A stretch of DNA of 64,000 nucleotides from assembly GCA_964291405.2 (NCBI GenBank), contig OZ219926.1, forward strand, positions 544,001 to 608,000, given 5' to 3'. A program made the translations under genes and the position numbers. The first letter of the stretch is position 1; each line of letters opens with the position of its first letter. This stretch comes from Thermodesulfobacteriota bacterium (GTDB lineage Bacteria > Desulfobacterota > Binatia > Bin18). Positions 1 to 64,000 of the stretch are shown here, piece by piece. Under the pieces are notes generated by a model, which was given only the letters and a program-made list of their open reading frames with translations, was not told where the DNA came from and ran no database searches.

Positions 1-652
1 TGACCCGCAGTTGGCCGTGCGAGAAATGGAACGCGTCGCCAAGCTTGGCTGCCGGACGATCTTTGTGGCGGCCGCACCCATTGACGGCAAAAGTTTTGGC
101 TTACCGGAGTACGATCCGGTCTGGGCCGCGGCCCAGGACCTCGACCTGAGTATCGGTCTCCACCTCGTCGGTCATAAAAACTACACCGGCAGCGAGTGGT
201 TCCGGGATCGCGACCCCGGCTTTATGTATCTGACCATGAGTATCATCCAAGACCCGCGTCATGCCGTGACGGCCATGATGTATGATGGCGTGTTTGAACG
301 CTTTCCCAAGCTGCGGGTCGCGACCATCGAGGCTATGGTCGGCTGGATAGGCGAGTGGCTGGAGCGGGTAGACTATCGCTACCAGTACATGGGCCACACC
401 TCACAGATGAAACGTCCGGCGAGCGAGTATTTTGCCCGCAATATCTGGGTCAACGGCGACCCGGAGGAAAAAATGTTTCCCCTGATGGTTCAGTTTGCCG
501 GCGACGACCGCTTCTTCATTGGCTCCGACTATCCGCACGCCGAAGGATTCGTCGATCCGGTCCAGAAGGCGCGGGATGTCCTCTCCTCCTTACCGGCGGA
601 GTCCGTGGATAAGATTCTGGGCACCAACGCGGCGACGTTCTACGGTATTTAA
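1..652 (+). CDS. Amidohydrolase_2 family protein, 5'-truncated by the window edge
   Basis: Motifs YDPVWAAAQDLDLSIGLH, GVFERFPKL and GSDYPH..G are typical of the amidohydrolase 2 family. The frame is open to the window edge. Confidence 0.85.
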   Translation, partial: DPQLAVREMERVAKLGCRTIFVAAAPIDGKSFGLPEYDPVWAAAQDLDLSIGLHLVGHKNYTGSEWFRDRDPGFMYLTMSIIQDPRHAVTAMMYDGVFERFPKLRVATIEAMVGWIGEWLERVDYRYQYMGHTSQMKRPASEYFARNIWVNGDPEEKMFPLMVQFAGDDRFFIGSDYPHAEGFVDPVQKARDVLSSLPAESVDKILGTNAATFYGI

Positions 653-703
653 TAGTCCTGACACGTTGAGCCAGCATGGGACGTTGTCTCCATGCTGGCT
701 CCC

Positions 704-1462
704 TCAGCCTTGCAGCAGACAGAGAATCTCGTCGTGCAACTGCCCGTTCGAGATCACCGCATCCCCGGTGTAAATAGACGGTGTTCCGGCAAAGTCGGAG
801 AACCGTCCGCCCGCTTCGGTGATCAGAATCCTGGTTGCCGCCACGTCCCAGGGCTTGATCTCCGGCTCCAGGGCGACCTCGGCCAGCCCCTTCGCCACCA
901 GACTGTGTCCTAACGCATCCCCAAAGCCTCGCTGTCGAGCGGTCGCATCGACCAAGCGCAAAAAAGGTTGCCAGCACGGCCGGGCTTTCAGGTCATTCAG
1001 GCCGCCATGAATCAGCATGGCATCGTGCAGTTGGGCCACCTCCGAGACAGACACCTGTTTGCCATTGGCAAAGGTTCCCTGCCCTTTCTGGGCATACAGC
1101 AGGTCGTCAAGGGCTGGTGCGTACATCACACCGGCAGTGATTTCCCCGTCTTCTTCAAGAGCGATGAGCGTGGCAAAAAAAGGAATCCCGCGAATAAAAT
1201 TCTTGGTGCCGTCAATAGGGTCGATAATCCACCGGGCGGACGTGTTGCCCGGCTGCTCGCCGAGTTCTTCGCCCAGAAAGCCATGGTCCGGGAAGTGCGT
1301 GTGCAGCACGTCGATAATGCGTGCCTCACACTCCCGGTCGGCTCTGGTGACGGGGGTACGATCAGCTTTCAGCTCAACCGTCAGATTGGTTTTGAAATAG
1401 CGCAGGGCAATATCGCCAGCGGCATGCGCGGCGGTTACCGCAGCGTGAAGAACAGGGTCCAC
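704..1462 (-). CDS. Inositol monophosphatase family protein, HisN-like histidinol-phosphate phosphatase
   Basis: Motifs TPVTRADRECE, GEE, WIIDPIDGTKNF and KPWDVAA. Likely GTG start at 1462, directly after the SDR stop. Confidence 0.8.
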   Translation of the reverse strand: MDPVLHAAVTAAHAAGDIALRYFKTNLTVELKADRTPVTRADRECEARIIDVLHTHFPDHGFLGEELGEQPGNTSARWIIDPIDGTKNFIRGIPFFATLIALEEDGEITAGVMYAPALDDLLYAQKGQGTFANGKQVSVSEVAQLHDAMLIHGGLNDLKARPCWQPFLRLVDATARQRGFGDALGHSLVAKGLAEVALEPEIKPWDVAATRILITEAGGRFSDFAGTPSIYTGDAVISNGQLHDEILCLLQG

Positions 1463-1463
1463 G

Positions 1464-2255
1464 CTAGAGCAGCCCCCGAACCGCGCCACCATCAATCTGA
1501 AGGCTCGTACCCGTAATATAACTGGCCGCCTCCGAGGCCAGAAAGACAATGCCGTTGGCCATTTCTAGCGGCTCTCCAATCCGGCCGAGCGGCACGTCTT
1601 TCCCACCTTCCTCTAGAGCCTGTTCCAGGGAGATACCGGCCTTTTCGGCCCGGATGGCCAGCGCCCCGGTGAGGCGGTCGGTGAGAATGCGGCCGGGTAA
1701 GACCGTGTTGACCGTGATATTATACTTGCCAACCTCGCGCGACAGCGTCTTTGCCATGCCGACCACGGCTGGACGCACTCCGTTCGACAGGATGAGACCG
1801 TCAAGCGGTTCTTTGACCGACATGGACATGACGCTGACGATACGGCCCCAGCGCTGCTTTTGCATATAGGGCAACGCTTTGCGAATCAGCCGGACGGTGC
1901 TGAGAAAATTAAGCGCAAAAGCCTGCTCCCAGGCGGTGTCGTCCATGTCTCCAAAGCCGCCCAATGGCGGGCCGCCAGTATTCGGTACGAGGACATGAAC
2001 GGTGCCAAATTTGGCAACGGTCTCATCGACCAGCCTTTCGGCTGCTTCGGCTTGCGCAAGATCTCCGGCTACGGCTAATACCTCGGCTCCTGTCTCACTC
2101 TGCATCTCGCGCGCAGCCTTGTCCAAGAGCTCCGGGTTACGGGCGCAGATGACGACTTTTGCGCCCTCTTTGGCAAACGCTAATGCGGTCGCCTGACCAA
2201 TACCCTTACTGGCGCCACCGACAATGACAACTTTATCCTTGAGACCGAGATCCAT
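1464..2255 (-). CDS. SDR family oxidoreductase (FabG-like)
   Basis: MDLGLKDKV..GGASKGIG Rossmann motif, NTGGPP, C-terminal SYITG..LQIDGG. Confidence 0.9.
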   Translation of the reverse strand: MDLGLKDKVVIVGGASKGIGQATALAFAKEGAKVVICARNPELLDKAAREMQSETGAEVLAVAGDLAQAEAAERLVDETVAKFGTVHVLVPNTGGPPLGGFGDMDDTAWEQAFALNFLSTVRLIRKALPYMQKQRWGRIVSVMSMSVKEPLDGLILSNGVRPAVVGMAKTLSREVGKYNITVNTVLPGRILTDRLTGALAIRAEKAGISLEQALEEGGKDVPLGRIGEPLEMANGIVFLASEAASYITGTSLQIDGGAVRGLL

Positions 2256-2296
2256 ATATCTCTCCTCATGCGTTCTGGTCGCGTCTCTTTGGTCGC

Positions 2297-3172
2297 CTAC
2301 AGATACCCCTTTTTCTCATAAAACCCGCGGACCGCTGACTCAAAGCCCTGCGGATTATCTCCCATGACAGAATGGCCAGCCTTGGGTACGAGGGCAAACT
2401 CCGAACCAGGAATCAGTTCTTGTAGGTCCCGTGCGCCATCCAACGAAAAGACATCGCTCTCGCCGCCCTTGACCACCAAGGTCGGACATTGGATCTTTTT
2501 GACCGCCGCAGACAGCTCTGCCTGCATCTGCTTGACATCAACCTTACGGTGACCGTCGCTGAAATACGTATCGTATTTCCAGGTCCACTTGCCCCCTGGA
2601 GTCTCTTTGAGATTATACACCACCGTATATTTGCGTATGACTTCGAGCGGACGCCGTGGATTAAACCGATGAATCACCTCTGCCGCCTGATCCAGGGAGT
2701 CGAACTCACGGTAGTTTTTCATAAAATCACGAATATGCTTGATGCCTTTGGGCTCTACTCGCGGGCCAACATCCACGACGACCAGGGCTTCGACTTTGTC
2801 GGGACATTTTGCCGTGAAGGCGAGCGAGTTTGCCCCCCCCATCGACATGCCAGTCAGAAAGAAACGCTCCAGACCGAGCGCATCGGTGAAGGCATCGGCA
2901 TCCTCGACCATGGAGGCGCGTGAATAGTCCTTATCGGCAGCCCAGTCCGTATCCCCATGGCCACGCTGATCGAAAGCCATGACGTGAAAATGGTCAGACA
3001 TGGCCGCGGCAAACAGATCCCAGGTATGACAGGTCTGCCCTACCCCATGCAGCAGGACTAATGGTGGCTTTTCCGGGCTACCCCAGTCGAGGTAGTGAAA
3101 CCGCAGTCCGTTCGCCTGAACGTATTGATCCGTGAATTGTTTCGCGTCCGAGTTTGATTCCTGGGCCGTCAT
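2297..3172 (-). CDS. Alpha/beta fold hydrolase
   Basis: LLHG oxyanion motif, DQRGHG, GMSMGG nucleophile elbow and catalytic His in AGH. AAAGGAGG RBS upstream of ATG 3172. Confidence 0.9.
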   Translation of the reverse strand: MTAQESNSDAKQFTDQYVQANGLRFHYLDWGSPEKPPLVLLHGVGQTCHTWDLFAAAMSDHFHVMAFDQRGHGDTDWAADKDYSRASMVEDADAFTDALGLERFFLTGMSMGGANSLAFTAKCPDKVEALVVVDVGPRVEPKGIKHIRDFMKNYREFDSLDQAAEVIHRFNPRRPLEVIRKYTVVYNLKETPGGKWTWKYDTYFSDGHRKVDVKQMQAELSAAVKKIQCPTLVVKGGESDVFSLDGARDLQELIPGSEFALVPKAGHSVMGDNPQGFESAVRGFYEKKGYL

Positions 3173-3250
3173 GCATCGTCCTCCTTTGGTGCGCTTCCCC
3201 TGCACTGTTGAGGGGCTACAATAAAGGAAAAGCTGCGGCCGGGAAAGGTA

Positions 3251-3898
3251 TTAGAGCAGTGACCGCACCACCTCGGGCGTGACTTCTCCGAGGTCGGACA
3301 AGACGAGGGCCGCCTGACTAAAGTCGTTGTTTTGGGTGTATGCGTTCGGCACGGCGATGCAGGCAATGCCGGCTCTGGCAGCCGCTGTGACGCCACGATA
3401 CGTGTCTTCCACGACCACGCACCGCTCTCGGGCCAAGCCGAGCTTTTTTGTCGCAGCTAAGAAGGCATCCGGCTCGGGTTTCGCCCGTTCATAATCCTGG
3501 CGCGCGACCGTGTGATCGAAAAACCGATCGAGGTCAAATTTCCTCAGGACGAAGTCTAAATGTTCGCGCTGGCTATTGGTTGCAACAGTCAGTCCAAAGT
3601 GCTGAGACAACTGGGTGAGGGTCTCCTCCACATAGGGCATCAGCGAGACTTCCGTTTTCAACAACTGAAGAAAAATGGGCGAGCGAAGCTGGCGCAAGGT
3701 GGCCGGCGCGACTGGCAATTTGTGCTTTTCTACAATGTATTCGGGTCCGATTCCCCGGGCGATCCAGTACTCTTCATATTCGCGTTGGGTCACGCTGACG
3801 CCATACGGCTTGAGCACTTCACTATACGCGCGGTAGTACAGCCCCTCAGAGTCAATCAGAACCCCGTCCAAATCGAAGATGACGCCAGCGTCTCCCAT
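3251..3898 (-). CDS. HAD family phosphatase (beta-PGM/CbbY-like)
   Basis: FDLDGVLIDSE motif I, KPEPD and VVVED..G motifs. Probable start is ATG 3898. Confidence 0.9.
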   Translation of the reverse strand: MGDAGVIFDLDGVLIDSEGLYYRAYSEVLKPYGVSVTQREYEEYWIARGIGPEYIVEKHKLPVAPATLRQLRSPIFLQLLKTEVSLMPYVEETLTQLSQHFGLTVATNSQREHLDFVLRKFDLDRFFDHTVARQDYERAKPEPDAFLAATKKLGLARERCVVVEDTYRGVTAAARAGIACIAVPNAYTQNNDFSQAALVLSDLGEVTPEVVRSLL

Positions 3899-3962
3899 CC
3901 CTCGCTCACTTTCTCCAACACGCAATTCATTCGTTGCCTGTTTTGTAGTATGCTCTTTGGCC

Positions 3963-4074
3963 ATAAGCATTCAGTATTGATACTGAATGGTAATTGATAT
4001 GCCGAATGGTATAAAGGAAAACAATGCTATGCAGCATAGAGCATTACCGCTCAGAAGAAATTCTGAGCGCTCCC
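3963..4074 (+). repeat. 112-bp AT-rich multi-hairpin dispersed element, monomer copy
   Basis: ATAAGCATTCAG...TTCTGAGCGCTCCC matches 6935-6944 joined to 7206-7307 with 2 substitutions. It contains inverted repeats CATTCAGTAT/ATACTGAATG, TATGCC-GAAT-GGTATA, CTATGC-A-GCATAG and CGCTCAGAA-GAAA-TTCTGAGCG. Confidence 0.95.
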
Positions 4075-4301
4075 TGAAGGCGGCCCAAGACGATCCGTCC
4101 GCAGCCTGGGTCGAGATATTTCGTGAGCTTGGCTTTCCGGCCTACCCTGTTCGGGTAGACGGAGACATGGTCTGTATTATGGCCCCGGCGGCGGATTGTC
4201 CGCGTTTACTCGAAGAGACCATCCGTGAGCCGCTGATTCAACATGGCAAAGCCCTGGGCTACCGGTTTATTACACTCGACATCGGACACTTTGTGGAGTA
4301 A
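4029..4301 (+). CDS. Small protein resembling the C-terminal domain of LarE, with an N-terminus encoded by the repeat element
   Basis: FRELGFPAYPVRVDGDMVCI...PRLLEETIREPLIQHGKALGYRFITLDI resembles the LarE C-terminal pattern (LGF..vRVR..g..arI..lGF.yVTLDL). ATG 4029 follows AAGGAA inside the element. Confidence 0.55.
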   Translation: MQHRALPLRRNSERSLKAAQDDPSAAWVEIFRELGFPAYPVRVDGDMVCIMAPAADCPRLLEETIREPLIQHGKALGYRFITLDIGHFVE

Positions 4302-4313
4302 CGGACAGCGTGC

Positions 4314-4688
4314 TCACTGCGTATCAAGGTCGGCTCGGGCCTGCTCCCAGTCCTGACCGTTGAAGCGCTCGATTTCCAACTCTTCCAGATTCACGCCCTC
4401 CACACAGCGCAGATTCACATCGATCATATCGGGGTGTGAACGCGGGATATAGTACGAAGAGATGCCACACGTAGAACAAAAGTAATGCTTGGCCGTCTTG
4501 GTATGAAATTCGTACAGGCTGAGGGCGTCTGAAGAAGACAGTAAGTGAAAGCGCTCAGGTTCAACTATCCAGTGCAGAAAACCCTTCTTCCGGCAGATTG
4601 AGCAATTACAGTCCAGTACCCGATCAATCTGACCGGAGACCTCAAACCGGACACGCCCGCAATGACAACCTCCTGTGTAGCTTGGCAT
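4314..4688 (-). CDS. GFA (CENP-V/glutathione-dependent formaldehyde-activating) family protein
   Basis: Zn-binding motifs GGCHCG, CNCSIC and FCSTCG, plus RSHP. Confidence 0.9.
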   Translation of the reverse strand: MPSYTGGCHCGRVRFEVSGQIDRVLDCNCSICRKKGFLHWIVEPERFHLLSSSDALSLYEFHTKTAKHYFCSTCGISSYYIPRSHPDMIDVNLRCVEGVNLEELEIERFNGQDWEQARADLDTQ

Positions 4689-4822
4689 ATTCGCCTCTCA
4701 TCAGCCTCGACATTCTCGGCGGAGGTCTCATGACCTCTCCCCTGCATAGCAAGAAACAACCGACCAGAGAAGCCGTCAGGCCCTTGACCCTTTGAGTCCC
4801 CAAGCGATATGAGGGAGCAGAT

Positions 4823-4899
4823 CGGGGTGTGGCGCAGTCTGGTAGCGTACTCGCTTGGGGTGCGAGTGGTCGGCCGTTCAAATCGGCTCACCCCGACCA
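4823..4899 (+). tRNA. tRNA-Pro(GGG)
   Basis: Acceptor stem CGGGGTG/CACCCCG with encoded ACCA end. D-arm GCGC-AGTCTGGTA-GCGT, anticodon arm CTCGC-TTGGGGT-GCGAG, T-loop TTCAAAT. Confidence 0.97.
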
Positions 4900-4917
4900 C
4901 ATTGGCTCCGTGAGGAG

Positions 4918-4950
4918 AGGCGATCACACCGGTGGTCGCCTTTTCTTTTT
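4918..4950 (+). terminator. Intrinsic terminator-like hairpin after tRNA-Pro
   Basis: AGGCGATCAC-ACCG-GTGGTCGCCT followed by TTTCTTTTT. Confidence 0.7.
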
Positions 4951-4975
4951 CTCAGCTTTCTGGTGGAATATCGCT

Positions 4976-5728
4976 ATGATGATTCTGGTGTCGAACGACG
5001 ACGGTATCCAGTCAGAAGGCCTCCGTTGCCTCGAAGAAACCCTCGCCGGTGTTGGTGAGGTCTATACCGTTGCTCCCGACAAAGAGCAAAGCGCGGTCAG
5101 TCATTCGCTGACCTTACACCGGCCCCTGCGGATCGAAGAGGTCGCCCCACACCGCTTTGCCGTCAACGGCACTCCGACCGATTGTATCAATATTGCCGTC
5201 AAGGGGTTTTTACCCGTTCGGCCCGATCTGATCGTTTCAGGCATCAACAAAGGGCCGAATATGGGAGACGATATTACGTATTCGGGTACGGTTGCCGCTG
5301 CACTGGAAGGAGCCCTTTTAGGTATTCCGGCCATTGCCGTTTCGCTGGTAACGTTTACCCCTCCCTACCATTTCCAAGCGGCCGCCGAGTTCTCGGCCAT
5401 GCTGGCAGCCGAAATCCAGACTCCTCGGTTTCCAGCGGACAGCTTGTTGAACGTCAACGTGCCGAACCTGCCGCCTGACCAGATCAGAGGCTATCGTTTT
5501 ACCCGCCAGGGCAAACGGCACTACGGTGAGAATATCGACGTCCGCACGGACCCGAGAGGCAGAAAATACTACTGGATCGGTGGTGATGACCTTGGCTTCG
5601 ATCCCATAGAAGGCTCGGACTGCGTCGCCGTCCACGACGGTTATATTTCAGTCACCCCCTTACGCGCGGACCTCACCCACCACAGCGCCCTCGAAGCCCT
5701 TCAAGACATCCGGCTACCGTGGCGCTAG
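4976..5728 (+). CDS. surE: 5'/3'-nucleotidase SurE
   Basis: ILVSNDDG, VAPDKEQS, GTPTDC, SGINKGPNMG and YSGTV motifs. The true start lies downstream of the tRNA. Confidence 0.97.
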   Translation: MMILVSNDDGIQSEGLRCLEETLAGVGEVYTVAPDKEQSAVSHSLTLHRPLRIEEVAPHRFAVNGTPTDCINIAVKGFLPVRPDLIVSGINKGPNMGDDITYSGTVAAALEGALLGIPAIAVSLVTFTPPYHFQAAAEFSAMLAAEIQTPRFPADSLLNVNVPNLPPDQIRGYRFTRQGKRHYGENIDVRTDPRGRKYYWIGGDDLGFDPIEGSDCVAVHDGYISVTPLRADLTHHSALEALQDIRLPWR

Positions 5729-5750
5729 GGAACGGATCGGCCGACACTCC

Positions 5751-6938
5751 ATGCAGCAGATCTATCTTGACCATAACGCAACGACGCCCATACGGCCGGA
5801 AGTCGTAGAGGCCATGTTGCCCTACTTCACAGGGACATTCGGCAATCCGTCAAGCGTGCATTGGGCCGGTCGTCAAGCCAAACAGGCCCTGGAAACGGCG
5901 CGTGACCATGTGGCGGAGCTGATTGGAGCCAAATCCTCAGAAATACTGTTTACCAGCGGTGGGACAGAGAGTAATAATCTCGCCGTGCATGGGGTGCTCA
6001 AGCCTCGGGGAGTAACCCCCTTTCGTATCGTGACCACGCCCATCGAACACTCGTCTGTTCTGGCAACGATTAAAGCCCTCGGTACCGCCATCGCGTCTGT
6101 TGAGGTTGTGACGCTTGCGGTAGATGACCAGGGGCGCGTCAGTCCGAGCGCTCTTGAAGCCGCCCTGACCCCGGACACCGCCCTCGTGAGCATCGGGCTT
6201 GCCAACCACGAGATTGGTACCCTCCAGCCGATCCGGGAGTTGAGCCCCATGATTCGGGGGCGCGCTATTCCGTTCCATGTGGATGCGGTCCAGGCGGTGG
6301 GGAAAATCCCCGTTGATGTGAACCAACTCGGGGTCGATATCTTATCCTTGTCCGCGCATAAAATTTATGGTCCCAAAGGGATCGGGGCGCTATATGTACG
6401 GCAGGGAACAGCGTTGTCTGCGGTTTTTCGTGGCGGCCCCCAGGAGCGTGAAAAACGGCCCGGCACGGAGAATGTGGCTGCCGCCGTCGGCTTTGGATAC
6501 GCTGCTCAACTCTGCGCCCAAGATATTGAATCAACGCACCCACGTCTGATACATCTCATAACTCGCCTGTGGGACGGCATACAGCAGCATATCCCGGATG
6601 TCGTCCGGTACACGCCAACGCAGGCCTGCTTACCGAATACCCTGAATGTCGGCTTTGCGGGAGCCTCAGGCGAAGGCTTAATGATGGGCCTTGACCTCGC
6701 CGGTGTTGCCGTTTCCACTGGCTCAGCGTGTGCGGCAGGGTCGGTTGAGCCGTCTCATGTTCTCCTGGCTGTGGGCTGCGACGAGGCCGGGGCCAGGAGC
6801 GCGATTCGGTTTAGTGCAGGCAGAGACACGACGGAAGAAGACATCGAAACGGTCATACGGATACTGCCTGGTATTGTGGAACGAGTCCGAAAGGCGGGTC
6901 GTAGCGGGGAAGAGGAACGACCGCTCAATTCTCTATAA
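5751..6938 (+). CDS. iscS: Cysteine desulfurase (IscS/NifS type)
   Basis: IYLDHNATT, GNPSS, SAHKIYGPKG (PLP Lys) and STGSAC (catalytic Cys). Lies upstream of mnmA. Confidence 0.92.
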   Translation: MQQIYLDHNATTPIRPEVVEAMLPYFTGTFGNPSSVHWAGRQAKQALETARDHVAELIGAKSSEILFTSGGTESNNLAVHGVLKPRGVTPFRIVTTPIEHSSVLATIKALGTAIASVEVVTLAVDDQGRVSPSALEAALTPDTALVSIGLANHEIGTLQPIRELSPMIRGRAIPFHVDAVQAVGKIPVDVNQLGVDILSLSAHKIYGPKGIGALYVRQGTALSAVFRGGPQEREKRPGTENVAAAVGFGYAAQLCAQDIESTHPRLIHLITRLWDGIQQHIPDVVRYTPTQACLPNTLNVGFAGASGEGLMMGLDLAGVAVSTGSACAAGSVEPSHVLLAVGCDEAGARSAIRFSAGRDTTEEDIETVIRILPGIVERVRKAGRSGEEERPLNSL

Positions 6939-7307
6939 GCATTCAGTATTGATACTGAATGGTAATTGATATGCCGAATGGCATGCAGGAAGACAATGCT
7001 ATGCCGCATAGAGTATTGATACTGAATGGTAATTGATATGCCTGAATGGTAATTGATATGCCGAATGGTATGAAGGAAGACAATGCTATGCCGCATAGAG
7101 TATTGATACTGAATGGTAATTGATATGCCGAATGGTATGAAGGAAGACAATGCTATGCCGCTGAATGCCGAATGGCATGCAGGAAAACAATGCTATGCCG
7201 CATAGAGTATTGATACTGAATGGTAATTGATATGCCGAATGGTATGAAGGAAGACAATGCTATGCAGCATAGAGCATTACCGCTCAGAAGAAATTCTGAG
7301 CGCTCCC
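6935..7307 (+). repeat. Internally amplified copy of the 112-bp element: tandem array of about 67-bp units
   Basis: Units are 6945-7011 (67 bp), 7012-7098 (67 bp plus a 20-bp internal duplication), 7099-7161 (3'-truncated), 7162-7205 (5'-truncated) and 7206-7272 (67 bp). They are flanked by the same left (6935-6944) and right (7273-7307) ends as the monomer. Confidence 0.95.
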
Positions 7308-8404
7308 CCAACCTTCAAGAGAACCACGGCACCCGCGTCCTTGCAGCGCTGAGTGGCGGAGTGGACAGTGCAGTCGCAACGGCTCTGCTTGTCGAGGCCG
7401 GCTACGAGGTTATTGCCATTTCCATGCTGCTCGCCGGATCGGCCGAGGGCCATGCGGGTAGTTGTTGCTCTATTGATGATTTTCAGGATGCACGCCGTGT
7501 GGCCGAACAACTCGGCATTCCGTATTACGTCCTCAACCTGAAAGAAGCCTTTCAAACGCGCGTCATTGATGTTTTCACTCAGGAATACCAGCACGGTCGG
7601 ACACCGAACCCCTGCCTGCTGTGCAACCGTGATCTCAAGTTTGACCTCTTATGGCAACGCGCACGCGAACTCGACGCCACGTATGTGGCTACCGGTCATT
7701 ATGCCCGGATTGGTTGGGATGAAGTGACCCGGACGGCCCGTCTCTTACGCGGTGCAGATCCGTATAAGGATCAATCGTACTTCCTGTTTACCCTCAACCA
7801 AGCCCAACTCAAACGCACCCTCTTTCCGGTTGGTCATCTGACCAAAGAGCAGGTCCGGGCCAAGGCACATGCGCTGGACTTGCGCATAGCCGAAAAGCCG
7901 GAGAGTCAGGATATTTGTTTTGTCCCGGATGGGAATTATGCTCGCTTTCTCGAACAGCGAATAGCATCTGATCGCGTTGTGTCAGGGGAAATTGTTGATC
8001 AGACGGGGCAGGTTTTAGGTTCACATTCTGGCATCCATCGCTTTACAATCGGCCAGCGACGCGGCCTGGGGCTCGGCGGATTGACTCAGCCTCATTATGT
8101 CACCCACATTGACCCTGCATCCGGCCGCGTGACCGTTGGTACACAGGAGCAACTCAAGAGGTACGGCCTTCGGGCAAAAGACGTCAATTGGGTATCAGGC
8201 AATCAACCGGAGAAAATCCAGGTTGCGGCCAAAATTCGCTATCGTCAGGACCCTATTGCCGCAACGGTCAGCGCCACCACCGCCACCACCGCAGAGGTGT
8301 GGTTTCAGGAGGCGTCTCCAGCTATCACGCCGGGACAGGCAGTCGTATTTTATGACGGCGATCTCGTGCTGGGCGGTGGCTGGATTGAGAGTCCTCTACC
8401 GTAA
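7262..8404 (+). CDS. mnmA: tRNA 2-thiouridine(34) synthase MnmA
   Basis: SGGVDS PP-loop, GSCCS, TPNPC..CN, ATGHYA, KDQSYFL, SQDICF and PGQAVVFY motifs. All usable start codons (7220/7232/7244/7262) lie in the repeat. Confidence 0.97.
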   Translation: MQHRALPLRRNSERSPNLQENHGTRVLAALSGGVDSAVATALLVEAGYEVIAISMLLAGSAEGHAGSCCSIDDFQDARRVAEQLGIPYYVLNLKEAFQTRVIDVFTQEYQHGRTPNPCLLCNRDLKFDLLWQRARELDATYVATGHYARIGWDEVTRTARLLRGADPYKDQSYFLFTLNQAQLKRTLFPVGHLTKEQVRAKAHALDLRIAEKPESQDICFVPDGNYARFLEQRIASDRVVSGEIVDQTGQVLGSHSGIHRFTIGQRRGLGLGGLTQPHYVTHIDPASGRVTVGTQEQLKRYGLRAKDVNWVSGNQPEKIQVAAKIRYRQDPIAATVSATTATTAEVWFQEASPAITPGQAVVFYDGDLVLGGGWIESPLP

Positions 8405-8418
8405 AGGATGCTGTATTC

Positions 8419-9804
8419 ATGTCGCTTGTCACCTCACTTGACATGACCTCTTCACCGCACACCTCGCGTCGTGTTGCCATCACCACCCTAGGTTGCAAAG
8501 TGAATCAGTATGACACGGCTACGCTGCAAGAGCGTCTCTCTGCAGCAGGCCACCAGTGTATCCCGTTTAGCGATGCGGCCGAAGTCTACATCATCAATAG
8601 CTGCACAGTCACCAATCAGGCAGACGCTGAGAGTCGCCAGTTGGTACGCCGGGCGAAGCGGCGCAACCCGGATGCCCTGGTTATTATGACCGGTTGTTAT
8701 GCTCAGGTGAGTCCCGAGGCCGTGGCTCACATACCCGAAGTGGACTATGTTGTTGGTCTCAATCGGCCCGATGATCTGGTGCGCCTGGTTGCTCAGGGAG
8801 CCCCAGCCACTCAGCCACCAGACCAGAATATTTTTGTCAGCAAGCTGCGGACCGCCAAGCATGAAGCCACACCAGGTATCAATACATTTGGGGCAGCGAC
8901 CTTTCAGGGCCAGACTCGGGCGTTTCTCAAAATTCAGGAAGGCTGCGACCTCTTCTGTACGTTTTGTATTGTGCCCATGTCACGCGGGAAAAGTCGCAGT
9001 ATTGCACCGCGTGTCATCCTGGAGCAGCTCGACCGCCTGGCCGACCAAGGCTTTCAGGAAGTAGTTCTGACCGGTATTCATCTGGGCGGCTATGGCGCAG
9101 ACCTCAATCCCCATGTCAGTCTAATCTGGTTGCTCGAAGCCCTGGAGGAACGGCGACCGGTTCCGCGAGTGCGTCTGAGTTCGCTCGACCCGCATGAAAT
9201 CAGCCCAGCCCTCATACAGCTCCTCACTCACTCCGAGATCCTGTGCCCCCATTTGCATATCCCTCTCCAATGGGGGGAGGATTCCATCTTGGCTCGGATG
9301 CGAAGGCGATACGACACTGCTCTCGCCAGAGACATTCTGACCGAACTGCGGGAGCGTTTACCAGACGCGGCCTTGGGGACGGACCTCATTGTCGGCTTTC
9401 CCGGTGAGGGCGAGGCGGAATTTGCCCAGGGAATAAGATTTTTGGAGGAAAGCCCCTTCACGTATTTTCACGTCTTTCCCTATTCAGTCCGGAGCGGGAC
9501 AACCGCGGCAAAGTTCACAGACCGAGTCCCCCCATCCGTTATCCAGGAGAGAGCAAGACAGGTTCGTGCACTCGGCGAACGCAAGAAGGCGGCCTTCATC
9601 CGTCAGTTTGAGTCTGAGACTTTACCGGTTCTTTTTGAGCATCAGCGGGACAGAGCCAGCGGACGACTCAAGGGCTATAGCCGCAACTATATCAGAGTCT
9701 ATGCGGACGGCAGTGATGACTACATGAACCGGGAAGTTCCGGTGAGAATGGCGCGGGCCGATGAGGGGTTACTGTCCGGTACTATTCTTCAGGACGCCGC
9801 ATGA
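8419..9804 (+). CDS. mtaB: tRNA t6A37 methylthiotransferase MtaB
   Basis: TLGCKVNQYD, NSCTVT, TGCYAQ and radical SAM KIQEGCDLFCTFC motifs. Confidence 0.93.
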   Translation: MSLVTSLDMTSSPHTSRRVAITTLGCKVNQYDTATLQERLSAAGHQCIPFSDAAEVYIINSCTVTNQADAESRQLVRRAKRRNPDALVIMTGCYAQVSPEAVAHIPEVDYVVGLNRPDDLVRLVAQGAPATQPPDQNIFVSKLRTAKHEATPGINTFGAATFQGQTRAFLKIQEGCDLFCTFCIVPMSRGKSRSIAPRVILEQLDRLADQGFQEVVLTGIHLGGYGADLNPHVSLIWLLEALEERRPVPRVRLSSLDPHEISPALIQLLTHSEILCPHLHIPLQWGEDSILARMRRRYDTALARDILTELRERLPDAALGTDLIVGFPGEGEAEFAQGIRFLEESPFTYFHVFPYSVRSGTTAAKFTDRVPPSVIQERARQVRALGERKKAAFIRQFESETLPVLFEHQRDRASGRLKGYSRNYIRVYADGSDDYMNREVPVRMARADEGLLSGTILQDAA

Positions 9805-9830
9805 AGAGTTGTGCTCGCGCTTTAAGACCT

Positions 9831-10544
9831 ATGTCTGATTCGACTGACATCACTGCTCTTCAGTCCATCCTCGGGTATACATTTACCAACCCAGCTCTCC
9901 TCCAACTCGCCTTAACGCACCGGTCTGCCCAACTTGAGGAGGGCGAAGAGCAAAACGAAAAACTGGAATTCTTAGGCGATGCCGTTTTAGGGCTCGTGAT
10001 GAGCGACCTCCTTTTCCGTCAGTTCCCTCAATACCGTGAAGGAGACTTATCAAAGATGCGCGCCTCGCTGGTCAACGCGGAAGTGCTCGCAGTCAAAGCC
10101 CAGACCCTCTCTCTCGGAGACTGGCTGCGTATGGGACGGGGCGAGGAGCGTAGCGGCGGCCGAGGCAAACCCTCTATCCTGGCCGCTGCGTACGAGGCCA
10201 TACTGGGTGCCATCTACCTCGATGGCGGCTTCCTTCCCGTCACCCTGCTCGTAGCCAAGCATTTTGCCGAAGACCTGCAAGAGACAGAGCGGATGGCCGC
10301 GTTTGATAGCAAAACCCGTTTACAGGAAATCACTCAAAAAATATTTAAACAAACCCCGTCCTACGAGGTTATCAAGGTGAACGGGCCTGACCACGAAAAG
10401 CGGTTTGTCAGCCAAGTATCCATAGCCGGGGAAATATACGGCCGGGGCGAGGGACGCAGCAAAAAACGCGCGCATCAGGCAGCAGCGTCCCAGACTCTCG
10501 AACTGCTCAAGCAGAAGAATCTCACGTCGCTGAAAGACGTATAA
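9831..10544 (+). CDS. rnc: Ribonuclease III
   Basis: ALTHRS, NEKLEFLGDAVL signature and a C-terminal dsRBD (KTRLQE, G.G.SKK.A). Confidence 0.97.
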   Translation: MSDSTDITALQSILGYTFTNPALLQLALTHRSAQLEEGEEQNEKLEFLGDAVLGLVMSDLLFRQFPQYREGDLSKMRASLVNAEVLAVKAQTLSLGDWLRMGRGEERSGGRGKPSILAAAYEAILGAIYLDGGFLPVTLLVAKHFAEDLQETERMAAFDSKTRLQEITQKIFKQTPSYEVIKVNGPDHEKRFVSQVSIAGEIYGRGEGRSKKRAHQAAASQTLELLKQKNLTSLKDV

Positions 10545-10552
10545 ATCGGGGC

Positions 10553-11635
10553 ATGATCTATTCCTTTCTGCGCCCGCTGTTTTTCGCCCTCGACCCTGAA
10601 CATGCCCACCACCTGTCACTCAATGCGCTGAAACTGCTCCAGGCGTCTCAGCGAAGACCAACGCCAGTATTCAGCCATCCACGGCTCGCCCAAGACCTCT
10701 GGGGCCTCCACTTTCCCAATCCCGTCGGTCTGGCAGCCGGCTACGACAAAAATGCGGCGGTTCCCCTGGTCTGGTCTACCCTGGGATTCGGGTTTGCCGA
10801 ATTGGGTACAATCACAGCCAAAGCTCAGCCTGGTAATCCAAAGCCACGTATTTTTCGTCTTGCTCAAGACAGGGCGCTCATTAACCGCTTGGGTTTTAAC
10901 AACGATGGCGCGCGCGCTATCGCCCAGCGCCTGCCGTCCCTTTTGTCTCCTCACAGTTCTCGGCCTATTCCTTTGGGCTTCAACATCGGCAAATCAAAAA
11001 TTACCTCCCTCAGCGATGCCGTGGCAGACTATCTCGAAAGTTGCGAAAAACTCCTCCCTTTTACAGACTATCTGGTTGTGAACGTCAGCTCTCCCAACAC
11101 GCCAGAACTCCGTAAACTGCAAGAGGCCGAACGATTGGGCCGATTACTCGAAGCCCTCCTTGCCTCTATGCAACAGTTCGCCGAGACGGCGCACGCTTCC
11201 CCTAAACCCCTCTTGGTCAAAATCGCCCCGGACCTCGACGCGGCCGCCATTGGAGAAATCGCCCAGCTTGCTCTGTCTGTCGGTGTCTCCGGCTTGATTG
11301 CGACAAATACCACCGTTGAACGGTCCGGACTCCGCGCAGGATCACATGAAACAGGCGGTCTGAGTGGCCACCCCCTTGCAGCACGCGCTCGCACAGTGCT
11401 ACGCACTGCCTACCGCGCGGTTGAAGGCAGGCTGCCCATCATTGGTGTGGGCGGGATATTCTCGGCAGAGGAGGCGTACGAACGCATACGTGCCGGGGCA
11501 TCATTGGTCCAGATTTATACCGGGCTGATTTATGAAGGCCCTTTTCTCGCCCAGCGGATTGTGCGGGGGCTGATACGAATTATAGAGAGAGAAGGATTGC
11601 CCCACCTCCGAGACGCAGTCGGCAGCGACGTCTAA
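10553..11635 (+). CDS. pyrD: Quinone-dependent dihydroorotate dehydrogenase (class 2)
   Basis: DPEHAH, NPVGLAAGYDKN, NVSSPNT, KIAPDL and GGLSG motifs. Confidence 0.96.
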   Translation: MIYSFLRPLFFALDPEHAHHLSLNALKLLQASQRRPTPVFSHPRLAQDLWGLHFPNPVGLAAGYDKNAAVPLVWSTLGFGFAELGTITAKAQPGNPKPRIFRLAQDRALINRLGFNNDGARAIAQRLPSLLSPHSSRPIPLGFNIGKSKITSLSDAVADYLESCEKLLPFTDYLVVNVSSPNTPELRKLQEAERLGRLLEALLASMQQFAETAHASPKPLLVKIAPDLDAAAIGEIAQLALSVGVSGLIATNTTVERSGLRAGSHETGGLSGHPLAARARTVLRTAYRAVEGRLPIIGVGGIFSAEEAYERIRAGASLVQIYTGLIYEGPFLAQRIVRGLIRIIEREGLPHLRDAVGSDV

Positions 11636-11713
11636 CCTATCTATGCCAGCAGAGCGGTCGAGATCCGCCTGGATTTTATCGGCCTCCATACTCTGGCACA
11701 CCAGTGCTGCGCT

Positions 11714-12877
11714 TTAGCCAACAACACACGCCTGAGCCAAATCGGAAAATAACGCCCAGCGCTCAATGCTCCGCGGCTCCTCAATAAGACCGCTGGTCAG
11801 ACCCACGAAAGTGAGGGCACGAACCGGGTCGGCCCAGGCCATGATGCTGCTGGCACCGGCATGGCCGTATGTTCGTGGCGAGGCGAGCGTACCAAAATAT
11901 GAGGGGAAGATGCCGCTCCCGCGTACCCAATACCCCAAGCCGCGATTCGCCGGGGCAACCGGCCATTGTTTTGCCACGCGTATGGGTTCGATCAGCCGGT
12001 CTTCCATATCACCGGTGTGAATCGTGGTCGCCAGCTCAACCAGGGCTGGACTGAGCAAACGGACGCCGTCAAGCTCGCCCCCGTTGAGCCACATTTGGTA
12101 GAAACGCGCCAAATCATACACAGTGGAATACGAGCCACCGCCCGGAATAGCTGCGGCCTGCACTTCAGGGGCGTTGAAGGCTTCCAGAAACGACATGGGA
12201 AACGGAACGCCACCCTCATCGAGTGCTTGGACTGGCACCCGGCGTTCTTGCATATCGGACCGGACGCCCATGTAGGAGTCGTGCATGCCTAATGGGCCGT
12301 ACAGATCCTCTTGGCACATTTGGGCAAAGCTGCGCTTACCACCGTCTACCCGGCGGGCAATCTCAGCTAAAATCCACGACCCCGTCAGCGCGTGATAGTG
12401 TACGGCTTTCCCCGGTTCAAACTCTAACGGCTGGGCACAGATGCGGGCGATCGTGGCATCCCAATCTCCCCACTTTGACATCGGCCAGTCTATAGCCATA
12501 GTCGGGAATCCAGCCGTGTGAGTCATCGCCTGAGAGACGGTGACACTCCGCTTGCCGGCAGCGGCAAACTCCGGGATATAATCCGCGACTTTATCAAACA
12601 GCTTGACCTCACCTTGGTCAACTTTCATGAGTAACATCGTAGCGGTGATGGGCTTAGTGGTCGAAAACAAACAGAAGATGTCATCCGTTTTTGCTACCCG
12701 ACCCTTGGGCGGTTCCGAGTGGCCAAGCGCTCGCGCGGCAACGATCTTGCCGTGTCGGGCAAGTAGAAACGCGCCACCAAACAACCAGCCTTCCTCGATT
12801 TTACGCTCCACTACTGAAAAAAAACGTTCGACCCTGGTCGGGTCCATACCAACTGCTTGAGGTTCAACTGTCTGCAT
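11714..12877 (-). CDS. Serine hydrolase, beta-lactamase class C / esterase family VIII-like
   Basis: FSTTK (SxxK), MTHTAG, FEPG..HY and GHAG motifs. Confidence 0.85.
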   Translation of the reverse strand: MQTVEPQAVGMDPTRVERFFSVVERKIEEGWLFGGAFLLARHGKIVAARALGHSEPPKGRVAKTDDIFCLFSTTKPITATMLLMKVDQGEVKLFDKVADYIPEFAAAGKRSVTVSQAMTHTAGFPTMAIDWPMSKWGDWDATIARICAQPLEFEPGKAVHYHALTGSWILAEIARRVDGGKRSFAQMCQEDLYGPLGMHDSYMGVRSDMQERRVPVQALDEGGVPFPMSFLEAFNAPEVQAAAIPGGGSYSTVYDLARFYQMWLNGGELDGVRLLSPALVELATTIHTGDMEDRLIEPIRVAKQWPVAPANRGLGYWVRGSGIFPSYFGTLASPRTYGHAGASSIMAWADPVRALTFVGLTSGLIEEPRSIERWALFSDLAQACVVG

Positions 12878-12916
12878 GCTTTATCCTCCCTTTGGTAAGT
12901 GTCTGTGGCACTCCGG

Positions 12917-13738
12917 TTAAGCCTCTGGTGGCTTTATCGTCATCCCCATAATGTTATAGCCACCGTCAATATGCACGATCTCACCGGTAATTTTTTCAGC
13001 CATTGGGCTGCATAAAAAAAGCGCCACTTTACCTGCATCCGTGTTCCGAATTTCCTCGCGCAACGGTGCATATTCGCGCATATGATTCTGCATAATCTCG
13101 AAACCGGGGATACTGGTTCCGGCCTTAGTCGCAGTCGGACCGGGCGAAAGCGCATTGACTCGGATACGATGCGGCGCCAGGTCAAAGGCAAGATTCCTGA
13201 TGATATTGTCAAGCGCCGCCTTGGTAATACTCATGAGTTGGTAGCCGGGAATGACCTTTTCGCCTGCGTAATAAGTCATGGCCAAAATGCACCCGCCCCG
13301 GTCCTTCATGAGCGGGAACGCGCCCCGTGCCAGCGTAATCAGCGAATACGCGCTGACATCCATGGCCAAAGCAAAATCCGCGCGTGAGATGTTCACGAAA
13401 CGTTGCCCAAAAGACGTTGGCGGGGCATACGCAATGGAGTGAATCAGATAGTCCAGATGTCCGAACTCCTGCTCGACCTGTGAGAAAAGTCGTTCAACCT
13501 GTTCGTCCTTACTCACATCGCACTCAGCAATCAGCGGATTATTCAGTTGGTCCGGGATATCTCCCATCATACGCCGGACGGCTCTCCGCTGAATGGAGAG
13601 GGCAATCCGAGCGCCGCCGTCGTTGAGCATCTTGGCGATGGGCCAGCCTATGGAATTTTCGTCCAGCACACCCGCGACCAGGGCGGTTTTCCCAGAGAAG
13701 TCAAGCAAGCTTCCCACATTTTCATTACGATCAACCAT
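12917..13738 (-). CDS. fabI: Enoyl-ACP reductase FabI
   Basis: HSIAYAP, MDVSAYSL, Y-x6-K (YQLMSITK), RVNALSPGP and TGE..HIDGG motifs. Start ATG 13738 follows GGAGG. Confidence 0.88.
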   Translation of the reverse strand: MVDRNENVGSLLDFSGKTALVAGVLDENSIGWPIAKMLNDGGARIALSIQRRAVRRMMGDIPDQLNNPLIAECDVSKDEQVERLFSQVEQEFGHLDYLIHSIAYAPPTSFGQRFVNISRADFALAMDVSAYSLITLARGAFPLMKDRGGCILAMTYYAGEKVIPGYQLMSITKAALDNIIRNLAFDLAPHRIRVNALSPGPTATKAGTSIPGFEIMQNHMREYAPLREEIRNTDAGKVALFLCSPMAEKITGEIVHIDGGYNIMGMTIKPPEA

Positions 13739-13782
13739 TCTCCCTCCAGTTCCCCCGTGCGGCCCTTGCGCCGTGAAAGACT

Positions 13783-14226
13783 TCACACAAACTTTCTGCG
13801 GTGCGGAAAGGTCAGCGCCAACAGAATAAGAAGTATCACGGCATAGAACAGCCCAAAGCCAACGATGCGCTCGGACTCGTTATAGACCCGTGCCCATATC
13901 ACGTATGAGACCAGCATATAACCAACGCTGAACACGACCAGATGCCAGCCAAAACGCCGCATTGTCCAGAGATGATACGCGAGGCTGCCCGCAACCAGCA
14001 GTTGCAAGGCGTGCATGAGTTGGGCAGACAGGCCGAACACGCGAAAGCCCAAAATGACACTGACCGGACCTTCAGCATAGGACCGCTCAAACGGAGCAAT
14101 AATGTCCCAGACAATAAACAGGCCCGCATAGGCAGCCACCAGACACGCCGCAATAGTCACCATAAGCGGACGTGTCGGACGAGACGAATAGCGGGGCTGA
14201 GTGTGCGTCGCGGCCATCAAGCACAA
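13783..14226 (-). CDS. Hypothetical membrane protein, about 4 TM helices
   Basis: Four hydrophobic stretches. It fills the gap between the crotonase gene and fabI on the same strand. Confidence 0.6.
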   Translation of the reverse strand: MCLMAATHTQPRYSSRPTRPLMVTIAACLVAAYAGLFIVWDIIAPFERSYAEGPVSVILGFRVFGLSAQLMHALQLLVAGSLAYHLWTMRRFGWHLVVFSVGYMLVSYVIWARVYNESERIVGFGLFYAVILLILLALTFPHRRKFV

Positions 14227-14255
14227 AGACCCTCAAGGGTCTCCTTTCCCGGTGT

Positions 14256-15044
14256 TTATTGCCCGGTGAATCGGGGCTCCCTTTTCTCCACAAAAGACTG
14301 AATCGCCTCTCTATGGTCTGCCGTATGAAAACAGTGCTTTTCTATCGATAGGGAAGTATCGAGAACGAGGTTGACCGTGTCACGGAGAATTTTATTCACC
14401 GAGACCTTGGTCCCCCGAATCGCCATACGCGGGCCATTCGCCATTCGGGTCGCAAAGGCCAGGGCTTTTTCCATAAGCTGATCCGCGGGAACGACATGGT
14501 TGACAAGACCGATACGCTCGGCCTCTTCGGCTTTCACTAAGTCGCCGGTCATGAGAAACTCCTTGGCTTTAGCCGTCCCAATCAACCAGGGCCAGATAAT
14601 GGCTCCCCCGTCTCCAGCAACCACTCCGACGCGGACATGAGGGTCACCAATTTTTGCGTTATCCGCCGCATAAATGACATCGGAGAAGAGCGCCAGGGTG
14701 GCGCCCAAGCCGGTTGCCGGACCGTTGACCGCAGCGATAATCGGCTGTTCCACTTCCAGCATGTCGATAATGATCTTGCGCGCCTCGATGAAGAGCGCGT
14801 CCAACTGCGCGGACGTCATATCCTGGAACCACTTGATATCACCACCCGCACAGAACGCGCGGCCTTTGCCCGTCAGTACCACAGCCTCCGTCTCAGTATC
14901 CTGAGCGATATCGGCAAAGATCTGGGACAGTTCGGTATGCAACTGGGCGTTAATGGCATTCAGGGCTTGCGGACGGTTGAATGAGACCGTCAACACCTTC
15001 CCTGCGCGTTCTGCGTGGAGACATTCGTAACGGCTATAGTCCAT
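14256..15044 (-). CDS. Enoyl-CoA hydratase/isomerase (crotonase) family protein
   Basis: NRPQALNA, AFCAGGDI, PIIAAVNG and DPHVRVGVVAGDGG motifs. Confidence 0.92.
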   Translation of the reverse strand: MDYSRYECLHAERAGKVLTVSFNRPQALNAINAQLHTELSQIFADIAQDTETEAVVLTGKGRAFCAGGDIKWFQDMTSAQLDALFIEARKIIIDMLEVEQPIIAAVNGPATGLGATLALFSDVIYAADNAKIGDPHVRVGVVAGDGGAIIWPWLIGTAKAKEFLMTGDLVKAEEAERIGLVNHVVPADQLMEKALAFATRMANGPRMAIRGTKVSVNKILRDTVNLVLDTSLSIEKHCFHTADHREAIQSFVEKREPRFTGQ

Positions 15045-15137
15045 TGGCTCTCCCTCCTTTTCTTCTTAACCAAGGCAGCCTATCATCAGGGCGGCTTATT
15101 ATCGGTCAGGCAGCATCAACGATCAAGGGAAGGTGTT

Positions 15138-16106
15138 ATGCGGATTTACTTTTGCCGACAGGGTTTGACTTATGTGTGCCGTATCCTTCGACAGGAATTG
15201 CCTGAGGATGACGTTCTTGATTGCCCACCCGATGCTGTTCCGGAAGCAGCCCGGCACGCGGATGTCTTGATCCCAACAGTCTCACCTATCGGCAGCGATG
15301 CGCTACAGTCGCCTCGGCTGCAGCTCGTTCAGCAGTACGGCGCGGGTTTGGACTCGGTCGATATTCCGGCGGCTACCGCTGCGGGTATCTACGTGGCGAA
15401 TGTGCCAACGGCCGGAACTGGCAATGCCGAGTCCGTTGCCGAGCTTGCCCTGTTTTTCATGCTCGGTCTGGCCAGAAAATACCGGCAGACTCAAGAGAGT
15501 ATCCAAAACAGAGTCCTGGGATCACCGATGGGGCAAGCCCTCAAGGGTAAAACAGTCGCCATTATTGGCTATGGCGGCATTGGGCGGGCCCTTGCCTGGC
15601 GTTTGACCAGCTTTGAAATGCACATCCTGGCCGTTTCCCGCCGGGGACCAACGGCAGACAAGTCTGATGACGGTCCGTCCATCGTCCAGCACGTTGCGCA
15701 GGACGAATTTCATGCCGTCCTACGAGAAGCCGATTTTGCAATTACCGCCCCGCCTCTGAATGACGAAACGCGCGGCCTCATGGGCCAAGCCGAGTTCGCC
15801 TGCCTGAAGCCGGAAGCCTTTGTGATCAACGTCGCCCGTGGGCCGGTATTAGACTACACGGCCCTGCTGGCCGCCCTAAAGGAGGGCCGTATTGCCGGCG
15901 CGGGTCTGGACGTGTTCTGGTCCGAGCCCTTTGATCCGAACGACGAAATTTTCCAGTACAACGTCCTGGCGACCCCGCATATAGGCGGCGCAACCGATGT
16001 CAGCCTCCAAGGCATAGCCAAGCGGGTGGCTGAGAATGTAAACCGGCTACGCAGGGGCGAAATGCCTCTGAACTGCGTCAACGCAGAGGTGAAGCCGAAG
16101 GGGTAA
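15138..16106 (+). CDS. D-isomer-specific 2-hydroxyacid dehydrogenase
   Basis: IIGYGGIG, INVARG, GAGLDVF..EP and ATPHIGG motifs. Confidence 0.92.
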   Translation: MRIYFCRQGLTYVCRILRQELPEDDVLDCPPDAVPEAARHADVLIPTVSPIGSDALQSPRLQLVQQYGAGLDSVDIPAATAAGIYVANVPTAGTGNAESVAELALFFMLGLARKYRQTQESIQNRVLGSPMGQALKGKTVAIIGYGGIGRALAWRLTSFEMHILAVSRRGPTADKSDDGPSIVQHVAQDEFHAVLREADFAITAPPLNDETRGLMGQAEFACLKPEAFVINVARGPVLDYTALLAALKEGRIAGAGLDVFWSEPFDPNDEIFQYNVLATPHIGGATDVSLQGIAKRVAENVNRLRRGEMPLNCVNAEVKPKG

Positions 16107-16205
16107 TTTTCAAAATATTCCCGGTATCCAGGTATGCAGAGATCAAAGAGAACGCCTTTCCACCTCGAAGTTGCCGCATAGATTTCTGTTTCCAAACCCA
16201 GCAAT

Positions 16206-16237
16206 AAAAAAGGCAGAGAGTTTTCTCCTCTCCGCCT
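16206..16237 (-). terminator. Intrinsic terminator of gltA
   Basis: Minus strand reads AGGCGGAGAG-GAGAAAA-CTCTCTGCCT-TTTTT. Confidence 0.75.
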
Positions 16238-16260
16238 CGTATCGGGTTGCGAAATAAATG

Positions 16261-17394
16261 CTACGGTCGTTGTTCTGACGAGATATACGGGGATTGGTGA
16301 CTCCCGGTGTATACCTGTGTCGGTCGAAAGATACGGTTGTTCTTGAGCTGCTCGTGCCAGTGGGCCAGCCAGCCAGCCACCCGGGCAATGGCAAAGATCG
16401 GTGTGAACTGATCGATGGGAATGTCCAGCTTGTCATAGACTACGCCGGAGTAAAAATCGACGTTCGAGGCAATCCCTTTTGCTCCGACCCGCTCGCTGAT
16501 GATCTTCTCAACCTCTTGGGCGACCTTGTACAGCGGATGCTCACCCTTGGCTTCAAACAGCTTGAGGGCCAGACCTTGCAGAGCGTTCGCTCGTGGGTCC
16601 TTGACCTTGTATACCCGGTGACCCATGCCCATGATTTTTTGTTTGGCTGCCAGACGCGCTTCGATAAACGGCTTGGCATTGTCCACTGTTCCGATCTCCT
16701 GGAACATCTTGAGCGCTTGCTCATTAGCTCCGCCGTGGAGGGGACCGGTCAGGGCGCCAATAGCCGACGACACCATGGTATACGGGTCGGCCTCGGTAGA
16801 CCCGACGACCAAGCCGCTGAACGTCGAGGCATTCATCGTATGCTCAGCGTGTAGAATCAGGCATACGTCCATAATCCGCGCATCAAGCGGGTCGGGCTCC
16901 TCCTCGTTTAGCATCCACAGAAAATTCGCCGCATGAGACAGATCGTCCCGTGGCCGAACTGGTTCGTCGCCGTGGCGCATGCGCTCAAAGGCCGCCACAA
17001 TGGTCGGCATCTTGGCAATGAGGCGAATGGTCGACCAGTAGCGCTGCGTTTCATCTCGGATATCCCGGGCTGGATAAAACATACCCATGGCGGCCACCGC
17101 GGCCTGGAGCATGTCCATGGGATGACCATTTTCCGGCATGCATTTCATCATATCGAGAATGCGATACTTGACCCGCCGGTGGGTACGCAGATCTTGATCA
17201 AAGTTCTTGAGTTCGTCACGAGTGGGCAGTTTCCCAAACAGGAGCAGATACGCTACTTCCTCATAGGTACTCTTCTCAGCCAGCTCCTCAATTGAGATGC
17301 CACGGTATTCCAGGATGCCCTCTAGGCCATTAATGAAGCCGATTTCCGACTCCATAATGGGCACCCCTTCTAGTCCGGGTACCAGTTTTTCCAT
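16261..17394 (-). CDS. gltA: Citrate synthase
   Basis: GLEGV, LHAEH..NASTF, GPLHGGANE, GMGHRVYK..DPR, NVDFYSG and RP.Q.Y motifs. Confidence 0.95.
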   Translation of the reverse strand: MEKLVPGLEGVPIMESEIGFINGLEGILEYRGISIEELAEKSTYEEVAYLLLFGKLPTRDELKNFDQDLRTHRRVKYRILDMMKCMPENGHPMDMLQAAVAAMGMFYPARDIRDETQRYWSTIRLIAKMPTIVAAFERMRHGDEPVRPRDDLSHAANFLWMLNEEEPDPLDARIMDVCLILHAEHTMNASTFSGLVVGSTEADPYTMVSSAIGALTGPLHGGANEQALKMFQEIGTVDNAKPFIEARLAAKQKIMGMGHRVYKVKDPRANALQGLALKLFEAKGEHPLYKVAQEVEKIISERVGAKGIASNVDFYSGVVYDKLDIPIDQFTPIFAIARVAGWLAHWHEQLKNNRIFRPTQVYTGSHQSPYISSEQRP

Positions 17395-17449
17395 ATATCA
17401 ACCTTTCTACGCGTTCACCAATCTTCCGCATGTAAGCCAGGATATGACC

Positions 17450-17821
17450 TTAGCCCATCTGTTTGTTAAACGATTCGAGATCAAAGTAATCGCGCCAGGC
17501 AGAGATCTTACCATCCGTAATTTCAAATATGCCCGCCACGGGTAAGGAGATCGTCTTTGGTCCCATGACAAAGATATCAACCCGCTCGTTCATCACCACG
17601 TTTCCCGATGAGGTGGTATATTTGATCTCGAACTGCGCGCTTTGCGCATTCTTTAAGAACGGCTCGGCAAAGGCGCGGATTGCGGCGTGGCCGACACAGG
17701 GCTCCATGGGGATATTGTGATAGAAGCAATCTTCGCTCAGATAGCCCAACAGTTCATCCACGTTCAGGTTTGACCAGGCGTTACAGAAATCCGTAACTAA
17801 TTTTTCGTTTTCTGCACTCAT
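17450..17821 (-). CDS. Limonene-1,2-epoxide hydrolase / SnoaL-like (NTF2 fold) protein
   Basis: YHNIP, VMNERVD and WRDYFD motifs of the LEH family. Confidence 0.88.
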   Translation of the reverse strand: MSAENEKLVTDFCNAWSNLNVDELLGYLSEDCFYHNIPMEPCVGHAAIRAFAEPFLKNAQSAQFEIKYTTSSGNVVMNERVDIFVMGPKTISLPVAGIFEITDGKISAWRDYFDLESFNKQMG

Positions 17822-17971
17822 AACAAGATCCTCCTTCGATATTGGTTGGACGCTGGGACCCCAGCTGCCCTGTTATTCCTATCGGAAATGGGCCATGCAT
17901 AGCAAGCCTCTATCTGATTCGGTCTTTCAGGTTCTGTTGACGCCCGAGCAAGCCTTGTTTACCCTGCACGG

Positions 17972-18499
17972 ATGGCTGACTTTTATCACCCTTTTGCTCC
18001 AACAGCAGACACACTTCGTGCCCGCCGGCCTGAAGTCAGCGAGATCCTCCCCAACCTCTTTGTTGGAGAATACCCGAGCGTTGAAGACATTTCGTGGCTC
18101 AGACAAACCTTCGGAATATCTGCTGTTTTAAGCCTCCAGGATGCCGAGGATCTCACCCTGAAGGAATTAGATATCACCGCCCTTCATAGCGCCTATCGTA
18201 CCAATCAGATGACATTCCTCCGAACGCCTGTGGCTGATTATAATTGTGACAGCTTGGCTGAAGCTCTGCCTCAGGCCCTTGAGTTACTCCAGACCAACCT
18301 CCAGAGTGGCAACCGGGTATTCCTCCACTGTAATGCCGGCTGCAATCGTGCCCCAACAGTTGCGATTGCCTATCTGCATGCTTATCACGCCATGTCACTC
18401 GAGGAAGCACGCGACTTTTTTAAGGCGCGTCGTCCCTGCGGCCCATATATGAACGTGCTGTATCGGTATTTTGGCCAAGAGACGGGGTACGAAAGCTAA
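17972..18499 (+). CDS. Dual-specificity phosphatase, laforin/SEX4-like
   Basis: P-loop HCNAGCNR (CX5R), upstream Asp in PVADY, N-terminal EILPNLFVG and LSLQ..ED. Confidence 0.85.
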   Translation: MADFYHPFAPTADTLRARRPEVSEILPNLFVGEYPSVEDISWLRQTFGISAVLSLQDAEDLTLKELDITALHSAYRTNQMTFLRTPVADYNCDSLAEALPQALELLQTNLQSGNRVFLHCNAGCNRAPTVAIAYLHAYHAMSLEEARDFFKARRPCGPYMNVLYRYFGQETGYES

Positions 18500-19641
18500 A
18501 AAAAGCTCGCAAAAACACTATCTGCCACCAGCAACCCCTTGGGGGTAAGTTTGACCTTTCCTGCACTCTGGGTCATGAGCCCTTCACTCATCATATCGGC
18601 CGCGTGCGGAAACTGCTCAAAGAAGGGTCGTCCAAACCGCCTCGCAAATCCACTCAAGGACATGCCATCCATCTGGCGGAGATTGAGAAAAAGAAACTCG
18701 CCACGCGCCTGCTCTTCGGTCAAGTGTTCGACATACTGGTCTGCCCGGCCCGCAGTGAGCGCCATCTCCATATAGGTCTTTGGATTCCGTATATTGCTCC
18801 AGCGTACTCCCCAGTCTGGCGTACACGAGAACGAATGCGCTCCAGCTCCCAGCCCGAGATAGGCCCCGCCCTGCCAATAGCGCAGGTTATGTTGAGATGC
18901 GTACCCAGGTCGGGCAAAGTTAGAGATTTCATACCGCTCGTAACCATGAGCGGCACAGGCCGCCTGGGCTTGGGAGTACATGGCGACCTCGGTCTCTTCA
19001 TCCACCGGTTGCAATACCCCTTTTTGGCGCATTGCATAAAATGGAGTGTTCTCCTCATAGGTCAAACCGTACATCGAGATATGCTCCGGTTCACAGCCAA
19101 AGGCCTGATTGAGGTCGCGCGTCAGCAAGTCCAGCGTCTGATTCGGTACGCCGAATATGAGGTCGATATTCAGATTGGAAAAGCCGGCTGCTCTGGCAAG
19201 CTCGATTGACCGCAGCGCCTCCTCTCCTGTATGGAGTCTGCCCAGCGTCCGCAGCACAGACGGCTCAAATGACTGGATGCCAAGACTCAGTCGGCTCATC
19301 CCGAGCGCCTGATATCCAGAGAGCGGGTCGAGCGAAACCGTAGCCGGGTCAGCTTCAAGAGACACCTCTAAGTCAGGAGCTAGCGGACAGTGCTCGGCAA
19401 CGCGGATGAGGAAACGCTCCAGCGATTCTGGCTGAAAGAGCGACGGTGTTCCGCCACCGAAATAGATTGTCTCAAGCGTTCCGCCTTGCCAGGGCGGAGT
19501 CTGCATATAGCAGGCAAACTCTTTGCACAGGGCGTCTATATAACGCGCCTCAGGCCAGCTCTGTGCGGCGTAGGCGTTAAAGTCACAGTAGGGGCATTTG
19601 CTGAGACAATAGGGAATATGAACGTAGAGAGAAAAGGGCAC
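18496..19641 (-). CDS. hemW: Radical SAM heme chaperone HemW
   Basis: LYVHIPYCLSKCPYCDFN, YFGGGTPS, YEISNF and HNLRYW motifs. Confidence 0.92.
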   Translation of the reverse strand: MPFSLYVHIPYCLSKCPYCDFNAYAAQSWPEARYIDALCKEFACYMQTPPWQGGTLETIYFGGGTPSLFQPESLERFLIRVAEHCPLAPDLEVSLEADPATVSLDPLSGYQALGMSRLSLGIQSFEPSVLRTLGRLHTGEEALRSIELARAAGFSNLNIDLIFGVPNQTLDLLTRDLNQAFGCEPEHISMYGLTYEENTPFYAMRQKGVLQPVDEETEVAMYSQAQAACAAHGYERYEISNFARPGYASQHNLRYWQGGAYLGLGAGAHSFSCTPDWGVRWSNIRNPKTYMEMALTAGRADQYVEHLTEEQARGEFLFLNLRQMDGMSLSGFARRFGRPFFEQFPHAADMMSEGLMTQSAGKVKLTPKGLLVADSVFASFF

Positions 19642-19650
19642 GGCTCAGCC

Positions 19651-20265
19651 TCACTTCCCATATTTTCTCAGGACGGCAACCACAATACCGCGTACTTCCA
19701 CCTCCTCTTCTCGCGCAAGAATCGGCTCCATGCTCGGGTTGGCGGGTTGGAGGCGAATCAGGCCATCGGCTTGTCGATGGAATTTCTTGACGGTCGCCTC
19801 CCCCTTGACCAGCGCGACAACAGTCTCCCCATTGTCCGCGCTGGGGCGTGGCTCGACAACGATAAAATCACCATCGAGAATGCCCTCGCCAACCATCGAT
19901 GCGCCCTGGACACGGAGCGTAAACGCGGTGTGTGGTCGACGGACGAAATCAACGGGCACCGCAAGTCTCGCCTCGGTTTCCAAGGCCTCAATGGGCGAGC
20001 CCGCCGCCACTTCTCCCAGCAGCGGTAGCTCAACGGCTTCGACTGACTTCTCAGGTGGCGTGAGTTCAATGGCTCGGCTCAGGTTCCACGTTCTGGTAAT
20101 CAGACCTTTGCGTTCGATATTCCTCAAATGTTTATGGACTGTTGCCAGCGAGGAGAGGCCGAAGTGAGCACCAATTTCCTCAAGGGTTGGGGCATAACCA
20201 TGTTCTTCAACATAGGCGGCCAGATAGTCCCAGATTTCTTTTTGTCTTCGGGTCAGCGTCATCAT
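19651..20265 (-). CDS. lexA: Transcriptional repressor LexA
   Basis: N-terminal wHTH (LTRRQ..PTLEEI..SSLATVHKHL), AAG cleavage site, catalytic Ser in GASM and Lys in ATVKK. Confidence 0.96.
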   Translation of the reverse strand: MMTLTRRQKEIWDYLAAYVEEHGYAPTLEEIGAHFGLSSLATVHKHLRNIERKGLITRTWNLSRAIELTPPEKSVEAVELPLLGEVAAGSPIEALETEARLAVPVDFVRRPHTAFTLRVQGASMVGEGILDGDFIVVEPRPSADNGETVVALVKGEATVKKFHRQADGLIRLQPANPSMEPILAREEEVEVRGIVVAVLRKYGK

Positions 20266-20290
20266 GTCCTCTTGTCAGCGTTATGTCAGC

Positions 20291-20305
20291 GAACAGAAGG
20301 CGAAT
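20291..20305. promoter_or_regulatory. Candidate SOS box (GAAC-N7-GAAT)
   Basis: GAAC-AGAAGGC-GAAT lies 25 bp upstream of lexA and has one mismatch to the GTTC-N7-GTTC type operator. Confidence 0.5.
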
Positions 20306-20408
20306 CAAGCTGGCCGGCGACACGCCGTCTCCCTCTCGGTCTGTTTCCATTGTCAAATCCAAGTTTTAGTGATAGGGGCTGCGTGGGATACTGAGTGAAA
20401 CGAGTCAC

Positions 20409-20951
20409 GTGATGCGATATGTTGTTCTGATACTCGTCAACCTGTTTTTTCTTATTCAGCCACTCTCCTCCGGCTTTGCCAATGAACCCTTAAAAGAAAG
20501 TCTGGAAGAATTTATAGCCGGCGTCCAAAAGGTCATAGAGCAGACGGACCCTGTTTTTCGAGACAGCATCTTGCTTCAGTGGGCAAAGCTCACCTTTGGT
20601 ATACGGCATATGACCTATATTGTGGACACCCGCGATCCGGAAAAAACTCTCGGTATCGTCACTTTTACCTGCAAAGTGACACAGAGCGACTTTTTTGAGA
20701 CCAAGGAAGAAGCTGAACAGGCGCCCATCAAGAATATGATTCCACGCCTTATCCCATGTCGGGCAACTTATGAGTGGAAAGCAGATAGGTGGGAGTATAC
20801 TGGTGGGGCAACCTATATCCGCGGTGGCGACTGGAAGCCCATCCCCACCGATAAACCCGACGCCTTTCCCCAGCTCTACTTCAACCTGATGAAAGGTCCG
20901 CCTACCAGCTCGCTGAGTCTCCCGAGTACGCAAGAAGAGGCCTCGTCTTAA
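20409..20951 (+). CDS. Hypothetical exported protein
   Basis: Signal-peptide-like N-terminus MRYVVLILVNLFFLIQPLSSGFA. No family recognised. Confidence 0.65.
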   Translation: MMRYVVLILVNLFFLIQPLSSGFANEPLKESLEEFIAGVQKVIEQTDPVFRDSILLQWAKLTFGIRHMTYIVDTRDPEKTLGIVTFTCKVTQSDFFETKEEAEQAPIKNMIPRLIPCRATYEWKADRWEYTGGATYIRGGDWKPIPTDKPDAFPQLYFNLMKGPPTSSLSLPSTQEEASS

Positions 20952-21026
20952 TTTCGGGAACTGTTTGCGGATGACGAACGCGCTTGCGCAGGGCATGGGG
21001 CGCCATACCTCCAAGAGAATGCGCTG

Positions 21027-22007
21027 ATGGCTCACCCCCCGAGTTCTTTCTCATCGTCTCACCAACAGAGTGTCCCGCTTCGAGCCGGTGTGGTTGGGGT
21101 GGGCTATCTGGGACGCTTTCATGCCCAAAAATATGAACGTTTGGAGGGTGTCGATTTAGTTGGCGTTGTCGATACCAATGCCGCGCGAGCTGAAGAAGTC
21201 GCCCAGGAGTGTCAGACCTCAGCCCAGACCGACTATCGCACGCTGTTTGGAAATGTAGACTGCGTAAGCATCGCCGTACCAACCCAACTACACGCCACAG
21301 TCGCCCATGATTTCCTCGTGCAGGGTATTGACGTCCTCGTTGAAAAACCCCTCACGGCAACCGGCGCCGAAGGCCGTCGCCTCGTTGACCTCGCGCATGA
21401 GCACGGCTGCATACTCCAAGTCGGACATTTGGAACGCTTTAATCCTGCACTCCGGTCGTTGACTGGCATATTAACCTTACCACGCTTTATTGAGTGTCAT
21501 CGCGTCGCGCCCTTTATTGAGCGCGGGACAGATGTTGATGTGGTGCGGGATTTAATGATTCATGATTTGGACGTGATTCTCAGCCTGGTCCGTTCACCGG
21601 TTGTATCCCGCGAGGCGTTTGGCGTACCCGTCCTGACGGACGACCCGGATATCGCGAATGTCCGCCTGCGGTTTGCTTCAGGCTGCATCGCGAATATTAC
21701 TGCCAGCCGGGTGGCACTCAAGCGAGAACGGAAGATGCGCGTTTTCCAGCCCGACACCTATCTTGTTGTGGATTATGGTGCGCATACCATACGCATTTGT
21801 CGCCGCGAGCCGGCAGCAAACGAGACAGCTATGCCCAACCTCTCTTTTGAAGAGCGTACGGTAGGGGGCGAAGACGCGCTGGAAGAAGAAATCAGAGCGT
21901 TTCTCCGTTCCGTGCAGGACCGCAGCACACCGCTTGTCAGTGGCCTGGACGGTCTCCAAGCCCTGGAAGAGGCCGAGCGCATTGTTGAAAGCTTGGAGAT
22001 TCCCTAG
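21027..22007 (+). CDS. Gfo/Idh/MocA oxidoreductase, GnnA-like (UDP-GlcNAc 3-dehydrogenase candidate)
   Basis: GVVGVGYLGRFHA, VLVEKP, QVGHLERFNP and DLMIHD motifs. Directly upstream of lpxB. Confidence 0.85.
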   Translation: MAHPPSSFSSSHQQSVPLRAGVVGVGYLGRFHAQKYERLEGVDLVGVVDTNAARAEEVAQECQTSAQTDYRTLFGNVDCVSIAVPTQLHATVAHDFLVQGIDVLVEKPLTATGAEGRRLVDLAHEHGCILQVGHLERFNPALRSLTGILTLPRFIECHRVAPFIERGTDVDVVRDLMIHDLDVILSLVRSPVVSREAFGVPVLTDDPDIANVRLRFASGCIANITASRVALKRERKMRVFQPDTYLVVDYGAHTIRICRREPAANETAMPNLSFEERTVGGEDALEEEIRAFLRSVQDRSTPLVSGLDGLQALEEAERIVESLEIP

Positions 22008-23152
22008 TGCGGATTCTGCTCGTTGCTGGGGAAGCTTCAGGTGACGTGCACGGAGCCGATCTTGCCTTAGCCCTGAAGGCACAGCAACCGCAGCTTGACA
22101 TCTTTGGGGTGGGTGGACCTGCTCTGCGGGCGGCTGGTATGCAGACCCTGGTCGATTCGGCCGCCATCGCCGGCATGGGCCTATTCGAGGCAGCCGATAA
22201 GCTCACCGCCCTGTTACGAACCTATCGTGAACTGACCCAAATCCTGCGCACACATCCCCCGGATTTGCTGGTGCTGATTGATTTTCCAGAGTTTAATTTG
22301 CGGCTGGCAAAAGTCGCCAAGCGGGTCAACGTCCCCGTCTTTTACTATATTAGCCCTCAGGTCTGGGCTTGGCGGAGGAAGCGGGTCTACACGATTGCTA
22401 AGTGGGTGGACCTACTTGCCGCCGTGTTTCCGTTTGAGCCAGACTTTTATACCGCACATGGCTGCTCGGTTGAATTTGTTGGTCATCCGCTGGTCGGTCG
22501 CGTCCGGCCAACCCGTTCTCGAGCCGACACTCTGCGTCACTACCACCTCGATCCGGCTCGCAAGACGATTGTCCTGCTGCCGGGCAGTCGAACGCAAGAG
22601 ATACGCTATTTGCTCCCCCCGCTCCTTCACGCAACAACCGCTCTGGGAGATACGTATCAATTTATTCTCGCCGTCGCCTCAACGCTTGACCTCGACCAAA
22701 TCGAAACAATGGTCCGCTCCCACTCGGCCGCCATTCAGATTGTCCAAGGGGATACCTATAACGTCGCGCATGCCGCCGACCTCGCCATCGTGGCCTCTGG
22801 CACTGCTACGCTGGAGATGGCCCTGCTCGAACGGCCCATGGTGATTGTGTATCGTCTGGCTCCAGTGACCTATGCCCTGGCTCGTTTGTTTGTCCACGTC
22901 CCCTTCATTGGTATGCCCAATCTCATTGCCGAGCGTCAGGTTGTGCCCGAGTTGATTCAAAGTGCCGTCACACCAGAGCGGATTGCCGCGGAGGCGCGGC
23001 GGTTGCTAACCGATGCCCAGGCATATAGCGTTGCCCAAGAAGGGTTACGGGAGGTACGGACCAAGCTCGGGGAGCCTGGAGCCGCCAAACGTGCGGCGGA
23101 CTTGATTTTCAATTTGTTGGCCAAGCGCTCATTGAGTCTCGCGGAGTTATGA
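22007..23152 (+). CDS. lpxB: Lipid-A-disaccharide synthase
   Basis: AGEASGD, IDFPEFN, SPQVWAWR, VGHPL, LPGSR and SGTATLE motifs. Confidence 0.97.
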   Translation: MRILLVAGEASGDVHGADLALALKAQQPQLDIFGVGGPALRAAGMQTLVDSAAIAGMGLFEAADKLTALLRTYRELTQILRTHPPDLLVLIDFPEFNLRLAKVAKRVNVPVFYYISPQVWAWRRKRVYTIAKWVDLLAAVFPFEPDFYTAHGCSVEFVGHPLVGRVRPTRSRADTLRHYHLDPARKTIVLLPGSRTQEIRYLLPPLLHATTALGDTYQFILAVASTLDLDQIETMVRSHSAAIQIVQGDTYNVAHAADLAIVASGTATLEMALLERPMVIVYRLAPVTYALARLFVHVPFIGMPNLIAERQVVPELIQSAVTPERIAAEARRLLTDAQAYSVAQEGLREVRTKLGEPGAAKRAADLIFNLLAKRSLSLAEL

Positions 23153-24888
23153 CTGTTTACCGGCGTCTGCTGTTGTATTTGCGACCATACCTCTACCGTG
23201 CGTTTCTTCCCGCAGTCGTGTGCATGGTCTTGTTCAGTGCCACAAACGGCGTATTGCCCTTTCTGGTCGAACACGTGTTTGACGATATTTTTGCCGACAA
23301 GAATCTCTCTGCCCTCAAGACCCTTCCTCTCATTATTATCCTGACCTTCAGTTTTCGGAGTGTGTGTAATTTTGGTCATATCTATCTGATGGAATACGTA
23401 GGCCAACGGATCGTTGAAGATTTACGCAATACCCTGAATGCCCATCTTCAATCGCTCTCGCTGTCTTTTTTTCAGCGCCACCCAACGGGCACCCTGATAT
23501 CGCGGGTAACGAATGACACCCTGCTCGTCCGCCAGGCGCTCACCCAGGCCACGGCCTCAATGATGCGAGATGCAACGACGCTGATGGTCCTGGTGACGGT
23601 GGCGTTTATCAAGGATTGGGTTCTCGCCAGTATCGCCTTCATTGCCTTTCCCGCAACCATCCTGCCGCTCATGCGGATCTATCAGAAGGTCCGTCGTTTG
23701 AGTCGCAAAGGCCAAGGCTCACTCGGGTATTTGTCCGCATTGTTGCAAGAAACCATCCAGGGGACGCGCGTGGTCAAAGCCTTTGGCATGGAAGGCTATG
23801 AACGACAGCGCTTTGCCGCCGAAAATCACAGGCTGTACAAGCATGCCATTCGGGCCGGACGACTCAAGGCATTCGTGCCTTCCATGGTCGAACTCCTGGC
23901 AGCCTGCGGCATTGCCGGGGTTGTCTGGTATGGCGGGCTGAGCGTTATTGAGGGGGAACGCACCCAGGGTGAATTTGTGGCGTTTCTGACGGCCATGCTG
24001 CTGATCTATCAGCCCTTCAAGCATCTTACCCGAACGCAGACCGCGGTGCAGAACGGATTGGCTGGGGCAGAACGGTTGTTCGAGGTCTTGGACGAGGGCA
24101 GCGATGTTCAAGACCGGTCGCAGGCGCACAGCCTGTCACGATTCAGGCAGCGTATCCAGTTCCACGATGTCTCCTTTCGCTATCAAGAGGAGTTGGTCTT
24201 ACGACATATCAACCTCACAATAGACACAGGGCAGGTCGTGGCCTTAGTCGGCCCCAGTGGAGGCGGCAAGAGTACCCTGGCCGATTTAATTCCGCGCTTC
24301 TACGATGTCAGTGAAGGACAGATTACTGTAGACGGAACAGATCTGCGCGACCTGACTCTCGCCTCATTGCGCTCCCAGATTGCCGTGGTCACCCAATCCA
24401 CTTTTTTGTTTAATGACACCGTACGCAATAATATTGCCTACGGTATGCCGCAACGGCCAGAGGAGGAGATTATTGCCGCGGCCAAGGCCGCCCATGCCCA
24501 TGACTTCATCATGGCGCTCCCGGAGGGATATGCGACCCAGATTGGCGAGCTTGGGGTGCTGCTGTCCGGAGGTCAACGCCAACGGCTCGCTATTGCACGG
24601 GCGCTCTTGAAAAACGCACCCATGTTGATCCTTGATGAGGCGACCTCTTCCCTTGATAACGAATCAGAGCGCCTGGTCCAAGACGCCATCGGCCGCCTGA
24701 TGGTTGGGCGGACCGTGCTTGTGATTGCCCATCGCTTATCAACTATTCAGAAGGCCGACCGGATTGTGGTCTTAGACAACGGACGCATCATGGAAGAAGG
24801 GCCGCATGAGGAACTTTTGGCGCACAACACCCACTACCGACGTCTGTATGAGCTCCAGTTTCGCGCCGAGCCGCGTTCGGCTGCTTGA
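23149..24888 (+). CDS. msbA: Lipid A export ABC transporter MsbA
   Basis: TMD-NBD fusion with GPSGGGKS, LSGGQRQR and ILDEATS motifs. Follows lpxB. Confidence 0.92.
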   Translation: MTVYRRLLLYLRPYLYRAFLPAVVCMVLFSATNGVLPFLVEHVFDDIFADKNLSALKTLPLIIILTFSFRSVCNFGHIYLMEYVGQRIVEDLRNTLNAHLQSLSLSFFQRHPTGTLISRVTNDTLLVRQALTQATASMMRDATTLMVLVTVAFIKDWVLASIAFIAFPATILPLMRIYQKVRRLSRKGQGSLGYLSALLQETIQGTRVVKAFGMEGYERQRFAAENHRLYKHAIRAGRLKAFVPSMVELLAACGIAGVVWYGGLSVIEGERTQGEFVAFLTAMLLIYQPFKHLTRTQTAVQNGLAGAERLFEVLDEGSDVQDRSQAHSLSRFRQRIQFHDVSFRYQEELVLRHINLTIDTGQVVALVGPSGGGKSTLADLIPRFYDVSEGQITVDGTDLRDLTLASLRSQIAVVTQSTFLFNDTVRNNIAYGMPQRPEEEIIAAAKAAHAHDFIMALPEGYATQIGELGVLLSGGQRQRLAIARALLKNAPMLILDEATSSLDNESERLVQDAIGRLMVGRTVLVIAHRLSTIQKADRIVVLDNGRIMEEGPHEELLAHNTHYRRLYELQFRAEPRSAA

Positions 24889-25631
24889 CACCTATGTTCA
24901 ATTCAACTCAATCTCCCGCTGACCCTGCCATGGCTGACTCTTTACCCCATCCGTTCAGCCGACAGCCACACTTCCCATTCAGCGAAGAGCTCAAAATTCG
25001 TCTCTGGGCAGGTCTCACCTTTGCTCTGCTGTGGTTACTCAAGGTGACGACCAGGAAATGTTATGTCGGTGTAGACGATTTGTTCGCACGCTGGGAACGG
25101 GGCGAACAGGTCATCCTGGCCTTTTGGCATAGCCGTATCGTGCTAATGCGCTTTGGCTATCGCGGCTCAAAGGCCTGTATCATGAATAGTATCCACCGTG
25201 ACGGAGAAATTATCACTCGTGTGCTCAAACGCTTCGGTATTGCTGCGGTCCGAGGATCGTCTTCTCGCGGTTGGGTCAGCGGACTCAAAGGTCTGATCGA
25301 GGCGTATCGACTCGGTTACGATCTTATCGTTGTTCCAGATGGACCCCGTGGACCTTGCCAGCAGGCCAAATCCGGCGTACTCCAGCTTGCCCGCACCACC
25401 GGCGCTCCTGTATACCCGACCGCATATAGTGCGGCGTGGCATATCAGAATTGGGAGTTGGGATCGTCTCATGATCCCCTTCCCTTTTAGTCGAGTCGTCT
25501 ACGTGGTGGGGTCGCCTATCTCCGTTCCAGCAGAGACGACCCCCGCGCAACTGGAACAGAAGCGGCAAGAACTGGAAGAGCGTTTACGGACCATCACCGG
25601 GCAGGCCGACACGTATTTCGCACACTCATGA
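24885..25631 (+). CDS. DUF374 lysophospholipid acyltransferase family protein (LpxJ-like)
   Basis: AFWH, S.HRDGE, RGSSSRG, PDGPRGP and SWDRL..P.PF motifs. Confidence 0.88.
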   Translation: MTPMFNSTQSPADPAMADSLPHPFSRQPHFPFSEELKIRLWAGLTFALLWLLKVTTRKCYVGVDDLFARWERGEQVILAFWHSRIVLMRFGYRGSKACIMNSIHRDGEIITRVLKRFGIAAVRGSSSRGWVSGLKGLIEAYRLGYDLIVVPDGPRGPCQQAKSGVLQLARTTGAPVYPTAYSAAWHIRIGSWDRLMIPFPFSRVVYVVGSPISVPAETTPAQLEQKRQELEERLRTITGQADTYFAHS

Positions 25632-26932
25632 GTCTCGCGGTCTATAATGTTCTTTTGACGGCGTTCATTGTTATCGCTTTTCCCTTTGCGGTTATAGCGC
25701 TCATTCTGAGGCCACGCTATCGTATCGGCCTGGGGCAACGCCTCGGTCGGCTACCCTCGGACGTTATCCAGCTGACACGGGATACAGCACCGTTCTGGCT
25801 CCACGCTCCCTCTGTTGGTGAGCTCCTCGCCACTCGGCCCTTCTTATACGCGCTGAAGGAGCGCTTTCCAGACACACCGCTTGTAGTCTCAGTGCAAACC
25901 ACGACGGCCTATCAAACCGCAATCGAACGGTGTCCCGAAGCAGATGGGGTGTTCTATTTCCCACTCGACTATCCGCTTGTGAGTCGTCGCGTCCTCAAAC
26001 GGATCGGACCACAGGTATTCTTTTTCACCGAGACGGAAATGTGGCCAAATATGTTAGCGAGCCTTGCACGCCAACGTATACCGGCCCTCCTGGTGAGCGG
26101 CCGCTTCTCCAGACGCGCACAACAGCGCTATGGCCTGCTCTCCCCCGTCTTTCGTCCAATCTTGCAGAGCATTACCGCATGTTGCATGCAGACCCAGGAA
26201 GATACGCACCGCCTTATTGCCGCTGGCGCAAATGCTCAACGTGTGCAGGTGACAGGAAATTTCAAGGTTGACGGAGTGAATGGCGGTGGAGACGCAGGCA
26301 GGACAATTTTAGCCCAGGCAGGTTTGGGCGACCGTCCACTACTTATTGGCGCAAGCACCCATGATTCCGAAGAGGCAGTCCTCCTCCAAGCCGTTCGGGA
26401 GCTTCGAGGTGAGCTGCCCTACCTTCTGTTACTTCTTGCTCCCCGGCATCCCGAACGATTTTCTTCAGTCGAGGCTTTATTACAACGGCAGGACTGGCGC
26501 TATATCAAACGTAGTGCGTGCTCTGCGCCGTCCCCCCCTGACACCGAAGTGTTTCTCTTGGATACACTTGGAGAGCTTGTCAGTTTCTATGCTGCGGCTT
26601 CCCTCGTCTTTGTTGGTGGCAGTCTGATTCGAGGTCCTGGCGGGCATAGTATGATTGAACCGGCTCTTGCCGGAGTCCCGGTCTGTTTTGGTCCGTATAC
26701 GCATAATTTTTCGTCGATTGTCGCAGATCTGAAAAAAACCCAGGGAGGAATTGAAATTTACGACGCGCACAGTTTATATGACGCCGCTCTGCCGTTGCTG
26801 ACCGATGCCGACTTACGACAAAAAACAGGAGCGCTGGCGCGTAAAACCATCGAGCAGCAACAAGGCGCGGTTGAGCGCACCTTAGACGTTGTCCTTCAGC
26901 ACTGTCCGACCCGCGCTCCTTCCCATCCCTAG
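25628..26932 (+). CDS. waaA: 3-deoxy-D-manno-octulosonic acid (Kdo) transferase
   Basis: WLHAPSVGE, FPLD, ETEMWPN, ASTH, APRHPER and GGH..IEP motifs. Confidence 0.95.
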   Translation: MSLAVYNVLLTAFIVIAFPFAVIALILRPRYRIGLGQRLGRLPSDVIQLTRDTAPFWLHAPSVGELLATRPFLYALKERFPDTPLVVSVQTTTAYQTAIERCPEADGVFYFPLDYPLVSRRVLKRIGPQVFFFTETEMWPNMLASLARQRIPALLVSGRFSRRAQQRYGLLSPVFRPILQSITACCMQTQEDTHRLIAAGANAQRVQVTGNFKVDGVNGGGDAGRTILAQAGLGDRPLLIGASTHDSEEAVLLQAVRELRGELPYLLLLLAPRHPERFSSVEALLQRQDWRYIKRSACSAPSPPDTEVFLLDTLGELVSFYAAASLVFVGGSLIRGPGGHSMIEPALAGVPVCFGPYTHNFSSIVADLKKTQGGIEIYDAHSLYDAALPLLTDADLRQKTGALARKTIEQQQGAVERTLDVVLQHCPTRAPSHP

Positions 26933-26939
26933 CCTGCGT

Positions 26940-28046
26940 ATGGTTTTCCCCCAGCGTCTCGTCCAGAAAATCTGGACTCGTCAGGGCGTCCTCGGCGTGT
27001 TGGGCTGGCTGGCGGCCGTTCCACTCTCGCTCCTGTTCTCATCCGTCGTCCGAGTCCGCAATTTTTTATATGAAAAGGGTATCCTTCGCAGTGTACAGCT
27101 CCCCCTCCATATCATTAGCGTGGGTAATCTTACCGTTGGCGGAACGGGGAAGACGCCCTTCGTTCTCTGGCTCGCTCGTTTGCTGCACGCCCAGCGTTAC
27201 CGGGTCACCATTCTCTCCGGAGGATACAAAGGGCAGAATAAAGGGGTCACAACAGTGGGTACGGACGGTCGGGCCCAGGCAACGCCGGAAGAGGTTGGAG
27301 ACGAAGCCGTGATGCTGGCCAGAACCTTTTCCGGTGTTGTTCTAGCCGGACGCGACCGTGTCCGAGCGGCCCGGCTAGCACAAGAAACCTATGGTATTGA
27401 GGTATTGATTCTGGATGATGGCTTTCAGCATCGACGCTTGGGCCGTAGCATCGACATTATGCTGCTTGATGCCCAACAAAGAGAAACCGCTGAGTGGTTG
27501 CTCCCCGCCGGTCCATTCCGCGAACCGTCTACCTCCATACACCGAGCAGACCTAGTCGTTGTGACGAAGGGGGAGACGGTACAGGCTCAGCAGGATTACG
27601 CTGCCTCCCTTCACATACGGGAGAAACCCCTCTTTTTTGCGAATTCACGTCCGGCTGCGCTTGTTCACTCTATACGTGGAGAATGGCAAGAGTTACCTTT
27701 ATTCTTACTGGCGCATAAGAACGTTATGACAGTAAGCGGTGTTGCCACTCCAGATCTGTTCCACCGTTTTGTCAGAGAGGCAGACGCGAAAATTATAGAC
27801 ATGATGGTATTTCCAGACCATCATGTCTATACAGAAGGGGACTGGCAAACGATTGTATCAGCCAGCCGAGCGTGTGATCTTGTGGTGACAACGGAAAAAG
27901 ATCTGGTGAAGCTTGAGAAGTTCCCGTTTGCCACGGATAAACTCGTTGCTCTCCGTATCGATATGGAGGTCAACGATGTCAAGCAGTTCTTAGCGTTTAT
28001 TGAGTCTCAACTGAAAGGAATAGGAAAGCAAAAAAACGGAGAGTAA
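26940..28046 (+). CDS. lpxK: Tetraacyldisaccharide 4'-kinase
   Basis: SVGNLTVGGTGKTP, GDEA, LDDGFQH, FPDHH.Y and TTEKD motifs. Confidence 0.96.
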   Translation: MVFPQRLVQKIWTRQGVLGVLGWLAAVPLSLLFSSVVRVRNFLYEKGILRSVQLPLHIISVGNLTVGGTGKTPFVLWLARLLHAQRYRVTILSGGYKGQNKGVTTVGTDGRAQATPEEVGDEAVMLARTFSGVVLAGRDRVRAARLAQETYGIEVLILDDGFQHRRLGRSIDIMLLDAQQRETAEWLLPAGPFREPSTSIHRADLVVVTKGETVQAQQDYAASLHIREKPLFFANSRPAALVHSIRGEWQELPLFLLAHKNVMTVSGVATPDLFHRFVREADAKIIDMMVFPDHHVYTEGDWQTIVSASRACDLVVTTEKDLVKLEKFPFATDKLVALRIDMEVNDVKQFLAFIESQLKGIGKQKNGE

Positions 28047-28053
28047 GAGCGCT

Positions 28054-28791
28054 ATGGCAGCTCCGTTCCTTATTCAAGCCGTCTCCGACCTTCTGGCTGA
28101 TATTCCTGACGAGGGGAAAACCCTCCTCGATGTCAGCTGTAAAGAAGGGGACGTTTTAGCGTCGTTACAACATCGACGTTTCACGCTTCGGGGGACCAAC
28201 TTTGAAGCCAACGGGCCGGATAAGAACGGGGTCCCTATTGATTACAGTGTGGACCTGCGAGAGCGACTGCCCTACGACGATGCAAGTTTTGATGTGGTTT
28301 TGCTGGTTGAGGTCATTGAGCATCTGTCCGACCATCAAGCTGCGCTAGGCGAGTTAGCGCGTATTCTCAAACCCGGCGGATCGCTGATTTTGACTACACC
28401 CAATGTTATGCGTCTAAACTCGCGGGTGCATTTTATGCTCAGCGGATATCACAAGACCAAACGACGCTTTATTCCATTTGAGACTCCCCTCAACCACGCC
28501 CATCGGTTTCACAACTACCCGATTGAGCTGCCGATTTTATACTATCTGTGTAAGCAAAACGGGCTCCATCTGGAACGCCTGGGCCACAGCAAGGTCAAGC
28601 TCTACTCACGGTTCTTGCTCGCGACGCTGGGTTTACCCGTGATGGTCTATACCTGGTACACGCTGTGGATACGTGAGAAAAACCCGAGCCAGCGACTGGA
28701 GAACAGAAAGCTGCTGCGCTGGCTGTGTCACCCCCGTCTTCTGATCGAAGACAATTTAGTGTTACGACTCCAGAAAGTTGAGACCGTCTGA
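28054..28791 (+). CDS. Class I SAM-dependent methyltransferase-like protein
   Basis: LPYDDASFDVV, EVIEHL and LKPGG..ILTTPN motifs. Motif I is atypical (LDVSCKEG). Confidence 0.8.
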   Translation: MAAPFLIQAVSDLLADIPDEGKTLLDVSCKEGDVLASLQHRRFTLRGTNFEANGPDKNGVPIDYSVDLRERLPYDDASFDVVLLVEVIEHLSDHQAALGELARILKPGGSLILTTPNVMRLNSRVHFMLSGYHKTKRRFIPFETPLNHAHRFHNYPIELPILYYLCKQNGLHLERLGHSKVKLYSRFLLATLGLPVMVYTWYTLWIREKNPSQRLENRKLLRWLCHPRLLIEDNLVLRLQKVETV

Positions 28792-29855
28792 TGGAGCGTC
28801 TCCTCGTTGCCCAGACCGGTTTTCTTGGGGACGTGGTTTTGACTACGCCGCTCCTCAGCACCCTGCGGCGCGAACTCGACCTGGAGTCACTGACCGTCCT
28901 CACCACCCCCCAGGCACAACCGCTCGTCCAAGATCATCCCGCAGTGGACAACGTTCTCGTCGATAGCAAACGCGGGAACGACCGAGGGTTTCGCGGTCTG
29001 CTGCAAACGGCTCGTCGACTCCAACGCCAGCACTTTACGCTAACGGTCGCACCGCATAAATCCTTTCGGACTGCTCTGCTGCTGGCCCTGGCTGGCATTC
29101 CCCACCGTGTTGGATTTCGCCAAAGTCCCGGTTGGTTCTTGTATCATCAGACCGCCCAGCGAGACACCGACCGACACGAAGTTGAACGTATTTTATGCAT
29201 TATGCGGGCCTTCGGTCTTGAGCCCGAATCCTGCGACCGTACACCATATGTCGCCTATCACCCAGCTACCCGGACCAATGTCCAACGATTCTTTGACGAG
29301 GCCCAGATTGCCGCCTCCGACCCGGTGTTTATCGTGTGTCCAGGCTCGGTCTGGTATACAAAACGCTGGACAACGGCAGGCTATAGTGCCTTAGTTCGTT
29401 CGCTGGCACGTAACTACGGACGCGTGGTGTTGTGTGGCGGACCGGATGACGTGCCCATAGCGCAGGAGGTCGAAGATCAGGCCCAGGTGGCGGGCCTGCT
29501 CAACCTTGCTGGTCAGGCCGACCTGCAAACGTTTATGGCTCTCATTGATCGGGCTCGGGTGGTCATTAGCAATGATAGTGCGCCTCTGCACCTTGCCGTT
29601 GCGCGGCAGGTGCCGGTTGTTGCGATCTTTTGTGCGACCACGCCAAGCTTGGGGTACGGCCCGTATAGCGACAATGCGGTAATCGTTGAAGAAAAGGAGT
29701 TGTTTTGTCGCCCCTGCCGTCGGCACGGTGGCCCTTCCTGTCCGCGTGGCACTGAAGAGTGTATGCAACTGGTCACAGCCCACGATGTTCTAAACGGTGT
29801 TGATAGGCTTCTCAAACGATCTGTGCCTCGTACTGTGCAGATAAGCCAGGGCTAG
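28791..29855 (+). CDS. waaF: LPS heptosyltransferase (GT9), WaaF-like
   Basis: QTGFLGDVVLTTP, PGS.W.TKRW and SNDSAPLH motifs. Confidence 0.8.
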   Translation: MERLLVAQTGFLGDVVLTTPLLSTLRRELDLESLTVLTTPQAQPLVQDHPAVDNVLVDSKRGNDRGFRGLLQTARRLQRQHFTLTVAPHKSFRTALLLALAGIPHRVGFRQSPGWFLYHQTAQRDTDRHEVERILCIMRAFGLEPESCDRTPYVAYHPATRTNVQRFFDEAQIAASDPVFIVCPGSVWYTKRWTTAGYSALVRSLARNYGRVVLCGGPDDVPIAQEVEDQAQVAGLLNLAGQADLQTFMALIDRARVVISNDSAPLHLAVARQVPVVAIFCATTPSLGYGPYSDNAVIVEEKELFCRPCRRHGGPSCPRGTEECMQLVTAHDVLNGVDRLLKRSVPRTVQISQG

Positions 29856-29865
29856 TAGCGTTCCC

Positions 29866-30189
29866 ATGACACTCCAAGAACGCTTTGCCGCACTCAATGC
29901 CACAACGTCGGCAACCGCCAAAGAATGGGCAAGACAAAACAAGCAGGTTAAATCCTGGCATTTTATCTTTTCCCCTCTTGGCGCATTCTTTTCCTCTTAT
30001 CTTGGCAGGGGCAAGTGGCGACACGGAATGACTGGCTTGACGATAGCGTTGTTCGATTCCTACGCCGTACTTGTCACGTATGCCAAGCTGTGGGAAATTC
30101 AAAACGTACTGACAGATGAGGCCCCTAAACCTCAAGACAGCTCATCCACCTCTTCCAGTCATGCACACTCGGACGCGGCTTCAGGGTAA
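29866..30189 (+). CDS. Hypothetical protein resembling the C-terminal segment of WaaE/KdtX-type GT2 enzymes
   Basis: PLGAFFSSYL.RG.WRHG..GL..A...S......YAKLWE parallels the C-terminus of 33443-35134. Confidence 0.65.
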   Translation: MTLQERFAALNATTSATAKEWARQNKQVKSWHFIFSPLGAFFSSYLGRGKWRHGMTGLTIALFDSYAVLVTYAKLWEIQNVLTDEAPKPQDSSSTSSSHAHSDAASG

Positions 30190-30216
30190 GCTTGCTACGC
30201 ATACATCCCTGGTACG

Positions 30217-30945
30217 ATGTTCGCCATCTTCCGTTCGCTTTCCCCCCCCAAAGGATTTACCGCATATACCACCCCCGGTAGCTGGTGGCTCAAAGACGGC
30301 TACGGGCGGGCACTGTGGGCCGCTCTGGCAAAAATCAAAGACGGTAAGGCTGACCGTCTCCAGGGCGGACGAGGCATAATCCAGCGCGTTCCGTTCGACA
30401 CCCAGAGCCCGGCTATCGTCCGACGCTATCAACGTGGGGGCCTGGTTCGCCATTTTGTGGACGACCTGTATTGGGATCGTCCACCACGCCCCTTTGCAGA
30501 ACTCTGCACGACAGTCATAGCCCACGAGCGTGGTGTTCCGACGGTTGAAGTCCTGGGCGCTGGGGTTGAGTGGCAGTCTTTTGGATTGTATCGAGGAACC
30601 CTCATCACTCGTGAAGCCCAAGGGTTCCTTAACTGGCGGGAATGGCTGCAAACCAAACCGCCAGTTGAGGAACGGCAGGTTGTTACTGACAAAGTCTTGC
30701 AGACGGTCGACACCATGCATGAGCACGGCATCTTTCATGCGGACCTCAACCTTACGAATATTCTCGTTCGGAACGACTCCAGTCAGCACGAGGTGCTCAT
30801 TATCGACTTCGACCGGGCACGCATCTTTCCCACGCCTCTCCCCTCTTCCCATCGCAAACGAAACCTTGCTCGCCTTCGACGATCAATGGCAAAATTTGAC
30901 ACCGAGCAAGAGTTGTTTGAACAAGGAACAACTCTTGAGGTGTAA
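30217..30945 (+). CDS. Kdo kinase / LPS kinase (KdkA-like)
   Basis: RRYQRGG, HADLN..NIL, IIDFD and NLARLRRS motifs match KdkA-type kinases. Confidence 0.85.
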   Translation: MFAIFRSLSPPKGFTAYTTPGSWWLKDGYGRALWAALAKIKDGKADRLQGGRGIIQRVPFDTQSPAIVRRYQRGGLVRHFVDDLYWDRPPRPFAELCTTVIAHERGVPTVEVLGAGVEWQSFGLYRGTLITREAQGFLNWREWLQTKPPVEERQVVTDKVLQTVDTMHEHGIFHADLNLTNILVRNDSSQHEVLIIDFDRARIFPTPLPSSHRKRNLARLRRSMAKFDTEQELFEQGTTLEV

Positions 30946-31101
30946 TAGAGGGCTGTCCGACCTATTCCGCCAGGATCAAAAATGATGAGCTCGCTAGGTC
31001 TATCTACCGTGAGAGAGGTCAGAGCCGCTTACGGGCCCAAATTATAGGTTTTCGCCCGGAGCTAGGAGACGAAGGAGCATATTTATTATACCATCCGTAG
31101 C

Positions 31102-32145
31102 GTGACGCGACCCGCTGTTGCTATCCAACCTGATCGCATTCTCATCCTCCTCTTCGGGGCAATTGGGGATGTGACCCGGGCGCTGCCCTTACTCACTCGA
31201 GTCCGGCTGGGCTATCCACAGGCGCACATCGCCTGGGCGGTAGAACCAGCGTCAGCTCCTTTGCTTGAAGCGCACCCTGCCCTCAATGAAATATTGCTCT
31301 ATAACCGGTCTCAAGGGCCTCGGCAGTTTTGGCCCTTTCTCCAAATGATTCGGTCTAAACAGTTTGATCTGGTCCTCGACCTGCAGCGCCATGCCAAGAG
31401 TGGCTTGGTCAGTCTCTGGTCGCGGGCACCGGTTCGGCTGGGGTTTCATCGTCAGAACACCAAAGAAGGCAATTGGCTGTGTAATACACATACGATTGAT
31501 CCCATTCCAGACTTTTCTCTCAAACTTCGACAATATTTACGTTTTGCGGATACTCTGGGTCTGCCCGATGACAGGGTAGTATTTGACCTCCGGCTGCGGG
31601 AGGAAGAAGAGCGCTATATAGACACCTTACTCGCCGATACCCCGCGTCCTTATGTGACCTTTTTTCTTGGCTCGCGATGGCCAAGTCGATTCTGGTTTCC
31701 AACGGCAACCGCTCAGGTGGCACGAACCCTCCAGCAAGAGTATGATATGGGCACAGTGTTGATTGGGGGACCGGGAGAGGTGGTGTTTGCGAGCCAAGTC
31801 AGCGTCGCGCTGGGGGAGGCAAAAGCAACCGATTTGAGTGGGAAAACTAGCCTGCGTGATCTGATTGGCATTTCTTCGCGTACCCGGCTCTGCATTGGAC
31901 CAGATTCAGGCCCCATGCATATTGCCGCAGCAGTTGGAACGCCCGTGATTTCCCTGTGGGGCGCCACAAGCCCTGTCCGCTCGGCACCATGGGGCTCGGA
32001 AGATCTTGTTCTGTACGGCTCAGCGGCGTGCAGTCCGTGTTATACGAGAGACTGCAAAATTCAGCGTGCCTGTATGCAGCGCATTACCCCAGAGCAGGTC
32101 CTTGAGAAGGCGCGTCACGTCCTCAATCGTGTCCAGACTACATAA
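31102..32145 (+). CDS. LPS heptosyltransferase (GT9), WaaC-like
   Basis: GAIGDV..ALP, LDLQ..AKS and GPDSGPMHIAAA motifs. Confidence 0.85.
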   Translation: MTRPAVAIQPDRILILLFGAIGDVTRALPLLTRVRLGYPQAHIAWAVEPASAPLLEAHPALNEILLYNRSQGPRQFWPFLQMIRSKQFDLVLDLQRHAKSGLVSLWSRAPVRLGFHRQNTKEGNWLCNTHTIDPIPDFSLKLRQYLRFADTLGLPDDRVVFDLRLREEEERYIDTLLADTPRPYVTFFLGSRWPSRFWFPTATAQVARTLQQEYDMGTVLIGGPGEVVFASQVSVALGEAKATDLSGKTSLRDLIGISSRTRLCIGPDSGPMHIAAAVGTPVISLWGATSPVRSAPWGSEDLVLYGSAACSPCYTRDCKIQRACMQRITPEQVLEKARHVLNRVQTT

Positions 32146-32147
32146 GC

Positions 32148-33428
32148 ATGACCCAGGAATCAGGGTCCAACCGGCATATCTGTATGAGTCGTCCGAATAT
32201 CCTTTTTCTCTTAATTGACTGTTTACGTGCCGATGCTGTTGTCGGCGAGGACCGGAGCGCACGGACGCCGACCCTAGACCACCTCGTTCGTTCCGGTGTG
32301 GCTTGTACGCAGGCCATTGCCTCAGCTTCGTCAACAACGCCCTGTGTGGCCAGCCTGCTGACCGGCAGCTACTCCTTTGTGCACGGCATTCGTTCGATTT
32401 TCGGGCTGAAACTGAACCCAGCAGTTCCATCCTTGGTCGACGCCTTCCGGGCGTATGGCTACCATACCTGGGCGGAAGTGAGTGGCCCCCTCTTTCCTGA
32501 GACCGATCTGGACCGCGGGTTTGACGTCTATCACTGTCGAGAGGGAGCAGCCTACCTGTCCACAAATTGGGGCACAGATTTTCGGCAGCGCCTGCAAAGC
32601 CTATCGGTGCAGCAGCCGTGGTTCGGCTTTTTACACTTATGGGAACTGCATCATCGGCGGCATATCCTACCGGCCTTCCGAGGCCAGACCTACGGCCGGA
32701 ATCGCTACGAGCGCGCATTATCATGTCTAGACGTCGAGTTGGGCAGGCTCCTCACCGTGCTGCCTGAGAATACGCTGGTCGTGGTTCACGGCGACCATGG
32801 CGAACATGTCGTCCAGACAGACCTCCGATACCGCTGGTATCGCCTGGTGCGCGATCTGTCCGGACGGAAAACGATCAAGCGAGAGGGGCATGAGATGGAC
32901 GTCTCCGAGGATCTCGTCCGTGTGCCGCTGGTCTTTTCTATGGTAGGAGCTGGGACAGATTCTCTCAGCCTGCCAGTGGGCAAACTCGCCCCTCAGCTCG
33001 TCCGCCAGATCGACGCCCTGCCAACCCTGCTGGACCTCGTTGGGGCTCCGGTTCCGCATGGGATTCATGGGACGAGTATCAAGCCGACACTGCTAGACGA
33101 TATCCCGCTCGGCCTGGAGGCTTATATAGAAGCGTTTTTGCGCGTCCGTTCAGATCCGCGCGATCAGCGGATCGGTTGGCGTACATCCGAGTGGAAATAC
33201 ATCTATGCCCCCAATAATACGCGGATTCCTGCAGAGCTATATAACCTTCCGAACGATCCTTCGGAACGGTACAACTTGGTCCATCAACGCCAAGATATGG
33301 CTGAGCTGCTTCAGCGCCGGATTGAGGACATCCGACACGGATCGCATGTCGCAACGCCAGAGTTTGTCATGTCAGAGACGGAAAAGGCCGACCTTGAAAA
33401 GCGTCTGACCGATCTCGGCTATATGTAG
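32148..33428 (+). CDS. Sulfatase-like hydrolase/transferase (alkaline phosphatase superfamily)
   Basis: PNIL..LIDCLRAD, TTP..ASLLTG, GDHGE, ELYNL..DP.E and C-terminal L.DLGY motifs. Confidence 0.85.
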   Translation: MTQESGSNRHICMSRPNILFLLIDCLRADAVVGEDRSARTPTLDHLVRSGVACTQAIASASSTTPCVASLLTGSYSFVHGIRSIFGLKLNPAVPSLVDAFRAYGYHTWAEVSGPLFPETDLDRGFDVYHCREGAAYLSTNWGTDFRQRLQSLSVQQPWFGFLHLWELHHRRHILPAFRGQTYGRNRYERALSCLDVELGRLLTVLPENTLVVVHGDHGEHVVQTDLRYRWYRLVRDLSGRKTIKREGHEMDVSEDLVRVPLVFSMVGAGTDSLSLPVGKLAPQLVRQIDALPTLLDLVGAPVPHGIHGTSIKPTLLDDIPLGLEAYIEAFLRVRSDPRDQRIGWRTSEWKYIYAPNNTRIPAELYNLPNDPSERYNLVHQRQDMAELLQRRIEDIRHGSHVATPEFVMSETEKADLEKRLTDLGYM

Positions 33429-33442
33429 GGAAACCAGTCGTC

Positions 33443-35134
33443 GTGAGCGTTACGAGTTCCGTTAGCACGACAGAGCCCGCTATTGTCCATTCACATCTGG
33501 ATGCTGCGCGAGTCACAGACCTCGTTTCCTCACAGCCAACACACTGGCGGTGCACCCGTATTTTCAAACAGGATGCAGGCACGACGGTAACACTGATGTC
33601 CGATTCGACCCAGTCCGTCGTTGTCAAGCGCCACAAATTGACCCATTGGCGTCGCCGGGCGGATGCATTGATCCACGGCTCCCCGGCTCGCCGGGCGTGG
33701 CGTGGAGCGCAATTGTTACAAACGCATGGCTTTCCCGTTCCTCAACCATTGGCCGTTGTGGAGAAGCGGAGAGCCTGCCTGGTACAGGAAAGTGTCTATA
33801 TCAGCCAAGCGCTGCCGTATCCTTCACTTTCGGACTATTGGCGGGAGTCTACGCCGCGCTGGTCTGTGGCACAGCGTCGCCTTTTTCTTCGCGAACTGGC
33901 CCTCTTCGTGCAATCTTTTCACGCGGCCGGTCTGTATAGCGGAGACCTGAGAGACGCGAACCTGCTCGTGGAAGAATGCGAAGTGCAGCATGGACCGAGG
34001 TGGCGATTTTATCTCGTTGATCTCGATCGCCTCAAACACTGTCCGAGCCTGACGCTGCGGCGGCGCGTTAAAAATCTGGTGCAACTCGACCGGACTCTAG
34101 GCCGTCGAGCCCGGCAGACTGAGCGCTTGTTCTTTTTGTATGCCTATCTCGGTCCTCCTCTGCCGTCATCCAAGCAGCGCCGCGCCTTGCTCAAAACGTT
34201 GCTGTCCGTGCGTCGCCGGAAAGATCGCGAATACGCCAAACGAAAACGGCGTCGTGCGCCATCTGTATCCAGCGTGCAGACACCTGGTGCGGTCCACGTT
34301 CTCGGCCCATCTCCTAGCGTCGTTCCTCGGCGTCCTATCTCGTGCTGTATTGTCTGCTTTAATGAGGAGCAAGCTATTCGGCGCTGTCTTGAAAGCGTCA
34401 AGTGGTGCGATGAGATCGTCGTGGTTGACTCCTTTTCCACCGATAAGACTATAGAGATCTGTCAAGATTATTCAGCGCGTATCATTCAGCGTGCGTGGCC
34501 GGGTTATGTTGAGCAAAAACGTTTTACGCTCTCTCAGGCAAGCCATGAGTGGATCCTCAACATTGATGCAGATGAAGAAGTCAGCCCCCTCCTCCAGAAC
34601 GAGATTCGGACGGTGTTGCAACAGGATGACCCCGCAGTCGACGGATTCTATATCCCGCGCCTCGTCCACTATTTAGGGCGCTGGTGGTGGCACGGCTGGT
34701 ATCCGAGCTATCGGCTCCGGCTCTTTCGGAAACACAAGGTCAGGTGGGGAGGTGTCGATCCCCATGAAAAAGTGCTCCTGCATGGCCGCGCCGAGCGCCT
34801 GAGCGGCAACCTCCATCACTATACCTATACCGATATCAGAGACCATCTTCGCACCGTGAACAGCCTGACAGATATCTCGTCTCGTGAGTTGATACTGCGG
34901 AAGCGCCAGAGGTATCTGAGCGACATATTGTTGCGCCCGTTGTGGCGCTTCCTGAGTTTTTATTTTTTCCGAGGCTGTATCAGAGATGGGCTTCCCGGCC
35001 TTTTTGTTGCTACGACCTCGGCATTCTACGTTTTCCTGAAATACGCCAAGCTGTGGGAGCAGGCATCAGATTCTGCGCAGAGCTCGTCCCGAAACACTTC
35101 TCATGACACGCCGGCTACGGATCCTACACGTTGA
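33443..35134 (+). CDS. Fusion of an LPS kinase (Kdo/WaaP/InaA family) and a GT2 glycosyltransferase (WaaE/KdtX-like)
   Basis: N-half has VVVKR, GDLRDANLLV, VDLD and KNLVQL. C-half has NEE..I..CLES, VVDSFSTDKT, WILNIDADE, HEKV and KYAKLWE. Confidence 0.85.
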   Translation: MSVTSSVSTTEPAIVHSHLDAARVTDLVSSQPTHWRCTRIFKQDAGTTVTLMSDSTQSVVVKRHKLTHWRRRADALIHGSPARRAWRGAQLLQTHGFPVPQPLAVVEKRRACLVQESVYISQALPYPSLSDYWRESTPRWSVAQRRLFLRELALFVQSFHAAGLYSGDLRDANLLVEECEVQHGPRWRFYLVDLDRLKHCPSLTLRRRVKNLVQLDRTLGRRARQTERLFFLYAYLGPPLPSSKQRRALLKTLLSVRRRKDREYAKRKRRRAPSVSSVQTPGAVHVLGPSPSVVPRRPISCCIVCFNEEQAIRRCLESVKWCDEIVVVDSFSTDKTIEICQDYSARIIQRAWPGYVEQKRFTLSQASHEWILNIDADEEVSPLLQNEIRTVLQQDDPAVDGFYIPRLVHYLGRWWWHGWYPSYRLRLFRKHKVRWGGVDPHEKVLLHGRAERLSGNLHHYTYTDIRDHLRTVNSLTDISSRELILRKRQRYLSDILLRPLWRFLSFYFFRGCIRDGLPGLFVATTSAFYVFLKYAKLWEQASDSAQSSSRNTSHDTPATDPTR

Positions 35135-36245
35135 CCCAGAACGGCATTGGGGAGGCGGAGAGGCCCAGGTGTTGGGTCTGACCCGCTACCTTCACCGCGC
35201 TGGCCACATCTCCCATGTTGCAACTCCGCTGTACGGCGTCTTGGCTCAGCGCCTCCAACACGACAACCTCCCTGTTCAGCCTCTCTCGGTCCGTAATCAC
35301 CTTGATGGTCTGGCAGGCTGGCGGCTGCGTCGTCTGGTCTGTCGGGAGCGCTACGACCTCGTGCATTTCCATACGGCCAGAGCACACGCACTCAGTCCGT
35401 GGCTCCATGCCCTGCCAGTCCGCCGCCTTGTCACGCGTCGGATGGATTACCCAATCAAGGCGGGCTGGTTGAGTCGGCTTCTGTATGGCAGGCAGGTTGA
35501 CATAATCGTCGCGATCTCCTCAGGCGTAGCGGCCACACTTGAAACTGCACATATTTCCGATAAGGCTATCCGCATCATCCCGAGCGGTATTGACACCAAG
35601 CAGTTTCTGCCCACGGCCTCCCAACGCATGGCTATTCGACACCAATACGGACTCGGCGCAGATACCACAGTTATTCTCATGGCCGGTGCGCTGACGAAGC
35701 GCAAATCACCGCACACGCTGATCGAAGCAGCGGCCCAACTCCACTCCCACTGTCAACAGGGTCAGCACGCTGAGCAGACTGGCCAAGCGTTATCCCTCCA
35801 TTACCTCATCTGCGGAGATGGTCTCCTCCGGCAGGAACTAGAAGCCCGTGTACGGGCGCTTGGCTTGGCTTCCGTGTTTCACTTTGCCGGATTTTGTCGA
35901 GACGTGTCTGCCTACTTAGCCGCCGCAGACATTTTTGTTCACACTCCTGTCTGGGAAGGTCTGGGTGTCGCTGTTATTGAAGCGCTGGCAGCGGGTCTCC
36001 CAGTGGTGGCAAGCCGGGTTGGCGGTATTCCCGAGCTTATCACCGATAGAGAAACAGGTCTCCTCATACCAGCTCAAGACCCCTCAGCCTTGTGCAATGC
36101 GCTCCTCCAATGCCTGCGCTCCCCTGACTGGGCAAAGACTTTGGGCGCTCATGGACAAATCAAGGTCCGTACGCATTTTGATATCGAGACAACAGCGCGT
36201 GCTAATGAAGCCCTCTATTATGAACTCTTGGCGGCAGCGTCGTGA
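35103..36245 (+). CDS. Glycosyltransferase family 4
   Basis: WGGGE.Q, EGLG...IEA (EX7E) and PVVASRVGGIPE motifs. Confidence 0.9.
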   Translation: MTRRLRILHVDPERHWGGGEAQVLGLTRYLHRAGHISHVATPLYGVLAQRLQHDNLPVQPLSVRNHLDGLAGWRLRRLVCRERYDLVHFHTARAHALSPWLHALPVRRLVTRRMDYPIKAGWLSRLLYGRQVDIIVAISSGVAATLETAHISDKAIRIIPSGIDTKQFLPTASQRMAIRHQYGLGADTTVILMAGALTKRKSPHTLIEAAAQLHSHCQQGQHAEQTGQALSLHYLICGDGLLRQELEARVRALGLASVFHFAGFCRDVSAYLAAADIFVHTPVWEGLGVAVIEALAAGLPVVASRVGGIPELITDRETGLLIPAQDPSALCNALLQCLRSPDWAKTLGAHGQIKVRTHFDIETTARANEALYYELLAAAS

Positions 36246-36263
36246 GCGTCAGAAAGGATCGCT

Positions 36264-37277
36264 ATGAAGCCTCCGTCTTCTCGCCGCCGTCAATCGTTCG
36301 GCAACCTCGCCTCCCTCCTCCCGCGATTCTCGCGCGTTCGGGTACTGGTCATTGGCGACCTCATGCTCGATCGTTATATTTGGGGCCAAGTCAACCGTAT
36401 CTCCCCTGAAGCACCAGTTCCTGTCGTGCGTGTCTCGCGTGAAAGCCTGCACGCCGGAGGGGCCGGAAATGTGGTGACCAATATCTGCGCCTTGGGTGGC
36501 AGTGTGACGGTTTGTGGCCTCGTAGGAAAGGATCAGGCCGGACGGCTCCTGCGACGAGAATTACTGAGACAGGGCGCAGACGTCGGGGGTATGGTAACCA
36601 GCAGTCCATATGAGACGATCAGCAAGACCCGTATCATTGCCCACAGCCAGCAAGTCGTCCGCCTTGATCGTGACCCGACCGACAGCCCGAGTGCGCGCGT
36701 ACGAGTGCGACTGCGGACCTTTATCCAGCGCCATATACACGACTTTGATGTCTGTGTGGTGTCAGACTACGGCAAAGGGCTGATTGAGGCCGACCTGCTC
36801 GACCTGTTGGCCAGGCTGCGAACGCAACTCGGCTTTGTCTACGTGATCGATCCGAAACGCCGGAATTTTGTTCATTATCGCGGCGCGAGTCTTATGAAGC
36901 CGAACAAAGAAGAAGCAGGACAAGCTACTCAGATCGACCTTGTGGACGATACAGCCTTGCAACGGGCTGGCACTCAACTTCTTGATCTATGGAACACGGA
37001 GGCCGTACTTGTTTCTCGCGGTGAAGAAGGCATGAGCTTATTTCAACCGGATCGTCGCGCGGCCCATTTCTCAACCACCACTCGCGAGGTCTTTGACGTC
37101 ACAGGGGCAGGTGACACTGTCGTTGCCGTGTGCGCGCTCGCCCTCGGAACCGGTGCTGGACTCGAGACTGCCACCATTCTCGCCAATCACGCGGCTGGAA
37201 TCGTTGTCGGCAAAGTCGGCACGGCAACCGTCAATAGGGAAGAATTGAAAGCGGCCCTAAGGACACCCTTGTCATGA
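36264..37277 (+). CDS. hldA: D-glycero-beta-D-manno-heptose-7-phosphate kinase (RfaE domain I)
   Basis: GDLMLDRY, RISPEAPVPV, GGAGNV, SDYGKG and DVTGAGDT motifs. Confidence 0.93.
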   Translation: MKPPSSRRRQSFGNLASLLPRFSRVRVLVIGDLMLDRYIWGQVNRISPEAPVPVVRVSRESLHAGGAGNVVTNICALGGSVTVCGLVGKDQAGRLLRRELLRQGADVGGMVTSSPYETISKTRIIAHSQQVVRLDRDPTDSPSARVRVRLRTFIQRHIHDFDVCVVSDYGKGLIEADLLDLLARLRTQLGFVYVIDPKRRNFVHYRGASLMKPNKEEAGQATQIDLVDDTALQRAGTQLLDLWNTEAVLVSRGEEGMSLFQPDRRAAHFSTTTREVFDVTGAGDTVVAVCALALGTGAGLETATILANHAAGIVVGKVGTATVNREELKAALRTPLS

Positions 37278-38149
37278 AAAGTATGACCGGATTTGGGAAC
37301 GGGAGCCGCGCCTTTTCGGGTGGGCGTGCGACAGTCGAGATCCGTGCGGTTAATCACCGTTTTCTTGAAGTCAAACTCCACCTACCCCGTGGCTTTCTCG
37401 CACTTGAAGACGAATTGCGAGCAATGATTGCCACGCAGGTAAAGCGTGGGCGGATTGAAGTTTTCCTTACGCTCTCAGGGCAGACAACACGCTCATACGC
37501 AGTTGTTCCCAATATTGATCTTGCGCGAGCGTATATAAAGGCTGCCAAGCAACTCAAGGGTATGCTCGACCTCGGAGGAGACCTGACTCTCCATTTTTTT
37601 CTATCCCGGCCAGAAGTGTTCCAGGTCGCCGAAGCACACCAGCCCTCCAGCACCGAGATTGGGGCGTCAAAGAAAGCGCTACAGCGTGCACTCACCGTGC
37701 TGGAGCGACACCGTCGACGCGAAGGGAAATTTCTGCAACGTGATCTCCGCGGGCGGATTCTGACCCTCGAAAAAATACGTCGGAGTGTCGGGCGGCGCAG
37801 CACACATACTCAACAGGCCACGCGACAGAAATTGGCAGACAAGGTCACCACGCTTTTGCCCCATCTCGACTCTGATCGCCGGCGCGTTCTGCAGGATGTG
37901 GCAAGTCTGGCCCAAAAGAGCGATATCACTGAGGAATGCGTCCGACTTCAAAGTCACCTCAGTGCGTTCTCCGATCTCCTCCGACTAGCTGAGCCGGTTG
38001 GAAAACGGATGGACTTTCTCCTGCAAGAGATGCAACGGGAGATCAACACGATTGGCGCAAAGGCAGATGATGCGTCTATCCGCCATCTCGTCGTCCAGGC
38101 CAAGGAGGAGGTGGAAAAAATTCGTGAACAAGTGCAAAATATAGAATAA
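37274..38149 (+). CDS. yicC: YicC/YloC family endoribonuclease
   Basis: MKSMTGFG, VNHRFLE, QEMQREINTIGAK and EKIREQVQNIE motifs. Confidence 0.95.
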   Translation: MKSMTGFGNGSRAFSGGRATVEIRAVNHRFLEVKLHLPRGFLALEDELRAMIATQVKRGRIEVFLTLSGQTTRSYAVVPNIDLARAYIKAAKQLKGMLDLGGDLTLHFFLSRPEVFQVAEAHQPSSTEIGASKKALQRALTVLERHRRREGKFLQRDLRGRILTLEKIRRSVGRRSTHTQQATRQKLADKVTTLLPHLDSDRRRVLQDVASLAQKSDITEECVRLQSHLSAFSDLLRLAEPVGKRMDFLLQEMQREINTIGAKADDASIRHLVVQAKEEVEKIREQVQNIE

Positions 38150-38152
38150 CGT

Positions 38153-38827
38153 ATGCTGGATGATGCAGATCAATGCTTGAGTTTCTCTCGGCGTGGAATT
38201 CTTCTGATCTTGTCAGCTCCCTCTGGGGCTGGGAAAACCACCCTGGCGCGTGAACTGATTGCGAGAACATCGAATCTCGGTTGGTCAATTTCGCATACCA
38301 CTCGACCTCGCCGGTCTGGGGAAGTAGACGGTAAAGACTATCACTTTGTGAGCGAAGAGACTTTTCTTTCGCTTCGAGATCAAGGGTCCTTTGCCGAATG
38401 GGCTCGGGTCCACAGAGCCTACTACGGGACAACGCGCGCAACTATTGAGAATACGCTCAACACGGGTCAAGACCTCCTATTGGACATTGATGTCCGGGGG
38501 GCTGAGCAACTCAAGTTGTGTTATCCAGAGGCCGTGCTCGTTTTTATCCTGCCGCCTTCGTGGCAAAAACTGGAAGATCGCTTACGCGCGCGGGAGACTG
38601 ACGAGGAAGATGCTATTACGCAACGCATTCGGCATGCGCAGGAAGAGACCCGAGAGTTAGCCCGCTATGACTATTGCGTCATCAATGACCAACTCGAGGC
38701 CAGTGTCGCGGCGCTACACGCCATTCTCTGTGCAGAAAGAGTCCGCGTATCACGCCTGGACCTCTCTCCCCTACGTATCGCTTCCGCTTACTCAACGTGC
38801 GATGCACCACCCATAGGGACCGAATGA
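38153..38827 (+). CDS. gmk: Guanylate kinase
   Basis: SAPSGAGKT, SHTTR.RR.GE.DG.DYHF, YYGT and LDIDV.G motifs. Confidence 0.96.
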   Translation: MLDDADQCLSFSRRGILLILSAPSGAGKTTLARELIARTSNLGWSISHTTRPRRSGEVDGKDYHFVSEETFLSLRDQGSFAEWARVHRAYYGTTRATIENTLNTGQDLLLDIDVRGAEQLKLCYPEAVLVFILPPSWQKLEDRLRARETDEEDAITQRIRHAQEETRELARYDYCVINDQLEASVAALHAILCAERVRVSRLDLSPLRIASAYSTCDAPPIGTE

Positions 38828-40977
38828 ACCAGCACCGCGACTTGAATCAAATTATTACGAAAGTCCAGTCCTATCATCCTGAGGCGAAGGTCGGCCTGAT
38901 CACGGATGCGTACGCATTTTCGGAGCAGATGCATCAGGGTCAGAAGCGCCACTCTGGCGAGCCCTATTTTATCCATCCGGTGGGGGTGGCTGAAATCATT
39001 ACCGACATGAAGCTTGATGTGCCGAGTGTCGTTACCAGCCTGCTGCACGATACGGTGGAGGATACCTTAACCACTCTCCATCAGATCGAGCAGCATTTTG
39101 GCAATGAGATCGCCGCCCTGGTCGATGGGGTGACAAAGATCAGCAAAATTCACTTTACCACTCGTGAAGAGCGTCAGGCCGAAAATTTCCGGAAAATGAT
39201 CTTTGCCATGGCCCAGGATATACGCGTAATTCTGGTAAAGCTCGCCGACCGTACGCATAATATGCGAACCCTCTCCTACCTCAGTGAGGATAAACAGCGG
39301 GAGATTTCGTCGGAGACGCTCGAAATTTATGCCCCGCTGGCTCATCGTTTAGGTATCTATTGGATGAAGAGCGAACTCGAGGATAACGCGCTCCGCTATC
39401 TACACCCGAAGGTCTACTCTGAACTGAAGCGAAATATTATCAAGAAGAAGAGCGAGCGGAAGCAATATATTACCGCAGTCATTGACATCCTCAAAAAGAC
39501 GTTGGCCGAGGCCGACATTACAGCCCAAGTCTCCGGCCGCCCGAAACACTTCTATTCGATCTACCAAAAAATGCGGTCTCAGAATCTGGTCTTTAGCCAG
39601 GTTTATGACTTGGTCGGCTTCCGCATTGTCGTGCAATCCATGCGTGAATGTTATCAAGTGTTAGGCATAGTCCATAGTCACTGGCGCCCCGTTCCCGGCC
39701 GCTTTAAGGATTATATTGCCCTGCCCAAAGCGAATATGTATCAGTCGCTTCATACCACCGTCATTGGACCGCATGGCGAACGGATGGAGGTTCAGATTCG
39801 CACACGCGAGATGCACCGGGTCGCAGAGGAAGGCATCGCCGCCCATTGGACCTATAAAGACGGCCAGGGACAAGAGGAAGCACAACGTTTCGCCTGGCTG
39901 CGCCAACTGGTTGAGTTACAACAGCACGTCCAGGACCCTCAAGAATTTCTCCATACCATCAAAGAAGACCTCTTTACCGAAGAAGTGTACGCCTTCACCC
40001 CGCAAGGCGACCTCAATAGTTTTCCGCGTGGCGCGTCGGTGATCGATTTTGCCTACCGTATTCACTCGGAAGTCGGTAATCATTGCACCGGTGCCCGGGT
40101 GAATGGACGTCAGGTTCCATTGCGGTATCAGGTCCAAAACGGCGATGTCGTCGAAATCATCACAACCAAAAACCAGTCGCCCAGTAAAGACTGGTTGAAA
40201 ATTGTCAAAACCCCGAAAGCTAAAGCCCGGATTCGGCACTGGCTCAAAGAAGAACAGCGAGAACGCAGCGTTGCCCTTGGGCAAGAACTCCTTGAGCGCG
40301 AGTTAGTCCGCAATCACAGCTCACTGACAGCGATGCGTAAACAACGCAGAATCGGACCAACGCTAGAGGCACTGGGATTTAGTAATGAAGAAACGCTTTT
40401 TGCGGCCCTGGGTTACGGGCAAGTGACAGCAGGACAGGTGCTCAGCTACCTCCTTCCTCAGTTCACCGAGACGCTCGATCGGACGGCGCATACCATCGAG
40501 CTTGAAAAAATCCGCCAGAAACCTCCATCAGATGATTCAAGTGGGGTGAAGGTCGGTGGGATTGGGAATGTCCTGATTCGGTTCGGACGCTGTTGCAACC
40601 CCCTCCCTGGGGAACGCATTGTAGGCGTTATCACGCGAGGCAAGGGAGTCACCGTTCATACGATTGCCTGTCAGCGCCTGCTGGAAAGTGATCCTCAACG
40701 ACATGTTGCTGTCAGTTGGGACCCCACCGCAGATTATACACGTCTTGTGAAAATCGAAGTCCTGTCCGAAGACCGCCCCGGCCTCCTGACCAATATGAGT
40801 AAAGCGATCAGCACCGCCGGACTCAATATCTCCAATGCTAATGTCCGGACTCTGTCGGACAAACGCGCCCTCAATGTATTTGAAGTCCTCATCCCAAGCG
40901 CCGATGATCTTCAGCGTGTCATGCGCAACCTGGAACGGGTCAGGGGCGTGGTCAGAGTGTCACGCGTGCCCTCCTAA
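38824..40977 (+). CDS. spoT: Bifunctional (p)ppGpp synthetase/hydrolase (long RSH)
   Basis: Intact HD (LLHDTVED), KLADR.HN and synthetase (RFKDYIA, EVQIRT) motifs, followed by TGS and ACT domains. Confidence 0.93.
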   Translation: MNQHRDLNQIITKVQSYHPEAKVGLITDAYAFSEQMHQGQKRHSGEPYFIHPVGVAEIITDMKLDVPSVVTSLLHDTVEDTLTTLHQIEQHFGNEIAALVDGVTKISKIHFTTREERQAENFRKMIFAMAQDIRVILVKLADRTHNMRTLSYLSEDKQREISSETLEIYAPLAHRLGIYWMKSELEDNALRYLHPKVYSELKRNIIKKKSERKQYITAVIDILKKTLAEADITAQVSGRPKHFYSIYQKMRSQNLVFSQVYDLVGFRIVVQSMRECYQVLGIVHSHWRPVPGRFKDYIALPKANMYQSLHTTVIGPHGERMEVQIRTREMHRVAEEGIAAHWTYKDGQGQEEAQRFAWLRQLVELQQHVQDPQEFLHTIKEDLFTEEVYAFTPQGDLNSFPRGASVIDFAYRIHSEVGNHCTGARVNGRQVPLRYQVQNGDVVEIITTKNQSPSKDWLKIVKTPKAKARIRHWLKEEQRERSVALGQELLERELVRNHSSLTAMRKQRRIGPTLEALGFSNEETLFAALGYGQVTAGQVLSYLLPQFTETLDRTAHTIELEKIRQKPPSDDSSGVKVGGIGNVLIRFGRCCNPLPGERIVGVITRGKGVTVHTIACQRLLESDPQRHVAVSWDPTADYTRLVKIEVLSEDRPGLLTNMSKAISTAGLNISNANVRTLSDKRALNVFEVLIPSADDLQRVMRNLERVRGVVRVSRVPS

Positions 40978-41075
40978 GGGGTGTTATAGCCGGCCTTTTC
41001 CCCTTGAGAAGAGAGGTCAAAAAAAGGGACGGCAGGCGAATGGGTTGGAGAGACAGAGAGGAAAGGTGTAAGCTC

Positions 41076-41267
41076 TTACGCCGCCTTTACAATTTTTCCA
41101 GAACGGATACAGCGCGTACAAACGCGCAGGCGTTTCACCGAACCGGCGACTCTTGCCCGCACTCGTTGCAGGTTCGGTAACCAGCGGCGTTTCGTCTTGT
41201 TATTTGCGTGACTTACATTATTACCCACTGCGGGGCCTTTTCCACAAATTTCGCATCTCTGGGCCAC
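41076..41267 (-). CDS. rpmB: 50S ribosomal protein L28
   Basis: [34 protein letters not shown] start follows GGAGG. Confidence 0.97.
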
Positions 41268-41337
41268 AGCCATCCTCCTGAAAGCACCTACGTATACCAC
41301 AGGCACGACACGCGCGCAACACGGGGGAACCGAACCG

Positions 41338-41817
41338 TTATTCCTGATAGGCAACAAGAATACATTCAATCAGATCTGTCGTCGAAAAGCCGTCCTGATG
41401 ACGGACCGCAACGACCTGTCCACCGGCGTGTTCAACAACTTCTTTTCCCACAATAGCCTCGGGGCTCCAATCTCCCCCTTTGACGAGGACATGTGGTTGA
41501 AGCCGACGAATCAAGGCAAGCGGCGTGTCTTCTTCAAACGTGGTGACATAGTCAACGGCTTCAATGGCCGCGAGCAGAGTCAGACGACTGGCTTGATCCA
41601 GAATTGGCCGTTTATCTCCTTTCAGCCGCTTGACCGAAGCGTCGGCGTTCATACCAACCACAAGGATATCGCCAAACGTCTTTGCCTGAGCCAGCATATA
41701 AACATGACCGCTATGCATCAGGTCGAAACAGCCGTTGGTAAAGACGATGCGCTTACCCTGACGGCGGAGTCGAGTCAGCTGCTCCGCCAGCTGTTCTTCA
41801 GAAAAAATCTTTTGCAT
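41338..41817 (-). CDS. hldC: D-glycero-beta-D-manno-heptose-1-phosphate adenylyltransferase (RfaE domain II)
   Basis: [30 protein letters not shown] and FSTT motifs. Confidence 0.93.
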
Positions 41818-41877
41818 AGTGGTCCAATGCAGACGGCTCGATCAGACTATCCCAGAACAAACGATTACATATTTCTC

Positions 41878-44076
41878 TCAAAACGCGCTCTTGCCAGCTG
41901 ACGTAATGCCAACCAAAGATAAGGAAAACCGAAACTCAACCTCATCAGGGTTCACTTTCTCAACAACCCCGAAATCAAACGTCCAACACTTCTGCGGTGA
42001 GAGGACACGAAAGAAATAGCGAGACCCGATAAATATTTGGTCATTTAGATCATAGCGCGTAAAGTAGGCGACTGTCAGATATTCATTCAAGCGGAGAACA
42101 ACCCGAGAATTGATCTCCTTCAGGAGGCGGTCGGCAATGGTTCGATACGAAACCCCAAGGCTCGTCCGTCGCTGCAGATTGCGCAGTAACGGGCTCGTCT
42201 CAGGGATCGGACGCGGGTCCTGGAGATATCCACCAATACGGGCGGCAATCATGTCTCCTTGATCAACATCATACGTCGTCTCCGCCGCGAGGGTAAAGAG
42301 TGAGAATGGACGGACATGCGCACTGATATCCACATCAGAAAAATGTTGATCCGTCTCACTCAGGCCAAATCGTTCGCCTTCTTCTCGCAGACGTCGGCTC
42401 GGATCGTAAGCCTGGGTCACCGATACACGGAGCAGTTCACGGACGCGAGCTTGCCGATTGGAGGCGCCGGGGAGCGGGTCAAATTTTCCAAGGAGTCTGT
42501 TTGAAACACCATATACAAAGAGGCTACGCCGGTTAATCCGGTCGAGCGCATCATAGAGCGGCAGATCATCTTGACCAACCCGAGGGACGTAGGAGAATGA
42601 GACATGCGGCTCGATAATGTGTTGGAGTTTACTCACCCGTCCCCAACCAATATCGAAAACCCGGGAGAGGCGTGTTCCGAACTCAGCCTGTAGCTGGACC
42701 GTCTCCCTGGTCTGCGTCTTCTTTAGGCGGCTGGAACCAGGCACGATCGGGCGCCCCCGAGCGCGGGAACTCATGTGGTAGACTGTCTCCCGCCCAGTCG
42801 CCGTCACCGAACCATAGACATACCTGCCGAGGGAGAAAGGGAGCGATACCCAGGGAGCGAGATCAAAGCGCTGACCATAGTAGCCACGGTTCCGAAAAAA
42901 ATGGCTACCCTGGATGGTCACCCCAGCTTCAAGTCGGTCATTCCAGAAACGGCGATGGCCCTGAAAATTGACCTGAGGCAGAACCTGAAAGACATCATCC
43001 TGATCGTTTCGCAAATCTTGATAATAGCGCGCCTCGGAACGAAGCTGAGCGTTCTTCCAGGTTTTCAGACCGCCGGCTCGGGAAGCGGTAAACCGCCGTG
43101 AACGGAGCTGATGATCTTCAAACCCTGGATGGAAGGAAATATTGAATTCACGCAAGAAGAAATCATCGCTCACAAAAAAGAAATCACTATACACCTCCAC
43201 GTTATCGGCCATACGCTGCCGATGTGCCCCCGTAACACTCCAGCGATCAACAGGAGAGGTCGTTGAGGCCGGTCCCCGAATCTGTTCATTAAAATAGGAG
43301 GCGGAGAAATCGCCCTCCACCCGCTCACTGGGCGCATAGCGGTATTCTCCCAGGAGTCCAACCCGAGCGGAGGTTTCAATATCCGCTGTGAACGTAAAGT
43401 CCTGACTCTTACTGATTGCCCAATAGAAGGGCTGTTCCCACTGGAAACCGCGCTTACTCGAAAAGCCGGACCGGGGCGCGAGCGCGCCACTTTGACGGTC
43501 CTTGCGAACAGGAATCGCACCATAGGGGATATATAGAAGCGGGATGTCTCGAGCTCGCAGGAGCCCGCCACGAAGCTTACCGGTTCCAGCAAGGGTAAGA
43601 TCAAACTCGGAGGCGTCCAGCCTCCAATCTGGCTGCTCGTCGGCTTCACACTCACATGTTGTTATCGTTCCGTCTTCAATACGATAGGTCTGACCGTACG
43701 ATTTTTGGAGCCTTCTCCCGGTAATCGTATATTGACGCTGAGGCATGTGAATGACGCCATCTTCAATTTCGCCTGTTTCATCCGTGAGTTCCAGGCGTAA
43801 CGCCTCAGCCTGAATATTCCCTTGAGGGTCTTGCAGCACGACATTTCCACGGGCCTGAAGTTCATTCCTGGTCCGACTTACACTCACCGTATCTGCGGTG
43901 AGTGTCGTCTGGCCCTTGGTGACAACGACGTTCCCTTGCGCCGACACCGTCTCCCCGTCCTCTTCATAGCTCAGCGTGTCAGCATTGACCTCGACAGACT
44001 CTTGTGCGGAGACAGCCCCTGCCTCGATGAGCCAGGAAAGCGTGATCAAGAGAAAAAAATAGAGAATTCTTTGCAT
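41878..44076 (-). CDS. lptD: LPS-assembly protein LptD
   Basis: Signal peptide, OstA-like N-domain (A.GNV), TTC..PDW, RQSG and a beta-barrel ending in Phe. Confidence 0.88.
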   Translation of the reverse strand: MQRILYFFLLITLSWLIEAGAVSAQESVEVNADTLSYEEDGETVSAQGNVVVTKGQTTLTADTVSVSRTRNELQARGNVVLQDPQGNIQAEALRLELTDETGEIEDGVIHMPQRQYTITGRRLQKSYGQTYRIEDGTITTCECEADEQPDWRLDASEFDLTLAGTGKLRGGLLRARDIPLLYIPYGAIPVRKDRQSGALAPRSGFSSKRGFQWEQPFYWAISKSQDFTFTADIETSARVGLLGEYRYAPSERVEGDFSASYFNEQIRGPASTTSPVDRWSVTGAHRQRMADNVEVYSDFFFVSDDFFLREFNISFHPGFEDHQLRSRRFTASRAGGLKTWKNAQLRSEARYYQDLRNDQDDVFQVLPQVNFQGHRRFWNDRLEAGVTIQGSHFFRNRGYYGQRFDLAPWVSLPFSLGRYVYGSVTATGRETVYHMSSRARGRPIVPGSSRLKKTQTRETVQLQAEFGTRLSRVFDIGWGRVSKLQHIIEPHVSFSYVPRVGQDDLPLYDALDRINRRSLFVYGVSNRLLGKFDPLPGASNRQARVRELLRVSVTQAYDPSRRLREEGERFGLSETDQHFSDVDISAHVRPFSLFTLAAETTYDVDQGDMIAARIGGYLQDPRPIPETSPLLRNLQRRTSLGVSYRTIADRLLKEINSRVVLRLNEYLTVAYFTRYDLNDQIFIGSRYFFRVLSPQKCWTFDFGVVEKVNPDEVEFRFSLSLVGITSAGKSAF

Positions 44077-44092
44077 GACTATCTATGCTCTC

Positions 44093-45400
44093 TCAGACTG
44101 GCGGCTGTTTGGCTTGGGAGATCGTGGGGTCAACACAGACTTCGGGAAAGAGTGGCAGCACTTCTCCAACCAAGAACAACGAGCCACACACCACAAGAGC
44201 CTCTTGAGGACCGACTTGATGGAGCAGTTGTCGACAAGCTTCCGCGGCCCCCTCAATGGTGCGTACGGAACAGTTGGCAGAAAATGCCTGTTGCACCGTA
44301 TAAGGGTCTTCGGCCCGTGGTTGCGCGACCGCTGTCACGACAACCGCGGCAGCGACCTGTTCCAAGGCGGCTACCATCGGACGCCACTCTTTATCCCGCA
44401 TGACCCCAAAAAGAAAAATAGGCCGCCGATTCGGAGCGAGGTCGGGGAGTTCGGCCAGTAACGCGTGAAGGGCTTGGATATTATGCGCCCCGTCAAGAAT
44501 GACAAGGGGGTGTGTCGACACAATATCCAGCCTACCCGGCCAGTGTACCGACCGTAATCCCGCATGAATTTGAGCATCTGTCACCAGGAAAGCATCTTGG
44601 AGATATTCCAGACTCGCCAAAGCAACCGCAGCGTTGTGTGCTTGGAATTTTCCGTTCAGAGAAAGCTGAAGATTCTTATATTGATACTGCTTTCCGCCGT
44701 AGCAATATCGGCCGGAAGCGTCCTTCTCAAGAGTAAAATCCTGGCCATACGACAGAATCGCGCTGCCTTGATCTCGAGCCCTCTGATATAAAACGTCACG
44801 GCTCTCCTGATCGAGCTTCCCGAGCACGACCGGTACCGCGGGCTTAATAATCCCGCCCTTTTCACGCGCAATATCAGTCAGAGTGGACCCCAGATATTGC
44901 TGGTGGTCAAGTCCGATACTGGTGATGATGGACACCAAGGGGGTGAGAACATTGGTGGCGTCGAGTCTCCCACCCAAACCAACCTCCACAATGGCGATAT
45001 CCACGCAGGCTTGGGCAAAGATACGAAAAGCCAACACCGTCATCATCTCGAACGGAGTCAACCGAATGTCCGCCGGTTCGAGGTCGGACTTGATTGCCGC
45101 CACGGTATCCACCACCTCGCGTGGGGAGATCCACCGCGTGCCAATCCGAATCCGCTCACAAAAATCGATCAGATGTGGAGACGTAAACAATCCCACCTTA
45201 TACCCCGCAGCGCTGAGGATGGCATGCAATATGGCCGCGGTGGATCCCTTCCCATTCGTGCCGGCTATATGAACGCTGGGGAATTGGTGCTGCGGGTCAT
45301 CGCCCAAACGGAGCGCGAGCGTAGTCCGCTCAAGCTTGAGGTCCATACGCTCGACTTCGAGTCCGTACAACCACGCCAAGGTATCTGAGTAGTCGCGCAT
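44093..45400 (-). CDS. folC: Bifunctional folylpolyglutamate synthase/dihydrofolate synthase
   Basis: HIAGTNGKGS, TSPHL, EVGLGGRLDATN, WPGR and DGAHN motifs. Confidence 0.96.
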   Translation of the reverse strand: MRDYSDTLAWLYGLEVERMDLKLERTTLALRLGDDPQHQFPSVHIAGTNGKGSTAAILHAILSAAGYKVGLFTSPHLIDFCERIRIGTRWISPREVVDTVAAIKSDLEPADIRLTPFEMMTVLAFRIFAQACVDIAIVEVGLGGRLDATNVLTPLVSIITSIGLDHQQYLGSTLTDIAREKGGIIKPAVPVVLGKLDQESRDVLYQRARDQGSAILSYGQDFTLEKDASGRYCYGGKQYQYKNLQLSLNGKFQAHNAAVALASLEYLQDAFLVTDAQIHAGLRSVHWPGRLDIVSTHPLVILDGAHNIQALHALLAELPDLAPNRRPIFLFGVMRDKEWRPMVAALEQVAAAVVVTAVAQPRAEDPYTVQQAFSANCSVRTIEGAAEACRQLLHQVGPQEALVVCGSLFLVGEVLPLFPEVCVDPTISQAKQPPV

Positions 45401-45436
45401 CCTGTCTTTCTGAATAGCAGATTACAGGATGAGACG

Positions 45437-46309
45437 TTATGGGGGAGAGTGAGACGCTTTTTGGGTTGAGTCAGGGGTGGGTACAGGATTGCATAAGAGA
45501 CCAAGCAACTGGCTTAACATCCCACGCAAATCCTTGCGCTCAACAACAAGGTCTACCATACCATGGCCCAATAAGAATTCCGCTCGTTGAAACCCTGGGG
45601 GAAGCTTTTCCCGGATGGTCTGTTCAATCACGCGTTGTCCAGCAAAACCAATCAAGGCTCCGGGCTCAGCAATATTGATGTCGCCCAGCATACCCAGCGA
45701 GGCGGCAACGCCACCCGTCGTGGGATCTGTCAAAACCGAGATATACGGCAACCCCGCTTCTCGTAAACGACCAAGCGCCATAGTGACCTTTGCCATCTGC
45801 ATTAGCGAGAGCACCCCTTCCTGCATCCTGGCACCGCCGGAGGCAGAGAAGAAAATAACAGGCAATTGTTCTGCGCGGGCGTGCTCGATAATCCGCGTCA
45901 GTTTTTCCCCCACGGCAGTCCCCATACTGCCACCGAGAAAAGAGAAGTCGAAACAGCCGAGAGCAACACGACGCCCGTCAAGGGTCGCTACCCCACAGAC
46001 AACGGCTTCGGCACGTCCCGAGCGACTGCGCGCATCAGCTAACCGTTGGGCGTACGGTTTCCGGTCGGTGAAGGCGAGAGGATCGGTGGAGTGTACGTAC
46101 GGTGCATATTCAATGAACGAACCGCGATCAACGATGGTGAGCAGTCGTTGTTCGGCGGTCAGTCGGAGATGAGCGCCACATTTGGGGCAAATAAAAAGGC
46201 GACGCTCGACCTCCTTACGAAATAAAATTTCTTGACACGTCGAACATTTGAGCCAAATGGCCTCCCCCTCTTCTTGACTCACCGTGACTACCGGTTCTGC
46301 CATACTCAC
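45437..46309 (-). CDS. accD: Acetyl-CoA carboxylase carboxyltransferase beta subunit
   Basis: Zn ribbon (W.KC..C...CPKC), GGSMG, SGGARMQEG and PTTGGV motifs. Confidence 0.96.
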   Translation of the reverse strand: MSMAEPVVTVSQEEGEAIWLKCSTCQEILFRKEVERRLFICPKCGAHLRLTAEQRLLTIVDRGSFIEYAPYVHSTDPLAFTDRKPYAQRLADARSRSGRAEAVVCGVATLDGRRVALGCFDFSFLGGSMGTAVGEKLTRIIEHARAEQLPVIFFSASGGARMQEGVLSLMQMAKVTMALGRLREAGLPYISVLTDPTTGGVAASLGMLGDINIAEPGALIGFAGQRVIEQTIREKLPPGFQRAEFLLGHGMVDLVVERKDLRGMLSQLLGLLCNPVPTPDSTQKASHSPP

Positions 46310-46342
46310 TCTTTCTTCAGTGCTCTCCGCCTGTCCCCAGGA

Positions 46343-47188
46343 TTATGGCGGGACTATAGTAGTCATGGTATCGTTTGGAGTGGCGGTCGCGATGCTGCAT
46401 AGGGCTGTTTTGAGCTCAGCAATAAGCGCTCCCACACGCGGCACCAGGTCCGGCTGTCCCAGCGATTGTTCAATGACCTGCGAGATGGCGCTGCCGACAA
46501 TAGCAGCGTCAGCCACGCCCGCGACCTGGACGGCATGTTCTGCTGAGGAGATACCGAACCCAACACCAACGGGTACAGGGGAAATAGCGCGAATGCGTCG
46601 AACCATATCACTCAAATCCGCTGGGAGTGCCACCCGTACGCCCGTCACGCCAGTCACCGCGACATAATAGATAAATCCACGCGCACGAGCCAGCACCTTC
46701 TGAGCTCGGTCCAGCGAGCTGGTCGGAGCGAGAAGAAAGATCATATCCAAATCGTGGCGATCCGTCTCCCGTTTCAACTCCTCTGCTTCCTCGGGCGGGA
46801 GGTCAACGCATAGTACGCCGTCAACACCTGCCTGGCGGGCATCGGCGGCAAAACGCTCCCCACCATAGCGCCAGATCGGATTATAATAGCCAAAGAGCAG
46901 GATTGGGATCGTGAGCGACTGTCGTAAACGACGCACTAGTTCAAATACGTGAGACAAGGACGTACCGTGCTGCAAGGCACGTTCTGCAGCACGTTGCAGG
47001 GTTGGCCCATCGGCCATCGGGTCAGAAAAAGGGACGCCGAGTTCGATGATGTCAGCCCCCTGTCGAGCCATTTCATGGACTAATGCAAACGTCGTCTCGA
47101 TATCGGGATCCCCCACAGTAACGAATGGGATGAGGCCAACCTCTCCGCGAGCCCGCAACTGGGTAAAGGTGTCGGCAATGCGCGTCAT
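46343..47188 (-). CDS. trpA: Tryptophan synthase alpha chain
   Basis: [24 protein letters not shown] and GVTG motifs. Confidence 0.97.
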
Positions 47189-48375
47189 AGAGCATTTTCA
47201 CCAAGAAAGCTGGCCACGCTTTGGAGGTCTTTATCACCTCGACCAGAAACGTTAATCACCACGGTGGCCGTGGCTGGAAGTTGTGGGACGAGGTTCGCAG
47301 CATAGGCGACGGCATGGGCACTCTCCAAGGCAGGAATGATCCCCTCCGTCTCAGCCAAGAGCCGCATCCCCTCGACTGCTTGCGCGTCCTGGACCGTCAC
47401 ACAGCGAATGCGCTGCTGGTCATTCCAATAGCTCAATTCTGGTCCAACGCCTGGATAGTCCAACCCCGGCGCGAGCGAATGTGTTGTGGAAATCTGGCCG
47501 GTCTCGTCCTGGAGCACATACGTCTTGCTGCCGTGTAACACGCCAGCGTATCCGTTTGCCATTGAGGCTGCATTCCGGCCTGCACCGAGTCCCCCGGCCT
47601 CAACCGCAACCATGTGGACTGCGGTCTCGGGGAGAAAGGGAGCAAAGAGGCCCATCGCGTTGCTCCCACCCCCAACACAAGCGATGAGATAGTCAGGCAA
47701 ACGACCCTCGTGCTGCACGATCTGTTTTTTGGTCTCACGTCCAATAACGGACTGAAAGTCACGGACCAACATAGGATACGGATGCGGACCGGCGACTGTT
47801 CCGATGACATAAAAGGTATGCGCCACATGCGTAATCCAGTCACGCAAGGCTTCGTTCATCGCGTCTTTCAGGGTCTGGCTCCCAGAAACGACCTCTCGCA
47901 GCGTCGCCCCCAAAAGTCGCATACGAAAAACATTGGGCGCCTGGCGCACGGTATCTTCACGGCCCATAAAGACTTCACACGAGAACCCGAGGAGAGCCGC
48001 GACAGTCGCCGTTGCAACCCCATGTTGGCCAGCTCCGGTTTCGGCAATAAGTCGCTCTTTTCCCATGCGTTTTGCCAATAAGGCTTGACCAATGGTGTTG
48101 TTGATCTTATGCGCACCGGTATGACACAGATCTTCACGCTTGAGATAGACCTTTGCCCCCCCAAGCCGCTCGGTCAGGCGGGCGGCAAAGGTGAGCGGTG
48201 TCGGTCGGCCAATATATTCACGCTGGAGTGCGCGGAGTTCTCGCTTAAATGTCGAGTCTCTGCGGCATTGGTAATAGACCTCTTCGAGCTCAAGCAGAGC
48301 CGGCATCAGGGTCTCCGCTACATAGCGGCCGCCATAGAGACCAAAATGTCCATGTTTATCAGGCAGCTTTGGCAT
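47185..48375 (-). CDS. trpB: Tryptophan synthase beta chain
   Basis: [30 protein letters not shown] and GLDYPG motifs. Confidence 0.97.
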
Positions 48376-48982
48376 TGTTGATGAACGTGTGCAGTTTTTC
48401 TGCATCCTTCCGTCCGGGAGCCGACTCAACACCACTAGCGACATCGACGGCCCACGGCCGCACGGCCTCAACCGCAAGGGCTACATTCTCTGCATTGAGC
48501 CCCCCAGCCAAAATCGTCCGGTCCAAGGTCAATCGAGAGAGAGTCACAGCATGCCCCCAGGCGAAGGTCTCGCCCGTCCCTCCGTATCCGCGAGAACTAT
48601 ACGTGTCAAGGAGGAGGTAATCAGTCTGAATCCCTTCGAGTTGCTCAGGGAGAGAGGTCTCCGAGCCAACCCGAACCGCCTTGATAGTCGCAACCGACCA
48701 GTCCGTCAGAGCAGCAGCGTCCTCATCACCGTGAAACTGGACCGCGTCAAGAGAGAGCGCGCGAATATAGGCAGCGATACGCTCCCGCTCCGCATTGACA
48801 AAGACACCCACACAGCGAACATGCTGAGGCAGAACGCTCCGGATCGCTTTAGCAGTTGTCTCAGAAATACAGCGCGGGCTGGGCGGATAAAAGTTCAGGC
48901 CAATCAGATCGGCGCCAGCCCGCACGGCAAGCCGGGCATCAGCGACTGTCGTAATACCACAGATTTTGACGTGGACGGACAT
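48359..48982 (-). CDS. trpF: Phosphoribosylanthranilate isomerase
   Basis: VKICGIT, QFHGDE, GGTG, LAGGL and VDVASGVE motifs. Confidence 0.96.
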
Positions 48983-48989
48983 GAGTAGG

Positions 48990-49772
48990 CTACGTGGGAT
49001 GTCCCAACAGCGAGCGGAGCGGCTCTCCAGGGTCTGGCGCTGCCATAAAGGTCTCACCAATTAAGAACGCCCGCACCCCCTGAGCCTCGAGTCGGTCTAA
49101 TTGATGCCGGGTTGACAGTCCGCTTTCAGACACCACCAGTACATCGGAGGGCAGATTTTGCACCAAACGTTCGGTGGTCTCAATCGTTGTATGGAAGGTA
49201 CGCAGATCCCGGTTGTTAATACCCAGCAGAGACACGCCTTGGGCCAGGGCGCGCTCACATTCCGCCTCATCATGCACTTCGACCAGACAGTCGATCCCCA
49301 GCGTTTGAGCCAGATGCATCAGATCGTGCAGCTGGGCGTCTTCGAGAATCGCGACAATTAAGAGAATAGCACTCGCTCCGGAGGCACGCGCTTCGTACAC
49401 TTGGTAGTCATCAAAGACGAAATCTTTTCTGAGGAGGGGGAGTGCGACCTGCTGGCGAATTTGTTTGAGGTACTCGAGGCTGCCCTGAAAAAATTTCTTT
49501 TCCGTAAGCACAGAGATAGCGGCTGCTCCCGAGGATTCATAGAGACGGGCGAGAGCAAGGGGATCAAAGTCTTGCCGGATCACACCCTTGGAGGGAGATG
49601 CCTTTTTTACCTCGGCAATAATCGTCCGTCCGTTCCAGGCAGACAAGGTCTGGAAAAGACCAGGCGGCTGAGAATGGAATAACGGCATGTCTTGAAGCTG
49701 GCCGAGCGATACCTGCTGTTTTTGGAGCGCGAGTTCCTCGCGTTTGTAGGCCACGATGTCGTCAAGAATCAT
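48990..49772 (-). CDS. trpC: Indole-3-glycerol phosphate synthase
   Basis: IAEVKKASPSKG, LRKDF, GINNRDL and VSESG motifs. Confidence 0.97.
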   Translation of the reverse strand: MILDDIVAYKREELALQKQQVSLGQLQDMPLFHSQPPGLFQTLSAWNGRTIIAEVKKASPSKGVIRQDFDPLALARLYESSGAAAISVLTEKKFFQGSLEYLKQIRQQVALPLLRKDFVFDDYQVYEARASGASAILLIVAILEDAQLHDLMHLAQTLGIDCLVEVHDEAECERALAQGVSLLGINNRDLRTFHTTIETTERLVQNLPSDVLVVSESGLSTRHQLDRLEAQGVRAFLIGETFMAAPDPGEPLRSLLGHPT

Positions 49773-50788
49773 ACCGTTTCCCTGTGTGTCAGCGGGATAA
49801 ACCGTTTCAGCGTCCGGGCCGCGTCTCCACTGTCAATCGTGGTCCTGGCAAGCACAATCCCATCTGCTAGTGAAGTAGTCGCATTTCCGGCATAGAGGGC
49901 TGCTCCAGCATTAAGCAAGACAACGTCTCGGTGGGGACCTGGGGTTCCAGCCAAGACTGACCGGATGATATCTGCCGATTCCTGGGCACTCGAGACCTGG
50001 AGGGCGGTTAACGGACGACACTGAAAACCGTAATCTGTCGGATTGATGTTATACGTCCGAACGCCCTGTGGTCCCCACTCAGCAACTTGCGTCGGACCGC
50101 TCAGCGACACCTCATCAAGTCCATCCTCTCCATGCACGACCAAGCCGTGCTGACAACCCAATCGTCCGAGTGCCGCAGCTAGCGGCTGAACCCAACGCTG
50201 GTCAAAGACGCCAATGAGTTGATATTGCGCTCCCGCCGGATTCGTGAGGGGTCCAAGGATATTGAAGATAGTCCGTATCCCAACTTCCCGACGTGGGCCA
50301 ACGGCATGGCGCATGGCTCGATGAAAGGCTGGAGCAAGTAGAAAACCGAAGCCGACTTCCCGCATACAATAGGCCACCTGCTGTGGCGACAGTTCAATAC
50401 GAGCACCGAGGGTTTCTAGGACATCGGCACCACCGACCGTTCCAGACATTGCCCGATTGCCATGTTTTGCCACGCATAAACCCGCGGCGGCAACCACAAA
50501 AGCAGCACAGGTCGAAATATTAAACGTATGGCAGCCGTCTCCCCCAGTGCCGCAGGTATCAATAACCGCGCGCCCCGGACGAACTGGCGTCGCCATAGCG
50601 CGCATAGCCCCAGCCGCTCCAGAGATCTCGGCGACGGTCTCACCCTTGATGTGGAGCGCGGTCAATAGGGCTCCAATCTGAGCTGGGGTGGCCTGTCCAT
50701 CCATCAGGTCGGTGATGACGGCATACATCTCTTCTTCCGTCAGATCTGCACCGGCAACCACGTGGGCGATGGCATCTTTGACCGTCAT
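49769..50788 (-). CDS. trpD: Anthranilate phosphoribosyltransferase
   Basis: DTCGTGGDG, NIST, KHGNR and FNILGPLTNP motifs. Confidence 0.97.
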   Translation of the reverse strand: MTVKDAIAHVVAGADLTEEEMYAVITDLMDGQATPAQIGALLTALHIKGETVAEISGAAGAMRAMATPVRPGRAVIDTCGTGGDGCHTFNISTCAAFVVAAAGLCVAKHGNRAMSGTVGGADVLETLGARIELSPQQVAYCMREVGFGFLLAPAFHRAMRHAVGPRREVGIRTIFNILGPLTNPAGAQYQLIGVFDQRWVQPLAAALGRLGCQHGLVVHGEDGLDEVSLSGPTQVAEWGPQGVRTYNINPTDYGFQCRPLTALQVSSAQESADIIRSVLAGTPGPHRDVVLLNAGAALYAGNATTSLADGIVLARTTIDSGDAARTLKRFIPLTHRETV

Positions 50789-50805
50789 GGATACAGCGCG
50801 AGGGG

Positions 50806-51450
50806 TTAATCTGAAACCAGGTAGGCCTGGGCGAATTTCTCTTCGCGTCGAAAGCGCGCAGCCACGCGTTGGGCCTCTTCTTGGGTAAATGTTCCGACGC
50901 GCAAACGATACAATGTTTCTCCGTTCTTTGTCAGCCTGTTGACGGAGGCCGTATAGCCTCTTTTGCGGAGTTCCGCGGCTAGTTGATGTGCCGTACTTCG
51001 ACTCTTTGTGACATGGACCTGAATGTTCCACCCACTCACAACCTGCTGCTCTTTTTGGCCTGGCGCTTTGCCTTCGCTTGGAGCAGATGCAGTCAGTGCG
51101 GTCTCTCGTTTTTTATTTTGCGGCGTCAGTGCTGGGTTCGGAGAAACGCTCTCTCCGACGGGCGGGGTTGAGGGCTTCGTCTGCGATTGGTTATTTTGAG
51201 TCTGTTTCTCTAAGGTCTTCCTTAAAGTCAGCGGAAAGGCCTGGGACGCGGGAATCGCAGTCTCGTTGTGGTCAGTATGCCCAACAGGAAAGCGTACGGT
51301 CCGCGTCTCCTGGGCAGTTTTATACGCCTGCACTTCTTTTCCGATATAGATCCCAAAAGCAAAGACAAGAAGAAAGCTCACCACGACACTCACACATACG
51401 ATACACCCCTCGGGGAGATTAAAGTAGAAGGCATATTGCCGAACAGCCAT
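50806..51450 (-). CDS. Membrane-anchored SPOR-domain protein (DedD/FtsN-like)
   Basis: N-terminal TM helix, P/Q/T-rich linker and C-terminal SPOR domain (W.IQV...A..L...L...G...YRLRVG.F). Confidence 0.8.
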   Translation of the reverse strand: MAVRQYAFYFNLPEGCIVCVSVVVSFLLVFAFGIYIGKEVQAYKTAQETRTVRFPVGHTDHNETAIPASQAFPLTLRKTLEKQTQNNQSQTKPSTPPVGESVSPNPALTPQNKKRETALTASAPSEGKAPGQKEQQVVSGWNIQVHVTKSRSTAHQLAAELRKRGYTASVNRLTKNGETLYRLRVGTFTQEEAQRVAARFRREEKFAQAYLVSD

Positions 51451-51500
51451 GGCGAGTCCTTCCTCCTATTTCCTCATATACACCTGACTTACCCGAGAGA

Positions 51501-51529
51501 ACGACAAAGGGGGAGCAACGCTCCCCCTT
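51501..51529 (-). terminator. Hairpin terminator downstream of rplQ
   Basis: Perfect inverted repeat AAGGGGGAGC-AAC-GCTCCCCCTT with a weak U tract. Confidence 0.65.
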
Positions 51530-51618
51530 CCCGACTCGTCCGATGAGGTGTGCGCTTCGAGGAGCTGTTCAGATTCTCGAATCACCCCGGCTGGCACCTC
51601 GACTCCCCGCCCTTACTT

Positions 51619-52014
51619 CTATGCGCTCCTAGCGCCTCCTCCGGTTGAGGGAGCACTTGACCGTTCCGTAAACTCGACAAGTGAGACCGGAGCAGCATCC
51701 CCACGGCGAGGACCTATCTTCAGCACCCGTGTATATCCACCCACCCGACCCTGAAAGCGCGGGGCAACCTCATCAAACAAACGTTGGACCAGTTTCCGGC
51801 TACCAAGATACGAGAAGGCAAGACGGCGCGCATGGACCGAATTCTTTTTTCCAAGGGTCACCAGACGGTCCGCCCAGCGGCGGAGTTCTTTGGCCTTCGC
51901 GTCAGTCGTTCGGACTTGTTCACGCAGCACCAACGCCTTCAATAAGTTCCGCAGTAGCGCCTTTCTGTGCGCTGCCGTGCGATTCAGTTTTCGCCCTGCT
52001 TTCAGATGTCGCAT
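51619..52014 (-). CDS. rplQ: 50S ribosomal protein L17
   Basis: MRH...[13 protein letters not shown] and GGYTR motifs. Confidence 0.98.
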
Positions 52015-52047
52015 CGTCCTCGCTTCCCTGCTGCTCCGAGACTCTGG

Positions 52048-53067
52048 CTAAGCCAGATTGCCCTCGCGGGAGACTCGCATTCGATCCAACTCTTCCCGAG
52101 GGGGAAATGCTTCCAGATGCATTCCAAGCTCTAATCCCATCTCATGAAGTAATTCTTTAATCTCGTTGAGTGATTTCCGTCCGAAATTTTTCGTCTTAAG
52201 AAGTTCGGGTTCGGCCTTGACAACGAGTTCACCCACATAGCGGATATCTGCACTTTGGAGGCAATTGGCAGAACGAACCGAAAGTGCCAGTTCTTCAATG
52301 GGTCGAAAAAGATTTTCATTCGTCGGTGACTGGTCTTCCTGTCCCGGACGCTCTTCTTGGCTGTCGATCTCTTCTGTCGTACCAGAAAAAATCGAGAGCT
52401 GATCCTGAGCGATCCGTGCGGCCTCGGCTACCGCTTCTTTCGGCTCAATGCTGCCATCGGTCCATATTTCAAGCGCCAGCCTTTCGTAGTCCGTCCGCTG
52501 GCCAACACGTGCGTTAGTTATGGTCACATTGACCTTTCGAACAGGAGAAAACACCGCATCAAGGGGAATTGTGCCAACGGGGCTCTCTTCAGACTGATTC
52601 CGGTCAGCCGCCATATACCCACGCCCTGTGCGAATCTCGGCTTCAACTTCGAGCTTTCCGTCTTTGCTCAGTTTCGCAACATGGGCCTCTGGATTGAGAA
52701 TGTCAACCTGAGGACCCACGACCAAATCACCAGCGCTCACACTCTTTGCACCATTGACCCTCAGGGTGGCCGTTTCCATATCGCTGTCGTGGAGACGGAA
52801 TCGGACTTCTTTCAGGTTCAGAAGGATATCTGTGACATCTTCCGTGACACCGGGAATCGTCGAGAATTCGTGCACAACGTCTTGAATCCTGACCTTGGTG
52901 ATGGCCGCCCCAGGCAAGGAGGAGAGAAGAATTCGCCTCAGGGCATTGCCCAACGTTGTCCCGAATCCACGCTCGAAGGGCTCGCCGATAAAGCGGCCAT
53001 ATGTGGGGGTCAGGGTTTTGTCTTCAACATCGAGTGTCTTGGGCTTGATGAGATCACTCTCCTGCAT
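52048..53067 (-). CDS. rpoA: RNA polymerase alpha subunit
   Basis: EPFERGFGTTLGNALRRILLSS and alpha-CTD SVRSANCL..NFGRKSL. Confidence 0.98.
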   Translation of the reverse strand: MQESDLIKPKTLDVEDKTLTPTYGRFIGEPFERGFGTTLGNALRRILLSSLPGAAITKVRIQDVVHEFSTIPGVTEDVTDILLNLKEVRFRLHDSDMETATLRVNGAKSVSAGDLVVGPQVDILNPEAHVAKLSKDGKLEVEAEIRTGRGYMAADRNQSEESPVGTIPLDAVFSPVRKVNVTITNARVGQRTDYERLALEIWTDGSIEPKEAVAEAARIAQDQLSIFSGTTEEIDSQEERPGQEDQSPTNENLFRPIEELALSVRSANCLQSADIRYVGELVVKAEPELLKTKNFGRKSLNEIKELLHEMGLELGMHLEAFPPREELDRMRVSREGNLA

Positions 53068-53128
53068 GCTGCTCCCTCTTTCGTCCTGCATCCATGCCTA
53101 ATACGGTCCGCCACGCCAATCTATTGCG

Positions 53129-53761
53129 CTAGACTTTCGAGTATAGCTCAACAATAAGCTGTTCGTTGATAGGCAAGGTGATCTCCGACCGAGCCGGTAG
53201 GGCACGGACTTTTCCAGAAAAAGAATCCGTTTGGACCTCAAGCCATTCTGGCACTCCACGTCGCTGGGCAAGCTCGACGGATTCTTGGATACGGGTAATT
53301 TTTCGGCTCGGCTCGCGTACTTGCACCTCGTCTCCGGCCTTGACGCAGTACGATGGAATCGTCACTCTTCGTCCGTTGACGTGAAAATGGCCATGGCGTA
53401 TCAACTGGCGAGCCTCTGAGCGTGAGGTCGCGAATCCCATCCGGTATACCATATTATCGAGACGACTCTCGAGAAGAATCAAAAGATTTTCCCCGGTGAT
53501 TCCACGTTGGCGCTCGGCCCGCGCGAAAAGACGCCGGAACGGCCCCTCAAGCGTCCCATAGATACGTTTCAGCTTCTGTTTCTCTCGCAACTGAACGCTG
53601 TATTCGGTCGCCTTTCTTCCTCTCCCTTGGCCGTGCTGTCCCGGCGGATAGCTTCTTCTCTCAATTGCACATTTATCCGTGTAACACCGTTCGCCTTTCA
53701 GAAAGAGTTTCAACCCCTCTCGACGGCAGAGACGGCAGGATGGGCCTCGATAGCGTGCCAC
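53129..53761 (-). CDS. rpsD: 30S ribosomal protein S4
   Basis: [20 protein letters not shown] and LESRLDN motifs. Confidence 0.98.
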
Positions 53762-53808
53762 AAAAACCTCCTGATCTGTATCAGCTCCCAGCTCGTACAC
53801 TCGGTCTC

Positions 53809-54207
53809 TTAGACCCTGCGACGCTTGGGCGGACGACAGCCGTTGTGAGGGATAGGCGTGACGTCCCGGATAAGACTCACCGCAAACCCGGCGGACTGCA
53901 AGGCTCGCAGAGCAGATTCTCTCCCAGCACCAGGCCCCTTTACATGCACCTGAACCGAGCGCATACCGGCATCAGCCGCTTTACGCGCCGCGCTCTCCGC
54001 CGCCATTTGGGCAGCAAACGGCGTGCCCTTCCGAGACCCCTTCAGGCCTACACTTCCCGCGCTCGCCCAGGCCACAGTATTTCCTTGCGGGTCGGCAATG
54101 GTCACGATGGTATTATTGAAGGTCGAATAGATATTCACCACGCCTTCTGGAATGTTTTTCCGAATTTTCTTCTTCCGTGAGACAGACCGCCTCGCAGCTT
54201 TTGCCAT
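53809..54207 (-). CDS. rpsK: 30S ribosomal protein S11
   Basis: STFNNT and [18 protein letters not shown] motifs. Confidence 0.98.
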
Positions 54208-54234
54208 ACAGTGCCCCTCTCCTCACGCCGTCCA

Positions 54235-54618
54235 CTATTTAGGAGTAGGCGCGACTTTCTTTCCGGCAACGGTCCGTCTCGGTCCCTTACGCGTCCGAGA
54301 ATTATTTTTTGTCTTTTGACCACGGACCGGCAGATTTCGGCGGTGTCGGAGGCCCCGGTAGGCCCCAATGTCAATATAATGTTTAATATGACTCGCAACA
54401 TCGCGCCTGAGGTCTCCCTCGACACGGTGGTCTTGATCGATAGCCCGCCGGATATTTACGATCTCATCATCCGCCAGCGCGTCAGAATTGGCGTCTGGGT
54501 CAACTCCCGCCTCGGCCAGAATTTTGAGGGCGGTGACCCGTCCGATCCCATAGATATAGGTGAGACCGATGCCGATTTTCTTGTTCCGGGGTAATTCGAT
54601 ACCCGCAATCCGTGCCAT
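54235..54618 (-). CDS. rpsM: 30S ribosomal protein S13
   Basis: MARIAG, IYGIG and RGLRHR..LPVRGQ motifs. Confidence 0.98.
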
Positions 54619-54660
54619 ACGCCTTCTCCACTCTTATTTTCGTCCGCGTAGGGAAAACAC

Positions 54661-54774
54661 CTAGCCCTGTCGCTGCTTGTGTCGCGGGTTCTCACAGATG
54701 ACCCGTACAATGCCCCTGCGTTTAATAACCTTACACTTTCGACACATTGGTTTCACAGAAGCCCGAACCTTCAT
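54661..54774 (-). CDS. rpmJ: 50S ribosomal protein L36 (not in the ORF track)
   Basis: Manual translation gives [37 protein letters not shown]. Confidence 0.97.
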
Positions 54775-54830
54775 GCCAACCTCATTTCCATTCTTACCTA
54801 AAAACGGTTCCGTGTATGAACACTTTTCTC

Positions 54831-55598
54831 TTACATGCTACTGAGCACCACTGGTCCATCTGCCATGATCGCAACCGAATGCTCGAAGTGCGCTGAGAGA
54901 CTGCCGTCTTTTGTCACAGCAGTCCACCCGTCCTCTAGCATGGCGACCTCCGGAGCGCCTATGTTCACCATGGGCTCAATCGCGATGACCATTCCTTCGC
55001 GCAAGCGGACACCTCGGTTCCGCATGCCATAATTGGGGACAGGCGGATCTTCATGCAGCCTACGACCAACCCCATGTCCAACAAATTCTCGCACAACAGA
55101 GAAGCCATCTCGCTCGACACACTCCTGAACTGCGGCAGATATATCGCCAAGACGGTTGCCAATACAGGCGTGGCCTATTCCTGCTTCAAGGGCGACGGCA
55201 GTCGTCTCTAAAAGCTGCTGAACAGACCGGCCAACCTCTCCAACCGCAAAAGACACTGCGGCGTCACCATAAAATTCATCATACACTACACCAAAATCCA
55301 GGCTGACAATATCCCCGTCTTGAATGATCCGCTGGTGAGAGGGGATACCGTGGACGACTTCGTTATTCAAAGAGATACAAATATGGGCCGGGAACGGAAC
55401 AGAACCGTTCCGAATCGTATACCCTTTAAACGCGGTTTGAGCCTTCTTTTTTGCAATCCATTCTTCCGCAATACCATCAAGCTCTCCGGTTGAGATGCCT
55501 GGCCGAACACGCTGCCGCAGTTCGCTCAGGATTTCCGCAACAATGCGATTCGCAGTCCGCATTGTCTCTATCTCTTCAAGGGATTTCAGAAAAATCAT
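54831..55598 (-). CDS. map: Methionine aminopeptidase type I
   Basis: VVHGIP, GHGVG..LHEDP, IEPM and SAHFEH motifs. Confidence 0.97.
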
Positions 55599-55623
55599 CG
55601 GTGAGAAAATCGGACAGCGTCCT

Positions 55624-56934
55624 CTACCCTCGTCGCCCTCTGATGCGCCCGCGCTTCATGAAGCCTTCATAGTTTCTCATGATGAGCTGTGTTTCAATCT
55701 GCGCTACTGTGTCCAAAGCGACGCCGACGACAATAAGCAGCGCCGTTCCCCCAAAGAAAAATGGTACATTAAAAGACCCTACCAGAAGATTAGGCAAAAC
55801 ACAGACAATGGAGACATAAATTGCTCCCGTCAACGTTATCCGACTTAAGACCCGATCGATATAGTCCGCTGTGCGTTGCCCAGGACGGATACCAGGAATA
55901 AATCCGCCATTCTTTTTCATATTGTCGGCAACATCAGTAGGGTTGAAGACAACAGCAGTATAAAAATAACAGAAGAAGATAATCATCGCGACATAGCTGA
56001 CGTTATAGATCGACCCGCCCGGCGTCAAAACATTCGCAACGGTTTGAGCCCACGGATGGTCGGCAAAGCCGGCGATAGTCGCCGGAAAAATCAAGACTGA
56101 GGAGGCGAAAATCGGGGGAATAACTCCAGCGGTGTTCACTTTCAGTGGCAGATGAGAACTTTGCCCACCATAGACTCTTCGACCTATAACCCGCTTTGCA
56201 TACTGCACCGGAATGCGGCGCTGCCCGCGCTCCATGAAAATCACTGCGGCAACGATGGCCACCATGCCGACTAACAGGAGCAGTAATAAAAGGATGCTTA
56301 ATTCACCCTCTCGAACAAACTCCGTCGTTGCGGTCACCGCTGAGGGAATACTGGCGACAATACCAGCGAATATGATGAGAGAAATGCCATTGCCAACGCC
56401 ACGCTCGGTAATCTGTTCGCCTAACCACATAATAAAAGCAGTACCGGCGGCCAGCGTAATCATCGTCATGAGACGAAATCCCCAGCCTGGATTAAAAACA
56501 ACTAAGCTTCCGCCAGGTGCCTGAATCTGTTCGAGTCCGATGCTGATAAACAGCCCTTGGAGAAGAGCTAAACCAACAGTGCTGTAGCGGGTGTACTGGG
56601 TAATCTTACGCCGGCCTTGCTCCCCTTCTTTTGACAAGCGCTCAAGGGTTGGGACCACGACGGTCAGAAGTTGGAAGATAATGGAGGCACTAATATAGGG
56701 CATAATGCCCAGGGCAAAGATAGAGAAACGCTCAAGGGCACCACCAGAAAAGAGGTTCACTAAGCCAAAAACAGTGCTGGCCGCTTGCTCGAAGAACGCC
56801 GCAAGCGCCTCTCCATCAATACCTGGAGTTGGTATCGCTACGCCGATTCGGTAGACGGCGAGCAAGGCAAAGGTAAAGAGGAGCCGGCGGCGCAGGTCTG
56901 ATATCTTTGTCGCGTTTTGTAAGCCTTCGAACAT
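55624..56934 (-). CDS. secY: Preprotein translocase subunit SecY
   Basis: SIFALGIMPYISASI, WLGEQIT..GVGNG.S and GVIPPIFAS motifs. Confidence 0.98.
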   Translation of the reverse strand: MFEGLQNATKISDLRRRLLFTFALLAVYRIGVAIPTPGIDGEALAAFFEQAASTVFGLVNLFSGGALERFSIFALGIMPYISASIIFQLLTVVVPTLERLSKEGEQGRRKITQYTRYSTVGLALLQGLFISIGLEQIQAPGGSLVVFNPGWGFRLMTMITLAAGTAFIMWLGEQITERGVGNGISLIIFAGIVASIPSAVTATTEFVREGELSILLLLLLLVGMVAIVAAVIFMERGQRRIPVQYAKRVIGRRVYGGQSSHLPLKVNTAGVIPPIFASSVLIFPATIAGFADHPWAQTVANVLTPGGSIYNVSYVAMIIFFCYFYTAVVFNPTDVADNMKKNGGFIPGIRPGQRTADYIDRVLSRITLTGAIYVSIVCVLPNLLVGSFNVPFFFGGTALLIVVGVALDTVAQIETQLIMRNYEGFMKRGRIRGRRG

Positions 56935-56936
56935 GA

Positions 56937-57383
56937 CTACCCGACCTCGGCTGTCCCCCCCAGCGCAGTAATCTTTTCACGCGCTTGCGCACTAAAGGCA
57001 TGGGCTCTTACAGTCAGGGCCTTTGTCAGTTCCCCCTTTGCCAATATTTTGACTTTACACTTACGACCACTCACGAGACCAGACTGGCGAAACACATCAA
57101 GGTCAACGACGCTACCGACCTCAAAGCGCTCCAGACTTCCAATGTTAATAATGGTGTATTCTTGTCGAAATGGATTGTGAAATCCTCGTTTGGGCAGCCT
57201 GCGGGAGAGCGGCATTTGTCCACCTTCATAGCCAGGTGGAATATTGCCACCGGAGCGCGCGCCGCTTCCTTTATGCCCGCGACCTGCTGTTTTGCCGAGT
57301 CCAGAGCCTGGACCGCGGCCGACCCGCTTTCGTTTTTTCATCGACCCGGGGGCGGGCCGTAAGTGACTAAGATCCATTCTCAC
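56937..57383 (-). CDS. rplO: 50S ribosomal protein L15
   Basis: RVGRG.GSG.GKT.GRGHKG and EGGQMPL..RLPKRGF motifs. Confidence 0.98.
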
Positions 57384-57570
57384 GCACCTCGATAAGATGA
57401 GATACTCGATTCACCATCCCTTGGAGTGAGGGCGAATCGTTTCGCAGCACGGTCTTCCCAACGCGGGAGAGGCCAAGGCCACGTAAGGTCTCGCGCTGGC
57501 GCCGCGTGCCCCCAATGGCACTTCGCTTCAAGGTGATGGCTAAGACCTGCCCTTTTCCTGCGTCGGCCAT
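57367..57570 (-). CDS. rpmD: 50S ribosomal protein L30
   Basis: ITLKRS.IG...TL.GLGL motif and position between rpsE and rplO. Confidence 0.95.
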   Translation of the reverse strand: MADAGKGQVLAITLKRSAIGGTRRQRETLRGLGLSRVGKTVLRNDSPSLQGMVNRVSHLIEVRENGS

Positions 57571-57573
57571 GCC

Positions 57574-58092
57574 TTATCCTTTCATACTCAGCGCGGGTTT
57601 CCCCCTCCGCTCGGCAACCTGCTCCGGACCGTCCAGACTCTCCAGGGCAGCCAGTGTCGCCTTTACAGAGTTATGCGGATTCGTCGATCCGAGACATTTT
57701 GTGAGTGCGTTCCGTACGCCAGCCAATTCCATAACGATACGCACACCGCCACCCGCTATGAGGCCGGTACCGGCTGCGGCGGGTTTGAGCAACACCTTGC
57801 CCGCACCGTGCCGACCAATAACCGCGTAGGGTAACGTATCTTCGACGAGCGGAACGCGAATCAAAGACTTCTTCGCGTGCTCAACGCCTTTCCGGATGGC
57901 TTCTGGAACTTCGTGGGCCTTCCCCAAGCCGTAGCCAACATGTCCCGCACCATCCCCAGCCACAACAACAGCGCTAAAACTGAAACGGCGTCCACCCTTG
58001 ACCACTTTACTCACACGATTAATATGAACGACCTTCTCTTGAATATCGAGTTCGTCAGGATTAATCCGATCATCGTCAGTCGCCACAGGCAT
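57574..58092 (-). CDS. rpsE: 30S ribosomal protein S5
   Basis: [16 protein letters not shown] motif. Confidence 0.98.
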
Positions 58093-58097
58093 ACTCC

Positions 58098-58469
58098 CTA
58101 GAGTTGTAGGCCAGCCTCGCGCGCCGCATCAGCGACCGCGCGGACCTGTCCATGAAAGAGGAATCCGTTCCGATCAAAAACGACGGTCTGTATCCCCTGC
58201 TCTTGACACTTTTTCGCAATGAGCTGCCCCACTTCTTTTGCCGCAGAGATCGTCGCCGCTTTTTGCTGCATCCGTTCCTTGAGGTCTGCCGAAAGGGTTG
58301 AGACGGACGCTAGAGACTGACCACTCTCATCAGAGATTACTTGGGCATAGAGATGCTTATTGCTGCGGTAGATGCATAAGCGCGGCCGGCTGTCCGTCCC
58401 ACGCACTTTCCGTCTGATCCGCTTTCGACGGAGCAGGCGGCTCCGTTCACGAGGGTTCGTCCCGACCAT
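58098..58469 (-). CDS. rplR: 50S ribosomal protein L18
   Basis: RPRL..RSNKH.YAQ and VFDRNG motifs. Confidence 0.97.
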
Positions 58470-58471
58470 TC

Positions 58472-59017
58472 CTATCCTCCAGCAACAGCGGTCTTTCCAG
58501 CTTTTCTCCGCACGCGCTCATCTATGTATTTAATCCCTTTTCCCTTATAGGGCTCAGGTGGCCGGAGCCGACGGATTGATGCCGCAACTTCTCCAACAAG
58601 TTGTTTATCAACACCCTCAATTGTAATCTGCGTCTGGCGATCAACCTTGGCATTGACCCCCGTGGGCATTTGGAAAAAAATAGGGTGAGAAAATCCGAGG
58701 TTCAATTGGAGTATATCCTTCACCGCGTCGGCCCGATATCCAACTCCATTAATTTCCAGTACCTTTGAAAATCCAGCCGAGACCCCTTGAACCGCATTGG
58801 CGACAAGCTTTCGAGTGAGCCCTTGCCGTGCTTTAGAGCGGCGAGAATCATCCGCCCGTATCAACAGCACACTGGATGTCGTAATTTCGACCGAGAGGGC
58901 GGCGTCAACCGGCACGTGCAGGACTCCCTTTGGCCCTTCAGCCGTCAGCGTTCCCTGGTCGTATGAAACTTTTACCGCATCCGGCAGCAGGACCGGCTTG
59001 TGCCCAACACCAGCCAT
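58472..59017 (-). CDS. rplF: 50S ribosomal protein L6
   Basis: GPKG, GVGYRA, LGFSHP and PEPYKGKG motifs. Confidence 0.97.
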   Translation of the reverse strand: MAGVGHKPVLLPDAVKVSYDQGTLTAEGPKGVLHVPVDAALSVEITTSSVLLIRADDSRRSKARQGLTRKLVANAVQGVSAGFSKVLEINGVGYRADAVKDILQLNLGFSHPIFFQMPTGVNAKVDRQTQITIEGVDKQLVGEVAASIRRLRPPEPYKGKGIKYIDERVRRKAGKTAVAGG

Positions 59018-59039
59018 ACGTTATTGCCCTCTTTCTCCT

Positions 59040-59435
59040 TTACCACGCACTACACAGAACTTCCCCACCTACGTGAAGCGTGCGGGCGTCCCGGTCAACG
59101 ATAACCCCACGAGAGGTCGATAGAATATTCACTCCAAGTCCGTTTCGCACGGCTGGAATCGCATCCGCCCGTACATAGGTTCGTAGGCTCGGCCTACTCA
59201 CGCGCTGCACCCCGTGGAGTGCGGGGCGTCCCGCGTCATCATACTTGAGCTCAATGATGAGACAGGGAAATCCGTTATCCTCAACGTTACGATAATTTTG
59301 GATGAAGCCCTCACTGACAAGGATTTGAACAATGGCTTCCTTGATACGGGAGCGCGGCACCGAGACGGTCTTTTTCCGCGCCCGTAACGCGTTGCGGATA
59401 CATGTCAACAAATCGGCAATAGGGTCAGTCTGCAT
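59040..59435 (-). CDS. rpsH: 30S ribosomal protein S8
   Basis: TDPIAD.LT.IRN, SRP..R.Y, STSRG and GGE motifs. Confidence 0.97.
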   Translation of the reverse strand: MQTDPIADLLTCIRNALRARKKTVSVPRSRIKEAIVQILVSEGFIQNYRNVEDNGFPCLIIELKYDDAGRPALHGVQRVSRPSLRTYVRADAIPAVRNGLGVNILSTSRGVIVDRDARTLHVGGEVLCSAW

Positions 59436-59446
59436 AATCCTCTCCC

Positions 59447-59632
59447 CTACCAACTTGCCTTGGTCATGCCAGGAATTTGGCCCTTCAGCGCATAGGTCCG
59501 CAAGCAGATACGACACATACGGAATCGACGATAGAAACCACGAGAGCGACCACATAGTGGACAGCGATTATATTCCCGAACGCGAAACTTCGGCTTCCGT
59601 TGTGCCTTTACGCGCAAACATGTTCGTGCCAT
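59447..59632 (-). CDS. rpsN: 30S ribosomal protein S14, zinc-binding type Z
   Basis: RCPLCGR..MCRIC.R..KASW, 61 aa. Confidence 0.97.
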
Positions 59633-59637
59633 AGCTC

Positions 59638-60177
59638 TTAACTCCGAAAAGGCATGCCAAGGGCCCGTAGTAACGCACGCCCCTCTATATCTGTTTTTGC
59701 CGTCGTTACCATAGAGACGGTAAATCCTTTTATTTGATCAACCCTATCCAAATTTATTTCAGGGAAAATGGTATGCTCCCGAATCCCGAGAGAATAATTC
59801 CCGCGACCGTCAAAAGAACTATCGGATATGCCTCGAAAGTCTCTCACGCGGGGAAGCGCGACACTGACTAGGCGGTCAAAAAACTCATACATGCGCTCCC
59901 CGCGTAACGTGACTGCACAACCGATCGTCATGCCTTCCCGCAGTTTAAAATTCGCAATCGATTTGTGAGCCCGAGTAACCACCGGCTTCTGTCCCACAAT
60001 CAGTCCAATTTCCTCGACACTACTTTCGAGCAATTTGGCGTTTGTGGCTCCTTCTCCCAGCCCCATGTTAATAACAATCTTTGACAGACGAGGGACCTGC
60101 ATCACGTTGGCACACCCCAACTCTTGCTTCAGAGCGGGAAGTATTTGTCTATAGTAGAGGTCTTTAATACGAGCCAT
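59638..60177 (-). CDS. rplE: 50S ribosomal protein L5
   Basis: KIVINMG, FKLREG and LPRVRDFRG motifs. Confidence 0.98.
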
Positions 60178-60182
60178 AACTA

Positions 60183-60497
60183 TTAGTCCAACACATTCCC
60201 GGTTCGCCGACTCACCCGCATCTTCCGTCCATCAACGACCCTGAACCCGACCCGAGTCGGGCGCCCATCTTGAGGGTCGACCAGCATCAAATTTGAGAGA
60301 TGAATGGAGGCCTCTTTTTCTAATATCCCGCCAGAGTCTTGTGGCCCACGCGGCTTGACGTGGCGCTTGACCATATTGAGGCGCTCAACAACGGCTCGGT
60401 CCTGTTGCGGCTGTACCCGGATGACCTTTCCGATTTTTCCTCGCTCTTTTCCAGCGATAATCATCACAGAATCATTTTTTTTAATGCGTGCAGCCAT
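60183..60497 (-). CDS. rplX: 50S ribosomal protein L24
   Basis: KOW motif IAGKERGK.G and EA.IH.SN. Confidence 0.97.
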
Positions 60498-60505
60498 GGC
60501 CTGTC

Positions 60506-60874
60506 CTATAGCACCTCTGGGGCGAGGGAAATGATTTTCATAAAACGCTTCGCCCGTAGCTCACGCGCCACGGGTCCGAAAATACGTGTTCCAAGCGGCT
60601 CACGCTGGTTATCGAGCAGCACGGCGGAATTAGTATCAAAACGGATATACGAGCCATCCGGACGGCCGAGTTCCTTGGCCGTCCGGACAACGACGGCGCG
60701 CATCACATCACCTTTTTTCACTTTCGCATTGGGAATGGCTTCCCGGACCGAAACAACAACTTCATCACCAACCGACGCATATCTCCGGCGTGTCCCACCC
60801 AGGACACGAATACACCGGACGCGTCGTGCCCCCGAGTTATCGGCAACGTCAAGCACGGATTCCACCTGAATCAT
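60506..60874 (-). CDS. rplN: 50S ribosomal protein L14
   Basis: MIQ..L.VADNSGA and [11 protein letters not shown] motifs. Confidence 0.98.
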
Positions 60875-60886
60875 ACGCCCACCTCT

Positions 60887-61153
60887 TTACTGTACCGTCC
60901 CCGATGTCTCCGACTTCAATACCGCTCGTACGCGCCAGCGTTTATCTCGGCTGAGGGGTCTCGTTTCCGTAATGGTGACAAGATCTCCGGTCCGGCATGC
61001 GTTGGCAGGGTCGTGCGCCTTATATTTTTTCCGTTGGCGAATATACTTCTTGTACATCGGATGACGGACAAGCCGCTCAACTTGGACCGTGACAGTTTTA
61101 TCCATCTTATCACTGACGACGATCCCTTGTCTGACTTTCCGGTTTCCAGGCAC
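60887..61153 (-). CDS. rpsQ: 30S ribosomal protein S17
   Basis: [14 protein letters not shown] and ETRPLS motifs. Confidence 0.98.
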
Positions 61154-61155
61154 AC

Positions 61156-61365
61156 CTAGCTCCGTTCTTTACTCGCGGTGCGAATACGTTCGTGTTGTAT
61201 GGTCTTTACCCGAGCAATATCTCGACGAATTTTTCGGATCCGCATAGCATCTTCAATTTGCCCCGTCCCTCTCCTCAAACGGAGACGAAAGAGTTCTTCA
61301 CTCAGCTCTTGCGCTTTTCCCTGCATTTCTTCGTCGGTTAACTCTCGGACTTCACGCGCCCGCAT
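61156..61365 (-). CDS. rpmC: 50S ribosomal protein L29
   Basis: ELF.LR...GQ...RR.IAR.KT motif. Confidence 0.96.
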
Positions 61366-61780
61366 ATGTCGCTCCTAGTCGCTCTCGTATCTGCGTACTG
61401 ACGGGCAGTTTATTGGCAGCAAGCCGCAACGCCTCACGGGCGGTCTCGCGAGGGACTCCTTCGATTTCGAAGAGCATCCGTCCCGGCTTGACAACAGCAA
61501 CCCAAAATTCGGGCGATGCCTTGCCCTTTCCCATTCGTGTTTCCGTTGGCTTTTTGGTCACTGGCTTATCGGGGAAGATACGTATCCAGATACGCCCCCC
61601 GCGGCGGACATGACGGGTCAAAGCAATCCGGGCGGCTTCTATCTGCCGGGCGGTCACCCAGCCACGTTCAGTCGTTTGCAAGCCATAGTCACCAAACGAG
61701 AGTGTGGCTCCACGGTGGGCGTTACCGTATATGCGTCTCCGCTGCTGTTTTCGGAACTTCGTTTTCCTGGGCGAGAGCAT
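61352..61780 (-). CDS. rplP: 50S ribosomal protein L16
   Basis: RQIEAAR and [19 protein letters not shown] motifs. Confidence 0.98.
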
Positions 61781-61792
61781 ATCTGGCGTCCT

Positions 61793-62455
61793 TTACGCAC
61801 TCACGGTTGAGCGATGTTGCTCTTCTTCTTTCGTGAGGACTTCGCCTCGGAAGATCCATACCTTCACCCCAATCACACCATATGTGGTTCGGGCTTCTGC
61901 CACACCATAGCTAATATCGGCCCGCAAGGTATGCAGTGGAACCCGTCCTTCTCGGTACCACTCGGTACGGGCGATCTCCGCTCCACCGAGCCTCCCTGAA
62001 CAACGCACTTTCACTCCTTGTGCTCCCATGCGAATGGCGCGTGTCACACTCTCCTTCATGGCACGCCGAAAGGCTACCCGTCGCTCAAGCTGAAGAGCGA
62101 CGTTTTCAGAGACGAGTTGCGCGTCCAGGTCGGGACGTCGTACTTCGTGTATATTCAGATAGACTTCTCTATCGGTCTGCTGGGCGAGTTCGGTTTTCAG
62201 CTTTTCTATCTCCACTCCCTTTTTCCCAATCACAATGCCGGGGCGGGCGGTATAGATATTGATTTTTGCCTTGTTCGCAGCGCGCTCGACTTCAATTTTC
62301 GCAATCCCGGCATGATAGAGACGCTTCTTAATGAACTCTCGGATACGAATGTCATCGTGCAGCAACGTGGCATACTCTCTCTCTGCAAACCAGCGAGACT
62401 CCCACCCTTCAAGCACGCCAACCCGGAACCCCTTCGGATGTACTTTCTGACCCAT
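61793..62455 (-). CDS. rpsC: 30S ribosomal protein S3
   Basis: MGQKVHP.GFR, RPG.VIG and [10 protein letters not shown] motifs. Confidence 0.98.
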
Positions 62456-62471
62456 CCTATTCTTCTTTCCT

Positions 62472-62804
62472 CTATTTCTCGTCGACAATAATCGTAAAAT
62501 GACTCGTACGCTTCCGAATCGGCGTTGCGCGTCCGTGCGCGCGGGGAGTAAAGCGCCGAAAAGTCGCTCCCCCGTTTACGGTGGCCTGTTTCACATACAA
62601 TGTATCAGGATCGACATTCTGCGTATCTGTAGCATTGGCAATGGCAGCCTGAAGAGTTTTTGTAAAAACACGCGCCGCCTTCTTCTGGGAAAAACGCAGG
62701 ACCATAAGCGCTTCTTCGACCTGTTTGCCACGGATGAGATCCGCCACTAGACGGGCTTTCCGCGGCGCCATTCGCACATGGCGAGTGATTGAGCGAACCT
62801 CCAT
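62472..62804 (-). CDS. rplV: 50S ribosomal protein L22
   Basis: [13 protein letters not shown] and PRA.GRA..I.KRTSH motifs. Confidence 0.98.
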
Positions 62805-62816
62805 AGCTGCTACCTT

Positions 62817-63101
62817 CTATCTCCTTTTCACGTCACCCTTCTTATCTCCGGCATGGCCATAGAATGTCCGCGTTGGAGAAAATTCACCGAGTTTATGACC
62901 GACCATATTTTCAGTCACATAGACGGGGATGAATTTCCTTCCATTGTGCACGGCAAATGTCAATCCAATCATTTCAGGGATAATCGTGGACCGGCGGGAC
63001 CAGGTTTTAATCACCTTTTTATCACCGCTTTGCACGGCCGTATCGACCTTCTTCAACAAGTGGTCGTCAATGAATGGACCTTTTTTGACTGAGCGGGGCA
63101 T
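62817..63101 (-). CDS. rpsS: 30S ribosomal protein S19
   Basis: MPRS.KKGPF, TWSRRS and VGHKLGEF motifs. Confidence 0.98.
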
Positions 63102-63102
63102 C

Positions 63103-63930
63103 TTATTTCTTTCTCTTTTGGACAATATATTTATCTGACTTTGAGCGCCGTCTAGTCTTATACCCCTTGGCTAGCACCCCCCAGGGACTCATGGGATGAT
63201 TCCCTTTACTTCTTCCTTCACCTCCCCCAAGTGGGTGGTCTACCGGATTCATGGCAATGCCTCGCACGCGCGGCCGACGGCCAAACCACCGACTCCGACC
63301 CGCCTTCCCATACGAGACGTTCTCATGATCGAGGTTGCCGACCTGACCGATAGTAGCTTTACAGTTTTGATGCACCAGCCGCATTTCTCCCGAAGGGAGC
63401 TTCACGGTTGCGTACACGCCTTCTCTCGCCATCAGCTGCGCAGCGGTCCCGGCACTTCTGACAATCTGAGCCCCTTTGCCTATCTTCAGCTCTATGTTGT
63501 GGATAATCGTACCAACCGGAATACACCGCAACGGTAAACAATTGCCGGGACGAATATCTGCTGATTCTCCCGACATGACAACATGACCAACATTCAGGCC
63601 AGCAGGGGCGAGGATGTAGCGTTTCTCTCCATCCCGATAATGGAGTTGGGCAATATGGGCAGAGCGGTTTGGATCATATTCTATAGCAGCAACCTTCGCC
63701 TCAATACCGTCCTTGCCGCGGCGGAAGTCTATCAAACGATACCGTCGTTTATGGCCACCGCCCCGGTGAAGGACAGTGAGTCGCCCTCTATTATTCCGCC
63801 CACCATGCTTATGGAGGGGTGCCAGCAAGGACCGCTCCGGCCCTTCTTTTGTCTTCGCTATCTCACTGAAGCCAGAGACACTTTGGAAGCGCCTCCCAGC
63901 AGACGTTGGTTTGTACTGTCGGACAGCCAC
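63103..63930 (-). CDS. rplB: 50S ribosomal protein L2
   Basis: [16 protein letters not shown] and MNPVDHP.GGGEG motifs. Confidence 0.98.
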
Positions 63931-63933
63931 GAG

Positions 63934-64000
63934 TTATGCCCCTTCAAAGAAGTCTATACGGTCGCCATCACGTAAGGTGACATAGGCCTTCTTCCAGGCT
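63934..64000 (-). CDS. rplW: 50S ribosomal protein L23, C-terminal fragment at the window edge
   Basis: Manual translation gives ...AWKKAYVTLRDGDRIDFFEGA*, upstream of rplB. Confidence 0.92.
   Translation of the reverse strand, partial: AWKKAYVTLRDGDRIDFFEGA

Follow-up and report, generated by a model that had tools for sequence, protein, structure and literature searches.

We describe a rare, previously undescribed, hairpin-rich DNA element of Binatia, two copies of which lie in the window (the whole stretch of 64,000 nt that was analysed). Our preferred reading, held with modest confidence, is a low-copy, non-autonomous palindromic doublet that overwrites host DNA at new sites through nick-and-copy, has its start signals kept by selection and spreads in short patches. 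We regard the element as REPIN-like in behaviour, and not as a member of the REP/REPIN families. Its features are as follows (positions are those of the window).

3965..4072, + strand: element, monomer (site 1), delimited by filled versus empty alleles and by unit alignment
3965..4012, + strand: left unit, with AAG foot, 9-bp hairpin H1 (3968-3989), conserved GGTAAT linker and 5-bp hairpin H2 (3999-4012)
4024..4072, - strand: right unit in inverted orientation, with hairpins H1' (4048-4069) and H2' (4024-4037)
4014..4031, + strand: element-encoded Shine-Dalgarno (SD)-like AAGGA (4014-4018) and ATG (4029-4031), which translation of all filled copies places in the host reading frame; putative start
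4029..4301, + strand: host gene of site 1, 90 aa here and 86 aa in most empty alleles
6936..6938, + strand: stop of the cysteine desulfurase gene lying upstream (5751-6938), made at the left junction of the element
6937..7305, + strand: element, array form (site 2), made of monomer positions 1-79, 13-41, 22-79, 13-72, 33-79 and 13-112
7247..7264, + strand: AAGGA (7247-7251) and ATG (7262-7264) of the final array unit, sharing the mnmA reading frame
7262..8404, + strand: mnmA (tRNA 2-thiouridine synthase), intact, 380 aa counted from the element ATG

A preliminary description, made from the sequence alone, had placed the element at 3963-4074 and 6935-7307; the comparison of filled and empty alleles trims it to 3965-4072 (108 bp) and 6937-7305, as the leading AT is part of the host ATG. 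The AT-richness reported for the 112-bp stretch holds: 44 of 112 positions are G+C (0.39), versus 0.56-0.59 in the flanking genes. Two inverted double-hairpin units of ~48 nt are joined by an 11-nt spacer, and 32 of the 48 alignment columns are the same in the two halves (~67% identity); inverted repeats, earlier thought to be lacking, are thus present in imperfect form. Judged by fold stability against shuffles, the repeat is beyond chance, with folding z-scores of -4.1 to -4.5 on both strands and none of 200 shuffles equally stable. Stems are 97.9% paired across the aligned units and four pairs have two-sided changes; 0 of 500 shuffles scored as high for paired cells and covariation, a score that reflects few independent events. 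Changes in the stems swap one Watson-Crick pair for another, and the two strands fold equally well, which is what DNA palindromes would show. AG is found directly 5' of H1 in 17 of 17 aligned units (which were selected by a pattern including the AG foot), and it is the only constant part of a hairpin-foot tetranucleotide that reads TAAG, GAAG, GGAG, AAAG, CAAG or AGAG. At three sites both ends of the doublet lie ~3 nt outside the H1 hairpins.

The element is carried by seven of the 28 genomes of the genus, with one to four sites per carrier genome; the four sites are unrelated, and most relatives have empty alleles. Site 1 is filled in six of 25 aligned genomes, site 2 in three of 26, site b in three of 15 and site c, which holds a single unit, in three of 20. 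Host DNA has been replaced at all four sites (about 31, 12, 66 and 32-39 nt), and the replacement begins at the same element base each time. Filled and empty alleles differ by this loss of host DNA and show a target-site duplication at none of the four sites, in agreement with the preliminary description. The left context is YYAK^GA at 4/4 sites, a motif defined after the fact. Annotated-type coding DNA has been removed at three of the four sites. Three are at gene 5' ends, and two lie just behind a -10-like hexamer (by eye); at site b the element sits within an opposite-strand coding gene and truncates it. Four sites are a small sample, and two or three of them have been filtered by selection at start codons.

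At both window sites the host ATG is gone: at site 1 the element replaced ~31 nt of an 86-aa ORF, starting at the G of its ATG, and at site 2 ~12 nt of mnmA, again from the G of the ATG onward. The location 'at gene starts' given earlier was therefore right, but the element has replaced these starts and not merely adjoined them. An SD and an ATG in frame occur in 9/9 copies at sites 1 and 2, and the element now appears, from these sequences, to supply the start signals of mnmA and of the site-1 ORF, to which it would add a new 15-residue N-terminus. The site-b copies have ATT in place of ATG and no AAGGA (3/3). Other ATGs in frame ahead of mnmA begin at 7220 and 7232, and structure prediction puts the element SD and ATG in or next to a long hairpin, with one or the other partly base-paired. 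The SD and ATG may have been gained later and then retained; selection would hold them because mnmA has no other ATG, GTG or TTG start before its conserved N-terminal motif. The identity of mnmA is given by NCBIfam NF001138 (439.6 bits against a cut-off of 284), and the site-1 host product weakly resembles the C-terminal portion of LarE (E 0.002), far below the cut-off. At the other end of the site-2 element, the desulfurase stop is formed at the junction, because the host stop has been lost in this genome. A sequence at 6920-6932, formerly taken as a degraded right end of the element, is present in empty alleles and belongs to the host.

The array amounts to the monomer plus 261 bp, that is, three extra 67-bp periods, a 20-bp duplication and a 40-bp duplication, and not to a central 67 bp repeated about five times as first proposed; the observation that 6935-6944 joined to 7206-7307 rebuilds the monomer with two substitutions was reproduced. 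Among the three genomes with site 2 filled only this one has the array form. Since the other two (G023 and G010) carry the monomer there, the array is a secondary local event, produced by slippage between short internal near-repeats. A CRISPR array is ruled out, as the array consists wholly of monomer segments and not of constant repeats with unique spacers. A 96-bp contig found in runs X1 and X2 (from two studies, with X1 possibly the source sample) covers 7141-7235 with one extra T and crosses junctions that exist only in the array; a Hi-C run, X21, contributed no reads here and so bears on neither reading. An assembly artefact is thus unlikely, although the exact unit count comes from the assembly, as no piece among those listed reaches across the whole array. 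Shared variants indicate that site 2 was probably copied from a site-1-type copy.

Doublets at the same site differ by 0-4 of 108-110 bases (6-8 in genome G002), while their flanks differ by 6-13%. The site-b copies, which have no start function, differ by only 0-1 of 109; the single units of site c, with 2-4 differences in 48, are as diverged as their flanks. The haplotype of the flanks switches within about 10-25 bp of same-site copies. For example, in this genome the flanks of site 1 agree, as far as 3940 and again from 4082, with a clade of seven members, all empty, and filled-type sequence is limited to about 3951-4075. In another example, the site-2 copies of G023 and G010 are identical, down to two derived changes, while each of these genomes is nearer an empty genome on both site-2 flanks. 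Site 2 is empty in run X3, with ~99% identity on both flanks. The nearest-neighbour count is 11 of 15 (three marginal), against two of four for an unrelated repeat at site c; as unfilled alleles outnumber filled ones, this count shows only that the filled alleles are not one haplotype. Near-identical copies and quick haplotype switches together suggest short-patch lateral spread, in which filled alleles would be transferred from one species to another, site for site, in short patches. New sites would be made by a single-strand, hairpin-guided nick-and-copy with host repair, presumably by a trans-acting enzyme; none was found beside any copy, and the HUH/RAYT type is our leading guess.

The same patterns could possibly have arisen by passive spread, if filled alleles arrived on long tracts, by inheritance or import, and ordinary recombination with empty alleles then overwrote the flanks up to the heterology; we take this reading seriously and still doubt it. 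The genus is mosaic, with trees that differ between neighbouring genes, strand exchange stalls at heterologies, and an unrelated repeat at the aroC leader is likewise found on several haplotypes. However, two edge-ending events would be needed per lineage, and divergence among same-site copies is far below that of their flanks; this holds at site b too, where there is no start function, and so long vertical retention is unlikely.

Rfam 15, searched over 3000-8500, returned only a tRNA (4823-4896) above threshold and two matches with E>1 that are noise. A pattern search of 55 family genomes found none beyond the seven carriers, and in a sample of 151 class genomes strong scores were confined to its three carriers; weak matches in G063 and G094 proved on inspection to be chance or contaminant. 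A covariance model gave no extra copies in five carrier genomes, its weak matches within carriers being coding DNA. The search of one genome per species yielded 13 Binatia stretches and one coding match in Treponema. Loose matches numbered 0 and 7 in viral contigs and 0 and 3 in metagenomes, none with a second hairpin or partner unit; plasmids had no match, and phages just four short ones (E 0.3-4). A literature search returned nothing relevant on this element or on start-codon overwriting. We set aside dif/pdif, oriT, rolling-circle origins, sigma-54 promoters and RIME/Bru-RS, for which we take the spacing or conservation to be wrong. Four independent sites, the empty alleles, the compensatory changes and the lack of an Rfam match support the preliminary reading of the repeat as small, mobile, non-autonomous and palindromic, without a known family. 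The mobility gene expected beside copies did not turn up: RAYT/Y1_Tnp, RVT_1 and others were searched, and none is flanked by this element. Y1_Tnp was found in only two of the seven carriers and RVT_1 is absent from three of the seven, so neither tracks the carriers. The RAYT and GIY-YIG genes of this genome and the DUF559 and four-helix-bundle genes of the examined carriers were rejected as partners, being flanked by other repeats; the four-helix-bundle genes that lie 11-14 kb from site b are embedded in heptamer repeats of their own.

An ordinary MITE is unlikely, namely an IS that lost its interior but kept ~48-bp imperfect terminal inverted repeats and inserted normally, after which transposase-driven adjacent deletions took away the target duplication and some host DNA. 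Two inverted halves and 108 bp without coding capacity fit the 70-300 bp range given in PMC3733652, whose RUP, NEMIS/Correia and ERIC examples are alike in size, inverted ends, lack of coding capacity and gene-adjacent location; adjacent deletions down to 14 bp that remove target duplications are described in PMC11708052, and the doublet ends ~3 nt beyond H1 at three sites would suit this reading too. Yet deletion would be required at 4/4 sites, always of 12-66 nt, with host DNA lost and no target duplication at every one. Each half (the two being ~67% identical) is also palindromic by itself, with compensatory changes, and no parent IS was found: searches of five carriers, of one genome per species, and of the viral, metagenome, plasmid and phage sets turned up no longer element or autonomous IS with these ends.

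REPINs, or REP doublets (whose RAYT is TnpAREP), resemble the element in having two short inverted palindromic units and a spacer in about 110 bp, and they too occur as singlets and tandem clusters, according to the accounts in PMC3116915 and PMC8266576. The lack of a target duplication and the AG at the hairpin foot are further likenesses, AG being the REP-tag part most strongly selected in TnpAREP SELEX (PMC8266576). Pseudomonas REPINs 'may be overwritten', and overwriting is suggested at orthologous positions, in the account of 10.1101/2024.10.14.618302. In contrast to this element, with two hairpins per unit, 1-4 sites and coding DNA replaced, REPINs carry a GT(A/G)G or CGTC tag, which is lacking here, and occupy tens to hundreds of mainly extragenic sites; they are described as vertically inherited, whereas this element appears to move between species. 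A cognate RAYT is flanked by its own REP/REPIN, but no RAYT in the carriers is flanked by this element. The element junctions map poorly onto C|T or C|A, the TnpAREP cleavage dinucleotides. Intragenic GTAG/CGTC REPs and Rickettsia palindromic elements, as presented in PMC3733652, are palindromes in frame in ORFs, often N-terminal, and the ends of REPs can provide stop codons, a role that this element plays for the desulfurase gene; those are in-frame insertions, whereas here the native start was deleted and an SD and ATG supplied. The genus families flanking RAYT, DUF559, GIY-YIG and four-helix-bundle genes are likewise palindromic or tandem, but they are unrelated in sequence, G+C-rich and often present in tens of copies around a small cognate gene, while this element is AT-rich, rare and without a cognate gene found.

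It is improbable that the element is a cis-regulatory cassette (an operator pair or structured 5' RNA) controlling mnmA, the small ORF and aroC. The 5' location of three sites, two of them behind the -10-like hexamer seen by eye, and an SD and ATG in or near a long predicted hairpin would suit such a role; however, site b truncates an opposite-strand gene, most orthologues lack the element, Rfam has no match, a promoter scan was empty over 3800-4200, and Watson-Crick swaps with equal folding of both strands do not favour RNA. The structured cis-RNA family named as an option in the preliminary description is hence poorly supported. Local duplication or an assembly artefact is very improbable, for although BLAST and the covariance model find only two sites, 3 kb apart, in this 4.95-Mb genome, with site 2 probably derived from a site-1-type copy, relatives have two further unlinked sites and the array junctions are present in contigs of two public runs.

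The spread of REP-type repeats has long been an open question. Because the element is so rare, each of its sites can be set against a dozen or more empty alleles; with replacement instead of insertion, ends that are fixed, and copies that are almost identical although their haplotypes are unrelated, it makes a small testable case of 'overwriting'. It also clearly exemplifies a mobile palindrome that has apparently become a translation-start region, that of mnmA, where the local array could tune expression. Short-patch spread, if active and not passive, would point to a natural mechanism of short-homology DNA rewriting. One speculative form of this, to which we give rather low credence, is homing of a non-coding element: an unrecognised enzyme would copy a patch by RecA-independent, single-strand 'nick and rewrite' into the matching empty sites of other strains or species, using ~10-25 bp of flanking homology and overwriting a short host segment, and this route may serve several repeat families of the genus and let the element take over the starts of housekeeping genes. 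Among the other repeat families of the genus, at least one overwrites host DNA too, including at the same aroC leader.

Both the 112-mer and the array of the preliminary description lie at the positions given there, and the two sites are the only copies in the genome (BLAST and a covariance model). The unit pattern is present in seven of the 55 genomes of the family, all within the genus (7/28); searches beyond the genus returned chance matches only. The relatives among the carriers are labelled Candidatus Binatia, and several sequencing runs containing the window stretch are sponge metagenomes. The element occupies four sites in total, listed here with a tRNA gene of the window:

3965–4072 (site 1): monomer at the start of a small ORF; filled in 6 of 25 aligned genomes
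4823–4896: tRNA gene upstream of surE
6937–7305 (site 2): array form at the start of mnmA, downstream of a cysteine desulfurase gene (5751–6938); filled in 3 of 26 aligned genomes, as a monomer in G023 and G010
Site b, in relatives: doublet within a hypothetical gene; filled in 3 of 15 genomes
Site c, in relatives: single unit in the aroC leader; filled in 3 of 20 genomes

Two further genomes (G003 and G008) have no match to the genes of the window region.

The element proper is a 108-bp palindromic doublet, AT-rich as described before (G+C 0.39–0.41 vs 0.56–0.59 in the genes on either side). Its two inverted units of ∼48 nt, 11 nt apart, are identical in 32 of 48 columns (counted from the unit alignment); in each, a 9-bp hairpin with an AG foot is joined by a conserved GGTAAT linker to a 5-bp hairpin (H1 and H2 on the left, H1' and H2' on the right). 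Compared with shuffles, both strands are predicted to fold much more stably, with z from −4.1 to −4.5. In the 17 distinct units aligned, 97.9% of the cells, which stem from few independent events, are consistent with the stem pairing (slid controls reach a maximum of 46.5%); four pairs have changes on both sides, a number not above that of shuffles (340/500). A search of Rfam gave no match for the element.

The element replaces host DNA instead of being plainly inserted. When filled alleles are compared with empty ones (orthologous sites without the element), the left end is the same element base every time (3965 and 6937 in the window), the right end of the doublets lies ∼3 nt past the last hairpin, and the host DNA lost amounts to ∼31 nt at site 1, 12 at site 2, 32–39 at site c and ∼66 at site b; no target duplication is seen at any of the four sites. 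The left context is YYAK^GA at 4/4 sites (a motif defined after the fact), at sites 1 and 2 corresponding to the host start codon. What had been taken for a degraded right end (6920–6932) is ancestral host sequence, found in empty alleles.

Overwriting is not peculiar to this family. In the aroC leader, a different palindrome stands in place of host sequence in G005, G007, G011 and G021, other sequence replaces it in G013 and G022, G027 carries a 455-bp insert whose small ORF is internally repeated, and the leader of G018 is shortened; nearby, another repeat put 33 nt in place of 38 nt. This leader (∼2480810–2480870 of G000:C3 in the window's own genome, minus strand; loci L093–L121) is a replacement hotspot, the segment concerned being ∼35–40 nt from a −10-like hexamer to the Shine–Dalgarno (SD) sequence, with our element there in three genomes. 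Unfilled leaders (L095, L098–L103) contain, by eye, a short open frame of ∼13–16 codons starting near the presumed transcription start, its stop mostly in the SD region and its length differing between genomes by multiples of three; the ancestral leader may have been a leaderless uORF or merely a hairpin. In three more distant genus members (L046, L047 and L050 in G014, G024 and G020), an unrelated tandem repeat of ∼35–40 bp fills the desulfurase–mnmA gap.

At sites 1 and 2 the element brings putative start signals of its own. In empty alleles the site-1 ORF (86–87 aa) and mnmA (370–374 aa) begin with an ATG without evident SD. This host ATG is absent from all nine filled copies, each of which has an AAGGA-type motif 10 nt ahead of a right-unit ATG that opens a frame of 90 aa or 380 aa; apart from its start, mnmA is intact. 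By sequence reading, no in-frame ATG, GTG or TTG occurs elsewhere between the junction and the conserved N-terminal motif of mnmA, which argues strongly for initiation within the element. In predicted folds, the element's ATG or SD is partly paired. The three site-b copies, which truncate a hypothetical gene on the opposite strand (G010, G015 and G025), have ATT for ATG and no AAGGA; since their H2' loop is nearer to that of the left unit, the ATG was probably a derived gain. The site-b gene may be dispensable, as it is apparently frameshifted in the window genome and G019 (L130, G000:C3 ∼2967430–2967900). The desulfurase gene of the window genome has its stop TAA formed at the left junction. 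The upstream array units contain short frames, one of which, as read from the sequence, stops 1 nt before the in-frame ATG at 7232, so translational coupling in the array is possible.

Copies cluster by site rather than by genome, and filled alleles form no clades on either flank. At site 1 of the window genome, informative positions side with a clade of seven empty genomes as far as 3940 and again from 4082 on, the filled-type stretch being only ∼3951–4075; the left flank of site c in G015 is 1.0% from that of G018, which is without the unit, and the site-b flanks of G025 track the empty G004 to within ∼15 bp. The nearest neighbour is unfilled on both flanks for 11 of 15 filled alleles, in three of these 11 by a small margin (2 of 4 alleles for an unrelated repeat taken as comparison); unfilled alleles are in the majority. 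Same-site doublets show 0–4 differences in 108–110 bases on flanks differing by 6–13% (the pairs are not independent); there is no such deficit in G002 (6–8 differences) or in site-c units (2–4/48). Run X3 has ∼99% identity on both flanks and an empty site 2. This pattern favours recent gain through short patches, but passive erosion of the flanks up to a heterology, in a mosaic genus, may instead account for it.

The element is REPIN-like in behaviour, sharing the inverted palindromic doublet, singlets and tandem clusters (PMC3116915) and the overwriting suggested for REPINs (10.1101/2024.10.14.618302). We do not class it as a REP/REPIN member, since it has no REP tag, no cognate RAYT among the genes examined and no high copy number. 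It differs from MITEs in having no target duplication, although adjacent deletions could conceal one (PMC11708052). REPs within ORF N-termini are already known (PMC3733652). No publication describing this family, or the overwriting of start codons, came up in a literature coverage that largely excludes subscription journals.

No partner gene was found among those examined in the seven carriers, where Y1_Tnp is present in two and RVT_1 in four; RAYT, DUF559, GIY-YIG and four-helix-bundle genes were rejected, each examined gene being surrounded by other repeats. TnpAREP acts on REPs in single-stranded form, cutting at C|T or C|A with the position varying, and either copying or strand transfer can be primed from its 3'-OH (PMC8266576). 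Our leading guess is that a TnpAREP-like reaction would nick and copy the element, followed by host repair, which would give both fixed element ends and variable host loss; the junctions hold no proof of this route. The window genome's sole Y1_Tnp match (L156:1020–1800; G000:C3 ∼981600–982400) is apparently broken by a ∼180-bp composite repeat and has a different REP family on its flanks. In G015, a copy of a ∼53-bp long-hairpin repeat family (for example at G000:C3 126803, 137176 and 612223; top 18-mer in 32 copies), for which no partner gene was identified, precedes a DUF559 gene. A separate inverted-repeat-ended family (L026:5598–5766 and G000:C3 ∼2967207) contains other repeats; its insertion seems to produce a short duplication and not to overwrite host DNA.

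The array consists of monomer segments 1–79, 13–41, 22–79, 13–72, 33–79 and 13–112, every joint coinciding with short near-repeats internal to the element; the monomer rebuilt from its ends differs at two positions from that of site 1. It amounts to three extra 67-bp periods plus 20-bp and 40-bp duplications instead of the roughly five units proposed. Array-only joints are present in contigs of runs X1 (which may be the source sample of the assembly) and X2, including a 96-bp piece over 7141–7235 with one additional T behind 7164; none of the listed pieces covers the whole array. A second, independent slippage event is seen at site 1 of G002 (L025:6174–6196), where 11 bp of the element's left end are tandemly duplicated. 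Position 4010 is T in the assembly and C in all other site-1 copies and in runs X1, X2 and X3; T occurs in some array units, so either the array has converted the site-1 base or polishing introduced an error. In another bacterial assembly, an AT-rich, nearly ORF-free stretch (L181, G063:C1:315495–318528) looks like host or contaminant sequence.
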